Part shown: positions 1 through 63,180 of the stretch, piece by piece
Position numbering within the stretch: the stretch's first letter is position 1
Layout: every line of letters starts with the position of its first letter
Assembly: GCA_036397815.1 (NCBI GenBank)
Contig: DASWIE010000059.1
Coordinates: 1 to 63,180, forward strand
DNA: 63,180 nt
Direction of reading: 5' to 3'
Source of the DNA: Candidatus Limnocylindria bacterium
GTDB lineage: Bacteria > Chloroflexota > Limnocylindria > QHBO01
Position numbers and translations under genes: made by a program
Notes under the pieces: generated by a model
Databases searched by the model: none
What the model was told of the DNA's origin: nothing
What the model saw: only the letters and a program-made list of their open reading frames with translations

Positions 1-188
1 ACGGCGTCGCAGGTCCCCCACAGCACCTGAACCCGGGCACTCTGCTCGGCGCAGAACGCCTCGACCAGGGCCGTCTTGCCGATGCCGGCCTCCCCGGCGA
101 CCAGCACCAGACGCCCCCGCCCATCCCGCGTACCGAGGAACAGCTCTCTGAGCTGGGCGAGGCTCGCCTCACGCTCGAGCAGGGTCAC
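1..188 (-). CDS. AAA-ATPase/LuxR-family (MalT-like) transcriptional regulator, N-terminal part; runs off the window edge
   Basis: My translation from GTG at 188 is MTLLEREASLAQLRELFLGTRDGRGRLVLVAGEAGIGKTALVEAF...VLWGTCDA. It has the Walker A motif GEAGIGKT and the LLERE/LWGxCD pattern typical of these regulators. Not in the ORF track. Confidence 0.8.
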   Translation of the reverse strand, partial: MTLLEREASLAQLRELFLGTRDGRGRLVLVAGEAGIGKTALVEAFCAEQSARVQVLWGTCDA

Positions 189-219
189 CTACCAATCGTA
201 CGCGTGGCCGCGCCGAGGG

Positions 220-675
220 CTACTCCACCGTGAAGGCGGTCCGCATCCCTTCCTGGTAGTGCGACTCGTCCTCGTCCGCGCTGTAGATGTTGCAGAGCAG
301 GACGTAGTTGCCCGCGGCAAGGGTCACAGCCAGGTCCATCGTCTCGCCGACCGGGATGTCCTCGATCTCGCCGATGACCTCCATCTCTCCGCCCGCCTCG
401 TCGACTGAGCCGTCTTCGGCAGTTGGCAGGGCGGCGGGATCCAGATCGGTCTTGATGACTACGAACTCGTGGACGTCGTCCGGGCCATTGTTGGTGACGG
501 TGAACGTGACCTCCCCAGCCGGCGCGCTGGCCTGGGCCGGCAGGACCGACCATTCCTGGAGCGTGACGTCGATGGCCGCACCCCCTGCGGCAGGAGTCGG
601 CGTGGCTGCGGCACAGCTCGCCAATACCAGCATCAGGGATGGCACGAGGACGGCGGGGAATCGCAGATGTCGCAT
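220..675 (-). CDS. Cupredoxin (blue copper, auracyanin/sulfocyanin-like) lipoprotein
   Basis: Lipobox LASC; His in DVHEFVV; C-terminal C-x10-H-x4-M (CNIYSADEDESHYQEGM); GGGAG SD 6 nt upstream of ATG 675. Confidence 0.8.
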   Translation of the reverse strand: MRHLRFPAVLVPSLMLVLASCAAATPTPAAGGAAIDVTLQEWSVLPAQASAPAGEVTFTVTNNGPDDVHEFVVIKTDLDPAALPTAEDGSVDEAGGEMEVIGEIEDIPVGETMDLAVTLAAGNYVLLCNIYSADEDESHYQEGMRTAFTVE

Positions 676-770
676 GGTCATCTCCCTTTCGTGCGCCCGG
701 GTAGAGGTACAGCCTCTCACCGGCGGTGCCGGCGGTCAACGTGGCATCGGGCTTGCTGAAGGATACCGGT

Positions 771-1883
771 GTGACACAGGTTCCGACCACCACGATCGAC
801 AGCCCCGACCAACGTACGCTGCGCGCGTTGATGCGCCGACTCGCAGACGTCGAGTCACCGGAAGCGCCGGTTCTCAGCATCTGCCTCGACGTGCGACCGG
901 AGGCGCACGGCGAGCGGCCCGGTCGGCGCGTCGAGCTCGTGGTGATGCGGGACCGGCTGCGCGACATCACCACGACATATCCGGCGCACGACCCCGCACG
1001 GATGTCGCTGGACGCCGACATCGAGCGGATCGAGCGATTCCTGGAGGATGAGCCGCTCGACGGGGTCGACGGCCTGGCCATCTTCGCCTGCCACGGCACG
1101 GACCTCTGGGAGACTATCGAGGCGCCGGTCCCGTTCGAGACCCAAGTGAGCGCCGGCCCCACCGCTGACCTGTTCCAGCTGGCCCAGCTGCTGGAGGAGA
1201 GCGAGGCGGTCGTGGTGGCGCTGGTCGACACCAACACCTGCCGACTATTCGTCACCCGGCGCGGATCCCTCGTCGAACGACCGGGGCCCGACGAGCCACC
1301 CGACGAGCATGAGCGACACCACGCCGGTGGCTGGTCGCAGGCGCGCTACCAGCGACACATCGACATGCAGGACCGTCGCTTCGCGCGGGAGGCTGCCGAG
1401 GCGATCGAACGGCTGGTCGACCGGGTCCACGCTCGGCACCTGATCCTCGCCGGCGAGGAGCGGACGATATCGGTCCTGAAGCCGGAGTTATCCCCGGCCC
1501 TCAGCTCCATCCTCGAAAGCGTGGAGCACATCGAGATGCGAGCGCAGCCCGACGAGGTCGCGGCCGGGGTGGCCCCGATCCTGGCTGGCCTTCGGGAGTC
1601 GGAGGCCACCGACGCGGCGGAGCGCGTCATCGCAGGCGTGCGCGCCGGTGGGCTGGGTGTCGCCGGCATGGATCCGGTGGCGGAGGCGCTCGAGGCCGGG
1701 CAGGTGCACGAGCTGGTGATCGACGAATCCGCGGAGCTCGACGCCGACCTGCGATCCGAGCTCGTGCGGCTGGCGGCGCGCAGTGCGGCCGACGTGGTGG
1801 TCGTCAGGGATCATCCGGGCCTGTCGACGCTCGGCGGCGTCGGCGCGACGCTCCGTTATCGGGCGGATTCCGCCGGCGGTTGA
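771..1883 (+). CDS. Bacterial aeRF1-like (baeRF/VLRF1, Vms1-Ankzf1 superfamily) peptidyl-tRNA hydrolase
   Basis: Catalytic-loop motif HHAGGWSQARYQRH; eRF1 domain-3-like C-terminus (EALEAGQVHELVID...LGGVGATLRY). GTG 771 chosen as start; uncertain. Confidence 0.75.
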   Translation: MTQVPTTTIDSPDQRTLRALMRRLADVESPEAPVLSICLDVRPEAHGERPGRRVELVVMRDRLRDITTTYPAHDPARMSLDADIERIERFLEDEPLDGVDGLAIFACHGTDLWETIEAPVPFETQVSAGPTADLFQLAQLLEESEAVVVALVDTNTCRLFVTRRGSLVERPGPDEPPDEHERHHAGGWSQARYQRHIDMQDRRFAREAAEAIERLVDRVHARHLILAGEERTISVLKPELSPALSSILESVEHIEMRAQPDEVAAGVAPILAGLRESEATDAAERVIAGVRAGGLGVAGMDPVAEALEAGQVHELVIDESAELDADLRSELVRLAARSAADVVVVRDHPGLSTLGGVGATLRYRADSAGG

Positions 1884-1909
1884 CGTCTCCGGCCAACCGC
1901 GTCCACGAT
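1880..1909 (+). promoter_or_regulatory. Possible sigma70 promoter for tRNA-Lys
   Basis: TTGACG (1880-1885), 18-nt spacer, CACGAT (1904-1909), 5 nt before the tRNA 5' end. Confidence 0.4.
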
Positions 1910-1914
1910 GCGGC

Positions 1915-1986
1915 GGGCCGTTAGCTCAGTGGTAGAGCAGGGGACTTTTAATCCTCGAGTCGTGGGTTCGAATCCCACACGGCCCT
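1915..1986 (+). tRNA. tRNA-Lys (anticodon UUU); CCA not encoded
   Basis: Acceptor stem GGGCCGT/ACGGCCC; D-arm AGCTCAGTGGTAGAGC; anticodon arm GGGGA-CTTTTAA-TCCTC; T-loop GGTTCGAATCC. Confidence 0.95.
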
Positions 1987-2175
1987 CTACCCCTCGTCCT
2001 CGATCGCATCGCCGATGCGCACCTCGTCCTCGCAGGCCGTGCAGCGGAAGACCCGCTCGCCGCGCAGCAGGCGTCGTTCGGGGTCGTGGTCCACCGCCGA
2101 ATGCGGGACCTCCTCCATCGGTCGCCAGTCATCGCCGTGCCGATGCAGCAGGGTCAGTTGGTCAAAGCCGAGCAT
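1987..2175 (-). CDS. Small hypothetical protein, possible metal (Zn) binding
   Basis: AGGAGG SD before ATG; HxH near the N-terminus and CxxC (CTAC) near the C-terminus; 62 aa. Confidence 0.65.
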   Translation of the reverse strand: MLGFDQLTLLHRHGDDWRPMEEVPHSAVDHDPERRLLRGERVFRCTACEDEVRIGDAIEDEG

Positions 2176-2242
2176 GCGTCCTCCTGCCGGTCAAGGATTC
2201 TCGAGGATCTCTCCAATATTGCGCCGTCTCAGCACGGACCGC

Positions 2243-2278
2243 GCAACGAAATGGGGCCGCCCTGGCGGACGGCCCCAT
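2243..2278 (-). terminator. Intrinsic terminator downstream of phoX
   Basis: 9-bp stem ATGGGGCCG (2251-2259)/CGGCCCCAT (2270-2278), followed on the minus strand by TTCGTT. Confidence 0.55.
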
Positions 2279-2297
2279 CGGATCGGTCACGGCCTGA

Positions 2298-3905
2298 TCA
2301 GCTGCCGGGGATGAACATCAGGAGCAGCTGACCATCCTCGCGCCTGAACTTGAAGCCACCGGGCTGGGTCGGGCTCTCAGTCAGGTTGACGTGGGACTGG
2401 ACGTCCAGCGCCCACCACCCGCCGCCGAACCACGCCGAGACATCAACGATGCCGCTCGTCTCGGCCGTGGGCTGGACGGCGGTCGCCACTTGCCTCCAGT
2501 TGCCTTTGACGAATCGGTATTGCCAGACCTTGGCGTTGCTGGTGTCCTCCTGGACCACGATGCTCTTCCGGCCGACCTCGATATTGTCGGGATTCCTCAT
2601 CCCGATGCTGTCGGACTCCAGGAAGACCGAGAACTCGTCGACCACCGTCGGGTCGTCGGCGTTGAGCACCATCCGGAAGATGCGACCGTTGCCGTATGGA
2701 CCGGGGGGATCGGCCGGGTACTTGACCGTCATATCGGGATTGAGCACCGCGCTCAGGCCGCGATGAAGGCGGCCTGTGGCTGATCGGTTGACCGTGCCAT
2801 CTCGATCGTCGAGTGTCGTCCAGACCGCGTCGGTCAGCGCCCGGCGCTCGCCGGTATCGGCGAAGTAGATGACCCGAGGATTGTCAGGATCGTAGGCGAT
2901 GTCCTCGACACGGATGAACTGGAAGACGTTGTTCGCGTTGGACCAGTTCTCGAGTCCAGCCTGAGGATGCGTAGCTGCCAGATCTCCCTTTGCCACGTCC
3001 TCGGGCACGGTGAGGAACTCGCCGCTCCATGTCTCACCGGTGGTGATGTCGGCATAGTCGTTGGCGCCGTTGAGGGGATCGACAATCTGTGGACCCGTCA
3101 GCGGCCCTGCGTCGGTGGCCGTCACACGGAAGGCCCACAGCGTGCCCTCATCGGCCTTGAATGCGTCTGCGTCCTCCGCCGTGTAGAGGTACAGCTGTGA
3201 GGCCGGAGCGTTGAACGTGTCGTCGCCCGAAAGGACAGCCAGGTCGTCCCAGCCGCCGGGCACGACGACTGCATTCTCATGGTTGTGGCGGCCCATGCCG
3301 GCGATCTCGTCGAACTCGCCGCTGACGGTGTCGAGGTAAACCGTGTAGCCGGCTTCGCGCAGGGGTGCCATCGCCGGGTCCGACCCGTAGACCGCGCCGG
3401 CCGGTACGGCGAGATTGTCGTCCGACTCCTCGTTCACGAGGAAGGTGTAGGTGTCGAAGCCGTGCTGAGGCCCGGCCATGAACGCGGAGCAGAAGCGAAT
3501 GAAGCCGGCGCTGCTTGGCAGGACAACCTCCATGTCCTCCACCGAACGATCGTCGGTGTTGACCCGGATGCGAGTGACCGATGAATCGACGAAGTCCGCG
3601 AAGCCGCCGAACGGAACGCGCGACTGCTCGTGCGTGACGTACAGGTCGACGTGGTTGTCGTCGATCGGCACGACGCCGATTCCATCCGGGATGCCCTCGA
3701 ACGTGTCACCAAAGATCGTCTCGCCGGAATTCACGAGAGGTACGAACTTGGCGCCCGGTACGACCCCGGAAGCGAACTGCACGTAGGAAGGTGATGCGGT
3801 GTTGTAGCCGAGGCTTGTGGTCGGGAGAGCGACGAGCAGCGCAAGGGCTGCGACCACGGCAAGCACTCCACGACTCCTGGATCGAGCGGACCGTCTTTGA
3901 GGCAC
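2298..3905 (-). CDS. phoX: PhoX/DUF839-family secreted alkaline phosphatase
   Basis: Motifs RFCSA, GRHNHENAV, RVEDIAYDP and NPDNI; N-terminal signal peptide; AGGAGGAG SD 8 nt before GTG 3905; lies in a phosphate gene cluster. Confidence 0.75.
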   Translation of the reverse strand: MPQRRSARSRSRGVLAVVAALALLVALPTTSLGYNTASPSYVQFASGVVPGAKFVPLVNSGETIFGDTFEGIPDGIGVVPIDDNHVDLYVTHEQSRVPFGGFADFVDSSVTRIRVNTDDRSVEDMEVVLPSSAGFIRFCSAFMAGPQHGFDTYTFLVNEESDDNLAVPAGAVYGSDPAMAPLREAGYTVYLDTVSGEFDEIAGMGRHNHENAVVVPGGWDDLAVLSGDDTFNAPASQLYLYTAEDADAFKADEGTLWAFRVTATDAGPLTGPQIVDPLNGANDYADITTGETWSGEFLTVPEDVAKGDLAATHPQAGLENWSNANNVFQFIRVEDIAYDPDNPRVIYFADTGERRALTDAVWTTLDDRDGTVNRSATGRLHRGLSAVLNPDMTVKYPADPPGPYGNGRIFRMVLNADDPTVVDEFSVFLESDSIGMRNPDNIEVGRKSIVVQEDTSNAKVWQYRFVKGNWRQVATAVQPTAETSGIVDVSAWFGGGWWALDVQSHVNLTESPTQPGGFKFRREDGQLLLMFIPGS

Positions 3906-4020
3906 GATGGACACTCCTCCTGCTCGGGTGTTGGCAGGGATCCCGCACGGTGAAGAGGCAGCAGTCTCGGCGGGGGTCCTATGGTGCCCCAATCGGCGCC
4001 CGATGCCAACCCGCGAGGCG

Positions 4021-4882
4021 TTATCGGTGCATGTGCGCACCACTTCCGCAAGGGCTGGGCGGAGGCTGGGCGCTCTTCTCCGTCGCGACCCCGTCGCCGC
4101 AATCGGCCGCCTCTGGTGGTGGAAAGTACTCGGTGGTCACCAGGCTCCGGTCATCGAATGCCAGGGCCCAGGTGCTCGCCTTCCGATTGGGGGCCGACGG
4201 CAGGTCCACACCGTCCGCGGCCGCCAGCCGGCCGAGCAGATCGGGAATGACGTCGCCCTGGCTGCACACCACCGCTGCGCCCTTCGATCCGCCGATCTCG
4301 CGCAGCAGCACCACGGCCTCGTCCTCGCGACCGGGGTAGCCCGCCTCGGACAGAATCGGCTCCTGCCGGACCGGCAGCACCATCGCGGCGGCGAGGGGCT
4401 CCACCGTCTGGGCGCAACGCACCACGTCGGCGGCCATGATCTCGGTCGGGTCGAAGTGGGCAAGGAATCTTACGAAGCTCTCCGCCTGGGCCCAACCACA
4501 CGCATCCAGCGGCCGCGCACCGTCGTCCCCCTGCCAGGTACTCCGGCTGCCGGCGCTGCCATGCCGCACGATCAGCACCATGCGTCGGGGCGCCGGGCTG
4601 CGGACGAAGCGGTCCAGCAGATCGCGGTCGGTGGGGCGGGTCAGCAGCTCGGCTGCTTCGCCGGGGTCGACCCAGCGCAGCTCATCGAAGCCGGTCTCCT
4701 CGAGGACCTCGCGAATGGCGCCGTCGATCTCGCTCTCGCCGCCGGCCAGCTTTCCCTTGGGCAGGCTCCAGTCGTCGTAGCGGGGTCGGTGGATGAGCCA
4801 CCTCGATCGAACCGTCATCGCCGTCGCTCGAGAGCGAGCGCCACACGACGCCTCCGGCTGCCCGGATCGCCGGATCAGGCAC
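4021..4882 (-). pseudogene. mutT1: Disrupted MutT1-like NUDIX hydrolase/histidine phosphatase
   Basis: The N-terminus IRAAGGVVWR...IEVA is in one frame and LIHRPRYDDWSLPKGK in another (frameshift near 4798). The NUDIX box REVLEETGF is joined directly to DELRW (in-frame deletion at 4686/4687). The RHG phosphatase domain is intact. Start overlaps the ppk1 stop. Confidence 0.75.
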
Positions 4883-6998
4883 GCTGCCCGGCGCGTTCCA
4901 TCAGGATCGCCTGGAGGCCTCGCGCCTCCTTCTCGCCGGGCCGCAGGCGGGCCCAGGCTCCATCCCCATCGAGCTGCCACGTCCCCACGTTGTCCTGGAG
5001 TGCCACGGTCAGCACCTCGTTGAGCTGCCGGCGCGCGGCGCCGCTCTCCACGCGCACCAGCGTTTCGACACGCCGGTCCAGGTTGCGATGCATCAGGTCG
5101 GCGCTGCCGACGTAGACCTCCTCATCGCCACCGTTGCCGAATACCAGGATCCGCGAGTGCTCGAGGAAGCGGCCGACGATGCTCCGCACCCGGATTCGCT
5201 CGCTCAGCTTGTCCACGCCGGGGCGGACGGCACATATGGCCCGCACGATGAGATCGACCTCCACGCCACGACCCGCCGCGGCGTACAGGGCGTCGATCAC
5301 CGCCTCGTCGATCAGGTTGTTGACCTTCATGACGATGCGGCCCGGCTGCTGTGCGGTGCTGAGCGTCGCCTCGCGGTCGATCAGCTCGACCAGTCGCTCG
5401 CGCATGCGGCGCGGCGCAACGATGAGCGAGCGGTAATCCGGGTCGCGCGAGTAGCCGGTCAGGAAGTTGAACAGGCTGCTGACGTCCTCGCCCAGGCGCG
5501 GCGACGCGGTGAGCAGTCCGACATCCTCGTAGATGCGCGCCGTGATCGGGTTGTAGTTGCCGGTGCCGACGTGCACGTAGCGGCGGAGCTGGCCGCCCTC
5601 CTCGCGGACGACCAGGCATAGCTTGGCGTGCGTCTTGAGGCCCATCACCCCGTACACCACGTGACAGCCGGCCTGCTCCAGGAGTCGCGCCCAACCGATG
5701 TTGTTCTGCTCGTCGAAGCGCGCCTTGATCTCGACCAGGACGACCACCTGCTTGCCGGCACCGGCAGCCTGGACCAGGGCATCGACGATCGGGCTGTCGC
5801 CGCTGGTCCGGTACAGCGTCTGCTTGATGGCCAGCACCGCCGGATCGGCAGCCGCCTGCTCGATGAAGCGCTGGACGCTGCTGCCGAACGCGTCGTACGG
5901 GTGGTGCAACAGGATGTCGTGCCGCGAGATAGCCGCGAAGATATCGGGCGCCAGGTCGTCGCCCACCATCAGATCCGGGTGGGTACGCGCGTGGAATGGC
6001 GCGTCCTTGAGGTCTGGCCGGTCGATCGCGTGCAGCTCCCACAGGCCGGCGAGGTTGAGCGGCCCGGGAAGGGCCTGGACATCGGCCTCGGACACCTGCA
6101 GCTCACGCATCAGCAATTGGAGCACGTGCGCGGGCATGCTCGACTCGACCTCGAGCCGCACCGCCGGGCTGAGCCGTCGCCTGCGCAGCTCGTCCTCCAG
6201 CGCCTCGAGCAGGTCCTCGGCTCCGTCGTCGTCGATCTCCAGGTCGGCGTCGCGCGTCACGCGGAAGGCGTGGTGCTCGACGATTCGCATGCCGGGGAAG
6301 AGGCGGTCCAGGTTGGCGGCGATGACGTCCTCGAGGGGCACGAAGATCCCCTCCTCGGGCGTCACGAAGCGGCCGAGCAGGGGCGGTATCTTGACGCGGG
6401 CGAAGTGACGGCGGCGAACCTCGGGGTCCTCGACCATGACGGCGAGACTGAGCGACAGGTTGGAGATGTAGGGGAACGGGTGGCCCGGGTCGACGGCCAG
6501 CGGCGTGAGCACGGGGAAGATACGCTCCGAGAACGCCGCCTCCAGCGATGCCCGATGGGTCGGGCTCAGCGCGTCCCAGCGCGTGACCCGGACGCCGGCC
6601 GAGGCGAGCGCGGGCAGCATCTGCTCGCTGAAGAGCCGCGCGTGTCGCTCGGCCAGCCCCGCGACGCGCTCACGGATGCGTCCCAGCTGCTCCGCGGTGG
6701 TGAGGCCGTCCGGCGCGCGGCTCATCGCCAGTCCAGCCGCAAACTGCCGCATCAGTCCGGCAACCCGGACCATGTAGAACTCGTCGAGATTCCCGGCGAA
6801 GATGGCCAGGAACTTGGCGCGCTCGAGCAGAGGTGTGGACGCGTCCTCGGCGAGCGTCAGCACGCGCTCGTTGAAATCGAGCCATGAGAGCTCGCGGTTC
6901 AGGTACCGATGCGGGACGGCCTGAAGGCGCCGCCGCGCTTTCGGCCCCTCGCCGGGGTGCGCAGCCGCTGGCGCGGTGGCTGGTCTGGCAGTTGCCAC
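4875..6998 (-). CDS. ppk1: Polyphosphate kinase 1
   Basis: [46 protein letters not shown] and [14 protein letters not shown]; 707 aa. Confidence 0.97.
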
Positions 6999-7004
6999 CC
7001 GCGA

Positions 7005-7033
7005 AGGCTAGGCAGGTTCCGTCAACGGTGCAA
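7005..7033 (-). promoter_or_regulatory. sigma70 promoter, leaderless ppk1
   Basis: TTGCAC-N17-TAGCCT-N6-GTG on the minus strand. Confidence 0.6.
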
Positions 7034-7056
7034 TAAGGCGGAGGTTCTCCACCAGG

Positions 7057-8259
7057 TTGGACCGATGCGCCTGCAATACTGCCGGCGCCCACTCGCACGA
7101 GGATCGACGCCTGGACCGATCGGCTCCAGCCCACGCCCGCGGGCGGCTGATCGAGCTCGCGGCCCTGTTCGGGCTGCTCGGCGTCATCGGCTTCGGTGGC
7201 CCGGCGGCGCATGTGGCCCTGATGCGGCGCGAGGTGGCGGAGCGGCGGCGCTGGATCAGCGAGCAGCGATTCATCGATCTGCTCGGCATCACCAACCTGC
7301 TGCCCGGCCCCAACTCGACCGAGCTGGCGATGCATGTCGGCCTCGACCGGGCGGGCCGCGCGGGCCTCCTGGTGGCGGGCCTCGCCTTCATGCTGCCGGC
7401 GGCTCTGATCGTCGGCGGCCTGGCCGCGGTCTACGTGGCGGCCGGCTCAACACCGGTCGCGACGTCGCTGCTGTACGGGGTCAAGCCGGTCATCATCGCG
7501 ATCGTCGCCGTCGCGATCGTCCAGCTCGGTCGCGGCGCGCTCGCCGGGCCGCTGCGCATCGTGATCGCAGTGGGTGCTGCTCTGCTGGCAATCCTCGGCG
7601 TCAACGAGCTCCTGCTCCTCGCCGGCGGTGCGGCCCTCGTGGCGGTTGCGCGCGGCGTGGTCCGCGACCCAGCTGAATGGCTGGCTCGCTCGATGCTCCC
7701 AGTCTCCGGGGCCATCGCCTCGGTCGCCGCAACGGCGGTCAGCCTGCCCCTGCTGTTCGGCACGTTCCTGAAGATCGGCGCCACCTTGTACGGCTCGGGC
7801 TACGTGCTGCTCGCCTTCCTGCGGGCGGACTTCGTCGATCGCCTGGGCTGGATCACCGATCGCCAGCTGCTCGATGCCGTTGCCATCGGCCAGGTCACCC
7901 CCGGCCCGCTCTTCACGACCGCCACCTTCATCGGCTATCTCGTGGCGGGGCCGCTGGGGGCGGTGGTGGCCACGATCGGGATCTTCCTGCCCGCTTTCGG
8001 GCTGGTGGCGCTGCTTGGCGGACTGGCGGCGCGCATGCGGTCGCGTCCGCTGACGGCGGCCCTGCTCGACGGGGTCAACGCGGCCGCCATCGGCCTCATG
8101 GCCGCCGTCAGCCTGGAGCTCGCCGGGGTGGCGATCGTCGATCCGCTGACGGCTGGGCTGGCCCTGGCGGGAACGATCCTTTTGCTCCTCCGCGTTCCGT
8201 CGCTCTGGATCGTGGTGGGCGGGGCGACGGTCGGCGTCGCGAGGGCCCTCCTCGTTTGA
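7057..8259 (+). CDS. chrA: Chromate ion transporter (CHR family, long-chain); start uncertain
   Basis: GFGGPAAH, LPGPNS, TPGP and GSGYVL repeats in two homologous membrane halves. Confidence 0.92.
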   Translation: MDRCACNTAGAHSHEDRRLDRSAPAHARGRLIELAALFGLLGVIGFGGPAAHVALMRREVAERRRWISEQRFIDLLGITNLLPGPNSTELAMHVGLDRAGRAGLLVAGLAFMLPAALIVGGLAAVYVAAGSTPVATSLLYGVKPVIIAIVAVAIVQLGRGALAGPLRIVIAVGAALLAILGVNELLLLAGGAALVAVARGVVRDPAEWLARSMLPVSGAIASVAATAVSLPLLFGTFLKIGATLYGSGYVLLAFLRADFVDRLGWITDRQLLDAVAIGQVTPGPLFTTATFIGYLVAGPLGAVVATIGIFLPAFGLVALLGGLAARMRSRPLTAALLDGVNAAAIGLMAAVSLELAGVAIVDPLTAGLALAGTILLLLRVPSLWIVVGGATVGVARALLV

Positions 8260-8293
8260 CGTCACCTTTACGTTGGCTGGCTATGCTGACCCT

Positions 8294-8764
8294 ATGACGG
8301 ATTCGCAGCCACGCCGCGTGCTCTTCGTGTGCACCCACAACAGCGCCCGATCCCAGATGGCGGAGGGAATGCTCCGCGCCTGGGCCAGCGATCGGTTCGA
8401 GGCCTACAGCGCCGGCACCGAGGTCAGCACCGTGCGCCCGGAGGCGATCGCCGCGATGGCCGAGATCGGCATCGACATCGGCGGCCACCGCTCGAAATCG
8501 GTCGACGAGTACCTTGGCCAGAAGTTCGAGTGGGTCATCACCGTTTGCGACCAGGCGCGCCAGAACTGCCCGATCTTCCCGGGCGTCGAGCAGACCGGCC
8601 ACTGGTCCGTGCAGGACCCGTCCGAGGCGACTGGAGACGAGGAGCAGCGCCTGGAGGTGTTCCGTCGCGTGCGTGACGACCTGCGCAACCGGATCCATGT
8701 CTTCATCCTGGCCGCGTCCCGCGACGACCTCCCTGCTCCGGAGATCTCCCTCGTCAACGAGTAG
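8294..8764 (+). CDS. arsC: Arsenate reductase ArsC (LMW-PTP/thioredoxin-coupled family)
   Basis: VLFVCTHNSARSQMAEG P-loop, VITVCD, CPIFPG and WSVQDP. TATGCT lies 6 nt before the ATG (leaderless). Confidence 0.85.
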   Translation: MTDSQPRRVLFVCTHNSARSQMAEGMLRAWASDRFEAYSAGTEVSTVRPEAIAAMAEIGIDIGGHRSKSVDEYLGQKFEWVITVCDQARQNCPIFPGVEQTGHWSVQDPSEATGDEEQRLEVFRRVRDDLRNRIHVFILAASRDDLPAPEISLVNE

Positions 8765-8766
8765 GC

Positions 8767-8805
8767 CTTAACGAAGGCTTCACGCATCGCTAAGCGAGGG
8801 TTAAA
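8767..8805 (+). promoter_or_regulatory. Putative Pho box: four 11-nt-phased direct repeat units upstream of pstS
   Basis: CTTAAC 8767, CTTCAC 8778, GCTAAG 8789 and GTTAAA 8800, each exactly 11 nt apart. Confidence 0.7.
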
Positions 8806-8880
8806 GCCCTTCCCGCACGATCGCGAGCGAACGCGTGCCGCTGGTCGCAACCGGGGCCGCTCTCGCATGGAGGAGAACCA

Positions 8881-9960
8881 TTGAGCCACCACATATCCTG
8901 GCTGCGCCCGACCCGCTCGTTCGCAGCCGGCGGATTGTTGTTCCTTGCGGCGTGCACGAGCGCGAGCCCGTCTCCCGGGGGCGGCGGGGCTTCCACGGAA
9001 CCGGACACGACCGGTTCGGTGTTTGTTTCCGGGTCGTCCACGGTGGAGCCGATCTCTCGCAGGAACGCCGAGAACTTCGCGGCCGTGGCTCCCAACGTCG
9101 ACATCTCCGTCGAGGGGCCGGGCACCAGCGACGGCTTCGCCCTCTTCTGCGCCGGCGACAGTGACGTCTCCGATGCTTCCCGCGCGATCAAGCAGGAGGA
9201 GATCGACGAGTGCACGGCCAACGGGATCGAGTTCATCGAGCTGTACGTCGCGATCGACGGTCTGTCGGTGATCACGTCCGTGCACAACGACGCGATCGAC
9301 TGCCTGAGCTTCACCGACCTGTGGGCGCTGCTCGGGCCGGACGCCCGTGGCAACGGCACCAACTGGTCCGATGCTGACGCGCTCGCCCAGGAGACCTTCG
9401 ATGCCGTCGGCGCTGACTTCGGCGAGGTCCACACACCGTACCCGGATGCCCCCATCAGCATCACGGCGCCCGGCGAAGAGTCCGGAACCTTCGACTCGTT
9501 CGTCGAGATCGTGCTCGACCGGGTCGGCGCGGCACTCGAGATGGACGATGTCACGACGACGGCGAACTACCAGTCGTCGGGCGACGACAACGTCATCATC
9601 CAGGGCGTAGCTGGCTCTGAGGACTCCCCCGACACCCTGGGGTGGGTCGGCTTCGCCTACGTCGAGCAGAACCTGGACGTGATCAAGCCTCTTGCCGTGG
9701 ATGGTGGCGAGGGTTGTGTCGAGCCGACCATCGAGACCATCGCCTCCGGCGAGTACCCGATCGCCCGACCGCTCTTCGTGTACGTGAACGCGCAGACCGC
9801 CGAGGACAACGCGGCCCTGACGGCCTTCATCGACTTCTACCTTTCGGATGAGGGTCGCGCCTCGGTCGCCGAGGTCGGCTACGTGGACATCCCGGACGAG
9901 GACTGGCAGGTCACGGTCGAGACATGGGAGAGCCGGACGACCGGCACCCAGGCCGAATAG
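8881..9960 (+). CDS. pstS: Phosphate ABC transporter substrate-binding lipoprotein
   Basis: GGAGGAG SD then TTG; lipobox LAAC; SGSSTV, GPGTSDGF, SGTFDSF and YPIARPLFVY. Confidence 0.95.
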   Translation: MSHHISWLRPTRSFAAGGLLFLAACTSASPSPGGGGASTEPDTTGSVFVSGSSTVEPISRRNAENFAAVAPNVDISVEGPGTSDGFALFCAGDSDVSDASRAIKQEEIDECTANGIEFIELYVAIDGLSVITSVHNDAIDCLSFTDLWALLGPDARGNGTNWSDADALAQETFDAVGADFGEVHTPYPDAPISITAPGEESGTFDSFVEIVLDRVGAALEMDDVTTTANYQSSGDDNVIIQGVAGSEDSPDTLGWVGFAYVEQNLDVIKPLAVDGGEGCVEPTIETIASGEYPIARPLFVYVNAQTAEDNAALTAFIDFYLSDEGRASVAEVGYVDIPDEDWQVTVETWESRTTGTQAE

Positions 9961-9971
9961 CCTCCGCTGCC

Positions 9972-10015
9972 ATGGGGCCGGGTCGGGCGGCGCGGCTGCT
10001 CAAACCCGGCCTCAT
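9972..10015 (+). other. Intercistronic stem-loop between pstS and pstC
   Basis: ATGGGGCCGGGT (9972-9983) pairs with ACCCGGCCTCAT (10004-10015), with one G-U pair. Confidence 0.55.
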
Positions 10016-10064
10016 CACGCCTTGTCTTCCTCTCGAGTCGCCTGACCGATAGAGTGTGAGTCCG

Positions 10065-11006
10065 ATGGCGTCAACTGCCGCCCCGCACAAGCTGAGCGCA
10101 GACGATCTCCGCGGCGATCGCGGGCGGAGGCGCACCGAAGCCTTGATGCGCCTCCTATTCCTGGGCGCGGCCACGCTGTCGGTCGTCATCACCGCGCTCA
10201 TCATTTTGGCAATCGTCGGCGAGGCGTGGAACTTCATCAGCCAGGTGGACCTGGCCGCGCTCTGGTCCGGTGGCTGGTTCCCGCGCCGCGGCATGTTCGA
10301 CATCCCAACCATTCTGGCGGGCACGCTGGTGGTCGCCGGTATCGGCATGCTCGTTGCCGTTCCACTGGGGCTGGGCGCGGCGATCTACCTGGCCGAGTAC
10401 GCGAGCCGGCGGGCCCGAGCCCTCCTCAAGCCGATCCTCGAGGTGCTGGCCGCGGTCCCGAGCATCGTGCTTGGCTATTTCGCCCTGCAGTGGATCAGCC
10501 CCAACATCATGCAGACCGTCTGCCTTGGCGGCAGCGCCGTCTTCAATATGGGCGCCGCGGGGCTGGCGGTGGGCGTCCTGGTGACGCCGCTCATCGCCTC
10601 GGTCGCCGAGGACGCGATGTACGCCGTCCCAGGATCGCTGCGCGAGGCCTCGTACGGCCTGGGCGCGCGAAAGCGGACGACCAGCCTCCGTATCGTGGTC
10701 CCAGCGGCGGTCTCCGGGATCGTCGCGGCCCTGATCATTGGGTTCAGCCGGGCCATCGGCGAGACGATGATCGTCGCCATCGCGGCCGGCGGCACCGGGG
10801 GCTCGCTCTTCAGCCTTGACCCCTGCGGTCAAGGCCAGACGATGACCGCGGCGATGACGGCCCTGGCGACCGGTTCCGACCAGGTGCGTGGCTCGGACCT
10901 CGCCTATCCCAGTCTCTTCTTCGTAGGCCTGCTGTTGTTCGCCTCGACACTGGTGCTCAATGTCATCAGCGAGCGCTTCGTGCGCAGCGTGAGGTTGAAG
11001 TACTGA
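10065..11006 (+). CDS. pstC: Phosphate ABC transporter permease PstC
   Basis: AIYLAEYA, LAAVPSIVLG, LREASYGLGA and SRAIGETMIV. Confidence 0.95.
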   Translation: MASTAAPHKLSADDLRGDRGRRRTEALMRLLFLGAATLSVVITALIILAIVGEAWNFISQVDLAALWSGGWFPRRGMFDIPTILAGTLVVAGIGMLVAVPLGLGAAIYLAEYASRRARALLKPILEVLAAVPSIVLGYFALQWISPNIMQTVCLGGSAVFNMGAAGLAVGVLVTPLIASVAEDAMYAVPGSLREASYGLGARKRTTSLRIVVPAAVSGIVAALIIGFSRAIGETMIVAIAAGGTGGSLFSLDPCGQGQTMTAAMTALATGSDQVRGSDLAYPSLFFVGLLLFASTLVLNVISERFVRSVRLKY

Positions 11007-11953
11007 TGACCGATATCACTGCCACGAGCAACGTCTCGGCTGAGATCGTTCGCGCGCGGATCAGCGGCCGCCGGATGGACATCGGGGGGCGGATCTTCGA
11101 GGGCCTCCTCCTACTCGCCCTGGCCCTTTCCCTTGCGGTGCTGCTCACCCTGCTCGTCGACGTGGTGAGCCGCGGGATCGGCGTCTACGCCGAGCGTGGC
11201 ATCGACGTCATCACGGCGCCGCTCTCCAGCGACCCGGCCAAGGCGGGTATCGGCCAGGGACTCTTCGGATCGATCGCCCTCATGCTCATCGTGGCCGCAA
11301 CCGCCTTCCCGATCGGCATCGGCGCGGCCATCTACCTCGAGGAGTACGCGCGTGACACCACCTTCACGCGGTTCGTCACGGCCAACATCCGCAACCTCGC
11401 CGGCGTGCCGTCGATCGTCTACGGCCTCCTGGGCCTTGCCGTCTTCGTGGTGGCGCTCCGCGCCATCACCGGGCCTGAGTCACAGGGTCGCAGCATTCTC
11501 GCCGGTGGGCTGACGCTCGCGATCCTGGTGCTGCCCATCGTGATCATCACCACCTCAGAAGCGCTGCGCGCCGTACCCTCCGGAATTCGCGAGGCGGCCT
11601 ACGGCGTGGGGGCGACACGCTGGCAGACCGTCCGCAGCCACGTGATCCCGTACGCGGCGCCGGGAATCCTGACAGGGACGATCCTCTCGATGGCGCGAGC
11701 GTTCGGCGAGACTGCGCCGCTGATCATGGTCGGGGGGGCGGTGAGCTTCCTGAACACCGGCGATCGCGGACTGGTGGAGACTCTCCAGGGCAAGTACACG
11801 ACGGTGCCGACCTCGATCTTTCAGTGGGTCCAGGAGCCGCGGCGCGAATTCATCGAGCTGAGCGCGGCCGGCATCATCGCCCTGCTCGTCACGATCTTGC
11901 TCGTCAATGGCCTGGCCATCATCCTGAGAAACCGATATGCCCGAAAGTGGTGA
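11006..11953 (+). CDS. pstA: Phosphate ABC transporter permease PstA
   Basis: [33 protein letters not shown] and [10 protein letters not shown]; start overlaps the pstC stop. Confidence 0.95.
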
Positions 11954-11963
11954 GGATGTGTCC

Positions 11964-12878
11964 GTGAGGACCAAAGAGGAGATCGCGCCTAGTGGCGAGA
12001 CGCTCGTGCACGAAGCGCCCAGAATACGGCTGATGACCGACCAGGCCGTCGACGAGGCGGAGCAGTTCGCTCCGGGGGCCAGCGAGCAGAGCGTGGCCAT
12101 GCCCATCGAGGACGGCAAGGTCGTCTTCGAGCTGCAGTCACTCTCCTGCTACTACGGCTCATTCCGCGCCGTGAAGGAGATCAGCCTGCGGGTGCCGCAT
12201 AACCAGATCACCGCCGTCATCGGTCCTTCCGGATGCGGCAAGAGCACGCTGCTGCGCAGCTTCAACCGGATGAACGACCTTATCGACGGCGCCAGGATCA
12301 CCGGCCAGATCCTGTACCACGGCGTCGACCTGTATGCCGACGGAGTCGATCCGGTCGAGGTGCGGCGGCGGATCGGGATGGTCTTCCAGAAGCCGAACCC
12401 GTTCCCCAAGTCGATCTACGACAACGTCGCCTTCGGACCCCGGGTCGCCGGATTCCGCGGCAGGATGGGTGAACTGGTCGAGGAGTCGCTGCGGCGCGCC
12501 GCACTCTGGGATGAGGTCAAGGACAAGCTGAAGAGCCCGGGTACCGAGCTGTCGGGTGGGCAGCAGCAGCGGCTCTGCATCGCGCGGGCCATCGCCGTGG
12601 AGCCGGATGTGATCCTGATGGACGAGCCCTGCAGCTCCCTGGATCCGATCGCGACCCTCAAGATCGAGGAGCTCATGCACGAGCTCAAGCAGAACTACAC
12701 GATCGTCATCGTGACCCACAACATGCAGCAGGCCGCCCGCGCCAGCGACCTCACCGCCTTCCTGACGATGGGGCCCGACCGCGCCGGCTACCTGGTCGAG
12801 ATGGCGCCCACGCAGAAGCTCTTCACCTCGCCAGACAACCGCCTGACCGAGGACTACATCACTGGACGCTTCGGCTGA
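11964..12878 (+). CDS. pstB: Phosphate ABC transporter ATP-binding protein; start uncertain
   Basis: [42 protein letters not shown] and [10 protein letters not shown]. Confidence 0.97.
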
Positions 12879-12895
12879 GCGTGAGGGAGGACCCG

Positions 12896-13588
12896 ATGGA
12901 GAGCGCAACGCACGCCGAAGGACCGCAGTACAGCGTGCGGCGCACCTTCGAGGAGGCGCTCGACGCGACCAAGGACGACGTCCTGCGCCTGGGCGCCATG
13001 GTCGAGCACGCGCTCGAGCGCGCCGGGCGGGCACTGGTGGATCGGGACGTTGAGCTCGCCGACCAGGTTCGCTGGGACGACGCCCAGGTCAACGAGCTGC
13101 AACGCTCGATCAACACCGGCATCACCGCCCTGATCGCCACCCAGGGCCCGGTCGCGCGAGACGTCCGCGAGCTGCTTGCGCTCTACCACGCGGCCACGGA
13201 GCTCGAACGGATGGGCGACTACGCGGTCAACATCGCCAAGCTGGCCCAGCAGCTTGCCGCCGAGCCCGAGATCCCGATCCTGCGCCAGATCCCGCAGATG
13301 GAGCAGCTCTGCCGCGAGCAGCTGCGCGCCGCGATGCGCGCCCTGGTCGACGTCAGCGAGGAAGAGGCGCGCGCCGTCTGCGCGCGTGACGACGAGATCG
13401 ATCACCTCTACAACAGCGTCTACGAGGACACGATGTCGCTCATGAGCGTGGCGCCGGACAAGGTGCGCCAGGCAACGCACCTCCTCTTCGCCGCCCACCA
13501 CCTCGAGCGACTCGGCGACCGGGTGACGAACATCGGCGAAGACGTGGTCTACCTCGCCACCGGACGCATCGAAGACCTAAACCCCTAG
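12896..13588 (+). CDS. phoU: Phosphate signalling complex protein PhoU
   Basis: LERMGDYAVNIA and LERLGDRVTNIGE repeats; GGAGG SD. Confidence 0.95.
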   Translation: MESATHAEGPQYSVRRTFEEALDATKDDVLRLGAMVEHALERAGRALVDRDVELADQVRWDDAQVNELQRSINTGITALIATQGPVARDVRELLALYHAATELERMGDYAVNIAKLAQQLAAEPEIPILRQIPQMEQLCREQLRAAMRALVDVSEEEARAVCARDDEIDHLYNSVYEDTMSLMSVAPDKVRQATHLLFAAHHLERLGDRVTNIGEDVVYLATGRIEDLNP

Positions 13589-13596
13589 GGGGCCAG

Positions 13597-14301
13597 ATGC
13601 GCAGAAGGATCCTGGTCGTCGAGGACGACCGCACGCTGCGCCAGGCGCTCAGCTTCAACCTCACCCGCGAGGGCTTCGAAGTAACGAGCGCGCCCGATGG
13701 CGAGGCGGCTCTGGTGGCGGCGCGCGGCCAGCGGCTCGACCTCATCCTGCTCGACCTGATGCTGCCCGCCATGAGCGGGCTCGAAGTGCTGCGCGTCCTG
13801 CGTCGCGAGGGGGTGGCTACGCCGGTGATCATCCTTTCCGCCAAGGGCGACGAGATCGACCGGGTGGTTGGCCTCAAGGTGGGAGCCGATGACTACGTCA
13901 CCAAGCCCTTCAGCCGCCCCGAGCTGCTGGCCCGGATCGAGGCGGTGCTGCGCCGAGGCCGTCGCGAGTCGACCGATTCGGCCGAGGCGCCCGGCGAGCG
14001 GCTGGAGCTCGGGCCGGTGGTGGTGGACGTGGCGCACCGCGAGGTGATCATCGACGGCGACCCGGTGCACGTCACCACCAAGGAGTTCGACCTGCTCGCC
14101 TTCATGGCCGGCAATCCGGGCCGCATCTTCACCCGCGATCAGCTGCTCGCCCGAATCTGGGGCTACGACTACGCCGGCGACAGCCGCACTGTGGACGTGC
14201 ACCTGAGCTGGCTGCGCAGCAAGCTGCGGCGCGCCGACGGCCACAACTGGTTCCGCACCGTTCGGGGCGTGGGGTACGCGTTCTCGCCGCCCGCATCCTG
14301 A
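13597..14301 (+). CDS. OmpR/PhoB-family response regulator (PhoB/RegX3-like)
   Basis: ILVVEDD, LLDLMLP, GADDYVTKPF and wHTH DSRTVDVHLSWLRSKL...RTVRGVGY; adjacent to phoU. Confidence 0.93.
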   Translation: MRRRILVVEDDRTLRQALSFNLTREGFEVTSAPDGEAALVAARGQRLDLILLDLMLPAMSGLEVLRVLRREGVATPVIILSAKGDEIDRVVGLKVGADDYVTKPFSRPELLARIEAVLRRGRRESTDSAEAPGERLELGPVVVDVAHREVIIDGDPVHVTTKEFDLLAFMAGNPGRIFTRDQLLARIWGYDYAGDSRTVDVHLSWLRSKLRRADGHNWFRTVRGVGYAFSPPAS

Positions 14302-15413
14302 TGGACCGGCCGGGCTCCCCGCCACGCCGCGCCGCGACGCGCCTCGCCACCGATGCCGCTTTCGAGGCGCTGCTGGAGCGCAGTGGCGGCGACCCCATCC
14401 TGCTGCTCGTCGACGAACGGCTGCGGATCGTGCGCGCCGGCCCGCAGGCGGCGGCGCTTGCCGGCCGTGGAGGGTCGGACCTGCGCGACATGAGCCTGAT
14501 CGCCGCCTTCGGCTCAGCCGCCCTCGACGGAGTGGCCCGCTCGGCGGCAGCGGCGGGCGAGCCGGTGGTCGGCGAGGCGCAGCTGGGCCATCTCGGCAGC
14601 CGCACCTTCCAGGTCGACGCGGTGCCGGTCGCCGGCCAGGGCTTCGTGCTCGCCCTGCACGACATCACGGCCCTGCGGCGGATCGAACGCGTACGGCGCG
14701 ACTTCGTGGCCAACATCAGCCACGAGCTGCGGAACCCACTCACCTCGATCAAGCTGCTGGCCGAGACGCTCTCATCGGGGGCGGCTGACGACGACAAGGC
14801 CACCGCCCGCGAGTTCGCCCTGCAGATCGAGCGCGAGGTTGATCACCTGGCCCAGCTGGTCGACGAGCTGCTCGACCTGAGCATCATCGAGTCGGGCGAA
14901 GTGCGCCTGACGATCGAGGCGCTGGCGCCGGACGAGATCGTGTCGGGCGTGGCTGAGCGGATCGGCCCGGTCGCGGAACGCAGCGAGATCAGCGTGCGCG
15001 CGGTTCCGGGCGAGCCTCCGGGATCGCACGCACGGGCGGCGGCCGATCCGGGCCGGCTGGGACAGGCGCTGCTGAACCTCGCGCACAACGCGGTGAAGTA
15101 CTCCCGCCCGGGCGGCGAGGTGCGGATCGGCTGGTCCGAGGCGGGTGAGTCTGGCGAGCGGGTCAGGTTCTTCGTGGCCGACGACGGGATCGGGATCCCG
15201 GCCTCGCACCAGGGACGAATCTTCGAGCGCTTCTACAAGGTGGACCGCTCGCGCGCCCGCGACGAGGCGGTGGAGGGTCGGCCCTCGGGCAGCGCCGGGC
15301 TGGGGCTGGCCATCGTGCGTCACATCGCCGAGGCACATGGCGGCAGCGTGGGGATGGAGAGCACGGAGGGCGTCGGCTCCACCTTCTGGATCGAGGTCCC
15401 GCGCGCGGCGTGA
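14301..15413 (+). CDS. Sensor histidine kinase (PhoR/SenX3-like), apparently soluble
   Basis: H-box ISHELRNPLTSI, N-box NLAHNAVKY, G1 DDGIGI, IFERFYKVD and G2 GLGLAIV. No hydrophobic TM segment is evident. Confidence 0.92.
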   Translation: MDRPGSPPRRAATRLATDAAFEALLERSGGDPILLLVDERLRIVRAGPQAAALAGRGGSDLRDMSLIAAFGSAALDGVARSAAAAGEPVVGEAQLGHLGSRTFQVDAVPVAGQGFVLALHDITALRRIERVRRDFVANISHELRNPLTSIKLLAETLSSGAADDDKATAREFALQIEREVDHLAQLVDELLDLSIIESGEVRLTIEALAPDEIVSGVAERIGPVAERSEISVRAVPGEPPGSHARAAADPGRLGQALLNLAHNAVKYSRPGGEVRIGWSEAGESGERVRFFVADDGIGIPASHQGRIFERFYKVDRSRARDEAVEGRPSGSAGLGLAIVRHIAEAHGGSVGMESTEGVGSTFWIEVPRAA

Positions 15414-15476
15414 CGCCCCGACACCGGGCGCGTCGATGGTTGCGATGTCAATGAGCTTCTGCGACCATGCCATCGG

Positions 15477-15935
15477 ATGAGCGCGAGCCCCACGATCCCC
15501 AGCCCACGCGACCCACGCCTGAAGGCGTGGCGCACCTTCCTGTATGCCCACGCGCAGGTTCGCCGCCAGCTCGAGCGGGAGCTTCAGGCCGAGCAGGCGA
15601 TGGGCCTGGGCGAGTACGAGGTCCTGCTGACCCTGGCCTACAGCGACGCGCGACGGATGCGAATGAGCGATCTGGCCGATCGGCTGGCGCTCTCCCGCTC
15701 GGGCGCGACGCGGCTGGTCGACCGGCTCGAGGCCGATGAGCTGGTCGAGCGCGTCTCATGCGAGACCGATCGGCGTGGCCAGTGGGCGCATCTCACCCGG
15801 GCCGGCCTCGATCGGCTGCGAACCGCATCGCCAACCCACCTGCGCGGGATCGGTGAGCACTTCCTGGATCGGATCCCGGCCACCGAGCTCCAGGCGCTGC
15901 GCACGACACTCGACCGGGTGCTGATCGAGCCCTAA
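15477..15935 (+). CDS. MarR-family transcriptional regulator
   Basis: MRMSDLADRLALSRSGATRLVDRLE...DRRG. A candidate operator GTTGCGATGTCAAT lies at 15439-15452. Confidence 0.9.
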   Translation: MSASPTIPSPRDPRLKAWRTFLYAHAQVRRQLERELQAEQAMGLGEYEVLLTLAYSDARRMRMSDLADRLALSRSGATRLVDRLEADELVERVSCETDRRGQWAHLTRAGLDRLRTASPTHLRGIGEHFLDRIPATELQALRTTLDRVLIEP

Positions 15936-16808
15936 TCACTCGAGCAGGCCGGTTGCTTCGGCGCGCAGGCTGCGAATCATGGGGGCCCTCGGGTCGTCGG
16001 GGGCCAGCTCCAGGAAGCGATCGAACTGCCGGATCGCTTCGGCGGCATCCTCGTCGGCGCGCAGCGCCAGCAGCCCGCCGAAGAAGGGGACGTCCGGATC
16101 GTCGGGCGCCGCGAAGCCGGCGTAGGCGCCAAGCGCGGCCCTCGCATCGGTCCAGTCACCGGCACCGATGTAGGCGGTGATCAGTCGACGGTAGGCCGAT
16201 GCATTCTCCGGCTCGAGGCCGATGAGCGCCAGCAGCGCCACCGCTCCACGCTGCCGGTCTTCCGCACTGCCGCCGGCCAGGTACGCGTCGGCCAGGGCGG
16301 AGAGCGCCTCAGCGTCGCTCGGATCCGCTGAGATCCGCTCGAGCAGGGCCTGGATCTCGGCCTGGCGCGCCTCCTCCTGCGCGATGGCGTCGGCTAACGC
16401 CTGGTTGATCACCGTCCGCTCCCCCAGCCCGATCGGCTGGGGCAGGGCGAAGCCGACCATCAGCCCCGCCGCCAGGATGCCCCCCACGAGAGCGAGCGGC
16501 CAGCGGCGCGTGCCGGTCGTCGCCCGCGCGGCGGGGCGAACGCCCGCGTCGAGGGCGCTCAGGGTGGCGGCGGCATGCGCCTCCGCCTCGGCGCGCTGCG
16601 CCTCGTAGCCCGCCGCATCGAGCGACCCGGCGCGGTAATCGGCCTCGACGTCGCGCAGCGCCTCGAGCGCCAGGCGGTGTCGGACCGCGTCCGCGTCATC
16701 CTGCTGATCCTCCGGGGCAGTCGCCTCGGCCGTCCGGGTGAGCAGCGGCCAGGCGATCGCGGCCGCCACCGCCCCGCCGATCACCAGCAGGAGCAGCCAC
16801 TCAGTCAT
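15936..16808 (-). CDS. ccmI: Cytochrome c maturation protein CcmI/CycH-like (TM + TPR)
   Basis: N-terminal TM, L..LEADY..G.L...Y segment, second TM and TPR-like helices; last gene of the ccm operon. Confidence 0.75.
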   Translation of the reverse strand: MTEWLLLLVIGGAVAAAIAWPLLTRTAEATAPEDQQDDADAVRHRLALEALRDVEADYRAGSLDAAGYEAQRAEAEAHAAATLSALDAGVRPAARATTGTRRWPLALVGGILAAGLMVGFALPQPIGLGERTVINQALADAIAQEEARQAEIQALLERISADPSDAEALSALADAYLAGGSAEDRQRGAVALLALIGLEPENASAYRRLITAYIGAGDWTDARAALGAYAGFAAPDDPDVPFFGGLLALRADEDAAEAIRQFDRFLELAPDDPRAPMIRSLRAEATGLLE

Positions 16809-17265
16809 CCAGTGCCTCCGCGGCGTCCCGCACGCGGCGGCGATCGGCGTCGGTGATGGCCCGGGGAGGCGCGGTCATGGACGAACGCCTGCCGCGGATC
16901 CACCACCAACCGAAGAGCGCTGCGCCGGCGAGCAGCGCCAGCGCCGGCAGCCACCACGCCAGCGGGTCGGTTGGAGACAGCAGGATCCAGTCGCCGTAGC
17001 GCGCCACGAAGTGCTGCCGGATCTCGGCCGCGGAGCGGCCGGCGGCCAGCTGCTCGGCGATCTCCGCGCGAATGGCCGCGGCGGCCGCGGTGCGCGACTC
17101 GGCCACCGACAGCGCCTGGCAATCGGGACAGCGCAGCTCGGCCGCGATCGTGTGCGCCCGCTCGGCCGCGGTCGGCGGTTCACGGGGCACGACCAGCTGC
17201 AGGGCGGCAACCGCGACCAGCGCCAGCAGCGCGGCGGCCGCGATGGGGAGCGCCAGCGACCTCAT
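16801..17265 (-). CDS. ccmH: Cytochrome c maturation protein CcmH
   Basis: LRCPDCQ, FVARYGDWIL and W.LP; ATGA overlap with ccmG. Confidence 0.9.
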   Translation of the reverse strand: MRSLALPIAAAALLALVAVAALQLVVPREPPTAAERAHTIAAELRCPDCQALSVAESRTAAAAAIRAEIAEQLAAGRSAAEIRQHFVARYGDWILLSPTDPLAWWLPALALLAGAALFGWWWIRGRRSSMTAPPRAITDADRRRVRDAAEALDD

Positions 17266-17798
17266 CGGTCCAGCCCGAGCACGGCCAGCTGCTCCACGAG
17301 CACCTCCTCGGTGAGCGGGCCGACGTGCCGGTAGCGGACGATGCCGGCCGCGTCCACGAAGAAGGTCTCCGGCGGGCCGGTGACGCCGAGGTCGATAGCG
17401 ATCCGGCCGGACGGGTCGAGCACGTCCGGCCAGCCGCCGTCCCCATAGCGAGCCAGGAAGCCGCGAGCGCCGTCGGGGGAGTCCTGGTAGACGATGCCGA
17501 CCAGCGACAGCTCGCCGGCGTACGCCCGGGCCGCCGCAAGCAGCAGGGGATGCTCGTCGACGCACGGGTCGCACCAGCTGGCCCAGACGTTGACGAGCGC
17601 CGGGCGGCCGTCAAGGCTCTCCGAGGAGAACTCCTCCCCCTCCAGGGTGGTGGCCGCGAACGCCGGCAGCGGCTTGCCGACCAGGGGCGATGGGATGTCG
17701 CGCGGGTCGCGGCCCAGGCCCGTGAAGAGGAGCCAGGTCACCGGCACCACCAGCAGGGGAACCGCGACCCAGCGGAGCAGGCCTCCTCGAGTCGACAT
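17262..17798 (-). CDS. ccmG: Thiol-disulfide oxidoreductase CcmG/DsbE
   Basis: NVWASWCDPC and GVTGPPETFF. Confidence 0.9.
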   Translation of the reverse strand: MSTRGGLLRWVAVPLLVVPVTWLLFTGLGRDPRDIPSPLVGKPLPAFAATTLEGEEFSSESLDGRPALVNVWASWCDPCVDEHPLLLAAARAYAGELSLVGIVYQDSPDGARGFLARYGDGGWPDVLDPSGRIAIDLGVTGPPETFFVDAAGIVRYRHVGPLTEEVLVEQLAVLGLDR

Positions 17799-17802
17799 CG
17801 GC

Positions 17803-25767: not shown

Positions 25768-28137
25768 TCAGCCGCCACGCTCGACGGCGTCGACCAGGGC
25801 GTGCAGCGTGCGCATCCGTACCTCGCGATCGCGGACGTAGCGCTCGATCCCCTCGAGGATGTGGCTCGTGCCGAGGTGCGCCTCGTCGATCACCTCGTCC
25901 ACCGTGCCGCCGGTCCGCCAGCGGTTGTCCCAGTCGGATGAGAGCGAGTACTCCTCGGCCACCGGCCCGTCGACCCAGTCGCGCATCAGCTTGAAGGCGC
26001 GGTTGGTGATCGCCATCCCGTCCCATCGATCGGCCGCCGAGCAGATCGCATCCCGGTAGGCGGCATCCTGCCGCCGGAAGAGCTGCGGGCTGATGGCCGC
26101 CACGATCCGGACATTGAGGCCCTCGCGATCCAGCTCGGACAGCACCTTCACCACGTTCGCGGTGGTCATCGTGCCCTGGACGTAGACGGTGCCGGCCACT
26201 GGACCCTGGCCCGTCGGCTGTCGCAGGACGTATGCGCCACGCGCCGCATCGAAGTGCGACGCCATGCCGAGGGCCTCCCGGTCCGGGATCTCGATCGCCG
26301 GACGGGTCAGGTGCAGCGCCACGATCGGCACCTCGGTGGCGAGCGCGGCGGCGAGCAGCACCGGCACCTCGTTGTGCTCCCAAGGATGCAGGTCGATGAC
26401 GTGCCCCTCCGGGAAGAGCTGCGTCACGCCGGTCTCGAAGATGCCGAAGTGGGTGCGGCTGTCCTCCGCCGTCTCGGGCCCGGAGTGGCCGGCCACCCAG
26501 ATCACCTTGCCGACCTTCAGCTGGCAGTCCTGCGCGAGCTGGCTGAAGAGGCGCATCGGTCCATACTTCAGGTACGAGAACGAGCCGTAGGTCGAGCAGG
26601 CCGCCCAGAACCCGTTGAAGTCCCCCATCGGGTCCTCGGCCAGGTTGACGGTGGCGATGCCGACCGTCACCCCGGCGTTGGTGAACTCGGTGATCTGCTG
26701 GGGAAGCAGCGCCCCGCGCGGGTTCTCGTCACGCTGGTACCAGCCCCAGCCGGGGAGCTCCTGCCAGTCCTTGGCGAATCCCACGATGTTCGTCGATTCG
26801 GCCAGGTCGGCCGAGCAGGCGAGGAAGAGAGGTCTGTCGTACTCCGCCCTGGCGGTGGCGTTGACCCACGCCGCCCACGAGCCGAAGGCCGCGCGGTTCG
26901 GCGCCTTCTCGCCAGGCGCCTTCCAGAGCGACGGCGGGTAGCTGCGCACGTCGGTGAACCGCGGATCGTCGAAGATCTGCGCGCCGCGTCCGCCGAGGTT
27001 GAATCCTGCAACGCGCTCAGGGACCGTGGCCGCGACCTCGATCAGGCGGTCGCTGATGGCGTCCACCAGCGCCTCGTCCCGCCGGAGGACGCTCATCGCC
27101 ACGCCGAAGTTGTGCCGGGCCTGCGCATCGCGCTCGCCGGCATCCTCCGGCGCCGGCTCGTCGATCCCGACGTACGCCACGCCGTATCGCTCCATGAACT
27201 TCCTGCGCACCGCCCAGAACTCCGGTGAGTTCATGGCGTGCGGGCTGCCGTGGCTCTTGTTGTCGTACTTGCCATATCCCCGGCCCTTCCGGGTGCGGAA
27301 CCAGGCCATGCTCGGCACCCGCTCGGGGTTGTGGCCACGCGCCGCCTCCAGCACGGCACGCGTCACCGGGGCCCATTCGGAGCCCTCCATCGTGCCGTTC
27401 ACCCGCCAGCCGTAGACGCGGAACCACTCCTCCGGGGTGCCGTGCACCACGCTCGACACGGGCGGATCGTCGATCCCATAGTCATTCCAGTCGACCAGGA
27501 AGACCAGGTTCTCCAGGCCCAGACCCCACGCGCTGTTCCGGGTCTCGTGGCTGGCACCGGGCGTCAGGCCACCTTCGCCCTCCACCACGAAGACCTTCAC
27601 CTCTTCGCAACCTGCCGCCTTGAGCGCCACCGCCTCGCCGGCGGACGGCGGCATGCCGTGCCCGGAGGGGCCGGTGTTGAACTTGAGGAAGAGGGTCTTG
27701 CCCTCCATCTCGGCGTGACCGGGCAGCCCGCCTCGCCGGCGCAGCTTCAGCAGGTCCTCCCAGGTGAGCGCCCAGCGGCCATCGTCCGGGAACCCGAAGG
27801 CCGGGTCCGGATCACGCTCGGCGCGCGCGCGCAGCACCTCGTTGAGCACCGCCAGCGTGGTGTACACGAGCGGCACGGTGTGCCCGGCCGAGAGGACGAA
27901 GCGGTCGGCGAACGGCAGCCACGGCCGGCGCAGGTCCCAGCGCATGGCCCCCGACAGCAGCAGCGAAAGGAACAGGTGCACCTTGGATCGCGAGCCGCCG
28001 GGGTGGCCGCTCTGCCGGTAGTTCAGGGCGAGGTCGATCGCCTCGTCGATGACGTCTTTGACGACCTCCCAGCGCTCGAACGAGCCGGCCGCCTCCTCGT
28101 ACAGTCGCTCGACGGTGTCGGGTCGGGTCGCCGTCAT
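25768..28137 (-). CDS. tkt: Transketolase-like ThDP enzyme (atypical long form)
   Basis: SGHPGGS, VLSAGH, LPGHAE, NTGPSGHG, ThDP motif variant GEGG...DWND, SADLAES and HSGPETAEDSRTH. Confidence 0.8.
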   Translation of the reverse strand: MTATRPDTVERLYEEAAGSFERWEVVKDVIDEAIDLALNYRQSGHPGGSRSKVHLFLSLLLSGAMRWDLRRPWLPFADRFVLSAGHTVPLVYTTLAVLNEVLRARAERDPDPAFGFPDDGRWALTWEDLLKLRRRGGLPGHAEMEGKTLFLKFNTGPSGHGMPPSAGEAVALKAAGCEEVKVFVVEGEGGLTPGASHETRNSAWGLGLENLVFLVDWNDYGIDDPPVSSVVHGTPEEWFRVYGWRVNGTMEGSEWAPVTRAVLEAARGHNPERVPSMAWFRTRKGRGYGKYDNKSHGSPHAMNSPEFWAVRRKFMERYGVAYVGIDEPAPEDAGERDAQARHNFGVAMSVLRRDEALVDAISDRLIEVAATVPERVAGFNLGGRGAQIFDDPRFTDVRSYPPSLWKAPGEKAPNRAAFGSWAAWVNATARAEYDRPLFLACSADLAESTNIVGFAKDWQELPGWGWYQRDENPRGALLPQQITEFTNAGVTVGIATVNLAEDPMGDFNGFWAACSTYGSFSYLKYGPMRLFSQLAQDCQLKVGKVIWVAGHSGPETAEDSRTHFGIFETGVTQLFPEGHVIDLHPWEHNEVPVLLAAALATEVPIVALHLTRPAIEIPDREALGMASHFDAARGAYVLRQPTGQGPVAGTVYVQGTMTTANVVKVLSELDREGLNVRIVAAISPQLFRRQDAAYRDAICSAADRWDGMAITNRAFKLMRDWVDGPVAEEYSLSSDWDNRWRTGGTVDEVIDEAHLGTSHILEGIERYVRDREVRMRTLHALVDAVERGG

Positions 28138-28140
28138 CGG

Positions 28141-29394
28141 CTAGCGGGCCGAACCAGCGGCCGATCCGGTGGCCGATTCCGCGGCCGACTCCGCGGCCGA
28201 CTCGGCGGTGGCGAGCTGGCCGGTTCGCTCCAGCCTGGCCAGCGACTCGGCGATCCGTGCGAGGGCCGCCTCGATCTTCTCGCGGCTGTTGGCGTAGCTG
28301 AACCGGATGTAGCCCTCGCCGTGCTCGCCGAAGGCGGTACCCGCCAGGCCGCAGACGCCCGCGTCGTAGAGCAGGTGGTCGGCGATCGCGCTCGAGCTGT
28401 GCCCAAAGCTGCCGACGTTCGGGAACGCATAGAAGGCGCCGTGCGGCATGACGCAGCTGACGCCGGGGATGGCGTTGAGACCGCGCACGATCAACGCGCG
28501 ACGGGCCATGAACTCGGCGCGCATCGCGTCCGGCTCGTCCTGCGGCCCGGTGAGCGCAGCGACGGCGCCGGCCTGCGCGAACGCGTTCGTCCCGCTGACG
28601 CTGTTGATCACCAGCCGGCTGAACGACGGGACGAGCCACTCGGGGACGATCCCGTAGCCCATCCGCCAGCCGGTCATGGCGAACGTCTTCGAGAATCCAT
28701 CGAGCGTGATCGTGCGCTCGGCCATGCCCGGCAGGGTGGCGATCGACAGCGGCTCGCCCTCGTATTGGAGCCGCCCGTAGATCTCGTCCGCCAACACCAC
28801 GAGGTCGCGCTCGACCGCGATCCGCGCGATCTGGCGCAGGTCGTCGGCGGTCAGGATCGACCCGGTCGGATTGTGCGGCGAGTTGATGACGATCATCCGC
28901 GTCCGATCGGTCACCAGGCGCTCGACCTCGGCCACGTCCATGCGGAAGTCATCCGCCTCGCGCAGGGGAGCAGCGACCGCCGTGCCGCCGACGTATCGGA
29001 CCATGCTCTCGTAGATCGGGAAGCCGGGGTTCGGGTAGATGACCTCGTCGCCCTCGTCGATCAGGGCGAGCATGGCGTAGAACATGATCGGCTTGGCGCC
29101 GGGGGTGACCACCACCTGCTCGGGCGTCGCCTCGATCCCCTTCCAGCGACGGACGTCGGCGGCGATCGCATCCTTCAGCGGCCTGATCCCGGTCGCCGGA
29201 GGGTAGTGGGTCATTCGCTCGTCGAGCAGGGCCCGGACGGCCGCCTCGCTGATATGGCGCGGCGTGTCGAAGTCCGGCTCGCCGAGCTCGAGGTGGATGA
29301 CGCTGCGGCCGGTCGCCTCCAGCGCGCGCGCGCGCGCCGCCGCTTCGAAGGCGGTCTCGGTCCCGATCCGCTCCATGCGGCTGGCGAGCTTCAC
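28141..29394 (-). CDS. PLP-dependent class I/II aminotransferase (AspC-like)
   Basis: GEPDF, NSPHNPTG, LADEIY and SKTFAMTGWRMG. Confidence 0.93.
   Translation of the reverse strand: MKLASRMERIGTETAFEAAARARALEATGRSVIHLELGEPDFDTPRHISEAAVRALLDERMTHYPPATGIRPLKDAIAADVRRWKGIEATPEQVVVTPGAKPIMFYAMLALIDEGDEVIYPNPGFPIYESMVRYVGGTAVAAPLREADDFRMDVAEVERLVTDRTRMIVINSPHNPTGSILTADDLRQIARIAVERDLVVLADEIYGRLQYEGEPLSIATLPGMAERTITLDGFSKTFAMTGWRMGYGIVPEWLVPSFSRLVINSVSGTNAFAQAGAVAALTGPQDEPDAMRAEFMARRALIVRGLNAIPGVSCVMPHGAFYAFPNVGSFGHSSSAIADHLLYDAGVCGLAGTAFGEHGEGYIRFSYANSREKIEAALARIAESLARLERTGQLATAESAAESAAESATGSAAGSAR
28171..28206. repeat. 12-bp tandem repeat x3 in the aminotransferase C-terminal tail
   Basis: GGCCGATTCCGC GGCCGACTCCGC GGCCGACTCGGC, encoding AESA repeats on the minus strand. 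Confidence 0.7.
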
Positions 29395-29449
29395 CGGCGT
29401 GTCGCCCCTCGTGCGTGGAATCGTGTGGGCTCTGCGTGGATCGGAGGCA

Positions 29450-29500
29450 AGTGTAGCCAGATGGAGCCATTGCAGATTCGAACGAGACCGCTGCTATACT
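29450..29500. promoter_or_regulatory. Divergent promoters for the aminotransferase (-) and iscA/erpA (+)
   Basis: Minus-strand TACACT at 29450-29455; plus-strand extended -10 TGCTATACT at 29492-29500. Confidence 0.55.
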
Positions 29501-29561
29501 TTCCGAAGCGACCGATCCCAGCACGCGGCGCATGCCGCGCAAGAGGAGAACGAGACAGCAC

Positions 29562-29984
29562 ATGACGATGCCGGAGACGACACCGCAGACGACCCCGCCG
29601 GTTGCACCGGCGCCCGGCGGCGAGCAGCTCGTGTCGCTCACCGAGGCCGCCGCGCAGAAGGTGGTCGAGCTGCGAACGCGCGAGGGCAAGGCCGAAGCCG
29701 CGCTGCGCCTCTTCGTCAAGAGCGGAGGGTGCTCGGGGTTCAGCTACGGCCTGGCATTCGACGACCGCTTCGCCGATGACGACCGCGTCGAGGACCACGC
29801 CGGCGTGCCGATCGTGATCGACGCCTTCAGTGCCCAGTACGTGGGTGGCGCCGAGATCGACTACGTCGACTCGCTGATGGGCTCCGGCTTCGCGATCAAC
29901 AACCCCAACGCGGTCAGCAGCTGCGCCTGCGGCTCGTCGTTCAACACCGATGGCTCCCCCGCCAAGGCGGGAGGCTGCCACTAG
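29562..29984 (+). CDS. A-type Fe-S cluster carrier (HesB/IscA/ErpA family)
   Basis: GGCSGFSY, IDYVDSLMGSGF and NPNA..SCACGSSF. Confidence 0.95.
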   Translation: MTMPETTPQTTPPVAPAPGGEQLVSLTEAAAQKVVELRTREGKAEAALRLFVKSGGCSGFSYGLAFDDRFADDDRVEDHAGVPIVIDAFSAQYVGGAEIDYVDSLMGSGFAINNPNAVSSCACGSSFNTDGSPAKAGGCH

Positions 29985-30005
29985 TCGCGTCCGCGGCGCG
30001 TCCGA

Positions 30006-30030
30006 AGGCCCCGACCTCAGGTCGGGGCCT
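30006..30030. terminator. Hairpin between convergent genes, probably a bidirectional terminator
   Basis: Perfect 11-bp stem AGGCCCCGACC-TCA-GGTCGGGGCCT. Confidence 0.7.
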
Positions 30031-30048
30031 CGTCATATCCGGGTCCGA

Positions 30049-30222
30049 TCAGCTGCCGCCATTGCGGACGTCGTAGCCCGACGTCGCGATCAGCGTCTTC
30101 AGCTCGCTGTCCTGGTACTGCTCCGGGTGCGCCTCGGTCGCATGGCGACGCGTCTCCTCGAAGAGCTTCTCGTCGCTCTCCGCCTCGACGTACTCACCGC
30201 ACGGACATTCGACAGCACGCAT
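30049..30222 (-). CDS. Small metal-binding protein (DUF1059-like)
   Basis: AGGAGG SD; MRAVECPCG...ESDEKL...H...AH pattern; 57 aa. Confidence 0.75.
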   Translation of the reverse strand: MRAVECPCGEYVEAESDEKLFEETRRHATEAHPEQYQDSELKTLIATSGYDVRNGGS

Positions 30223-30330
30223 GCTCGTCACCTCCTGCACGGGCAGGGCTGCAGGAACCGGGCCAGCCGATACCCGCTATCTTTGCCTAGCAGGTATCCA
30301 TGATCACCTGCCACGGCGAGGGACACGTTC

Positions 30331-31044
30331 ATGAGCAGCGCAGAGGCCGAGCAGATCCGCCGCACCTTCGCCGCCGCGTGGGGTGAGATCGGGGCGGCGT
30401 GGGGAGTGACGCCCTCGACCGCTGCCGTGCAGGGCTATTTCCTCGCCCACGGCGGGCCGCTGACCGAGCCCGAGATCCGCCGCGCGCTGCGCCTCTCCCA
30501 CCGCGCCGCCAGCCTGGCACTGGCCGACTGCCAGGAGTGGGGCCTGATCCACCGCAGCCCCGAGGCACGGCGCAGCGGGCAGCGCGGCCCCGCGGCCGCC
30601 GCCTACGAGGTCGTCGGCGACCACTGGGAGTGGATGCGTCGGGTCGCGAAGGCCCGCAAGGAGCGGGAGACCGATCCTGTCCTGCCGCTCATCGAGCGCT
30701 GCGTCAAGCTGGCCCGCCAGGGCGCGGAGCGAGACGCCGAAGACGCCGAGCTGGCGGACCTCAGCCAGCGCTTGAGCGACCTCCTGCGCTTCGTGCGCCT
30801 GTTCGACCGTGGAGTCGGCCTGATCGTGGTGACCGACCCGCGTATCACCGCCAAGCTCTTCAAGCTGCTGGAGGAGCTCGACGACGCAACCACCCATCGC
30901 CTCCTGGATCTCGCCGACGCGCTGTCGCCCGACGAGCTGGCTGCCGCCCTGCACGCCCTGGCGCGCCTCTCGCCGCGGGCGGTGCGACGCCTGATCGCGC
31001 TGGCCGGCACTCCCGGGCTGACTCGGCTGATCGGGTCGGGCTAG
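30331..31044 (+). CDS. GbsR/MarR-family transcriptional regulator with C-terminal extension
   Basis: F...WGEIGAAWGV..STAAVQGYFL...PLT..EI...L..S...AS..L..CQEWGLI pattern of GbsR/OpcR regulators. Confidence 0.8.
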   Translation: MSSAEAEQIRRTFAAAWGEIGAAWGVTPSTAAVQGYFLAHGGPLTEPEIRRALRLSHRAASLALADCQEWGLIHRSPEARRSGQRGPAAAAYEVVGDHWEWMRRVAKARKERETDPVLPLIERCVKLARQGAERDAEDAELADLSQRLSDLLRFVRLFDRGVGLIVVTDPRITAKLFKLLEELDDATTHRLLDLADALSPDELAAALHALARLSPRAVRRLIALAGTPGLTRLIGSG

Positions 31045-31147
31045 CCAGCTCGAGCCTCCGCGGGATTGCAGGAACGTGAGATTCTGCGGCAGTCTATTGC
31101 TATCGTCCACGCAAGAACGCACACGAATGTTTGACACGAGGCCGGTC

Positions 31148-32161
31148 ATGAATGAACTCGAGGCAACTGCGCGCGCCCTTGTCGCCCCGGACAAGGGGAT
31201 CCTCGCCGCCGATGAGAGCACCGGCTCGATCCAGAAGCGATTCGAAGCGGTCGCCGTCGAGTCCACGCCCGAGACCCGCCGGGCTTACCGCGAGCTCCTG
31301 TTCACCACGCCAGGCATTGGGGAATCCATCAGCGGCGTGATCATGTTCGACGAGACGATCCGGCAGGCAACCGGTGACGGTGTGCCGTTCCCGCGGCTGC
31401 TCGTGGATCGCGGAGTCATCCCGGGGATCAAGGTCGACGCGGGCGCGAAGCCACTCGCGCTCGCCTCCGGCGAGACGATCACAGAAGGTCTCGACGGCCT
31501 ACGCGAACGGCTTGCGGAGTACCGGGACCTTGGGGCTCGCTTCACGAAGTGGCGAGCCGTCATCAGGATCGGCCGGGACATTCCCAGCAACTACGCAATC
31601 TGGACTAACGCCCATGCACTTGCCCGCTTCGCGGCGTTGTCACAGGAGGCGGGGCTCGTGCCAATCGTCGAGCCGGAAGTCCTCATGGACGGGGACCATA
31701 CGGTCGAACAGTCCGGTCATGTGACTTCGCTGACGCTTCTCGCGGTTTTCACTGAGCTTCACGATCAGCGCGTGCGGCTCGAGGGCATGCTGCTCAAACC
31801 GAACATGGTGCTGCCGGGCTACAACGCGCCAGTTCAGGCGTCACCGGGTGAGGTCGCCGACGCCACGCTGGCGTGCTTCCGACGCACGGTGCCGGCCGCG
31901 GTTCCCGGGATCGTGTTCCTGTCGGGCGGCCAGAGCGAGCAACGGGCGACCGAGAACCTCAACGCCATAAACGCCACGCAACCGCTCCCGTGGCAGATCT
32001 CGTTCTCGTACGGGCGAGCGCTCCAGGCGGCGGCGCTCACGGCCTGGGCAGGCAAGCCGGCGAACGTCGTCGACGCGCAGCGCGCCTTCCACCGCCGAGC
32101 GAAGCTCAACGCGGCCGCCCGCGCCGGGAGGTACACGCCCGAGATGGAATCGGTCGCGTAG
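31148..32161 (+). CDS. fba: Class I fructose-bisphosphate aldolase
   Basis: KGILAADES, GIKVD, KWR, VPIVEPEV, Schiff-base LLKPNMV, FLSGGQS and FSYGRALQ. Confidence 0.97.
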   Translation: MNELEATARALVAPDKGILAADESTGSIQKRFEAVAVESTPETRRAYRELLFTTPGIGESISGVIMFDETIRQATGDGVPFPRLLVDRGVIPGIKVDAGAKPLALASGETITEGLDGLRERLAEYRDLGARFTKWRAVIRIGRDIPSNYAIWTNAHALARFAALSQEAGLVPIVEPEVLMDGDHTVEQSGHVTSLTLLAVFTELHDQRVRLEGMLLKPNMVLPGYNAPVQASPGEVADATLACFRRTVPAAVPGIVFLSGGQSEQRATENLNAINATQPLPWQISFSYGRALQAAALTAWAGKPANVVDAQRAFHRRAKLNAAARAGRYTPEMESVA

Positions 32162-32176
32162 TCGCGCGCGGGCCTC

Positions 32177-32536
32177 CTAGCGGAGGCCCGAGACGAGGGT
32201 GAACGCGAGCAATGGCGCGACCAGCAGCCCCATCGTGGCGGCCAGCAGGTACCAGTCGCGCGCGGCGCGGGGATCGGCGACGCCACGCCGCAGGAGGCCG
32301 CCTGTCCAGGCCAGCACGGCGGAGAGCCCGGCCACATACAGCCCCGCGGCGAGCAGCACGACGCCCACCGCGAACGGGCGGACGCGCTCGCACGAGCCGA
32401 AGGCGAGCGGCCCGCCGGCTGGGCAGGCAGCGGACAGCTCTGCCACCACCAGCGCGCCGGCGGCGAGCAGGACGGCGACCGACCAGGCGAGGTGGACGAG
32501 CAGGCGGCGGGAGATCTCGGCGTCCGGCGGGGTCAG
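32177..32536 (-). CDS. Hypothetical membrane protein, last gene of the Rieske/cyt b operon; probable CTG start
   Basis: Three hydrophobic helices and a Cys pair in a loop (AACPAGG...GSCER). The in-frame CTG overlaps the upstream TGA (CTGA). Start is inferred. Confidence 0.55.
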   Translation of the reverse strand: MTPPDAEISRRLLVHLAWSVAVLLAAGALVVAELSAACPAGGPLAFGSCERVRPFAVGVVLLAAGLYVAGLSAVLAWTGGLLRRGVADPRAARDWYLLAATMGLLVAPLLAFTLVSGLR

Positions 32537-33114
32537 CCGCCGGACGACCAGGCGGCGCCGGCGGCAGCGGCCGCTTCCGCCTCGCGCCGCGTCACGCGCC
32601 GATACTCGAACCACAGGTAGACGCAGGCCATGGCGCCCATGCCGGCTGCGGCCACTCCCAGGGCCAACGCCCGGAGCGGGAAGGCGGGCGGGATGATCGA
32701 TCCGCCGGCCAGGTTGAAGACCATGAATGGGATGAGCACCAGCACGGTGAGGAGGTACAGGAGGAAGGCGAGATACCGGATCAACGACCAGAAGAAGCCT
32801 CGCCGTCCGCGCGCGGCCTGGATCCACACGATCAGGATGACGATAAGCACGAAGTTGGTGCCGCCCACGACGTTCGAGACCAGGAAGCCCACGTCCTTGC
32901 TGAACTTGAGCACGTAGAGCGTCACGGCGTAATAGGCGTAGTTCGGGATGTAGAAGATCAGGAAGTACATGAACAGGAAGAGGGGCACGCCCTTCAGGAG
33001 GGCCACCACCCAGGTCTCGTAGCCGAAGAGCAGCCAGTTCATGAAGTCCTCGACGTCGCGCGCGGCGCGCACGACCAGGCCCCGGCGCGGTGGACTCAGG
33101 TAGGTGCTCGTCAT
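32533..33114 (-). CDS. Hypothetical polytopic membrane protein in the Rieske/cyt b operon
   Basis: About four aromatic-rich TM helices; 7 nt downstream of the cytochrome c gene. Confidence 0.8.
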   Translation of the reverse strand: MTSTYLSPPRRGLVVRAARDVEDFMNWLLFGYETWVVALLKGVPLFLFMYFLIFYIPNYAYYAVTLYVLKFSKDVGFLVSNVVGGTNFVLIVILIVWIQAARGRRGFFWSLIRYLAFLLYLLTVLVLIPFMVFNLAGGSIIPPAFPLRALALGVAAAGMGAMACVYLWFEYRRVTRREAEAAAAAGAAWSSGG

Positions 33115-33121
33115 CGCTGCC

Positions 33122-34171
33122 CTACTGCTTCTGGGTCAAGAGGAAGGTGATGAGGGCCTGTAGCGCATCGTCACTGATCTTGCCCTCGGGATGGACGGGC
33201 ATGCCGGTCGCCTGCCCGTCGTTGTAGTTCGTGGCGGAGTCGCGAATCCACAGCTCCAGCATGTTGCGCGCGTCGGCCTCGTAGTCGGCCACCAGCTTGT
33301 CGAGCTGGCTGATCGGCGTCGGGAGGTCGGTGACGGGCTCGTTGCCGACGTTGAGCAGGCTCGGAGCGATGTCGGTGCCGGCCAGGTCGGCGCCGTGGCA
33401 CCCGCCGCAGCCAGCCGAGGCGTAGACCTGCGCACCGTCCTCGGGCGTATTCGACACCGGAGGCTGTGACTGGCTGGCCGCTTCCTCCGCCCAGCTGGTG
33501 ATCAGCGCGCTGAGGGCGGCGATCTGCTCCACCGTCAGCGGCCCGCCCACGTCGGTGCTCCAGGCGGGCATCGGTGAGTTGACGTCGCCGGAGACGACGA
33601 CGCCTCCGTAGCTGATCACGAGCCTGACGTAATCGGCGTTGACCTTGAGCTTCGCGGCGATCGACGCGCTGTGCAGGTTCGGCGCGAGGCGGCCGGTATT
33701 GCCGACCGGGCCGCCCTCGCCGGTCGCCCCATGGCAGCGCGCGCAGTTGGCGGCGGCGTCGCTGAGCGCCTCCGGCCCGACCGTCACCGAGAGCGTGCCA
33801 CCGCTGCTGGCGGTCGCCTCGAACGTGCCTTCGGTGATGTAGCGGTGCGTCGAGTTGGCGGCGGCCTTGATCGGCAGCTCGAACGTCTCCCTGCCCGTCC
33901 CGCTCACGACCACGTCCCCGCCGGTGTCGTTGAAGAAGCGTACGGTGCCGTTGACGGGGATCTCGACCTCGGCCGGATCGATGGTGCCAGCCGTCATGTG
34001 CACTTCGACGACGACGGTGTCCGGGCCGAAGATCTGCTCCCCGAAGGAGAGCAGCTCCTCCTGCTGGGCGGCGAAGGCCGCGTCGCGGCGGCTCGCATCG
34101 GTCAGCCAATAGAGGCCGGTGAAGAAGGCCATGGCGATGATGAGGAAGACGCCGAGCGTCTTGAGGCGCAT
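33122..34171 (-). CDS. Membrane-anchored diheme cytochrome c with an inserted beta-rich domain
   Basis: N-terminal TM; CARCH and CGGCH, each with a downstream MP axial Met; about 80-aa insert between GEQIF and the first CxxCH. Confidence 0.9.
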   Translation of the reverse strand: MRLKTLGVFLIIAMAFFTGLYWLTDASRRDAAFAAQQEELLSFGEQIFGPDTVVVEVHMTAGTIDPAEVEIPVNGTVRFFNDTGGDVVVSGTGRETFELPIKAAANSTHRYITEGTFEATASSGGTLSVTVGPEALSDAAANCARCHGATGEGGPVGNTGRLAPNLHSASIAAKLKVNADYVRLVISYGGVVVSGDVNSPMPAWSTDVGGPLTVEQIAALSALITSWAEEAASQSQPPVSNTPEDGAQVYASAGCGGCHGADLAGTDIAPSLLNVGNEPVTDLPTPISQLDKLVADYEADARNMLELWIRDSATNYNDGQATGMPVHPEGKISDDALQALITFLLTQKQ

Positions 34172-34174
34172 CAG

Positions 34175-34780
34175 TCAGCCCGCGCAGTGGGGCATCTGGT
34201 CGGGGGTGCGCGTGTCGAAGGTTTCGGTGCCAATCGGCGGGCCGTCCACGATCGCGCTCGTGTCGACCACGTACACGCCATCCTCGATGGTGAAGTCGAA
34301 GTGGTCCATGCCGCGCGGAGCCGGCCCGTCGCGCTTCTCGCCGAGCACGGTGTACTTGCTGCCGTGGCACAGGCATTCGAACCATTTGCTGGCGTCGCAC
34401 AGCTGCGGGATCTGGCAGCCGAGGTGCGGACACTTGCGGTAGAGGGCCAGGACCTGGTCGCCTGGATCCGCCACCTCGGTGCCGGCCCCCTCCACGTACC
34501 CTTCGGCCGCCGGGATGTTGACGATGAAGAGGCGGGCCTTGTTGTAGATGAACGGCAGCCCCCGCGGCCACTCCGGCTCCAGCGCGGCGATGTCCGCCGC
34601 GCTGCCGATCGCCAGCTTGCCGCCCAGCCCTGAGCGTACGTTCGGCCACAGGAAGGCGAGCGAGCCGGCGAGGAACTCGAGCGACAGCAGGCCGACGCCG
34701 ATGCCGACCACGCGTCGCATGAAGGAACGCCGGCTCATCTCGCCGACGGGCGGCCCGTGAACCTCCCCGTAGGGCTGCAT
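34175..34780 (-). CDS. qcrA: Rieske iron-sulfur subunit of a quinol:cytochrome c oxidoreductase
   Basis: Tat motif SRRSF plus TM; KCPHLGC; CLCHGSKY; GPAPRGM. Confidence 0.93.
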   Translation of the reverse strand: MQPYGEVHGPPVGEMSRRSFMRRVVGIGVGLLSLEFLAGSLAFLWPNVRSGLGGKLAIGSAADIAALEPEWPRGLPFIYNKARLFIVNIPAAEGYVEGAGTEVADPGDQVLALYRKCPHLGCQIPQLCDASKWFECLCHGSKYTVLGEKRDGPAPRGMDHFDFTIEDGVYVVDTSAIVDGPPIGTETFDTRTPDQMPHCAG

Positions 34781-34782
34781 GC

Positions 34783-35397
34783 TCACAGCGTGAAGAAGAT
34801 CCCGTCCCACGGCCAGACCCAGTTCCAGCCCGGGCCGCGGAAGAAGGAACCGATGAAGGTCACGATCAGGCCCCCGACCATGAGGCACATGAAGAAGACC
34901 CAGGCCAGCTTGCGGTCGTGGGTGGCCCGGTACGGCGATCGGTCGAGGTACGGGATCAGGGCGATGCCGATGAAGTAGAGCGGCATGAACAGGATGCCGA
35001 CCACGGTCGCGTTGAAGTACGAGAGCATCTCCTGCAGGCCGAGGAAGTACCACGGTGCCTTGGCCACGTGCGGGGTCACGCCGGCGTTCGCCATGTCCTC
35101 CAGCGGCGCCTGGATCAGGAATGAGGTGACGATCAGCACGATGGTCATCAGCGAGGCCATCACGAACTCGGCGCGCAGCAGGTGAGGCCAGGTGAGGACG
35201 GTCTCATCGGGGCGCTTGTCGACGCGGACCATCGACTCCTGCTTGACATAGGCCAGCAGCCGGAAGCGCTCGGTGCCCGGCACGCCGGGCGGGCCCGGCA
35301 GCTTCGGGCCGACGCCGCGCTCGACGAGCGGGACGCCGGGCGCCTGGGTCGGAACGTTCTTGTCGGCGGTGGCGTTCGGCCGCTTCTCGATCGTCAT
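34783..35397 (-). CDS. Split cytochrome b C-terminal subunit (subunit IV/PetD/QcrC-like)
   Basis: TWPHLL, KAPWYFLGLQEML (PEWY variant) and IPYLDRS. Confidence 0.9.
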   Translation of the reverse strand: MTIEKRPNATADKNVPTQAPGVPLVERGVGPKLPGPPGVPGTERFRLLAYVKQESMVRVDKRPDETVLTWPHLLRAEFVMASLMTIVLIVTSFLIQAPLEDMANAGVTPHVAKAPWYFLGLQEMLSYFNATVVGILFMPLYFIGIALIPYLDRSPYRATHDRKLAWVFFMCLMVGGLIVTFIGSFFRGPGWNWVWPWDGIFFTL

Positions 35398-35410
35398 CGG
35401 TTCACCTTCA

Positions 35411-36130
35411 TCAGACTGGGCCCGAGATGCCGCCGTCCTTCCGGATCCGCCAGAAGTGGACGACGATCAGGATGGCGGCGAGAAGGGGGAATGCGATCAC
35501 GTGAAGGACGTAGAACCGGATCAGGGTGCCCTGTCCCACCTCGATCCCGCCCAGCAGCACGAAGGCTGACTGAGTGTCGACGAGCGGCGCATAGGTCGCC
35601 ATCTGGGTGCCGACCGTGATCGCCCAGAACGCGATCTGGTCCCATGGCAGCAGGTAGCCGGTGAAGCTCAGGGCCAGGGTCATGAACAGGAGCAGGGAGC
35701 CGATCGCCCAGTTGAACTCGCGCGGCGGCTTGTAGGCGCCGTGGTAGAAGACCCGGATCATGTGCAGGAAGACGGTCAGCACCATCAGGTGCGCCGCCCA
35801 GCGATGCATGTTGCGGATGAGCGAGCCGAAGGCGACCGAGTTCTCGATGGTCTGGATGTCCTGGAAGGCGCGCGTGACCGACGGAACGTAGAAGAACATC
35901 AGGTAGACGCCGGTCACCGTCAGCGCCAGGAACAGGAAGAAGCTGATCCCGCCCAGGCAGAAGGTGTAGGTGTAGCGGATGGCGTGCTTCTTGACCCGCA
36001 CCGGGTGCAGGTGCAGGAAGACGTTGTTCATGACCGCCAGCGCGCGGGTGCGGCTGGTCGTGGGATAGGGCTGACGGAACAGGCTTCTCCACAGCTGGGA
36101 CTCGATCACGAGCCGCCACAGGAAGCTCAT
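35411..36130 (-). CDS. qcrB: Cytochrome b6-type subunit
   Basis: TFCLGG (heme ci Cys), RNMHRWAAH, FLHMIRVF, RE.NW, GYLLPWDQ and FYVLH...VHF. Confidence 0.95.
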   Translation of the reverse strand: MSFLWRLVIESQLWRSLFRQPYPTTSRTRALAVMNNVFLHLHPVRVKKHAIRYTYTFCLGGISFFLFLALTVTGVYLMFFYVPSVTRAFQDIQTIENSVAFGSLIRNMHRWAAHLMVLTVFLHMIRVFYHGAYKPPREFNWAIGSLLLFMTLALSFTGYLLPWDQIAFWAITVGTQMATYAPLVDTQSAFVLLGGIEVGQGTLIRFYVLHVIAFPLLAAILIVVHFWRIRKDGGISGPV

Positions 36131-38100
36131 CGGTCCACCGCCGGTCCGGCCTGCTGGCCGACCTGCCCCAGCACGTTGTCCTTGTAACTCTCCAAGAGCA
36201 CCTTCCCGTCGGGCGTGAACCGCTCCAGCTCGAGCCGGTCCATCGTGATGCAGTTGGTTGGACACCGCTCGACGCAGAGGTTGCAGCGGATGCAACGCTC
36301 CTCGTCGATGATCATTGCGATCCCGCGCGGCCACGACTGGAAGAGATCGATCTCCGGATCGTCGCCGCCGACCTGCGCCTTGTCGACCATGTAGATGACG
36401 CCTTCAGGGCAGACGTCGGCGCAGAGCCCGCACAGGATACAGCGCGGCCCGTCGATGTTGATGTTGTGGTTGCACTGCAGGCAGCGCGCCCCTTCGGCGA
36501 TCGCACTGCGCGTGTCGTAGCCGACCTCCACCAGGCTGGTGAAGTCGCGGCGCAGCTCCGGCGGCGCCATCGGGATGTGCTGGCGCTCGGTCGCCTCGTA
36601 GGCCCACGGCATGTCGTGGTCGAGCGCCTGGGTGATGGTGGCGCGGTTGATGACCGGCAGCTCCTCCAGCTCGTCGCCGCGGACACCCGCCAGCCAGCGG
36701 TCGACGGCGCGCGCGGTCCGCCGGCCCCGACCCGCGGCCTCGATGATGGTGGCGGGCCCGGTCACGAAGTCGCCGCACGCGAAGATGCCGTCCACGTTGG
36801 TCTGGAACGTATCCGGGTTGGTGACGACCAGCCCCCGGTTCAGCTCGAACGTGAGCGCGTTGTAGGGCTTCCCATCCGGGCTCGCGGGAGTCGTCCCGTT
36901 GAGCGGCGGGGTGCGCCAGGATGAGACCGATCCACCGGGCACGATCTCGCGGGTGTCCGTCACGCCGAGGTGGCGATTGAGCTTAGAGCCGTACTCGCCG
37001 AGCACGTTGTTGTCCGACGCCTGGCTGGTGCACGGAATGACCATGTCGCACGGAATCGTGAACTCGCTGCCCGGGATCGGCTCCGGCGAGCGGCGGCCGC
37101 TTGCGTCCGGCGGGCCGAGCTTCACGCGCTGGAAGACCATGCCGGTCACCTTGCCGCGCTCGTCGCCGAGCACCTCGACCGGGGACGCGAAGAGCTCGAA
37201 GCGCACGCCCTCGAAGCGGGTCTCGTGCTGCTCCTCCTCGTCGACCACCATCTCCTCCGGGCCACGGCGATAGCAGATCACCGAGGTCTTGGCCCCGAGC
37301 CGGAGCGCGGTGCGCGACGAGTCCATCGCCGTGTAGCCGCCACCCACGATCACCACGTGGTCGCCGACCCACTGCTCCTCGCCGAGGTTCGCCTTCTTGA
37401 GGAAGTCGACGCCGTAGATCACGCCGTCCAGCTCCTCGCCGGGGACGTTCATGGCGACCGGATACATGCAGCCGGCGGAGACGACCACCGCGTCAAACCG
37501 CTCGCGCAGCTGGTCGATGGTGATGTCGCGGCCAATCTCGACGTTGTAGTGGAACTCGACCCCGTGCTTGGCGACCCAGTTCACGTCCAGCTCGATCACG
37601 TCGCGCGGCAGCCGGAAGGCCGGGACCCCGATCAGGCACGTGCCGCCGCCCGACGGGAGCGCCTCGTAGAGGTGCACCTCGTGGCCGTCGGCGGCCAGCT
37701 CCTTGGCGGCCGACAGGCCGGCCGGTCCGGCACCGATAACCGCGACGCTCTTGCCGGTCGCGGCGGCGACTACGATGTTGTCCGGCATGTTGTTGCCGTA
37801 GTGCCAGTCCACCAGGAAGCGCTTCATGGCCCGGATGGCGAGCGGCTTGTCGATGTCGGCGCGGCGGCAGGCCTTCTCACACGGCGCCGAGCAGACGTAG
37901 CCGCAGATCGCCGCGACCGGGTTCGGGTCTCGGGCCAGGATGTAGCCCTCCTCGAAGCGTCCCTCGGCGGCGAGCATCAGGTAGCCGCGGCAGTTGGTGT
38001 TGACCGGGCAGCCTTCCTGGCACTCGATGTTGCACTGGAGCCAGTCGACGCCGACCTCGGCGGTCTGGAACCTCAGCGGGATCGCGTTCTCGGTGATCAC
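36127..38100 (-). CDS. NAD(P)H/FAD oxidoreductase of the GltD/NfnB/SudA/DsrL superfamily with C-terminal 2x[4Fe-4S] ferredoxin
   Basis: CQEGCP, CGYVCSAPCEKACRR, GAGPAG, GGGYTAMD, YRR, FACGD, EGARCLQC, CILCGLCADVCP and CIRCNLCVERCP; ATGA overlap with cytochrome b. Confidence 0.9.
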   Translation of the reverse strand: MITENAIPLRFQTAEVGVDWLQCNIECQEGCPVNTNCRGYLMLAAEGRFEEGYILARDPNPVAAICGYVCSAPCEKACRRADIDKPLAIRAMKRFLVDWHYGNNMPDNIVVAAATGKSVAVIGAGPAGLSAAKELAADGHEVHLYEALPSGGGTCLIGVPAFRLPRDVIELDVNWVAKHGVEFHYNVEIGRDITIDQLRERFDAVVVSAGCMYPVAMNVPGEELDGVIYGVDFLKKANLGEEQWVGDHVVIVGGGYTAMDSSRTALRLGAKTSVICYRRGPEEMVVDEEEQHETRFEGVRFELFASPVEVLGDERGKVTGMVFQRVKLGPPDASGRRSPEPIPGSEFTIPCDMVIPCTSQASDNNVLGEYGSKLNRHLGVTDTREIVPGGSVSSWRTPPLNGTTPASPDGKPYNALTFELNRGLVVTNPDTFQTNVDGIFACGDFVTGPATIIEAAGRGRRTARAVDRWLAGVRGDELEELPVINRATITQALDHDMPWAYEATERQHIPMAPPELRRDFTSLVEVGYDTRSAIAEGARCLQCNHNINIDGPRCILCGLCADVCPEGVIYMVDKAQVGGDDPEIDLFQSWPRGIAMIIDEERCIRCNLCVERCPTNCITMDRLELERFTPDGKVLLESYKDNVLGQVGQQAGPAVDR

Positions 38101-38159
38101 AGGCGTAATCGCAGAGCGGGTTCCACCACGTAACGCGGAGCGTATGGAGCGGCAGCCCG

Positions 38160-38189
38160 ATGCTACCCGTCTCGCGCTCTGAGTGTCAA
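38160..38189 (-). promoter_or_regulatory. Near-consensus sigma70 promoter of the flavoprotein-Rieske/cyt b operon
   Basis: TTGACA-N18-TAGCAT on the minus strand. Confidence 0.65.
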
Positions 38190-38222
38190 AGCGGACTGCG
38201 CGGGCCGTGCCTCACTTTCGCG

Positions 38223-40283
38223 CTACAGATCGGCGAAGTAGCGGGACATTACCCGGCGCACGAGCGGGGCCGCATCCGAGCCGCCGGTCGCCAGCGGGAC
38301 GCGAACGAGGACGGTGGCGATGCTGATCCCGGGGTCGTCCGCGGGGGCGAAGGCCGGGAACCAGGCGTTCGGATTCGGTCCACCGGTCTCGGCGGTTCCA
38401 CTCTTGCCCGCCACCTGGACGCCAAAGCCCGCGAATGCAGAACGCGCGGTTCCGTACGACAGGTTGACCACGGCCTTCATCGACTCCACCACGTAGTCGA
38501 GCTGCGCGTCGGTCATGCTGATCTCGCGGGCGACGATTTGCTCCACGCGAAGCTGCGTCGTCCCACCGGGAGAACGCACCTCGGCGACGAGTCGCGGGAC
38601 CCAGAGCACGCCGCCGTTACCGAACGCCGCGTACGCGTTGGCCATCTGGAGCGGCGTCGCGAGCAGGTCGCCCTGGCCGATCGCCAGCTGGATCTGGTCG
38701 AAGGGCCCGTACGGGCGGAGGACACCGTCCCAGCGCTTGGTGACCTCGAAATACTGCCGGTCCGGAAGGATCCCGTCCTCCTCGGCGAGGTGCTGGATGC
38801 CGGTGGGCTGTCCAAAGCCGAACTCACGAACTAGGCCGGTGAGCGCCTCCTGGTCGGCGTCGTAGACCATGATCGATAGCGGCATGTAGGTGGTGTTGCA
38901 GCTGAAGGCCATCGCCTGCAGCAGGTTCACCGTCCCGGGCAGCTGGTGCTCGAGATAGTTGCGGAACGTGAAGCCGGAGAAGGTCCAGGTGCCGTGGCAG
39001 GTCATGCGGGTGCCGGGCCCGGCGACGCCGCTCTTCAGCGCCGCGCCCAGGGTGAACACCTTGAACGACGAGCCGGTTGGGTAGGCGCCCATGGTGGCGT
39101 GGTTGAGCCGGGTGTTGGTGCCGGGCGTACCGAGACCCTGACCACCCAGCGTGGTCCCCAGGGTCATCGCGTTCGGGTTGAAGAGCGGAGCCGATGCCAG
39201 CGCCCACACGTCGCCGCTCCGCGGATCGACCACTGCCGTGCCGGCCTCCGCGTAGCCGCCGATGGCCGCCTCCGCGGCCGCCTGGATCCTGGGCCGAATG
39301 GTGATGACGACGTCGCTGCCCGGCACCATCGCCCGCTGCAGCACCGGCAGCGGATCGCCGGCCGGCGGGACCACGGCCAGCGTGAAGCCCGGACGTCCAC
39401 GGAGCAGCTCGTCGGCGCCCGCCTCGATGCCACCGCGGCCCCTGACGTCGCCGGCGAGGTAGCCCTCCCGCCCGAGTGTCCTCAGCTCATCCTCGGTGAC
39501 CTCGCCGACCCAGCCAATCGTCTGCCCGGCGAGCCACTCCTGGGGGTAGACGCGCACCCCATCCTCGCGGGTCTGGGCAAAGACGGTGCCTTCAGTGGCC
39601 ATGATCCGGCCCCGTGGAGCGTCCTGCCGCGTTAGCGCCAGCGCCCCGCCCTCGGCGAGCTCCGGAAACAGCACGGCGGGGCTCCAGCTGACCTGCCAGC
39701 CGGTTGCGCCCTGCACCATCACGAGATCGCGTTTCAGGTCCACATCGCCAAGGAGGTCCGTCCTGAACTGCAGCACGACCGGGATGCGCACTGCGGGCAC
39801 CGGGCCATCGAGTGGCGTGTCGGCGGGCACGGGGGTGGTGGAGGGCGTCGGCTCGGCCGTCGTGGCGGGCGACGTGCTCGCGGAGCCGTCCTGCGACGGG
39901 CCTAACGTCGGCACCGGCGTGGTGGTCGGCGCCGGCTGGTCCGGGGGGCGCGCCTGGGGTGGGAGCGTCGTCGGGATCGTCGGCCCCACCGCCCAGCGCA
40001 GCTGCCGTACACCGGTCAGCTCGTCGAAGCTCCTGAGCGGCGCCGCGAACTCGTCGAGGCTGAGGCGCTCGCGGTCGGCGGCAGCGATCATCTGGTACAT
40101 CGGCCCCCAGCTCCCGATCCGCCACGCGGCGAGGAAAGCATGGACCATGTCGTCGGCCTCGCCGATTGGCGCGGTGGGGACCGTCGTGGAAAAGGGCGTC
40201 GGATCCGGTCCAGGCGCCAGGCAGCCCGCAACCACGACCGCGCCCAGCGCCAGCGCGACGAGCGGCGCAGCTCTCCCCCGCAT
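38223..40283 (-). CDS. Class B penicillin-binding transpeptidase, lipoprotein, with MecA_N-like domain
   Basis: Lipobox VAGC, WQVSWSP, PRGRI, SxxK (GSSFK), SxN (SCN) and KSG. Confidence 0.88.
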   Translation of the reverse strand: MRGRAAPLVALALGAVVVAGCLAPGPDPTPFSTTVPTAPIGEADDMVHAFLAAWRIGSWGPMYQMIAAADRERLSLDEFAAPLRSFDELTGVRQLRWAVGPTIPTTLPPQARPPDQPAPTTTPVPTLGPSQDGSASTSPATTAEPTPSTTPVPADTPLDGPVPAVRIPVVLQFRTDLLGDVDLKRDLVMVQGATGWQVSWSPAVLFPELAEGGALALTRQDAPRGRIMATEGTVFAQTREDGVRVYPQEWLAGQTIGWVGEVTEDELRTLGREGYLAGDVRGRGGIEAGADELLRGRPGFTLAVVPPAGDPLPVLQRAMVPGSDVVITIRPRIQAAAEAAIGGYAEAGTAVVDPRSGDVWALASAPLFNPNAMTLGTTLGGQGLGTPGTNTRLNHATMGAYPTGSSFKVFTLGAALKSGVAGPGTRMTCHGTWTFSGFTFRNYLEHQLPGTVNLLQAMAFSCNTTYMPLSIMVYDADQEALTGLVREFGFGQPTGIQHLAEEDGILPDRQYFEVTKRWDGVLRPYGPFDQIQLAIGQGDLLATPLQMANAYAAFGNGGVLWVPRLVAEVRSPGGTTQLRVEQIVAREISMTDAQLDYVVESMKAVVNLSYGTARSAFAGFGVQVAGKSGTAETGGPNPNAWFPAFAPADDPGISIATVLVRVPLATGGSDAAPLVRRVMSRYFADL

Positions 40284-40288
40284 CGGTC

Positions 40289-41008
40289 TCACCGCGCCAG
40301 CATCACGCGTCGGAAACCCTCGGCGGCACGATAGCCCGCCCGTTCCCCAAGCTCTTCCGCGCGGCGTCGAAGCCACTTCGCCGTCTCCGGGAAGTCATGG
40401 AACTGGCTGGCGTGGTGGGCGAGGGCGGCGATCTTGCGCTCCAGGGTGTCGCTGATATCGACGATCTGGTTCGCCTCGTTCGTGCTCCATAGGAAGAGCT
40501 CCGCCACCTTCCATGGCTGCAGGCCGCCGCGAATGTGCTCCGGGAAGTTGAGCGGGTCGCGCGCGGTGGGAAAGACGGCGTCGACCGTGACCTCGCCTAC
40601 GGCCCGATGGTCGGGGTGGTTGACCCACTCGTTGTTCACGAACATGACGGTGGGATCGTGGCTCATCACGACCTCGGGGCGCACGGTGCGGATGGCGAAG
40701 GTGACACGCTCCCGCAGCCGGAGGCTCGTCTCCATCTGGCCATCGGGTTCGTCCAGGAAGTCGACGCCGGCAACCCCGATCTCGGCCGCCGCGGCACGCT
40801 GCTCGCCTTCGCGCGTCGCGGCCAGGGCACGGGGATCGACGGCTGCATCGTCGCTCCCCTTGTCGCCGCGCGTCATGAGCAGGTAGCGCACCTCGGTCCC
40901 CTCCCCGACCCAGCGAGCGACGGTGCCCGCGGCCCCGAACTCGATGTCGTCCGGGTGCGCGGCCACGACCAGGACGCGTTCAGGGGTGGGGAGCCGGTCG
41001 TTGGGCAG
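40289..41008 (-). CDS. PIG-L/LmbE-family deacetylase; probable CTG start
   Basis: RVLVVAAHPDDIE, TRGDKG, RE.EQRAA and HPDH. An in-frame TAG at 41021-41023 limits the start, and no ATG/GTG precedes the first conserved strand. Confidence 0.85.
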   Translation of the reverse strand: MPNDRLPTPERVLVVAAHPDDIEFGAAGTVARWVGEGTEVRYLLMTRGDKGSDDAAVDPRALAATREGEQRAAAAEIGVAGVDFLDEPDGQMETSLRLRERVTFAIRTVRPEVVMSHDPTVMFVNNEWVNHPDHRAVGEVTVDAVFPTARDPLNFPEHIRGGLQPWKVAELFLWSTNEANQIVDISDTLERKIAALAHHASQFHDFPETAKWLRRRAEELGERAGYRAAEGFRRVMLAR

Positions 41009-41039
41009 GGTTCCCGCATGCTAGCAGCCAGGGCGGGAA

Positions 41040-43577
41040 TCAGCGGACGGCGGCCCCGGGGAGCGGAGCGCCGACCGCCGTGCCGAGGCGGATGAGCCGG
41101 TCTCGGGGTTCGCTCAACAAGTCGGCGGCCCAGGCCACCACGTCCTCGTCGTGGCTGAAGAGGATCACCTGCCGGTCGGCGCTGAGTTCGTGGAGCACAG
41201 CGAGCACGCGACGCTTCCGGTCTGAGTCGGCCTGTGCGGTGACCTCGTCGAGCAGGAGCGGGGCCATGTCGTCGGTCGTCACCAGGTGCTCGGCCATTGC
41301 CACCCTCAGCAGCAGGTAGATCTGCTCGCGTGTCCCCTCGGATAGCAGCCGCGCGTCACGCCACTGGCCGGTCCGCGCCTCCTTGACGTCGACGGAAAGG
41401 TCGCGCGGGTTCATGCCCACTTCGACGTAAGCGCCGCCCGTGATGGCCGGCAGATGGCGTTGCACGGATGCGGTCAGGATCGGCGCAAGGTCCCTATGGA
41501 CGCGTCGCTCTGCAGTCTCGAGAAGGGAGAGCGTCTCGTCGATGACGGCGGCCAGCTCCTGCACCCGCAGCAGCTCGAGGCGGGCGGCGTCCGCGCGCTC
41601 CTCCACCTCTGCCACATCCGGGAGAGTGCTGGCGAGCAGGCGCAGCTCGCCGGTGAGAGCATCGAAGACCTCCTTCGATCGCGATGCCGTCGTCCGGGCG
41701 GCGATCACCATCGCCTCACCGTCGCGTCCCGGCGGGAGGATCGCGTCCTCGCCGGCAATTTGAGCGAGTCGAGCCGCGACCTCGGCCTGGCGATCCGCCT
41801 CGGCCTGGAGCTCGGCCAGCGTTCCTCCGTCCAGCAGCCCGGTCAGCTCCTGCCACTCGCGGATGGCGATCTCACTGGCGCGCGCAGCCTCGGCCTGTTG
41901 GCTCTGCCAGGCGTTGAGGCTGGCGACCAGCCCCTCTGGGGTACCGTCTCCTGCCTGCCCGATGTGCCGGGCTGACGTGCGGAGGGCAGCCTCGCTCGAG
42001 GTTGCCGCCTTCTCGGCACGGGCCACTGCCTCCTCTGCCGCCTCGCGCGCCTCGATGGCACGTCGCAGGCCTTCGGCGCCGGCGGCGGCGCGGGCAAGGT
42101 CCTCCCGCTGGGCGCAGGCAAGCTCGTAGGCGGTGACGGCTGCTCGAACCTCGCCCTCCACATCGGTGCCGCGCTCACGAAGTGCGCCGCGGAGGCCGTC
42201 CTCCGCGACGCGTGCAGCCTCCCGCATGCGCGTGGCGCGCGCCTCCCAGTCGGCGGCGAGCCACTCGTCCCGGTCAGCCGCGGCATGCCTGTTCGCCTCG
42301 ACCAGCCGTCTCGCCGTGGCATGTCGCCACGCCCATGCGGCGAGCGCGCCCGCCACGCCCAGCAGGCCGATTCCGAGAAGTGTCTGCCCCAGCAGGGCAA
42401 GGACCAGGCCGGCAACTCCCGCGCCCAGGAGGCCCAGGATCTGGATGAGCGGCGACGCCTCCTCTATCGGCGGCTGCGCTTCGAGGTCAGGCGCTGGGGG
42501 CACGGATGGACCCTTCCCGTGCAGGCGCAGCGCCTCCTCGGCGAGGTCTAGCGCCCGGATGGCGTCGGCGACCGATCGGTCGGGACGTCGGTCGCCCGCC
42601 GGGATCGCGGGCAGGGCGGCGAGCTGTTCGCGCAGCTCGACCGCCGTGGAGCCGGTGAGCGGCACCGGCATCGGCCGGCGACGCCAGGACTCGAGCGCTG
42701 CGGCCACCTCGTCGGCAAGCTCGGTGCGGACCGCCAGCGCCGCGGGGGGCTCCGGGTATGCCGCCGCCAGCTGCGCGGCGCGCTCGGCTCTGGCGGCGAG
42801 GTCCGTCGCGTCGCGCAGTGAGCGCGCGGCCTCCGCGGCCGACAGGCCGCGCTGGGCGGCATCGTGATCGCGCGCCGCCTCCTCGAGGCGCGCTTCGCGA
42901 TCCAGGTAGTCGGCGTGCTGGCGCCGCGCCTCGACGAGGGCGGCGTCGGCGGCCTCCTGCTCGCGCATCGAGGCCCACAGCGGCCCCGTCGCGCCGACGC
43001 GAACGGCGCCGACGGCCTCCTTCCGGAATGCCCTGAGCCCGGTGATTGCCTCGGCGGCGGTCCTGTCCGTGCCATGCGATGCGGCAGCGCGCTGCATCTG
43101 ATCCTGGAGCGCGCCGGCGCTGTCGGCGACCGCCATGATCTGTGCCTGGCTGACGGCCGCCACCGCGGCGAACGAATCGCGATCCAGGCCGAGCCAACGG
43201 CTGGCGTCCGGCGTTCCGTCGTTGATGATCTCGCTCGAAACATCGTCACCAAGGACAACGTCGCGAGCGCGGCAGGCGACCCTGCCGGCGAGGTCCTGGC
43301 TGATGTCGATCGTGCGTCCATCCGCGAGGTGAAGGCGGGCCTCGACCTCCCATCGGTCCGGCGAGTCCCACGGCCGATGGTGCTCGATGACCGACGCCGC
43401 CTCCTTAGTCCGGCCGGGACCGCGGCGCACGCCTGTCAGGGCCAGTCGCAGGGCAGCGTGCCAGCTCGTCTTGCCAGCCTCGTTCGGCCCGGTGATGACC
43501 GTCATCCCCTCCCCAAGCTCCAGGCTGTCCTCCAGGAGGGGGCCGAACGCCCGTGCCATGACGCGCTCAATCCACAT
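41040..43577 (-). CDS. SbcC/YhaN-like SMC-family ATPase
   Basis: Walker A GPNEAGKT, coiled-coil middle, signature LSEGT and Walker B LLLDE. Confidence 0.88.
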   Translation of the reverse strand: MWIERVMARAFGPLLEDSLELGEGMTVITGPNEAGKTSWHAALRLALTGVRRGPGRTKEAASVIEHHRPWDSPDRWEVEARLHLADGRTIDISQDLAGRVACRARDVVLGDDVSSEIINDGTPDASRWLGLDRDSFAAVAAVSQAQIMAVADSAGALQDQMQRAAASHGTDRTAAEAITGLRAFRKEAVGAVRVGATGPLWASMREQEAADAALVEARRQHADYLDREARLEEAARDHDAAQRGLSAAEAARSLRDATDLAARAERAAQLAAAYPEPPAALAVRTELADEVAAALESWRRRPMPVPLTGSTAVELREQLAALPAIPAGDRRPDRSVADAIRALDLAEEALRLHGKGPSVPPAPDLEAQPPIEEASPLIQILGLLGAGVAGLVLALLGQTLLGIGLLGVAGALAAWAWRHATARRLVEANRHAAADRDEWLAADWEARATRMREAARVAEDGLRGALRERGTDVEGEVRAAVTAYELACAQREDLARAAAGAEGLRRAIEAREAAEEAVARAEKAATSSEAALRTSARHIGQAGDGTPEGLVASLNAWQSQQAEAARASEIAIREWQELTGLLDGGTLAELQAEADRQAEVAARLAQIAGEDAILPPGRDGEAMVIAARTTASRSKEVFDALTGELRLLASTLPDVAEVEERADAARLELLRVQELAAVIDETLSLLETAERRVHRDLAPILTASVQRHLPAITGGAYVEVGMNPRDLSVDVKEARTGQWRDARLLSEGTREQIYLLLRVAMAEHLVTTDDMAPLLLDEVTAQADSDRKRRVLAVLHELSADRQVILFSHDEDVVAWAADLLSEPRDRLIRLGTAVGAPLPGAAVR

Positions 43578-43581
43578 GTCG

Positions 43582-44673
43582 CTACGCCACCTCGAGGTCG
43601 CCGCGACCCTCCAGTGCCCGCAGCCCGGTGATCAGCACCTTGCGGCGACGCTCGTCATCCACGATCTCCTGGGCATCGCGGACGAACTGCCCGCGTACGG
43701 TCATCTCCGACCCGATCGTCTCGATGTCATACGCGGGCCGCAGGTCACTCGTCCGGATGACGAGGCCGTCGAGATGCTCGCCAAGAGCGTTGAGCGAGCG
43801 GGTCTCGACCGGAAGCTCGGCCGGCACCTCGCCGGTCAGGGTGAGCCGGACCGACCCGGACAGCCCTACGATCGACATCGCGACCCGCTGGACGACGTCG
43901 TCGACGTGGTAGCAGCCATCGAGCGCAACCTGACGGTCGTGCACCTGGCTGACGGCCACGGAGCGACGGACCCTCGACACCGTGCCGTCATCCGCGACGG
44001 TGGTAAGGACCGCGCCCCGCCCATCGGTCTCGCCGAAGGACAGCGGATCGGGATTGCCGGGATAGGTATAGCGATCGCGGTCGCGAGCGACGTGATAATG
44101 ACCCAGGAACGCGTGCGCGATGCCGGCCGCCTCCAGCTCCGTGGCGTCGAATGGGGCGTGGAGCTCCTTGCCCGACTCCTGGAATGGGAGCGCGCTTCGC
44201 TCGGATGCGTGGGCCAGCGCAAGGTGGATGCCACCCCGATCTGGGCGAAAGTCGGCGAAGAACCCATCGGTGTTCGCCGGCGCGCGATGGGCGGCGCCCC
44301 ACAGCGTCAACCCATCAGCCAGCGGAATCGGCGTCAGGGTCGCCTCGGTGAAGACGTGGACGTTGGGGCTCCATTCGACCAACGCGTAGGGGCTCCGGGA
44401 CGAGTACCAGTCGTGGTTGCCGGCGGCGAGGTAGATCGGCCGATCGGTCCTCGCGAAGCTCTCGCGCAGGAAGGTGACCGTATCGGGCGTGAAGCGGTCA
44501 TGCTCGAAGAGGTCGCCGGCGCAGAGCACCGCGTCGACGTTCTCCTCATCGGCGAGGGCCAGGATCCGCGTCAGCGCCTCACGCCGGTTGCGGCGGCGCA
44601 GGCGCGCCGTCTCAGGTCGCGCCCAGGCAAACGGAGCGTCCAGGTGCAGGTCGGCGAAATGCAGGAACCGCAT
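43582..44673 (-). CDS. SbcD/Mre11/YhaO-like metallophosphoesterase nuclease
   Basis: ADLHLD, AGDLFE, AGNHD, AHAS and LGHYH. Confidence 0.92.
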   Translation of the reverse strand: MRFLHFADLHLDAPFAWARPETARLRRRNRREALTRILALADEENVDAVLCAGDLFEHDRFTPDTVTFLRESFARTDRPIYLAAGNHDWYSSRSPYALVEWSPNVHVFTEATLTPIPLADGLTLWGAAHRAPANTDGFFADFRPDRGGIHLALAHASERSALPFQESGKELHAPFDATELEAAGIAHAFLGHYHVARDRDRYTYPGNPDPLSFGETDGRGAVLTTVADDGTVSRVRRSVAVSQVHDRQVALDGCYHVDDVVQRVAMSIVGLSGSVRLTLTGEVPAELPVETRSLNALGEHLDGLVIRTSDLRPAYDIETIGSEMTVRGQFVRDAQEIVDDERRRKVLITGLRALEGRGDLEVA

Positions 44674-44694
44674 GCTGAGCAGCAGCGTAGCGAG

Positions 44695-44721
44695 GTTCGT
44701 GACAGCTAGACCGTCACGAAC
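44695..44721. promoter_or_regulatory. Perfect inverted repeat over the sbcD-like promoter (putative operator)
   Basis: GTTCGTGAC-N9-GTCACGAAC; minus-strand -10 TACGCT at 44684-44689. Confidence 0.55.
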
Positions 44722-44724
44722 GAC

Positions 44725-44747
44725 CGCCGGCGGAAGGCCCGCCGGCG
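44725..44747 (-). terminator. Terminator-like hairpin after the small membrane protein genes
   Basis: Stem CGCCGGCGG/CCGCCGGCG with a 5-nt loop, followed on the minus strand by TCGTT. Confidence 0.5.
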
Positions 44748-44776
44748 ATCGGGACGCGAGTTGGAGCGCAGCGGCG

Positions 44777-44929
44777 CTAGACCGCCGTTCGGCGTCCGGT
44801 CAGCAGGTTGTAGACGAGGACGATCAACGCGATCACCAACAGCAGGTGGATAAGCCCACCGGCGGTAAAGCTGGTGATGACGCCCAGCAACCACAGGATC
44901 GCCAGGATCACGATCAGCGTCCACAGCAT
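44777..44929 (-). CDS. lmo0937/DUF5670-family small membrane protein (50 aa)
   Basis: My translation is MLWTLIVILAILWLLGVITSFTAGGLIHLLLVIALIVLVYNLLTGRRTAV; GGAGG SD. Not in the ORF track. Confidence 0.88.
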   Translation of the reverse strand: MLWTLIVILAILWLLGVITSFTAGGLIHLLLVIALIVLVYNLLTGRRTAV

Positions 44930-44992
44930 GGTGTAGCACCTCCTGATCCGAACACGCTGAGCAAGTCGCGTGCCGTGATTGGGGTGCTGGCG

Positions 44993-45139
44993 CTATTCGG
45001 CGGCCTCGCGCTCGTTGAGCAGCTGCACCACCAGGAGCACGGCCGCAAGCACGAGCAGCAGGTTCACGAGCGGGCCCCAGGCCAGGAGAAGGCCGGCAAA
45101 CCAGAGGACCAGCACGATCGCGACGGCGGTCCAGATCAT
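44993..45139 (-). CDS. Divergent DUF5670-like small membrane protein (48 aa)
   Basis: My translation is MIWTAVAIVLVLWFAGLLLAWGPLVNLLLVLAAVLLVVQLLNEREAAE. Not in the ORF track. Confidence 0.7.
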   Translation of the reverse strand: MIWTAVAIVLVLWFAGLLLAWGPLVNLLLVLAAVLLVVQLLNEREAAE

Positions 45140-45173
45140 CGGGTCGGCTCGCGCTGAAGGGCCGGGTGGCGGC

Positions 45174-45638
45174 TCATGCGGCCAGGGCCTCCATCAGCAG
45201 GTCGACGTGGTCGGCGGGCTTCACGCGGGGAAGGACGTGTTCCACACGACCATCGGGCCCGACGATGAACGAGGTGCGTTCGACCCCCATGTAGGTCTTG
45301 CCCATCATGGACTTCTCGACCCACACGCCGTAGGCATCGGCAATCTGATGGCCATCGTCCGCGAGGAGGCGGTAGGGCAGGTCGTACTTGGCGCGAAACC
45401 TGGCATGGCTCTTCACCGAATCGGGCGACACGCCGAAGACCTCGATGCCGGTGCCGGTCACGCGGCGGAAGTTGTCGCGCAGGCTGCAGGCCTGGGTGGT
45501 GCAGCCCGAGGTGTCGTCCTTCGGGTAGAAGTAGATGACGTAGCGCTTCCCAAGCAGGCCCTCGTTGGAAACGACCTCGCCGTCATCGGCCGACAGGCTG
45601 AAGGAGGGCGCCCGGTCTCCGGGGTGCGGTCGGTTCAT
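45174..45638 (-). CDS. bcp: Peroxiredoxin Bcp/PrxQ
   Basis: YFYPKDDTSGCTTQAC, GVSPD and LLADD; TACGAT-N6-ATG. Confidence 0.95.
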   Translation of the reverse strand: MNRPHPGDRAPSFSLSADDGEVVSNEGLLGKRYVIYFYPKDDTSGCTTQACSLRDNFRRVTGTGIEVFGVSPDSVKSHARFRAKYDLPYRLLADDGHQIADAYGVWVEKSMMGKTYMGVERTSFIVGPDGRVEHVLPRVKPADHVDLLMEALAA

Positions 45639-45652
45639 GGTCGAATCGTAGC

Positions 45653-46624
45653 CTAGCCCATCCCCTCGATCGCGACCAGCACGGGCGGCAGGTCGCGTGG
45701 AAGGAGGCGGGCGGCCAGGTCATCTGCCAGCTCGCCGATGATTGCGACGCTCGCCTCGGCCAGTTCGTGCCCGGCCGCTGCCACGACCCGTCGGCTCGGC
45801 CGGTTCCCGCCCTCCGTCAGAGCGACGGCCAGCAGGTCCGACTCGTCGGGGTCGCTCCAACGGTCATCCGCCCCATGCACCAGGGTCACGGACCGATGGA
45901 GCATGGTCGCCAGCGCGAGGCCGGGCGTCTGAATGGCCTGCTCGACGCCCGCCAGCTCGAGCCGCACCGCCTCGCCGCCAGGCAGCGGCAGCTCGAAGGC
46001 AGCCTCTCGACGCTGGGCACGCTCGATGATGTCCTCGCTCCAGCGGTCGAGCGCGGCCACGATCGCGTGGTCGCGATTGGTCCCGGTTCGGGCCCGTTCG
46101 GCGACGCCGCGGCGCAGCACGTCACGGAAGGAGCGTGCAGCGGGACCGATCAGGGTCAAGGCACCGACCGCCGGGTCCCCGACGGCGACGGCCAGCGCGA
46201 TGGTGGCGCCCTCGCCGTGCCCGACGATGCCGGTCCGCCGCAGGTCGAGCGCGCCGTGCGACCGCATCGCCGCCAGCATGTCGCGCGCGTCGTCGATCTT
46301 GGTGAAGAGCTGCACCGACTCCCAGGCGCCGGCTGAGCCTCCGCAGCCGCGCGGGTCGCAGCGCAACGAGGCGACGCCCCGTTCCGCGAGCGCATCGGCC
46401 AGTCGCGCGAGGAGGCCGGGCGCCGGCTCGTTGGGCGCGTACCAGCTCGGGTGACCGATTCGATCCCATGCCCCGCTTCGGTCGCGCGGCAGCCAGGAGG
46501 GGAGCAGCAGGGCGTTCGGGTATCGGCCGGCCGGATCGGCCGCTGGCGGACCATCCGGCAGCGCCAGCGTGCCGGCCAGCGATACGTCGCCGGCCCGTAC
46601 GCTCAGCTCTTCGGATCGGGCCAT
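45653..46624 (-). CDS. Alpha/beta hydrolase-fold protein lacking the nucleophile Ser
   Basis: LAGTL, RCDPRGCGGS, GIVGHGEG (GHSEG expected), VHGADD and AGHEL. Confidence 0.75.
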   Translation of the reverse strand: MARSEELSVRAGDVSLAGTLALPDGPPAADPAGRYPNALLLPSWLPRDRSGAWDRIGHPSWYAPNEPAPGLLARLADALAERGVASLRCDPRGCGGSAGAWESVQLFTKIDDARDMLAAMRSHGALDLRRTGIVGHGEGATIALAVAVGDPAVGALTLIGPAARSFRDVLRRGVAERARTGTNRDHAIVAALDRWSEDIIERAQRREAAFELPLPGGEAVRLELAGVEQAIQTPGLALATMLHRSVTLVHGADDRWSDPDESDLLAVALTEGGNRPSRRVVAAAGHELAEASVAIIGELADDLAARLLPRDLPPVLVAIEGMG

Positions 46625-46632
46625 CGCACCGG

Positions 46633-48234
46633 TTACGACCCGGAGCGAGCGAGGGCGGCGGCTCGGTCGTGAAGGATCTGTCCGGCGGCGAGGCGCCCGG
46701 GCGCACCCATGACGCAGCCTCCCGGATGGGTGCCCGAGCCGCACTGGTAGTAGCCATCCAGCGGCGTGCGGTATTGCGACCAGCCCGGTGCAGGCCGGAA
46801 GAAGAACATCTGGGGCGCCAGGAGCTCGCCGGCGAAGATGTTCCCCTCGCTCATGCCCACCGTGCGCTCGATGTCGAGGGGCGTCTGCACCTCTCGCTGC
46901 AGCACGAGCTCGCCGAAGCCGGGAAAGTAGCGCTCAAGGGTCGCCTGCACCACGTCGGCCATCGGCTCCCGCTCGGCGTCCCAGTCGCTGTCGCGGAGCC
47001 GGTACGGCGTGTACTGCACGAAGCAGGAGAGCACGTGCTTGCCCGGCGGCGCCATGTCGGGATCGATCGTCGACTGGATGGCGCAGTCGATGTACGGGTG
47101 CTCGCTGTACCAGCCGTACTTGGACGTGTCGAAGGCACGCTCGAGGTAGTCGATCGACGGACCGATGTTCGTGAAGCCGCGGTAGATGTCGGCCCGATCG
47201 CCGAGCGCCGGGTAGCGTGGCAACCCGTCGAGCGCGAAGTTGACCTTCGAGGCGACCCCCCGGAACTTGATGCGCCGCACGTCCTCCACCAGGTCATCGG
47301 GCAGCTCTCTCGGATCCACCAGCTCCAGGAACGTGCGCCGAGCGTCGAGCGCGCTCACCACGACGTCGGCGTTGATCTCGTTGCCGTCGCGCAGTGCAAC
47401 CCCGGTCGCGCGGCCGTCCCGGGTCAGGACCCGCTCGACGCCGGCATCGGTGCGGATCTCGGCCCCGAACGCCCGGGCGGCGCGGGCGAGCACCTGGGTG
47501 AATCCGCCGTTCCCACCCTTGTGGAACGCCCACGTGCCGAACTCGCCGTCATGCTCGCCAAGCGAGTGGAAGAGGAGCACGAGGCCGGACCCCTGCGAGC
47601 GTGGCCCCACGTTGGAGCCGATGATCGCGGACGAGCCCAGGTATCCCTTGAGGATCTCGGACTCGAAGTAGTCGTCCAGGAAGTCGGCGATGCTGCCGGT
47701 CAGCAGCCGGACGGCGTTGTGCAGCGTTCGCTTGTCGAGGCTGCGCAGCTGCGAGCCGAGCGCGGCCAGCGCCACCAGCTCCTCCGGATCGTCGCTGAAG
47801 ATGTCGGGCGGCACCATGTCCAACAGGGGCTTGATGGCCTGGCAGACGCGATCGAGGTCGTGGCTGTACTGCTCGTACGCGTCGGCGTCGTGCGGCGAGT
47901 GGCGGGCGATCTCGCGCAGGTTCTCGTCATGGTTCCGGGAGAAGAGCAGGTAGTCCCCGTCGTCCATCGGCGCAAAGCGGGTGGACATCAGCAGTGGCAG
48001 GAAGCCGTGTCTCGTGAGCTCGAGCTCCTGGATGATCTGCGGCCGCAGCAGGGAGAGCGCGTAGCTGAAGGTCGTGAACGAGAAGCCGGGGCGCAGCTCC
48101 TCGGTGATCGCAGCGCCACCGACCAGGTGGCGCTGCTCGAGGACCAGGGTCTTCATCCCGCCGCGGGCCAGGTAGGCGCCGTTCACCAGCCCGTTGTGGC
48201 CGCCGCCAATCACGATCGCGTCGTATCGGTCCAT
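46633..48234 (-). CDS. Phytoene-desaturase-family (PYROXD2-like) FAD oxidoreductase
   Basis: IGGGHNGL, FTTFSYALSLLRP, GGNGGF, TPLDIE..VGMSEGNIF and CGSGTHPGGCVMGAPG. Confidence 0.88.
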   Translation of the reverse strand: MDRYDAIVIGGGHNGLVNGAYLARGGMKTLVLEQRHLVGGAAITEELRPGFSFTTFSYALSLLRPQIIQELELTRHGFLPLLMSTRFAPMDDGDYLLFSRNHDENLREIARHSPHDADAYEQYSHDLDRVCQAIKPLLDMVPPDIFSDDPEELVALAALGSQLRSLDKRTLHNAVRLLTGSIADFLDDYFESEILKGYLGSSAIIGSNVGPRSQGSGLVLLFHSLGEHDGEFGTWAFHKGGNGGFTQVLARAARAFGAEIRTDAGVERVLTRDGRATGVALRDGNEINADVVVSALDARRTFLELVDPRELPDDLVEDVRRIKFRGVASKVNFALDGLPRYPALGDRADIYRGFTNIGPSIDYLERAFDTSKYGWYSEHPYIDCAIQSTIDPDMAPPGKHVLSCFVQYTPYRLRDSDWDAEREPMADVVQATLERYFPGFGELVLQREVQTPLDIERTVGMSEGNIFAGELLAPQMFFFRPAPGWSQYRTPLDGYYQCGSGTHPGGCVMGAPGRLAAGQILHDRAAALARSGS

Positions 48235-49434
48235 TCAGGCCGTCTTTCGCTCCGGGTTGTAGAGGGGCAGCCGAGCGACGTGCGCCGCCACCTGCTCGTA
48301 ATGATGGTCCACCGTGAACTCCAGTGAGAGTCTCGTTCCGGGCTTCGCCAGATCAGGGCGGACCCTCGCCAGGGCGATATGCTGCTGCAGGATGGGCGAG
48401 TACATGAAGCTGGTGGCGTAGCCCACCCGGGCGCGCTCGGCGTCGTAGACCATCCAGTCCTCGTGGACCGGCGCGTGCTCCTTGGGCGGGATGAGGCCGG
48501 CCCGCGTGTAGACCCGATCGTAATCCTGCCAGTCGACCACCAGCCCCACCATACGCCAGCGCGAGGTCTTCTCGGCCCGTTCGCGCTCGAGCGCGCGGCG
48601 GCCGATGAATGGGCGGTCGTCGTTTTCGAGCCCCTTGAACATCCACGCCCAACCGAGCTCCAGCGGCGTGGACCGATGCGCGTCGTTGAACGCAAAGCGG
48701 CTCGAGTCGAAATCGACCGCCAGCAGCAGCAGGCCGGCCTCGATGCGCAGCATGTAGAGGGAGGCCAGCCCGTAGGGCAGCACGCCGTGGCCGTCGACCG
48801 CGTCCCACAGCGCGTCCCACACGGCGAGCGCGTCCGGCGTCTCGACCCAGACTTCGTAGCCCAGGTCCCCGGTATAGCCGGTCCTCGAGACGGTCACCGG
48901 CCGGCCACCGATGGTGCCCGTGGTGAGGCCGAAGAACGGGAGGTCGGCAACCGCGGGAACCAATCGGGCGAGCAGGTCGCGGGAGCGCGGGCCCTGGATC
49001 GCCAGCGCGCCGACGTCCAGGCTCACCTCCTCCAACGTCACCGCCAGGCGACCGACGCGGTCCGCGAACCAGGCGTAGTTCGGCTCCGCTGACGTGAGCA
49101 GGAACTCGTCGGCACCTCGATGCTGGATGACGCCGTCCTCCATCACGAATCCGCGGTCATCCAGCCAGGTGGTGTAGTGGGCATGCCCGGGCGGGCAGGC
49201 TCGGATGTCGCGGGCCAGCATGCCGGAGAGGAAGCGCTCGCTGTCGCGACCGGCGATCCGGTACTTGTAGAGCGGTGAGGTGTCGAAGATGCCCGCGGCG
49301 TTCCGCACGGCAAAGTACTCGAACTTGTCCGAGACCTGGTAGCGGTTGGCAGCCAGATGGCCGGACCAGTGCTGCCAGAGCCCGGTCTCGTTGAGCGCGC
49401 TGGTGCGTTCGTGGAACGGCGTCGTGCGGATCAT
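48235..49434 (-). CDS. GcvT-family aminomethyltransferase-like (folate-binding) protein
   Basis: RTTPFH, GIFDTSPL, AIQGPRS, SRTGYTGDLGYE, LRIEAG and YSPIL. Confidence 0.9.
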   Translation of the reverse strand: MIRTTPFHERTSALNETGLWQHWSGHLAANRYQVSDKFEYFAVRNAAGIFDTSPLYKYRIAGRDSERFLSGMLARDIRACPPGHAHYTTWLDDRGFVMEDGVIQHRGADEFLLTSAEPNYAWFADRVGRLAVTLEEVSLDVGALAIQGPRSRDLLARLVPAVADLPFFGLTTGTIGGRPVTVSRTGYTGDLGYEVWVETPDALAVWDALWDAVDGHGVLPYGLASLYMLRIEAGLLLLAVDFDSSRFAFNDAHRSTPLELGWAWMFKGLENDDRPFIGRRALERERAEKTSRWRMVGLVVDWQDYDRVYTRAGLIPPKEHAPVHEDWMVYDAERARVGYATSFMYSPILQQHIALARVRPDLAKPGTRLSLEFTVDHHYEQVAAHVARLPLYNPERKTA

Positions 49435-49453
49435 CGGTCGCCGAGCATACCGG

Positions 49454-50257
49454 CTAGCCCAGCAGGAAGCGCCACGTCCCGACCGCGAGGCTGGTGCCCA
49501 CCGCGATCGCCGCCAGGCCGGCGGCGAGCCCCAGCAGGATCCAGTCACTGCCGCGCATGCGCTGCGGCCGGGCGACGGTGCGGCACGGCCGCGAGCCGAA
49601 GCCGCGCGCCTCCATGGCCGTGGCCAATCGCGTGGCGCGCCGGACCGCGCCGATCAGCAGGGACAGCAGCTGACCGAAGAAGAGCCGCAGCGCGGCCAGG
49701 GGCGAGCGGCCGCTCGAGACGCCGCGGGCGCGGCGCGCGAGAGCCAGGGTCTGCCATTCAGCAGCCAGCATCGGCAGCAGGCGAGCCCCGGCCAGCGCCC
49801 CGACAGCGAACCGAGGGGAGAAGCGCAGCTGCTGGACGAGCGCATCGGCCAGCGCAGTCGGATCGGTCGTGACCAGCGCTATGACACCGGACAGGGCGAT
49901 GGCCAGGAGGCGCAGCCCGAGGCCGATACCGGCCACCAGGTTCTGGCCGCTGATCGCCACCGGCCCGATGGCGACCGCCATCTCGCCGCCCCGATCCGCG
50001 GCGAACGCCGCGTTCAGCAACCCGACCGCGATCGCGGCCACCAGGACCGGCCAGGTTCGCCCGAGCAGGTCGCGCGGCGAGAGGCCGGTGAAGGGGACGG
50101 CGCTGATCACGCCGGCCAGCACGATGGCGGGGGTCACTGGGTCGAGCGAGACGAATACGACCGCCATCAGCAGCGCGGCGGCCCCCAGCTTGGCCACCGG
50201 GTTGGCGCCAGCCAGCGCAGCGCGCGGGTCCGGGCGAAGCGGCGTAAAGAGCCTCAC
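49454..50257 (-). CDS. ykoC: ECF transporter transmembrane component (YkoC-like)
   Basis: NPVAKL, LARRARG and AMEARGF. Confidence 0.88.
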   Translation of the reverse strand: MRLFTPLRPDPRAALAGANPVAKLGAAALLMAVVFVSLDPVTPAIVLAGVISAVPFTGLSPRDLLGRTWPVLVAAIAVGLLNAAFAADRGGEMAVAIGPVAISGQNLVAGIGLGLRLLAIALSGVIALVTTDPTALADALVQQLRFSPRFAVGALAGARLLPMLAAEWQTLALARRARGVSSGRSPLAALRLFFGQLLSLLIGAVRRATRLATAMEARGFGSRPCRTVARPQRMRGSDWILLGLAAGLAAIAVGTSLAVGTWRFLLG

Positions 50258-50267
50258 CGGGCCGGCC

Positions 50268-51761
50268 TCACGACGCCGCGCTCCTCGGCGGTCCCGCGAG
50301 CCGCAGGCGGCGATCGGCCAGCGCGGTGGCGAAGTCCCGATCGTGGGTCACGAAGCAGACGGCACGCCCGGCGTCGCGCAGGCCGGCCAGCAGCTCCAAC
50401 AGCTGGATCGCAGTCCGGCGGTCCTGCCCGAAGGTCGGCTCGTCCAGGATCAGGACCGATGGCGCCGTCGCCAGTGCGCTGGCGACCGAGAGGCGGCGTT
50501 GCTCGCCACCGGACAGGGTGAACGGGTTGGCATCGGCCAGGTGGACGAGATGCAGCCTGGCGAGCAGCTCGTCCGCGCGTCGGTTTGCGGCGCGCCGGTC
50601 GAGGCCGGCGTGCATCGGTCCAAGCGTCAGCTCGTCGTGCACGCGCCCGGTGAGGAACTGGTGCTCGGGGTCCTGGAAGACAGTCCCGATGCGCGTCACC
50701 AGCTCGCGGGCCGACCAGCGCCAGATGGGGTCGTGCCCCCGCCCGCGAGCGAGCGCCTCCCCCGCGACCACCACCCCGGAGGTCGGGCGAAGCAGGCCGG
50801 CCAGCAGCAGCGCCAGGGTCGACTTGCCGCTCCCGTTCGGCCCGGTGATCGCCAGCGCCTCGGCAGAGCGGACCTGCACGTCGACGCGCGCGAGGGCCGG
50901 GCTCGCCGACCCCGGATAGCGAAAGCCCGCCTGCTCGGCCAGGAGCAGCGTCTCGGACGCGCGCCGCAGGCGCTCACGTGGCGCGGGCAGCCGCCGATCC
51001 GGGACCCAGACGCCGGCCTCGGCAAGCTGGTCGCCGTAGCGCGCGAAGACCTCCCGCGGCGGCCCGTCGGCGATCACGCCGCCCCCCGCCTGCAGCGCGA
51101 TGACGCGGCTCACCAGGGGCAGTGCCTCGGCCACCCGATGCTCGACCAGCACCATCGTCAGGCCGAGCCGATCGAGGACCTGGGCGAGCACCTCCCGGAC
51201 CTGCGCTCCACCCTCGTTGTCGAGGTTCGAGGTCGGCTCGTCGAGGAGCAGCAACGACGGGCGCAGGGCGAGCACGCCGGCCAGCGCCAGGCGCTGCTGC
51301 TCGCCCCCGGACAGCGCGTCGGTCGGCCGCCCGCGGCCGTACGGGAAGCCAACCGCCTCCAGCGCCGCGTCCACTCGCGGCCAGATCGCCTCGGTCGGAA
51401 GGCAGCGGTTCTCGAGCCCGAACGCCACGTCGTCTCCGGCGCGGGCCATCGCGATCTGCGACTCGGGGTCCTGGAAGACGATCCCGATCCGATCGCGCGC
51501 GGCCCTGGGATCCAGGCCGTCCACGCGCAGCTGACCGTCCTGCTCACCGCCGGCACCCGCCTCCAGCAGCCCGGCGACGGCCCTAAGCAGGGTCGACTTG
51601 CCGGCGCCCGATGGTCCGACCAGCAGCACGCGCTCGCCCGGCTCAATGCGCAGGTCGACGCCGCGCAGCGCCCACGCATCCCGGCCAGCGTGGCGCCAGC
51701 CCCAGCCGCGCGCCTCGACCGCCGCCGGGCGTGGCGGCGCAGAGGGAGCTCGGCTGGTCAT
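50268..51761 (-). CDS. ykoD: ECF transporter double ATPase (YkoD-like)
   Basis: Two ABC domains: GPSGAGKST/LSGGEQQR/DEP and GPNGSGKST/LSGGEQRR/DEPTFGQD. Confidence 0.9.
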   Translation of the reverse strand: MTSRAPSAPPRPAAVEARGWGWRHAGRDAWALRGVDLRIEPGERVLLVGPSGAGKSTLLRAVAGLLEAGAGGEQDGQLRVDGLDPRAARDRIGIVFQDPESQIAMARAGDDVAFGLENRCLPTEAIWPRVDAALEAVGFPYGRGRPTDALSGGEQQRLALAGVLALRPSLLLLDEPTSNLDNEGGAQVREVLAQVLDRLGLTMVLVEHRVAEALPLVSRVIALQAGGGVIADGPPREVFARYGDQLAEAGVWVPDRRLPAPRERLRRASETLLLAEQAGFRYPGSASPALARVDVQVRSAEALAITGPNGSGKSTLALLLAGLLRPTSGVVVAGEALARGRGHDPIWRWSARELVTRIGTVFQDPEHQFLTGRVHDELTLGPMHAGLDRRAANRRADELLARLHLVHLADANPFTLSGGEQRRLSVASALATAPSVLILDEPTFGQDRRTAIQLLELLAGLRDAGRAVCFVTHDRDFATALADRRLRLAGPPRSAAS

Positions 51762-51775
51762 CGCCCGAGGGTACG

Positions 51776-52363
51776 TCAGACGCGAGGCTGTGATCGCCCC
51801 GACGGAAACGGAGCCAGCACTCCGGACCGCACCATCGCTCGCGCCAGCAGCCACGACCCCAGCCCGGCGATCAGCACGCCGCTGACGAGCATGAAGGCGC
51901 CGTAGGCGAGCTGCAACTCGAGAGCGGTCTGCGGGTAGTAGATCGTCATGTCGTGCAGCCACTCGCCGACCGCGGCCCCCGCTCCCGCCAGCAGCGCGGC
52001 AAGAAGGCCGAACGAGCGGTAGAAGGTGAGCGCGAAGACCAGCTCCGCGCCGGCGCCCTGCATGATCCCCGACGCCACGGTGTCGAGCCCCCAGGCCGAA
52101 CCGAGCAGGGCGGAGACGGTCGCGGCCAGGGCCTCAGCGAACAGCGCAGCGCCGGGCTTCTGGATCACGAGCGCGGCCAGCACCGCAGGCGCCAGCCAGA
52201 CCCCCGAGACGAGGTAGGCCAGCGGATTCACCGCCCCCACGAAGAGGGGTAACCAGACCAAGCCCCACTGCCAGAAGACGACGCCGAAGGCGACGCCAAG
52301 GACCGATGTAACGATGATGTCGACGACGCGCCACCCGCCTGGGGTGGCTGGTGCGGTGGTCAA
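51776..52363 (-). CDS. ykoE: ECF transporter S component for thiamine/HMP (YkoE-like)
   Basis: WRVVDIIV, QKPGAALFAE and QGAGAELVF; TTGA overlap with thiN; downstream of a TPP riboswitch. Confidence 0.88.
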   Translation of the reverse strand: MTTAPATPGGWRVVDIIVTSVLGVAFGVVFWQWGLVWLPLFVGAVNPLAYLVSGVWLAPAVLAALVIQKPGAALFAEALAATVSALLGSAWGLDTVASGIMQGAGAELVFALTFYRSFGLLAALLAGAGAAVGEWLHDMTIYYPQTALELQLAYGAFMLVSGVLIAGLGSWLLARAMVRSGVLAPFPSGRSQPRV

Positions 52364-53013
52364 GATCTCTCCTCTTCGCTGGCAGTCTCTACGACCAGCA
52401 GCGTGCCGCGCTCGAGCGAGACCGATGCCGGCTGGTCCGCGATGACGTTCGAGAGGCCCCGCGAGGGGCCCAGGCGCAGGCTCTCGCCGTCGAGCGGGAA
52501 GCGCAGGCCCGCGGTGCGCACGCCTTCCGCCTCCCCGCCGATCGGCAGCAGGCTCACCAGGTCGCCGATGGCGCCGCGCAGGCTGAGCCGCTCGCCGCCC
52601 TGCAGGGCGCGTACGACCGTGCCGCCACGCACCACGCGCAGGTCGCGCACTCGCCGCGACGGATCCGCGAGAAGGAGCAGGTTCGCCAGCTCGTGGTCGA
52701 GCCGCTCCCCACCAAGGGCGCCGAGCACCGCGACCTCATCCGCCCCCGAGGCCAGGGCCCGGTCGAGCGCCAGCTCGGCATCCGACGCGTCCTTGTCTGC
52801 CGGGTGGCGCTCGATGGCGACGCCGTCGGCCGCGAGCCGCTCGATCACGTGCGCGTCGACCGAGTCCAGGTCGCCGACGAGCAGGTGCGGGCGGATGCCC
52901 ATCGCGTCGAGCCATCGCGCTCCGCCGTCGGCGGCCACGATCAGGTCGGCATCGACCAGCTGGTCGGCATCACGGGCATCGGGCTCGCCGTCGGCAACGA
53001 CGACCGCCTTCAC
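52360..53013 (-). CDS. thiN: Thiamine pyrophosphokinase
   Basis: AADGG, VGDLDS, DKDASD, GGERLDH, G..FPL and SN. Confidence 0.93.
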   Translation of the reverse strand: MKAVVVADGEPDARDADQLVDADLIVAADGGARWLDAMGIRPHLLVGDLDSVDAHVIERLAADGVAIERHPADKDASDAELALDRALASGADEVAVLGALGGERLDHELANLLLLADPSRRVRDLRVVRGGTVVRALQGGERLSLRGAIGDLVSLLPIGGEAEGVRTAGLRFPLDGESLRLGPSRGLSNVIADQPASVSLERGTLLVVETASEEERS

Positions 53014-53016
53014 TTC

Positions 53017-53106
53017 AACGTACTCCCTTCGCTGGTATGACCCAGATCAGGTTCGAGGGTCTGCGGTGCTCCGCACTCTCAGCGCTCTCGCGCTCCCCTG
53101 TCGTTC
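53017..53106 (-). ncRNA. TPP riboswitch
   Basis: Minus strand AGGGGAGC...GCTGAGAG...GACCCTCGAACCTGATCTGGGTCATACCAGCGAAGGGA. The SD GGGAG lies in the 3' P1 region. Confidence 0.95.
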
Positions 53107-53123
53107 TTGGGTTGTCGCCGGCG

Positions 53124-53145
53124 AGCGTAGCACGCGTGCCATCAT
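53124..53145. promoter_or_regulatory. Back-to-back extended -10 promoters for the TPP operon (-) and ybaK (+)
   Basis: AGCGTA-GCACGCGTGC-CATCAT, which reads TGC-TACGCT on minus and TGC-CATCAT on plus. Confidence 0.5.
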
Positions 53146-53151
53146 TCGGCG

Positions 53152-53649
53152 ATGACCGAGGCCGGCGTCCACCCTAACGTGGCTCGCGTCGTGCGGGCGG
53201 CAGCCGACGCCGGCCTGACGATCGTGGTGCGGCGCTTCCCGGAGGGGACGCGCACGGCCGAGGACGCGGCGCGAGCGATCGGGTGCCACGTGGCGCAGAT
53301 CGTGAAATCGCTCGTCTTCGTGGCCGACGGCCGGCCGGTGGTCGCCCTCGTCTCGGGGGTGGATCGCCTCGATCTCGAGCGCCTGGCCGCGACGCTCGGA
53401 GCCACCGACGTGCGGAGGGCCGGTGGCGACGAGGTCCGCCGCGCCACCGGCTACCCGATTGGCGGCGTCCCTCCATTCGGGCATACCGAGCCGCTCGAGG
53501 TCCTCGCCGACGAGCACCTGTTCGCGCATGACGAGGTGTGGGCCGCCGCGGGCCTGCCGGATGCCGTCTTTCGCTCCACGCCAGCAGCGCTGGCCGAAGC
53601 GAGCGACGCACGACGCGCGGCATTGGCCGCCGACCCTGTTCAGGGTTGA
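53152..53649 (+). CDS. YbaK/EbsC-family aminoacyl-tRNA deacylase
   Basis: TRTAEDAA, QIVKSL and TGYPIGGVPPFGH. Confidence 0.92.
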   Translation: MTEAGVHPNVARVVRAAADAGLTIVVRRFPEGTRTAEDAARAIGCHVAQIVKSLVFVADGRPVVALVSGVDRLDLERLAATLGATDVRRAGGDEVRRATGYPIGGVPPFGHTEPLEVLADEHLFAHDEVWAAAGLPDAVFRSTPAALAEASDARRAALAADPVQG

Positions 53650-54092
53650 GCCAGCCGCACCTCGATCTGGGTCCCGCCGTTCCTGAGCGTGAGCACGAGC
53701 TCCAAACGCTCGGCCCTCGGCGTCTCAAACCCGATGACTGCGACCGCGCCGCCGGGATAGAGGCCGGTCGTTGGATAGCCGGCCGCCGGCAGGGCAGCGA
53801 CGTAGAAGTCATAGGCGACCGGGCCGACCTGATCGCTTGACCAGCGGGCGATGATCCCGGGCTCATCGGTCGGCAGCAGCTCCTCGCTCGCGGCGCCCGG
53901 GAGCACCGGAAAGCCCGCCGGCAGCTCGACAGCCGGTGCGCTCGAGCTGCTGATGGCGGGAGTCGTGGACCAACGGCTGGCGGACGGAGTCGGCCCGCCA
54001 TCGGTCGACGGACCCGCGGTACAGGCGGTGACCGCCGCGAGGGCGAGCAGCAGCCCTGCCGGTAGCGCTGGTGACGACCGTCGGCGACGCAT
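53640..54092 (-). CDS. Hypothetical lipoprotein
   Basis: GAGGAG SD; lipobox VTAC; Ser/Pro linker; ELPAGFPVLPGA domain. Confidence 0.7.
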   Translation of the reverse strand: MRRRRSSPALPAGLLLALAAVTACTAGPSTDGGPTPSASRWSTTPAISSSSAPAVELPAGFPVLPGAASEELLPTDEPGIIARWSSDQVGPVAYDFYVAALPAAGYPTTGLYPGGAVAVIGFETPRAERLELVLTLRNGGTQIEVRLAQP

Positions 54093-54141
54093 GTTCGCTC
54101 CTCGCGTGTGATGGGGCGGCCGCCGCGACCGCCCCATCGGC

Positions 54142-55137
54142 TCACTGCGGCACGGTGGTGACGATGATCGGGATGTAGTAGCCACCGAGCCGTGCGTGGT
54201 CGAACCAGCGCAGCCCCTCGGCCACCAGGTTGAAGGTCTCGCGATAGCTGCCCGGGGCCGTGCCACCGCGCAGCCCGAAGGTGAAGCGTCCTGTGCCGTC
54301 CGGCCCCACCGATGCCTGGTCGAGCGGGGTTGCGTGCCAGCTCGCCAGCCAGTCGGACGCGCGGAATGGGCTGGCGTGCTTGGGTGGGTTCCAGGTGCCG
54401 AGCGCTGCCCTGCCGATGCCGGCGTTTCGCCACGTTCGACCACCGATGTTCCGGAACTCGACCCAGTGGGTGATGACCCCGCCGCGCTGAATCACCTCCG
54501 TGCCGGCGTTGCTCTCGCGCGCGTAGCTGGCCAGGAACGGGACGCGCGGCGGCCAGGTCGTGTAAAGCCGACTCGAGAGCGGGTCGATGGGGATCAGGTT
54601 TCCGCCCGATTGAACGAGCACCTCGAAGTGCAGGTGCGCTCCGTAGCAGATGCCGCTGCAGCCCGACCGGCCGATCCACTGCCCCGCCGAGACCGCCTGC
54701 CCCACCACCACCACGAGTCCGCCATCTGCGGCGCTGGCCAGGTGGTAGTAAAGCGTGTCGCGCCCATCCGCATGGCGGATGTGGACGAAGTTGCCGAAGC
54801 TGCCGAACTGCTGCGTGCCGTAGCCGCCCTCGACGTCGACGACGGTGCCGGCCTTGGCCGCAGCCAGGTCGCTGAGCACCGGCATTGGGTAGTCGGACCC
54901 GGTGTGGTTGTCGTAGACGCGGCCCCAGTGAGGCGCGTCCCCTGCCCAGACCTGGCCGGTCCAGTCGAGCTGGACGCCGGGCTGCATGTTCCTGTCGACG
55001 CCATAGCTCAGCGTCGCGTTCGGATCGTAGAAGGGGAGGGTGTAGTCGTCGGTGGCGGCCACCATGCCGGCGCCGACGAGCAGGATGGCGAGGGCGGCCA
55101 GGACCGATGCCGGTGCCTGGCGAGCGCAGCGCGTCAT
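54142..55137 (-). CDS. Secreted M23 metallopeptidase with C-terminal Ig-like (NBR1-like) domain
   Basis: Signal peptide, HTGSD (HxxxD), GNFV, YYHL and HLHFEV; C-terminal VEFRNIG..TW...GTGRFTF..PG.Y.ETF. Confidence 0.85.
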   Translation of the reverse strand: MTRCARQAPASVLAALAILLVGAGMVAATDDYTLPFYDPNATLSYGVDRNMQPGVQLDWTGQVWAGDAPHWGRVYDNHTGSDYPMPVLSDLAAAKAGTVVDVEGGYGTQQFGSFGNFVHIRHADGRDTLYYHLASAADGGLVVVVGQAVSAGQWIGRSGCSGICYGAHLHFEVLVQSGGNLIPIDPLSSRLYTTWPPRVPFLASYARESNAGTEVIQRGGVITHWVEFRNIGGRTWRNAGIGRAALGTWNPPKHASPFRASDWLASWHATPLDQASVGPDGTGRFTFGLRGGTAPGSYRETFNLVAEGLRWFDHARLGGYYIPIIVTTVPQ

Positions 55138-56165
55138 GACTGGCACCCCCCAACGCAGCCGGCGAATTCGGCGGCTCCGGAGAAACGAGCGAGCGGCGAG
55201 CCGTCCAGCGCGAGCAGAACGGTGCCCTCGCCGTCATCGACCAGCAGCGACTTTCCGTCGGGCGCGAAGCGCGGACGGGCGCCTGACGCGATGCGCCGCG
55301 CGCCACCCTTCTTCGGCTCGAAGACGTAGACGCCGTCCGCGTGCCGCTCCCATGCGATCTGGCTCCCGTCGGGCGAGATCGCGACGTTGATCGCGCCCGG
55401 GCCCAGATCCGCGAGCTGCCGCTCACCCAGCGTCGTCAGCTGGCGCACGACCGTCCCCCCGGGTTGGTGCGCGACCACGGCGATCGAGCCGTCGGCCAGC
55501 AGCGTGGAGCCGTAGACCAGCTGGTCAGCCGACAGGATGGCGACCGATCCATCGGCCGGATCGAAGCGAACAAGGCGCGAGATGAACGGCGCATCGACCG
55601 ATGCAACCGACGCCAGCAGCACCGTGCCTCCCGGTTCGACCGTGACCGGCCCGAGGAACGGGCCGCCGGCCAGGCGACTCGTGGCGCCGGATTCGGCCGC
55701 CACTTTCCAGAGCGATCCGCTCCCGTCGATCACGGCGAGCCACGAGGCGTCGGGTGCGAATGCGGCCGCCAGCAGGCCTGGCATCGCGATTTGCAGCTGC
55801 GATCCATCCGCGCGGGCGAGGGAGAGCGTGGCGCTCGCGAGGTCGACGCGATCGGCGACCGCAAGCGTGCCCGCGTCGGGGGCGACCGCCAGCAGCCGGC
55901 CGCGCGACCCGGTGCTGTCGACGCGCATCTCGACCAGCCGGGAGTCGAGCTCGGGATGACGGACCAGCACGATTGCGAGCCCCGAGCGAGCGGCCTCGGA
56001 GGCGTTGAGGGTTGTGACCCCACTGGGCGGCTCGGCGGATGCGATGCCGGCCGCGCCTGCGCCGAGCGCGATCACGAGTGGCAGCAGAGTCATGGTGCGG
56101 CGCAACCCGCCTTGGGGGCGGCCGGGCGGATGGTGGCGCGCGGGTGCGCGCGAACGGGCGGACAT
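55134..56165 (-). CDS. Secreted beta-propeller (TolB/WD40-like) protein
   Basis: GGAGG SD; signal-like segment; repeats AFAPDAS, ISPDGSQ and RFAPDGK; C-terminal CxxxC. Confidence 0.7.
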   Translation of the reverse strand: MSARSRAPARHHPPGRPQGGLRRTMTLLPLVIALGAGAAGIASAEPPSGVTTLNASEAARSGLAIVLVRHPELDSRLVEMRVDSTGSRGRLLAVAPDAGTLAVADRVDLASATLSLARADGSQLQIAMPGLLAAAFAPDASWLAVIDGSGSLWKVAAESGATSRLAGGPFLGPVTVEPGGTVLLASVASVDAPFISRLVRFDPADGSVAILSADQLVYGSTLLADGSIAVVAHQPGGTVVRQLTTLGERQLADLGPGAINVAISPDGSQIAWERHADGVYVFEPKKGGARRIASGARPRFAPDGKSLLVDDGEGTVLLALDGSPLARFSGAAEFAGCVGGCQS

Positions 56166-56316
56166 CGGAACCTCCGTTGCATGAAGCCAGGGCTATGGCA
56201 CTCGACGGATGCTCCGTGGGCGGCTGGACCTCCTCTGCTGGCAGGCGATCAGTGGTTGTCTGCGAGCCTAGCGATAGGCGCTTACCGGCCACTTATCGGG
56301 CCATAATCGGCGCCGC

Positions 56317-57072
56317 ATGCCCGGATCCATTTCGCTGCCGCTCGCGGTCCTGCTGGTCGGACTGCTCCTGGCCCTCGTGGGTGGTGTCGCGCTGCGCCGG
56401 TCCGGGGCAAGTGCCGGGATCGGAAGCCGCCTTGCGGCGGCCCGTCAGGTCCGGCTGGCCGACCTGGCGACCGAGGAGCCGCCGCCGGCCCGCCCCGTCC
56501 GGGTTGCCGGCCGGATCCGCTGCGCAGACCCCATCCTGACCCAGCAGGGCGACCGGTTGGTCGCCCTCCACCGTGACGTGGACGTGATGCTGGCGCGTGG
56601 CGGCTGGCGGACGATCGAGCGGCGCCGCGAAACGCGCGGATTCGAGCTATGGGACCACGGCGGCTCGCTGGCGATCGATCCGGCGGCAGCCGCCGAGCCG
56701 CTGGTGGTGATCCCTCATGTCTGGCGAGGAAGTCCGGCCGAGCTCGGCGAGGAGCACCGCGCGGCCGTTGCTCGGCTGACCGCCGAAGGCGGCGATCCAA
56801 GCGCCGCGCGTTCCGTGACGCGCATGCTGAGCGTGACCGAGCGGCTCCTGGTCCTGGCAGCCGTCCGGCGAGCCGCGGATGGCGCCATCTCGCTGGTGCC
56901 GCCGCCCGGCGGGTATGTCATCTCGGCGCTTGAGCTCGACGATGCGATGCGCCTGCTGGGTGGGTCGCGCAAGGGCCTGCTGCTCGGCGCCACGGGAGCG
57001 ATCGGACTGGGTGGGCTGCTGGCGCTGGCCGGTGTCGTGATGGTTGCCGCGACCCTGCTCACGCGTACCTGA
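56317..57072 (+). CDS. Hypothetical membrane protein, possibly GIDE-like
   Basis: N- and C-terminal TM helices flank a soluble beta-rich domain (VRVAGRI...FELWD..GSL.IDP); CATAAT-N9-ATG. Confidence 0.65.
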   Translation: MPGSISLPLAVLLVGLLLALVGGVALRRSGASAGIGSRLAAARQVRLADLATEEPPPARPVRVAGRIRCADPILTQQGDRLVALHRDVDVMLARGGWRTIERRRETRGFELWDHGGSLAIDPAAAAEPLVVIPHVWRGSPAELGEEHRAAVARLTAEGGDPSAARSVTRMLSVTERLLVLAAVRRAADGAISLVPPPGGYVISALELDDAMRLLGGSRKGLLLGATGAIGLGGLLALAGVVMVAATLLTRT

Positions 57073-57266
57073 CGGCAGCACCCATCCACGTCTGCGCCAG
57101 CGGCCCCGTTGGCCATGCGCTCGGCAGCGGTACCACCCGAATCGGTACGAACGGGGCATCGAGCGCCCAGACCCCCACAACTACCATCCGTTCACCGGTT
57201 CCTACCAGAACTTCCATTCAACCGCCGCCAGGCGGCGGGGAAGCGTACAGATACGAGGCGCACCAG

Positions 57267-60200
57267 GTGTCCCACCCCGTTCGTGACCGCGGGAGCGACC
57301 AGGACCCACTGATCAGCGTGGCGCAGGCTGCTGCGCTGCTCGGCGTGCACCCCAACACCATCCGCGCCTGGGCCGAGGGCGGCCGGCTGACCGCCTACCG
57401 CATCAACGCCCGCGGCGATCGTCGCTTCCGCCGCGGCGACGTCGAGCGGCTGCTGGCCGAGGGGGCTGACGCCACCGGCGTGGCCGTCGTCGATGAAGAT
57501 TCCGCCCAGCGGGAGCGCGAGCTCGCCGTCCTCGGCCGGCTGGCCCACGGGACCGGCGCCTCCCCGACGCCCGCCGCGGTGTCGCGCACCGCCATGGAGG
57601 CGCTGCGGAGCAACCTCGGTGTCGATCGTGTCGCGGTCTACCTCGTCAGAGAGGGGTCGGATGCCGCGCCGCAGCTGGAGACGCACGCCGGGTTCCGCGT
57701 GGCGCCGCCCGCCAGCCTGGAGGGAAGCGACGACGACGCAGCCGAACCTGGCCACGCCGGCCCAGCCGACCCCTCGCTGCCCTACGGGATTCGGCTCCCG
57801 CTACGTGCCAACGGCGAGCTGCTGGGCGCCATCGTGCTGGAGGATCTGCCCGGCGGCCCGCTGGCCAAGGCGCGGCCATCGTTCCTGCACATCGTGGCCG
57901 GCGCCATCGCGGCAGACATCCTGAGCGCGCGCGGCCTGGCCCGGGCACGCCGTGAGGTGACGCGGGCTCGCGCCCTGCGCCACGTGACCCAGGAGCTCAC
58001 CGGAAAGCTCGACCTGGCCGCGGTCCTGGACGACATCGTGGACCGCACCCGATCACTGTTCGACGCGGACAAGGCGGGCCTCTGGCTGCTCGATGACTCG
58101 GAGCATCCGTTCCGCAGCGCCGCCGCCCGCGGGCTGGGGGAGGAGTTCCAGGCGCGGGTCCGAAGGCAGACCCTCTCCAGCCAGGCGCTGGGCGTTCGCG
58201 CCATGCAGGAGCGTCGGACCTTCGTCGTGCGCGACGCCGACTCGCGTTCCGGCGTCGGGGTGATGCGGCCTTCGTATCGTCGCGAGGGGATCAAGACCGC
58301 CTGCCTGGTGCCGCTGGTCAGCAACGACCGGGCGGTCGGGGTGCTCGGCCTCTACCACACGCGCGACCACGAGTGGCCCGAGGACGAGGTTGCGCTGGTC
58401 CAGTCATTCGCCAACCAGGCCGCGGTGGCGATCAGCAACGCTCGGCTCTACCGCGAGGTGGCGGACCAGGCGGCTCGCATGCGCTCGATCCAGGACCTGT
58501 CTGCCCGCCTGAACCGCCTGACCGATGTGCAGGCCATCGCCGACGCCATCGTGGCCGAGGCCAGCAGCCTGGCCGCATACCATGACATTCGGATCTACAC
58601 AGTGAACTGGGATACCCGGACCTGCGACCCGGTCGCCTACACCGATAGGCTGCTGGGCGAAGGCGACTTCTCGGAGCGATTGCGCGTCGACGTGGGGGAG
58701 GGCTCGTTCACCGGGTGGGTCGCCGAGAGCGGCGAGCCACTGCTGATCAACGATGCCCTGAACGACCCGAGGGGCCACACCATCGACGGGACCGATGACA
58801 TCGAGGAGTCGATGCTGATCGTGCCGATGGTCTTCGAGGAGCGATCGGTGGGCGTGATCGCCCTCTCCAAGCTCGGCAACAACCAGTTCAGCACCGACGA
58901 CCTGCAGACGATGACCATCTTCGCCGGCTACGCGGCGCAGGCGATCGCCAATGCGCGAGCGTACAAACGGCTCGAGCTGCAGTCGACCGAGCTGGCCCGC
59001 CAGCTGCAGTCGCAGCGGCGCCTGCTGGAGATCAACGAGCGGCTGCAGTCGACGCTCGACCGCGGAAACGTGCTGGAGAGCATCGCCGACGGCCTCCGAT
59101 CCGTCGTCCACTACGACAACCTCTCGATCTACCGCATCGACAACGTGAACCGCATGCTGGTACCCGTCCTGACGCGTGAGCGGCACGCCGAGCAGATCAT
59201 GAGCTACAGCGTCCCGTTCGGCCGGGGCCTGATGGGCTGGGCGGTCGAGCACCGCGAGCCGGTCCTCGCCAACGACGCCTTGAACGACCCGCGCGCGATC
59301 CAGATCCCCGGCACGCCACCAGACCCGGAGGCACTCGCGGTCGTGCCGCTGGTCGCCGACGGCGAGGTGATCGGTTGCATGAACATCTCGCGCGTGGGTG
59401 GCGAAGAGAGCCATTTCAGCGAGGCTGACTTCGAGCTGGTGAAGCTCTTCGCCGGCCAGGCCTCGATCGCCCTGCGAAATGCGGAGGAGCACCAGGCCAT
59501 CTCGGCTCGGGCCGACACCGACGCTCTCACGGGGCTGGGCAACCATGGCCTCTTCCAGCGCACGCTGGCCGATGCGCTCGCGGGCGGGGAGGGCGGCGAT
59601 CCGGCGGCGCGAGGCCGAAGGACAAAGCCCGCACCGGTGTCACTGCTGATGATGGACCTCGATCGGTTCAAGACCTACAACGACCGGCTCGGCCACCCAG
59701 CCGGTGACGCGCTGCTGCACGCGGTAGGCACGGCCATCTACGGCGCGGCGCGCTCTGAGGACCGCGTCTATCGCTATGGCGGCGACGAGTTCGTCCTCAT
59801 CCTGCCGGGGGTCGAGGCGGACGGGGCGGCATCGGTCGCCGAGCGCGTGCGCAAGGCGGTGGCGCGCCTCACCGCCAAGGACCGCGCCCCGGTGACGATC
59901 ACCGTCGGCGTGGCCGCCTTCCCGGCCGACGCTGCCGACAAGAACGACCTCATCGCGGCCGCGGACACGGCGCTCTACTACGGCAAGCAGTCCGGCGAGG
60001 ACCGCGTCGTCCGCGCCGACGAGGTGCCACGCGACATCCACGACCTGCGCAACACCCTCGACGGCCTCGCCCGCGCCGCGCTGCGGCATCCCGACGAGCA
60101 CGGCAACGTCGACTCGGTCGTGGAGCAGGCCGCCGCTCGCCTGTCCGTGGTCGCCGAGCCGGCCGAGACGGTGCGCGATGCGCTGCTGGCGGTGGCGCGC

Positions 60201-60671
60201 TCGCTCGATGCGCGCGACGCCGAGACGCTCGGCCACGGGGATCGGGTCGGGCTGCTGGCACGTCGCGTCGCCGAAGAGCTCGGCTTCAGCCCGGACGATG
60301 CCAGCACCGTGGAGCTGGCGGCGCGCCTGCATGGCCTCGAGGTGCTCGGCGCGCACGAGCTCGCGCCGATCCGCTCGCTGAGCGAGGTCGGGCGCATCTC
60401 GCGCTGGCGCCACCTCGACGGGACCCTGGACAACGCGCCGCTCGGAGCGCAGGTGGTCGACGTGGCCAATGCCTACGACACCATGATCACCGGCGACGCG
60501 GGCGTGCGCCAGGATCGGCGGACGGCGCTGGACCAGCTGCGCGGGGTGGTCGGCACCCGCTATCGCAAGGATGTCGTCGAGGCGCTGGCATCGGTCGTCT
60601 CCGTCAAGCCGCGCGTCCCGAAGCGCCGGCGGCGCGAGGATGCACGGACAGGGGTTCGCGGCGCCGCCTGA
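57267..60671 (+). CDS. HTH_17/BldC-like DNA-binding domain + 4 GAF + GGDEF + degenerate HD-GYP protein
   Basis: ISVAQAAALLGVHPNTIRAW...GDRRF; four GAF repeats; DLDRFKTYND..GHPAGD, RSED I-site and GGDEF; HD-GYP with HD changed to HG and no GYP. Confidence 0.9.
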   Translation: MSHPVRDRGSDQDPLISVAQAAALLGVHPNTIRAWAEGGRLTAYRINARGDRRFRRGDVERLLAEGADATGVAVVDEDSAQRERELAVLGRLAHGTGASPTPAAVSRTAMEALRSNLGVDRVAVYLVREGSDAAPQLETHAGFRVAPPASLEGSDDDAAEPGHAGPADPSLPYGIRLPLRANGELLGAIVLEDLPGGPLAKARPSFLHIVAGAIAADILSARGLARARREVTRARALRHVTQELTGKLDLAAVLDDIVDRTRSLFDADKAGLWLLDDSEHPFRSAAARGLGEEFQARVRRQTLSSQALGVRAMQERRTFVVRDADSRSGVGVMRPSYRREGIKTACLVPLVSNDRAVGVLGLYHTRDHEWPEDEVALVQSFANQAAVAISNARLYREVADQAARMRSIQDLSARLNRLTDVQAIADAIVAEASSLAAYHDIRIYTVNWDTRTCDPVAYTDRLLGEGDFSERLRVDVGEGSFTGWVAESGEPLLINDALNDPRGHTIDGTDDIEESMLIVPMVFEERSVGVIALSKLGNNQFSTDDLQTMTIFAGYAAQAIANARAYKRLELQSTELARQLQSQRRLLEINERLQSTLDRGNVLESIADGLRSVVHYDNLSIYRIDNVNRMLVPVLTRERHAEQIMSYSVPFGRGLMGWAVEHREPVLANDALNDPRAIQIPGTPPDPEALAVVPLVADGEVIGCMNISRVGGEESHFSEADFELVKLFAGQASIALRNAEEHQAISARADTDALTGLGNHGLFQRTLADALAGGEGGDPAARGRRTKPAPVSLLMMDLDRFKTYNDRLGHPAGDALLHAVGTAIYGAARSEDRVYRYGGDEFVLILPGVEADGAASVAERVRKAVARLTAKDRAPVTITVGVAAFPADAADKNDLIAAADTALYYGKQSGEDRVVRADEVPRDIHDLRNTLDGLARAALRHPDEHGNVDSVVEQAAARLSVVAEPAETVRDALLAVARSLDARDAETLGHGDRVGLLARRVAEELGFSPDDASTVELAARLHGLEVLGAHELAPIRSLSEVGRISRWRHLDGTLDNAPLGAQVVDVANAYDTMITGDAGVRQDRRTALDQLRGVVGTRYRKDVVEALASVVSVKPRVPKRRRREDARTGVRGAA

Positions 60672-60716
60672 CCCCTCCCCGGCCACCCGGACGCGGGTGC
60701 TATCATCCCGGCTCCC

Positions 60717-61454
60717 ATGTCGTCACCCCTCCCAGCCGCCGCACGCCTGCGCGTCCTTCTCGCCATGGCCGCGGCGCTGGCCTGCTCCCTCGCCGCCTGC
60801 GCGCCCGGCCCGGTGAGCCCGACCCCGCCGCCGTCTTCGGGCCAGAACAGCTCTGCGCCAACGCCGATCGCCTCGCCGACGACAACACCCGCCCCAACGC
60901 CCGTCTACACGAACCCGGCGGACCCCGAGCTGGCCGCGCTGATCCCCGCGCAGGTGGGCGGCGTGGCAATCTCGGTCCCGCCCGTCGCCGAGTTCAGCGT
61001 CACGCCCGGCGACATCGGTGAGGTCTATGGCGAGATCGGCCTGCGCTTCGTCGCGCTGCAGGTGGCGTACGTCGAACAGCCGCGCCTCTCGCTCTACGCG
61101 ATGCGCATGGGATCGCCGTTCGCGACCACCCGGGAGCTCGAGCCGTACCTCGCCGCGGCGGGGCAGTACGTCGGCATCGCGGGCCTGCACCGCGAGCCGT
61201 GGAAGCTCGTGGAGGTCGCCGATCGGCTCGTCTGGGCTCGGCCGGAGGACGATGCCACGGTCGCCGGGACGATGGTCTACACCTGGGCCGCCGACGAGTA
61301 CGTGTTCCTGCTGATCGGAGTGGACGACGCGCTGAACCGGGCTCTGATGGCGGCATTGCCAGGCGAGCCGCTGCCCACGCCGACGCCGCGGCCAAGCCGC
61401 TCCTCCGCCGCGTCCGGCAGCGAAGAGGCGAGCGAGTCGGCCGCGCCGAGCTGA
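60717..61454 (+). CDS. Hypothetical lipoprotein
   Basis: Lipobox LAAC; Pro/Thr linkers; TGCTATCAT extended -10 lies 10 nt upstream. Confidence 0.7.
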   Translation: MSSPLPAAARLRVLLAMAAALACSLAACAPGPVSPTPPPSSGQNSSAPTPIASPTTTPAPTPVYTNPADPELAALIPAQVGGVAISVPPVAEFSVTPGDIGEVYGEIGLRFVALQVAYVEQPRLSLYAMRMGSPFATTRELEPYLAAAGQYVGIAGLHREPWKLVEVADRLVWARPEDDATVAGTMVYTWAADEYVFLLIGVDDALNRALMAALPGEPLPTPTPRPSRSSAASGSEEASESAAPS

Positions 61455-61484
61455 GCGCTCGCGACGCCGGGTACCATCGGCCCC

Positions 61485-62567
61485 ATGTTCGCCCGCGTTG
61501 CCTACGGACTCTCGCTCGTTGGGACTGCAGCCGCCCTGGTCCTGCGCCTGCTGAACGGCGACGCGGTGCTCACGTTTGCGGTCAGCGGGCTCGCCATCCT
61601 GGGCCTGGCCTACACCCTCGGCCACGCCACGGAGGAGCTGGGCGCGGCCGCGGGACCGCGGATCGGCGGCATCCTGAACGCCACGGTCGGCAACATCGGC
61701 GAGATCATCATCGCCGGCTTCCTGATCGCCTCCAACGAGCTGGAGGTCGTGAAGGCCTCGATCACCGGCTCGATCGTCGGCAACCTGCTGCTGGTGCTGG
61801 GTGCCTCGCTGCTGGTGGGCGGGCTGAAGAACGGGATCCAGCGCTACGACTCGCAGGCGCTCGGCATGAACGCGGCGAGCCTGATCCTGGCCACCATCGG
61901 CCTCATCGTGCCGGCCACCTTCGCATTCCTGATCGGCGGAGGTGCCGAGACGGGCGCCGGCTCGTCCGACTTCTTCAGCATCGAGGCGCTCTCGATCGGG
62001 GTGGCGATCGTGCTGCTCCTGACCTATGCGGCACAAACCTGGTTCTACTTCTCCACCCCGGAGGCGACCGCCCCGGGTGAGCGCGACCCGGCGGAGCAGG
62101 CCAGCTGGAGCGTCCGCCGCTCGCTGGCCGCGCTGCTGGGGTCGGCGGCCGCCCTGACCGCCGTCTCCGAGGTCCTCGTCCACTCGCTCGACCCGATGGT
62201 GGAGACCCTCGGGATCAGCAAGTTCTTCGTGGGCATCATCCTGATCCCGCTGATCGGCAACCTGGCGGAGCACGTGGTCGGCATCACGCTGGCCTACAAG
62301 AACAAGATGGACTTCAGCCTGGTCACCTCGGTCGGGTCGGCGACCCAGATCGCCCTCTTCGCGGCGCCGGTGCTCGTCTTCTTCGGCCTGCTGGTCGGCA
62401 ACGAGCTGACCCTGGTCTTCAGCCCGCTCGAGGTGGTGGCGGTGGGGGTCGGCACCTTCATCGCGGCCTACATCGCCCTCGACGGCCGCTCCAACTGGGT
62501 GGAGGGTCTGCAGCTCATCAGCGTCTACGCGATCCTGGCGATCGCCTTCTTCTTCGTGACGCCATGA
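61485..62567 (+). CDS. cax: Calcium/proton exchanger (CaCA family)
   Basis: Alpha repeats GILNATVGNIGE/GSIVGNLLL and PLIGNLAEH/GSATQIALF; TACCAT-N7-ATG. Confidence 0.93.
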   Translation: MFARVAYGLSLVGTAAALVLRLLNGDAVLTFAVSGLAILGLAYTLGHATEELGAAAGPRIGGILNATVGNIGEIIIAGFLIASNELEVVKASITGSIVGNLLLVLGASLLVGGLKNGIQRYDSQALGMNAASLILATIGLIVPATFAFLIGGGAETGAGSSDFFSIEALSIGVAIVLLLTYAAQTWFYFSTPEATAPGERDPAEQASWSVRRSLAALLGSAAALTAVSEVLVHSLDPMVETLGISKFFVGIILIPLIGNLAEHVVGITLAYKNKMDFSLVTSVGSATQIALFAAPVLVFFGLLVGNELTLVFSPLEVVAVGVGTFIAAYIALDGRSNWVEGLQLISVYAILAIAFFFVTP

Positions 62568-63180
62568 GCGAGAGCTGGGGCGAGGCTGACGAGGAGGGCC
62601 GCGACGACCGTTGGGCGCGCAAACGCGACCGGCTGGCGCGCCTGCTCAGCGTCGCCTCGATCCTCTACACCCGCGGCAGCGGAGAGGCCGGCGTGCCGGT
62701 GACGGAGATCGCCGAGCTGACGGGCATGACGACGCGGACGGTGTACCGCGACATTCGCGCGCTCGACGAAGAGCTGGCGATCCCGATCTTCCAGGCCGGC
62801 CGCGGACGCTACGGGATCGAGAAGAAGTCGTTCCTGCCGCCCCTGCCCCTCTCGCTGCCCGAGGCGGTCGTCCTCTTTCTGGCGACCCGCCTGATCGCTC
62901 GCTGGTCGGACGAGTACGACCAGGCCGTGGTGAGCGCCTTCACCAAGCTGGCCGACCTGCTGCCGCAGCCCATCGCACGCCACGTGGCGGCCACCATGCT
63001 GCAGGTCGGGCGTGCCGACCCCAATGAGCCGTTCACGCGCAACTTTGCGAACGTCGCGCAGGCGTGGGCCGACGGCCGGGTGGTGGAGTTCGACTACGAG
63101 CCGGCCGGTGGCGAGGCGCGACGCGCCCGCGTGCGCCCCTATTTCCTGGAGCCGGATGCCGCGAGCCACAACGTCTACCT
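62564..63180 (+). CDS. WYL-domain transcriptional regulator (HTH_11 + WYL), truncated by the window end
   Basis: My translation includes RLARLL...VTEIAELTGMTTRTVYRDIRALDE...FLPPLPLSLPEA...GRVVEFDY...RVRPYFLE. ATGA overlap with cax. Not in the ORF track. Confidence 0.88.
   Translation, partial: MSESWGEADEEGRDDRWARKRDRLARLLSVASILYTRGSGEAGVPVTEIAELTGMTTRTVYRDIRALDEELAIPIFQAGRGRYGIEKKSFLPPLPLSLPEAVVLFLATRLIARWSDEYDQAVVSAFTKLADLLPQPIARHVAATMLQVGRADPNEPFTRNFANVAQAWADGRVVEFDYEPAGGEARRARVRPYFLEPDAASHNVY

Follow-up and report, generated by a model that had tools for sequence, protein, structure and literature searches.

A flavoprotein-headed Rieske/cytochrome b6 operon in Limnocylindria: a candidate NADP(H)-linked module of complex III

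The analyzed window, a 63,180-nt stretch of DNA from a Candidatus Limnocylindria bacterium (contig DASWIE010000059.1), contains an operon that, on balance, appears to encode the organism's only Rieske/cytochrome b6 complex together with an N-side NADP(H) flavoprotein subunit wired to the b-haem chain. Comparative sequence data support a functional tie between the flavoprotein and the Rieske/cytochrome b genes, as seen in their class-wide adjacency, overlap and co-loss.

The host is a soil or freshwater member of the Chloroflexota, class Limnocylindria. On the minus strand of the window, seven tightly packed genes (32177–38100) lie downstream of a single promoter-like site, and the analysis of open reading frames and domains confirmed the composition given in an earlier sequence-only reading: flavoprotein, cytochrome b6, subunit IV, Rieske protein, dihaem cytochrome c and two membrane proteins. 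The promoter named in that reading, TTGACA-N18-TAGCAT, is present as a consensus-level match (38160–38189, minus strand), 60 nt upstream of the GTG start of the flavoprotein gene. It is the sole sigma-70-like match within 31500–38700 (shuffled sequences gave 0.5 on average), and the scan of this region found no further promoter-like or terminator-like site in the operon interior. All genes of the operon overlap or are separated by gaps of no more than 13 nt. The proposed ATGA overlap of the flavoprotein stop with the cytochrome b6 start was located at 36127–36130; on its other side, the flavoprotein gene is flanked by a PBP gene.

The first gene (36127–38100, minus strand) encodes a 657-aa NfnB/GltD-type iron-sulfur flavoprotein, identified by Pfam, PDB sequence matches, AF2 modeling and Foldseek; it is predicted to be cytoplasmic, with no transmembrane helix. 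The start is supported because homologs at 85–97% identity are likewise 657 aa long. According to the Pfam analysis, the protein contains Fer4_20, Pyr_redox_2, Pyr_redox and a C-terminal 4Fe-4S dicluster domain. By sequence, it matches the PDB entries 9n5u_A (1e-100), 9bov_A, 8oh5_C and 4ylf_B, with E values from 1e-100 to 3e-82. The AF2 model (pLDDT 83.7, pTM 0.84) is compact, ferredoxin domain included, and the best Foldseek matches are NfnABC-A and StnC, followed by NfnB and GltD (E from 2e-51 to 2e-40 for NfnABC-A, StnC and NfnB).

The N-terminal Fe-S cysteines, two Rossmann motifs, NADP-type YRR and C-terminal 2×[4Fe-4S] region ascribed earlier to the 657-aa protein were all found. A motif search placed the N-terminal cysteine region, with two putative [4Fe-4S] clusters, at C23, C27, C31, C37, C66, C70, C74 and C78 (37867–38034, minus strand). 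The Fer4_20 match is confined to profile positions 25–111, and the family-invariant cysteines include C27, C31, C70, C74, C78, C540 and C543; RC540xxC543 probably acts with the N-terminal region, replacing the RCxxC that opens canonical GltD/NfnB. The FAD-binding Rossmann motif VIGAGPAG (residues 121–128; 37717–37740, minus strand; Pfam and motif search) includes GAGPAG at residues 123–128, with G123, G125 and G128 conserved without exception across the family. The NAD(P)H-binding Rossmann motif GGGYTAMD, found by motif search, leads to Y277-R278-R279 at the end of the region (37264–37353, minus strand), where the consensus of the family reads YRRSRxEM; in NfnB, the YRR motif holds the 2'-phosphate, and it is also the mark of the NADP(H)-specific DsrL-2 (PMC7596348). 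As for the C-terminal ferredoxin domain (residues 539–617; 36250–36486, minus strand; Pfam and motif search), it comprises RCxxC and two CxxCxxCxxxCP copies (554–564 and 603–613), and the ten cysteines between 540 and 613 are all invariant among 32–40 family members. This domain has PDB matches to FwdF and NuoI and is likely the contact end of the Fe-S wire. Together, the cysteine motifs suffice for four [4Fe-4S] clusters.

The flavoprotein resembles NfnB and the NfnABC-A and StnC proteins of Bfu-type bifurcating transhydrogenases in fold, FAD, NADPH binding (YRR), Fe-S and ferredoxin-like clusters, but it is missing the formate-dehydrogenase-like C-terminal half of roughly 500 aa. Unlike in NfnABC and NfnAB, no NfnA-like and no NuoE/F-like gene lies next to it, and the adjacent partner is a membrane cytochrome b. 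Flavin-based bifurcation of the NfnB type, which had been suggested, is not indicated: there is no adjacent NfnA-like partner, and in fold the protein comes closest to the NADP(H) modules of NfnABC-A/StnC. The protein also shares with DsrL the N-terminal 2×[4Fe-4S] region, the FAD domain with an embedded NAD(P) domain, the linker and the C-terminal 2×[4Fe-4S] ferredoxin, and with DsrL-2 the YRR of the NADP(H)-specific type. DsrL is the NAD(P)H:acceptor oxidoreductase of DsrAB, and its published definition demands dsrAB in the organism (PMC7596348). Here, the gene context is Rieske/cytochrome b; the window indeed has no dsr gene, as had been stated, and the dsrA model TIGR02064 gives no match anywhere in the 87% complete genome. 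Thus, the proposed DsrL architecture held for the domain order but not for DsrL identity. Partnering with a GltB encoded elsewhere, also considered earlier, found no support, as this genome contains no real GltB (best PF01645 match 24 bits). In addition, the NCBIfam GltD/gltA models score the flavoprotein far under their cut-offs, and the only other GltD-like gene of the genome is fused into the nuo cluster. A genuine DsrL, GltD or NfnB whose partner DsrAB, GltB or NfnA is encoded elsewhere would agree with the DsrL-like domain order, the DsrL-2-type YRR and the NfnB/GltD fold, but these findings make it highly improbable. The DsrL and GltD identities are largely refuted.

Cytochrome b6 (239 aa, four-helix type; 35411–36130, minus strand) starts at the ATG embedded in the flavoprotein stop, and the 87% complete genome has no other cytochrome b. 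Its His109/His123 and His210/His225 pairs have b6 spacing. Cys58 of the FCLGG motif (codon 35957–35959, minus strand) is predicted to attach haem cn (ci) covalently, as the homologous residue does in b6f and firmicute enzymes. In having a b6-type core and the haem cn cysteine, the complex resembles FNR-containing b6f and the firmicute/heliobacterial b6c complexes. With NCBIfam cytb_ExtP, cytochrome b6 scores 293.8 bits, just above the cut-off of 290, which recalls Geobacter ExtOPQ; a flavoprotein is absent from the ext cluster of Geobacter (PMC5877670).

The remaining genes are all on the minus strand. Subunit IV (204 aa; 34783–35397; Pfam Cytochrom_B_C) has three helices and an N-terminal extension of ~70 aa, predicted to be cytoplasmic, both according to hydropathy. 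The Rieske [2Fe-2S] protein (34175–34786) carries an RR signal-anchor (SRRSFMRR), CPHLGC and CLCHGSKY; its candidate starts are GTG 34786 (GTGA overlap with subunit IV), ATG 34780 and ATG 34738. It is followed by a membrane-anchored dihaem cytochrome c (349 aa; 33122–34171; CARCH at 143, CGGCH at 255) and, 7 nt further, by a four-helix membrane protein (193 aa; 32533–33114). The last gene encodes a three-helix membrane protein (32177–32614) with an uncertain start: the sole canonical in-frame start is GTG 32614, and the likeness to relatives begins near 32527. Neither distal membrane protein has a Pfam or NCBIfam match, and the 193-aa protein is conserved (47–71%) solely in the closest Limnocylindria family and is missing from Limnocylindrales-type loci.

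The flavoprotein is absent from the b6 operons of 13 other Chloroflexota families, whose b6 is 58–68% identical. These families have in common with the window operon both ends of cytochrome b (N-terminal HLHP, His at -9; C-terminal HFWRIRKDGGISGP), the N-terminal motif of subunit IV and the Rieske CHGSxY, and nothing in the sequences of cytochrome b6, subunit IV and the Rieske protein tells relatives with a linked flavoprotein from those without. With no linked-specific feature in these three subunits, the earlier proposals of docking on the Qi side and of the direction of flow stay conditional.

Within Limnocylindria, the synteny survey showed class-wide conservation of the flavoprotein–cytochrome b adjacency. 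The flavoprotein gene is directly upstream of cytochrome b in 7/7 loci from four families and, barring one 41% paralog, in every locus with sufficient downstream DNA among 80 from species representatives. The 4-nt start/stop overlap was counted in 33 of 61 junctions; 16 further junctions appear alike, judged from two examples, which would bring the number to about 49 of 61. This overlap is kept across 50–90% sequence divergence. Seven genomes of the class without cytochrome b have no flavoprotein ortholog (best match 45–46%, N-part only), and the flavoprotein is adjacent in each of three control genomes with cytochrome b.

Outside this class, the family adjoins Rieske/cytochrome b genes in Brocadiales, Terriglobia, another Chloroflexi and five more lineages, and gene orders differ among the linked loci of distant phyla. 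Such linkage was found for 8 of the 17 non-Limnocylindria members with known context; the others adjoin a Nar/EBDH-type molybdoenzyme or a nitroreductase, or stand alone. In the family tree, linked members occur in both major clades, with 4 of 5 unlinked rows nested among them. The pairing is therefore not universal, nor is the family confined to Rieske/cytochrome b. Because adjacency is conserved, the genes are lost together and the pairing recurs in other lineages, it is not attributable to chance. The same data bear on whether the flavoprotein is a subunit or whether it acts on its own as a soluble NADPH:acceptor oxidoreductase carrying its own ferredoxin domain, such as a SudA/NfnB-like NADPH:ferredoxin or thiol/polysulfide reductase, and in this class simply shares its expression with complex III. 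The latter is improbable in view of the overlap retained over such divergence, the strict co-loss (7/7 genomes), the recurrence with varied gene orders and the co-migration of the anammox homologs with their complex (PMC12954380), even though it would suit a protein without a transmembrane segment, its solitary or differently placed relatives, and the lack of a linked-specific signature in b6, subunit IV and Rieske. Among those relatives, same-architecture proteins with 37–42% identity are monocistronic amid housekeeping genes in four other Chloroflexota.

The literature search found no description of a flavoprotein-headed Rieske/cytochrome b operon in Limnocylindria, in line with the sequence-only reading, but the pairing itself is known from anammox bacteria. 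According to the proposal of Kartal et al. (2013), as relayed in PMC12954380, Kuenenia Kuste4569-4574 and Kustd1480-1485 include an NAD(P) oxidoreductase subunit. In the anammox precedent, the subunits of the complex migrate together, AF3 models show a path to FAD over four clusters, and the nearest structures are 9bp5 and 5t5i (PMC12954380). Here, too, one cluster holds a split b6-type cytochrome b, subunit IV, a Rieske protein and a cytoplasmic GltD/NfnB-type flavoprotein with cysteine sites for four Fe-S clusters, the haem cn cysteine is present, and the nearest structure families are the same (9bov/9bp5 and FwdF 5t5i). The window flavoprotein is 39% identical to the homolog from a Brocadiales (anammox-order) cluster, full length and colinear. 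However, a dihaem cytochrome c serves on the P side in place of hexa-/octahaem cytochromes and an HAO-like protein, three helices instead of five are predicted for subunit IV, and the flavoprotein gene comes first, overlapping cytochrome b. The N-terminal cluster cysteines are complete, whereas the anammox proteins lack one ligand. Finally, the host, judged by its genes, looks like an aerobe (two haem-copper oxidase genes), with a single complex III and no anammoxosome.

In the proposed complex, the Rieske/cytochrome b6 core would pass electrons from quinol to cytochrome c, and the soluble NADP(H)-binding flavoprotein would dock as a peripheral subunit on the N (cytoplasmic) side. FAD would be linked to haem bN/cn, where the b-haem chain ends on the N side, through four [4Fe-4S] clusters, two NfnB-like at the N-terminus and two in the C-terminal ferredoxin domain. 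The Rieske, dihaem c and oxidase branch would be kept intact, probably along with the Q-cycle. Provided that the flavoprotein is a subunit, its role is tentatively placed in the exit of quinol electrons to NADP+. With a reduced quinone pool, the low-potential Qo electron would travel via bL, bN/cn, the Fe-S chain and FAD to NADP+, yielding NADPH, driven by the pull of the high-potential branch to oxygen, as in the anammox proposal; the NADP-specific YRR favours such an anabolic product. It counts against exit that a working Q_N site would win electrons over the Fe-S chain and that the reaction has to proceed against the membrane potential.

The main alternative is that the same subunit works in the input direction, as an NADPH dehydrogenase module sending electrons from NADPH via FAD, four Fe-S clusters and haem cn/bN to menaquinone at Q_N, which would make the whole complex an NADPH:cytochrome c oxidoreductase. 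By established potentials, this would be downhill by roughly 250–300 mV and would involve one membrane side only, and it would be hard to prevent given any path. The Q_N site is probably functional, since the haem cn cysteine and the N-side motifs are identical to those of unlinked relatives. This route resembles the FNR/ferredoxin entry, at haem cn, that has been proposed for cyclic electron flow through cytochrome b6f; FNR is known to bind b6f, and there too the NADP(H) flavoenzyme sits on the N side. The flavoenzyme here is an operon-encoded NfnB-type Fe-S protein, not a plant-type FNR. Overall, input is considered unlikely: respiratory input enzymes are usually NADH-specific, whereas this family is NADP-type (YRR), and the haem cn cysteine is missing in three flavoprotein-linked lineages. 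An uncoupled NADPH drain would also create a futile cycle where complex I genes and PntB are already present, and the authors of the anammox study dismissed input as wasteful (PMC12954380).

As for NADPH supply, PntB and G6PD are each found in 40 of 41 class genomes and complex I genes in the host genome, so no NADPH gap requires the flavoprotein. Uptake hydrogenases occur in only about 5 of 41, which leaves little of the need for reverse flow that such enzymes would create. A physiological need for the reverse electron flow suggested earlier is therefore not evident.

Returning to the subunit reading, the FAD/Fe-S connection to the b-haems would enable the complex to exchange electrons between its low-potential quinol-oxidation branch and NADP(H). 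The Limnocylindria complex is best read as what may be an aerobic and simpler version of the Rieske/cytochrome b complexes of anammox bacteria.

The operon consists of a promoter-like site and seven close-packed ORFs on the minus strand, from 38189 to 32177. The promoter-like site (TTGACA-N18-TAGCAT, 38189-38160) is the sole sigma-70-like match in 7.2 kb, for which shuffled sequences average 0.5, and it falls within a 122-nt gap downstream of a penicillin-binding-protein gene. No promoter-like or terminator-like sites were found inside the operon. The first ORF (36127..38100) encodes the 657-aa flavoprotein, in which Pfam recognizes Fer4_20, Pyr_redox_2, Pyr_redox and 4Fe-4S dicluster domains. 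It is followed by ORFs assigned by Pfam to cytochrome b6, subunit IV (three predicted helices), the Rieske protein (with an optional GTGA start overlapping the subunit IV gene) and a cytochrome c with only two CxxCH motifs. The products of the sixth and seventh ORFs are membrane proteins to which Pfam and NCBIfam give no family; among the Limnocylindria loci compared, these are kept only in the closest family. The cytochrome b ATG overlaps the flavoprotein TGA (ATGA, 36127-36130), and the remaining intergenic gaps are 13 nt or shorter. Every element of what the sequence-only reading had observed was borne out. In the dihaem cytochrome c, a long non-cytochrome segment (33776-34018) precedes the first haem motif, CARCH (residue 143), and the N-terminal part is poorly conserved among relatives.

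The flavoprotein contains eight N-terminal cysteines (23/27/31/37 and 66/70/74/78), a GAGPAG Rossmann motif, another Rossmann motif with Y277-R278-R279 at its end, an RC540xxC543 motif and two CxxCxxCxxxCP motifs. In alignments of 32-40 family members, C27, C31, C70, C74, C78, C540, C543 and all eight ferredoxin cysteines are invariant, and this set fits four [4Fe-4S] clusters. The YRR triplet is the 2'-phosphate ligand in NfnB and a hallmark of NADP(H)-specific DsrL-2 enzymes (PMC7596348). According to sequence comparison with the PDB, the closest solved structures are the A subunit of NfnABC (9n5u_A, 1e-100; 9bov_A), StnC (8oh5_C), NfnB (4ylf_B, 3e-82) and GltD, and the C-terminal domain matches FwdF and NuoI. 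The AlphaFold2 model, built with 40 sequences, is compact (pLDDT 83.7, pTM 0.84), disorder being confined to the insertion 383-397 and the final 16 residues, and Foldseek ranks the relatives as the sequence search does (NfnB: 2e-40, TM 0.82 on target). No transmembrane segment was found in the flavoprotein. Taken together with the motifs and the relatives, this indicates a cytoplasmic module that combines NADP(H) and FAD sites with an Fe-S wire. In the closest structural relatives, the equivalent module is the NADP(H) site within a larger complex.

The likeness to DsrL proposed at first reading stands as regards domain order (ferredoxin with 2x4Fe4S, FAD/NAD(P), linker, ferredoxin with 2x4Fe4S) and fails as regards gene content. 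The definition of DsrL includes an organism containing dsrAB (PMC7596348), and no dsrA match (TIGR02064) was found in this genome, which is 87% complete. With NfnB of NfnAB, the protein shares the fold with FAD, NADPH (YRR) and two [4Fe-4S] clusters, but no NfnA ([2Fe-2S], FAD and NAD) is encoded beside it, its neighbours being the penicillin-binding-protein and cytochrome b genes. Since neither a second acceptor branch nor an adjacent partner is seen, flavin-based bifurcation of the NfnAB kind, which the sequence-only reading had considered, is not indicated. A partnership with a GltB encoded elsewhere, named there as a finding that would count against the idea, found no candidate: the genome has no real GltB (best PF01645 match, 24 bits). 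The flavoprotein itself scores under the cut-offs of the NCBIfam GltD/gltA models.

The close homologs of the flavoprotein (85-97% identical) all belong to Chloroflexota, Candidatus Limnocylindria. A cytochrome b match was detected in 251 of 401 Chloroflexota genomes, and 20 loci, one per genome, were compared, representing four Limnocylindria families and 13 other families. The flavoprotein gene is located immediately upstream of cytochrome b at 7/7 Limnocylindria loci (four families) and is absent at all 13 loci of the other families, where b6 is 58-68% identical and the operons are otherwise alike. A search with the flavoprotein gave 80 species-representative loci, all from Limnocylindria or Limnocylindrales, and cytochrome b comes next at every such locus with enough downstream DNA, except for one 41% paralog. 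The adjacency on which the initial proposal rests is thus conserved across the class. The 4-nt start/stop overlap is present at 33 of 61 junctions, or at about 49 of 61 if 16 mis-scored junctions are counted, of which the two inspected look the same. In addition, the flavoprotein ortholog is also missing from seven Limnocylindria genomes that lack cytochrome b, and three control genomes have both genes, adjacent.

The seven genomes without cytochrome b (G151, G169, G178, G187, G205, G237 and G389) belong to two genera, are 91-95% complete and all retain PntB and G6PD. Open frames of 883 and 991 aa across the flavoprotein and cytochrome b genes in two relatives do not represent fusions, as the genes are in different frames. 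At another locus (L090), both genes lie in one frame with a TAG between them, a natural read-through. One contig labelled Steroidobacteraceae (L028, JAICUY010000026.1) carries the whole operon, with flavoprotein and cytochrome b 89% and 85% identical to those of the window, respectively; almost certainly, this contig comes from Limnocylindria and was wrongly binned with a gammaproteobacterial MAG.

Similar complexes are known from anammox bacteria. Kuste4569-4574 and Kustd1480-1485 are of the b6 type and include a putative NAD(P) oxidoreductase, and the subunits of these complexes co-migrate (PMC12954380). In AlphaFold3 models, four Fe-S clusters bridge FAD and the b/cn haems, and an extra haem b is predicted, with a His of each cytochrome b as ligand; the closest structures of the anammox flavoprotein are 9bp5 and 5t5i (PMC12954380), and those of the window flavoprotein are the same. 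Both systems combine, in one cluster, a split b6-type cytochrome b, subunit IV and Rieske protein with a GltD/NfnB-type flavoprotein having four Fe-S cluster sites. The flavoprotein of a Brocadiales Rieske/cytochrome b cluster, used as a proxy for the Kuenenia sequences, is 39% identical over the full length and colinear. The partner in the window is a dihaem cytochrome c, whereas it is multihaem (hexa- or octahaem) in anammox, and subunit IV has three predicted helices versus five (PMC12954380). Unlike in anammox, the flavoprotein has the full set of N-terminal cluster cysteines, its gene heads the operon, and the host has an aerobic-type gene inventory. The multihaem cytochrome and five-helix subunit IV characterize the two known examples and not the principle itself. 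As judged from the genomes, the conserved overlap, adjacency and co-loss support the flavoprotein as a putative physical part of the membrane complex.

The architecture of the flavoprotein is widespread: at E<=1e-3 there are 22,624 representatives, and its C-terminal domain recurs in dozens that are 36-58% identical. A profile scan of genome contigs with eight sequences found Limnocylindria only. Other phyla were sampled protein by protein, so the following sample is small and biased to long contigs. Among 17 non-Limnocylindria members with gene context, eight adjoin Rieske/cytochrome b genes (hereafter linked): those of a Brocadiales genome (Rieske, cytochrome b, small ORF, two flavoproteins, multihaem cytochrome), a Terriglobia genome, another Chloroflexi and five further lineages, one of which continues into NosZ. 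One of the 17 lies beside a Nar/EBDH-type molybdoenzyme, one beside a nitroreductase, and seven stand alone, including four Chloroflexota whose b6 operon sits elsewhere. In the phylogenetic tree, the Limnocylindria flavoproteins form one well-supported clade (100/99), which joins a set with the Brocadiales proteins at weaker support (83/75). Both major clades contain linked members, and four of five unlinked rows are nested among them.

Several of these loci have features of their own. In a Deltaproteobacteria MAG (L109:6001-13908, GCA_016210005.1), the flavoprotein gene is directly upstream of a Nar/EBDH-type set (molybdopterin subunit, Fe-S subunit, EB_dh haem b subunit and NarJ-like chaperone) and its product nests among linked members in the tree; the module seems to have been taken over for a different respiratory enzyme. 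At L113:5001-11929 (GCA_937934295.1), the flavoprotein, Rieske, fused cytochrome b and cytochrome c genes are immediately followed by a NosZ-like gene (nos_propeller and cupredoxin), which suggests that the flavoprotein-bearing complex feeds N2O reductase. In the Brocadiales MAG (L107:2900-7053, GCA_030586555.1), one Rieske/cytochrome b cluster contains a tandem pair of flavoprotein paralogs (574 and 595 aa), whereas published anammox descriptions give one per complex. A conserved pair, namely an unknown 445-479-aa protein and a CarboxypepD_reg/cupredoxin-like protein of ~205 aa, precedes the flavoprotein at L108:3861-5970 (Terriglobia), L112:2979-4983 and L117:2833-4987, and may contribute additional components to the complex in this version.

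The window cytochrome b has the features of a b6-type haem cn protein (H109/H123, H210/H225, C58 in CLGG, and the b6/subunit IV split). Residues of cytochrome b6, subunit IV and Rieske were compared for a mark of linked complexes, among them the His proposed in the anammox models as ligand of the extra haem b, and none distinguishes linked and unlinked Chloroflexota. The HLHP motif (probably the site of that His), the C-terminal HFWRIRKDGGISGP, the N-terminal motif of subunit IV and the Rieske CHGSxY are common to both groups. All Limnocylindria and the Brocadiales protein have a His at the ninth position ahead of the haem cn Cys, but some unlinked proteins have it too and other linked ones lack it. 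In three linked lineages, there is no haem cn Cys at all. This Cys is replaced by Gly, Tyr or Trp in an unlinked Chloroflexota b6 (L016) and in L108, L112 and L113 (motifs YGLGG, YYLG, WGLGG and FWLG), which indicates that haem cn was lost repeatedly in the clade regardless of the flavoprotein. Judging from these alignments, the flavoprotein would either dock on a generic N-side (cytoplasmic) surface or not dock. That it is merely co-expressed with the cytochrome b complex is quite improbable. Given the conserved coupling, the co-loss, the anammox precedent and the reappearance of the pairing in distant phyla, the best reading is that the flavoprotein is probably a real subunit.

The genome of the host (2.03 Mb, 87% complete) contains one cytochrome b, one strong A-type and one divergent haem-copper oxidase, and complex I genes (NuoH, a NuoF-like gene and NuoL). 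The one gene of the NrfD family (contig C7) has an Fe-S protein gene as its partner and no multihaem neighbour, and is probably not alternative complex III. With a single cytochrome b and alternative complex III unlikely, the operon is very probably the main quinol-to-cytochrome c route of the cell. The sole other GltD-like gene (contig C46:6691-9063, outside the window) encodes a 790-aa fusion protein in which an N-terminal [2Fe-2S] part resembling NuoG is joined to a GltD/NfnB-like flavoprotein and a polyferredoxin. The gene comes after the NuoF-like gene in the cluster with NuoH and NuoL, and its product may serve complex I as an input module that is NADPH-linked or bifurcating.

In the proposed mechanism, FAD and the four clusters would carry electrons between NADP(H) and haem bN/cn, and any bifurcation would be the ordinary one at the Qo site. 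If the flavoprotein is a subunit, our committed choice, held tentatively and with slightly less than even expectation, is flow from quinol to NADP+ as a conditional valve. NADP specificity and the anammox argument would favour this direction, which would have to compete with an apparently intact quinone site on the cytoplasmic side and to work against the membrane potential. The opposite direction for such a subunit, from NADPH to quinone, is strongly downhill and resembles FNR on b6f. Complex I would then be bypassed, and a respiratory input specific for NADP would be unusual; we regard this direction as only somewhat less likely than the first. In the class, PntB and G6PD are each present in 40/41 genomes and full-length uptake [NiFe]-hydrogenases in only about 5/41. 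An NADPH gap was rejected as a need for flow to NADP+ because PntB and G6PD are near-universal, and lithotrophy requiring reverse flow is not general, as uptake [NiFe]-hydrogenases occur in few genomes.

In textbooks, Rieske/cytochrome b complexes have one fixed function. To our knowledge, the diversion of their low-potential electron to NAD(P)+ is a proposal based on anammox bacteria alone and never biochemically tested. The Limnocylindria lineage is abundant, mostly aerobic and dominates many soils and lakes. In the literature searched, no description was found of a flavoprotein-linked Rieske/cytochrome b operon in Limnocylindria or outside anammox, in agreement with the earlier impression that none existed for such a lineage. 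The flavoprotein-bearing complex, known from anammox, is here simpler and belongs to a different phylum and lifestyle: this stripped-down version has seven genes and a dihaem cytochrome c, with neither multihaem nor HAO-like modules. The operon is a minimal construct for heterologous expression, and the strict coupling in the class versus similar complexes without the flavoprotein in sister classes offers a natural plus/minus comparison.

If the link is real, it alters models of NADPH supply and respiratory yield in these organisms, and the N side of b6-type complexes would be a general docking site for redox modules. It is also conceivable, although unlikely, that the only complex III of the lineage is a quinol-bifurcating NADP+ reductase. 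At Qo, one electron would then go to oxygen via Rieske and the dihaem cytochrome c, and the other would be lifted to NADP+ by way of the b haems and the four Fe-S clusters. If so, respiration-driven NADPH synthesis would be a mainstream form of energy coupling and not an anammox peculiarity, and the low-potential electron could re-enter via PntAB and complex I, raising the H+/e- yield.

Follow-up and report, generated by a model that had tools for sequence, protein, structure and literature searches.

A dihaem cytochrome c of Limnocylindria carries a segment with a predicted cupredoxin fold and without copper ligands ahead of its first haem-binding motif

An uncultured soil Chloroflexota (Limnocylindria) encodes a membrane-anchored dihaem cytochrome c of 349 aa, in which 82 residues with a predicted cupredoxin fold separate what we read as helix 1 of the first haem domain from the CxxCH motif of that domain. 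Comparison with orthologues lacking exactly these residues identifies the segment as a domain insertion, and its sequence relationships point to descent from a blue copper protein whose copper ligands were all lost. A role as a redox-inert accessory module of a Rieske/cytochrome b complex appears moderately probable to us. The gene was found in a window of 63,180 nucleotides, that is the whole stretch of DNA analysed here (contig DASWIE010000059.1 of assembly GCA_036397815.1, positions 1 to 63,180), and all coordinates refer to this window.

The cytochrome c gene, its operon and the borders of the insert

The cytochrome c gene (33122..34171) and all other features described in this section are located on the minus strand. 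Its product matches Pfam family PF00034 in two stretches (59.4 bits, cutoff 21.3) and PF13442 with 49.9 bits over the whole protein, and domain 1 alone scores 27.9-34.5 bits with PF00034 as compared to the cutoff of 21.3. A database search returned MAGs labelled Candidatus Limnocylindria or Chloroflexota as the nearest named relatives. At the N-terminus, a hydrophobic stretch, LGVFLIIAMAFFTGLYWLT, provides a transmembrane anchor (aa 5-23; 34103..34159), which is modelled by AF2 as a helix comprising residues 3-24. It is followed by a stalk helix (aa 26-48; 34028..34096; AF2 helix 26-48), whose end, L40-x3-G44-x3-F48, is the part that we read as helix alpha-1 of the first haem domain. The insert itself (D51-G132; 33776..34021) was delimited by alignment with short orthologues. 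A linker (P133-N142, PEALSDAAAN; 33746..33775), defined by alignments and shown by AF2 as coil with a pLDDT of ~61, leads from the insert to the first haem-binding motif, C143-A-R-C-H147 (33731..33745), which is invariant in 56 sequences. According to the alignments, this linker has the same length as the Pro-rich loop PTPENPATAN of the short orthologues.

The remainder of haem domain 1 (aa 148-236; 33464..33730) was assigned from the Pfam match, which starts at profile position 9, and from invariant columns. Haem domain 2 (aa 237-349; 33125..33463) comprises its own helix 1 (G246-x3-Y250), the second haem-binding motif C255-G-G-C-H259 (33395-33409), likewise invariant in the 56 sequences, and M324; PF00034 aligns residues 244-347 with profile positions 2-89, and AF2 predicts the expected helices. 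Both M201 (SPMPAW) and M324 (TGMP) are invariant in the same 56 sequences, and M201 is likely the sixth haem ligand, going by the usual class I pattern.

Upstream of the cytochrome c gene lie, in order of transcription, a gene for an NAD(P)/FAD and [4Fe-4S] flavoprotein (36127..38100; Pfam Fer4_20, Pyr_redox_2, Fer4_7), the cytochrome b6-like N-terminal part of cytochrome b (35411..36130; 239 aa; PF00033), its subunit IV-like C-terminal part (34783..35397; PF00032) and the Rieske iron-sulfur subunit (34175..34780; 201 aa; PF00355). The flavoprotein is 83-90% identical across the family, and its stop codon overlaps the proposed start codon of the cytochrome b gene, which was read from the ORF translation as MSFLW; orthologues of this N-terminal part have 239-248 aa. 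For the Rieske protein the start was read as MQPYGEV..., the orthologue is called at 201 aa in the nearest relatives, and the gene is a conserved neighbour in those fetched loci that cover it. Following the two cytochrome b parts and the Rieske gene, the cytochrome c gene is the fourth in this row and encodes the last redox subunit of the operon. The product of the gene 7 nt downstream (32533..33114) is a membrane protein of 193 aa that matches no Pfam family.

In its architecture, the subunit resembles actinobacterial QcrC (7q21_C, 6adq_C, 6hwh_M, 7e1v_O), which likewise unites two class I cytochrome c domains in a single subunit with a membrane anchor, is likewise encoded together with Rieske and cytochrome b, and, of all solved structures, gave the best match by sequence (E 6e-5 with the single sequence, 2e-8 with the profile). 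The motif NCAxCH..G.GG...G..APNL is common to the window protein and QcrC domain 2. The order of the domains appears swapped, with window domain 1 resembling QcrC D2 and window domain 2 resembling QcrC D1. Moreover, the anchor is N-terminal in the window protein, whereas the membrane anchor of QcrC is C-terminal, and cytochrome b is split in the window operon, unlike in QcrC systems. We know of no nested beta domain in QcrC. The subunit would be expected to work like QcrC, yet the position of the anchor, the domain order and the split cytochrome b place it outside the QcrC family in the strict sense.

Orthologues with and without the insert, a search for which had been suggested in a preliminary description of this DNA, were both retrieved from the databases and fall into two length classes, namely long forms of 349-370 aa and short forms of 266-283 aa. 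Their alignment revealed a single block that differs, D51-G132. The window protein reads ...LLSFGEQIFGP-D51...G132-PEALSDAAANCARCH; the long forms in general follow the pattern ...[FY]G.x.F-GP-D51...G132-PEALxxxxANCxxCH and the short forms the pattern ...YGEEVF-GP-PTPENPAT-ANCxxCH. To compare gene neighbourhoods, 40 loci from genomes of the family were used, and the full gene order was judged where the loci extend far enough. Long and short forms have the same order, i.e. PBP, flavoprotein, cytochrome b, subunit IV, Rieske, cytochrome cc and 193-aa protein, and in 40 out of 40 loci the cytochrome c gene adjoins a homologue of the latter. As the gene neighbourhood is identical, long and short forms represent orthologues rather than paralogues, and as orthologues in an identical operon lack exactly those 82 residues, the block qualifies as a domain insertion. 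An assembly artefact is not at issue, because more than 50 contigs and MAGs, independent of one another, contain the insert in frame.

The preliminary description had placed an insert of about 80 aa at 33776-34018, and the borders obtained by alignment agree with this within 3 nt. It had also noted similar GPD and GPE sequences at the two ends. Such repeats do exist, as the flanking codons for GPD (GGCCCGGA) and GPE (GGGCCGGA) match at seven out of eight bases, and at the protein level the G-P pair is conserved on either side of the insert (P50 and P133 each in 51 of the 53 long forms). The DNA repeat itself is weak evidence, because the degenerate 8-mer GG[CG]CCGGA occurs 14 times, counting both strands, in a window with 70% GC. 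Base composition gave no signal of a foreign origin, the GC content being 67.5% in the insert as compared to 68.9% in the rest of the gene, and GC3 92.7% as compared to 92.9%.

Predicted fold of the insert and its place in the first haem domain

Structure predictions were obtained with AF2 for the whole protein, using the alignment of 56 sequences, and for the insert alone, using 14 diverse inserts. The model of the whole protein (mean pLDDT 82.7, pTM 0.54) consists of helices 3-24 and 26-48, nine strands distributed over residues 54-131 and two helical haem domains. Nine strands were also obtained for the insert alone (pLDDT 91.4, pTM 0.79). When the latter model was compared with the PDB by Foldseek, the best 50 matches were exclusively cupredoxins (probability 1.00, TM 0.63-0.83), among them FtrB (8vuk; TM 0.83), the N-terminal domain of EfeO (0.82), pseudoazurin (0.81), a Cupredoxin_1 protein (4hcf; 0.76) and plastocyanin (0.73), and the ranking was the same for the model of the whole protein. 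The insert is thus predicted to adopt a Greek-key cupredoxin fold superposable on known cupredoxins. A cupredoxin-like beta domain had been suspected beforehand, and the models, the Foldseek matches and the kinship with blue copper proteins described below all speak for it. In the cupredoxin fold, the N- and C-termini are adjacent and located at the end opposite the copper site. Since the termini lie together, the insert can be accommodated in a loop, with the former copper-site end pointing away from the host domain.

Where this loop is located depends on the identity of helix 1. In the compact fold of class I cytochromes c, CxxCH normally follows directly on helix 1. In both the long and the short forms, the Pfam cytochrome c profiles start to match domain 1 only at position 8-12, whereas for domain 2 they start at position 1-2 and include helix 1, which is situated 5 residues before Cys255. 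Because the match begins only at position 8-12, domain 1 lacks a helix 1 directly before its CxxCH motif. The candidate for this helix is the GxxxF end of the stalk, which is located 94 residues upstream of the haem motif in the long forms as compared to 12-14 residues in the short forms. Among the 56 sequences, L40 and G44 show no variation and F48 is conserved to at least 90%, and the pattern [FY]-[GA]-x3-[FY] is kept in 38 further proteins derived from genomes. In dihaem cytochromes of an Anaerolineales outgroup, two of which are encoded next to a Rieske gene, anchor and helix are followed by the haem motif without a gap (...AIEVGAGLF-AANCARCHG, ...DEAMTLY-AENCAVCHG). We identify the GxxxF motif before the insert as helix 1, because its equivalent in the outgroup is contiguous with NCxxCH. 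The Limnocylindria family would then have opened a Pro-rich loop of 8-10 residues between helix 1 and CxxCH, and the long forms hold the cupredoxin domain at this place.

A different arrangement is conceivable, in which the beta domain precedes the cytochrome c, helix 26-48 is nothing but a stalk and domain 1 either has no helix 1 or uses GPEAL for it. Local alignment of domain 1 with domain 2 by hhalign indeed matched helix 1 of domain 2 to the V-G-P-E-A-L...C segment, i.e. to the GPEAL linker instead of GxxxF, and L136 is conserved in 52 of the 53 long forms. We discounted this pairing, since the long gap counts against GxxxF in a local alignment, and relied on the comparison with the outgroup instead. 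Moreover, the short forms have no GPEAL and yet keep [FY]-[GA]-x3-[FY], the outgroup motif is contiguous with NCxxCH, and residues 132-143 are shown by AF2 as coil, all of which renders this arrangement quite unlikely. In agreement with the preliminary description, the insert very probably interrupts the fold of the cytochrome c and is not located ahead of it, as suggested by the different starts of the Pfam matches (8-12 versus 1-2) and by the GxxLF-NCxxCH continuity in the outgroup. Such a nested domain would mean that the cytochrome c fold and the attachment of haem tolerate a detour of 90 residues between helix 1 and CxxCH. A cupredoxin nested at this place was found neither among solved structures nor in the full-text literature, of which coverage is partial, so that its absence there is unproven.

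Cupredoxin and class I cytochrome c are also joined in one polypeptide in subunit II of caa3-type oxidase (2yev_B) and in NirK of Thermus scotoductus (6hbe), the latter being found in both Foldseek searches. Both are end-to-end fusions with two redox-active domains, whereas the window insert is nested and has no metal site. The anchor and the cupredoxin could in principle be the remnant of such a caa3 subunit II, which is composed of membrane helices, a CuA cupredoxin and cytochrome c, as the linear order of domains is the same and 2yev_B is among the Foldseek matches of the whole model. We consider this origin extremely improbable: the insert is a minimal cupredoxin of 82 aa without any Cys or conserved His, its best structural and sequence matches are type-1 blue copper proteins, there is one membrane helix and not two, the orthologues and outgroup proteins share the anchor and the helix without having any cupredoxin, and the gene resides in a Rieske/cytochrome b operon.

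Kinship with blue copper proteins and loss of the ligands

No Pfam family matched the insert alone at E values up to 10, nor the insert within four long forms. Searches with an insert profile were more informative. Against PDB sequences, the best matches were plastocyanin, Cupredoxin_1 and NirK, with E values of ~0.1 each. In its own genome, the sole other match was a membrane-anchored 215-aa SHOCT protein with a Pfam Copper-bind domain (E 0.018). This blue copper protein, which itself matches Pfam Copper-bind with 3e-11 and 44 bits, aligned with the insert in hhalign with an E value of 8.7e-5. Across 176 genomes of the family, the only matches outside the cytochromes were two anchored blue copper proteins that retain all of the H-C-H-M ligands. 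The pattern F.P..i.V..G.TV.F.N.d is common to the insert and the blue copper proteins. When a set of 5.8 billion proteins was searched with the insert profile for candidates of 47-149 aa, only a fragment of a long form was retrieved, and a phmmer search of 1.84 billion representatives with the whole protein yielded, among the best 150 matches, no match outside the family that was confined to the insert. Taken together, the profile comparisons indicate that the insert descends from a type-1 blue copper protein, of a kind that occurs in multiple copies in this lineage.

To map the ligand positions, two genuine blue copper proteins encoded in the same genome were added to an alignment of the inserts; one of them is a lipoprotein, encoded at 22578-23228. 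The first His ligand of the type-1 site corresponds to V87 of the insert (V, Q, I or L across the long forms), the Cys ligand to A121 (A, S, V or T), the second His falls into a deletion of 3 residues, and the Met ligand is replaced by a non-Met residue. Cys is absent from all 53 inserts, which agrees with the earlier remark that the insert has no Cys ligand, and His or Met columns are populated in at most 14 of the 53. The positions that are conserved in the insert are D51, V57, N74, F79, N81, G93, F97, G115, V129, G132 and P133, and, as judged from the alignment, the majority of them are residues that determine the fold. The definition of a blue copper protein does not apply to the insert, as the ligands are missing and the profiles PF00127 and PF13473 find no match. 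Because all four ligands and three residues of the ligand loop have been lost, the insert cannot form a blue copper centre, and on these sequence grounds such a centre is excluded. The preliminary description had called the domain metal-free; the copper site, at least, appears to be missing through loss of all four type-1 ligand positions, and the insert is most likely redox-inert.

The fold is that of plastocyanin, pseudoazurin, amicyanin, auracyanin and the anchored copies of the lineage (TM 0.63-0.83). Blue copper proteins are free or tethered, whereas the insert is nested, misses the four ligands and has a ligand loop that is shorter by 3 residues. Retention of a cupredoxin scaffold after the copper centre was lost or changed is also seen in CyoA, in the N-terminal domain of EfeO (7wgu) and in FtrB (8vuk). 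CyoA of cytochrome bo3 quinol oxidase is the classic copper-less cupredoxin domain inside a respiratory complex. Unlike the insert, CyoA, EfeO and FtrB are terminal domains or whole proteins, none of them located inside a cytochrome c domain, and sequence similarity of the insert to these three was not detected. The insert would add a clear case in which a redox fold was reused inside a respiratory complex after loss of its metal site.

A metal could still be bound in a non-canonical manner, e.g. through the acidic position 86, N74 and N81, or His95 in some clades, and would then serve redox or metal handling such as delivery of copper to an oxidase. FtrB and the cupredoxin-like domain of EfeO, both of which belong to iron-uptake systems, are among the closest structural matches, and 46 of the 53 inserts have Asp or Glu at position 86. 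This position aligns with the Pro that precedes the first His and not with a ligand. The shortened ligand loop, the lack of Cys, the scarcity of His and Met mentioned above and the fact that no Pfam family, copper-binding ones included, matches the insert likewise argue against metal binding, which we regard as very unlikely.

Distribution, selection and possible role of the insert

All of the 66 genomes sampled from one Limnocylindria family encode a member of the cytochrome family, as compared to none of 134 genomes from four other families (E 1e-20). Within the former family, the insert profile finds a match in 25 of 176 genomes. All genomes of genera g1, which includes the window genome (3/3), g47 (1/1) and g9 (1/1) carry the insert, as do 17 out of 18 in g4, while both forms coexist in g2 (3/29) and the other 19 genera have it in no genome. 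As close relatives do without it, the insert is an optional add-on, and since most relatives run the same operon without the insert, it is dispensable for core electron transfer.

A maximum likelihood tree of the cytochrome c, calculated without the insert columns, implies 3 changes of state, at least 2 of which are required by branches with good support; a tree calculated from five neighbouring genes (1959 columns) implies 4 changes, of which 3 are required in this way. Both trees are unrooted and have weak deep branches. According to these trees, the insert would have been gained or lost at least three times. The window protein nests among short forms of g12, g14 and g16, to which its haem domains are 70-80% identical. 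The short-form loops vary between clades, both in the distance from F48 to Cys (12-14 residues) and in sequence, which would be compatible with deletions that arose several times independently between the G-P codons at the two ends. In comparisons between clades, the insert is 30-45% identical as compared to 46-80% for the haem domains and represents the least conserved part of the protein, with its length remaining within 82-93 aa. Recent lateral transfer of the insert was considered and rejected, since, whichever two clades are compared, the flanks are more similar than the insert.

For five close long forms, dN/dS ratios determined according to Nei and Gojobori were 0.20-0.54 within the insert, as compared to 0.14-0.24 outside it. 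These ratios indicate that the insert is under purifying selection, which is relaxed two- to three-fold relative to the rest of the gene. It is reasonable to ask whether the domain does anything at all. It could be a neutral passenger that was captured once, lost its copper site and persists without function until a clean deletion removes it, selection acting only against misfolding. Its patchy occurrence, with the at least three gains or losses and with both forms inside genus g2, its rank as the fastest-evolving part of the protein and a dN/dS two to three times the value of the haem domains agree with this idea, and repeated loss would be just as compatible with a domain that has little function or none. 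Likewise, no conserved polar surface patch indicative of a binding site is seen in the 53 inserts, whose conserved residues are mostly Gly, Pro and hydrophobic ones, plus D51, N74 and N81. On the other hand, dN/dS (0.2-0.54) stays well below 1, clades with ~50% difference elsewhere have retained the length and the fold, which is predicted with confidence, and g4 has retained the insert in 17 of its 18 genomes. On balance, a passenger without function is possible but rather unlikely.

The reading that we favour, with moderate rather than high confidence, is that of a redox-inert accessory module. The cupredoxin would sit in the loop immediately ahead of the site at which haem is attached in the anchor-proximal domain, which resembles D2, the Rieske-proximal domain of QcrC. 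It most likely forms a folded and surface-exposed module, which may shape or stabilise the outer, extracytoplasmic head of the complex or offer a surface for contact with a partner. Sister lineages with and without the insert, even within one genus, provide a natural comparison for accessory domains of complex III-type enzymes, the practical value of which is limited because the organisms are uncultured.

The preliminary description had interpreted the segment as a metal-free docking module for a cupredoxin or oxidase partner. Of this, the insertion, the cupredoxin fold and the interruption of the cytochrome c fold have stood up, while docking in the narrower sense is doubtful, i.e. a putative docking or tethering element near the Rieske-proximal haem that pairs with a membrane-anchored blue copper protein or with the CuA domain of an oxidase. 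If it were true, an acceptor would be held at the complex in a cell that is assumed to have no outer membrane to confine a soluble carrier, and this would be an undescribed way of wiring a complex III-type enzyme. A correlation of the insert with blue copper protein genes was considered and rejected: such genes are present in 56 of 71 genomes of the family, in long-form and short-form genomes alike, and for this reason no partner correlates with the insert. The blue copper protein genes of the family are numerous and often lie ~8-10 kb from the operon.

Haem domain order and membrane anchor of the cytochrome c subunit

Comparison of the dihaem cytochrome c (33122-34171, minus strand) with structures of actinobacterial QcrC, the dihaem cytochrome cc of bcc complexes, revealed that its haem domains apparently occur in swapped order. 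Moreover, the membrane anchor is located at the opposite terminus as compared to the actinobacterial protein. Taken together, these two differences suggest that the dihaem subunit arose by independent assembly or, alternatively, by permutation. A single open frame of 385 aa in genome G009 of genus g3 (L053:7002-8159, minus strand) spans the C-terminal portion of the Rieske protein together with the cytochrome c; either the two are truly fused or an assembly frameshift has joined them.

Sequence traces within and in place of the insert

Some short forms of genus g2, that is orthologues lacking the cupredoxin-fold insert, read F-K-P-(D/A)-D-P-(A/Q)-F-P-D-R-A-G-C (protein P0120, locus L033). MAFFT places the D-P-A of P0120 opposite a D-P-A in the second strand of the insert. 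This match could be a scar left by imprecise deletion, or it could have arisen by chance. The insert itself contains N-x-S/T motifs (N74 at window position 33950). N74-[GAS]-[TS] is retained in approximately 51 of the 53 long forms, which carry the insert, and N81-x-T is likewise frequent among their inserts (n = 53). These motifs may merely reflect strand composition.

Genes flanking the operon core

The operon is headed by a gene for a 657-aa NAD(P)/FAD flavoprotein (36127-38100, minus strand) with Fer4_20, Pyr_redox_2 and 2x[4Fe-4S] domains, which is the most highly conserved of the cluster (83-90% identity across the family). Its stop codon overlaps the start codon of the cytochrome b gene (35411-36130, minus strand), provided that the latter begins at MSFLW, the start chosen in our reading. 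At the other end, 7 nt downstream of the cytochrome c gene, a multi-pass membrane protein of 193 aa is encoded (32533-33114, minus strand), for which no Pfam family was matched. In each of the 40 family loci that were fetched, a homologue with 45-75% identity is encoded beside cytochrome c, and the protein may be an extra subunit.

Blue copper proteins

A blue copper protein with intact His-Cys-His-Met ligands and a LAAC motif resembling a lipobox is encoded approximately 10 kb away from the operon (22578-23228, plus strand), and blue copper protein genes are similarly spaced from the operon in many family genomes, e.g. G012, G024, G084, G090, G054, G048 and G129. Elsewhere in the window's own genome, G000, contig C52 encodes a 215-aa protein (L016:1441-2088, minus strand) in which a SHOCT domain and membrane segments are joined to a C-terminal plastocyanin-type copper domain, which is an unusual combination.
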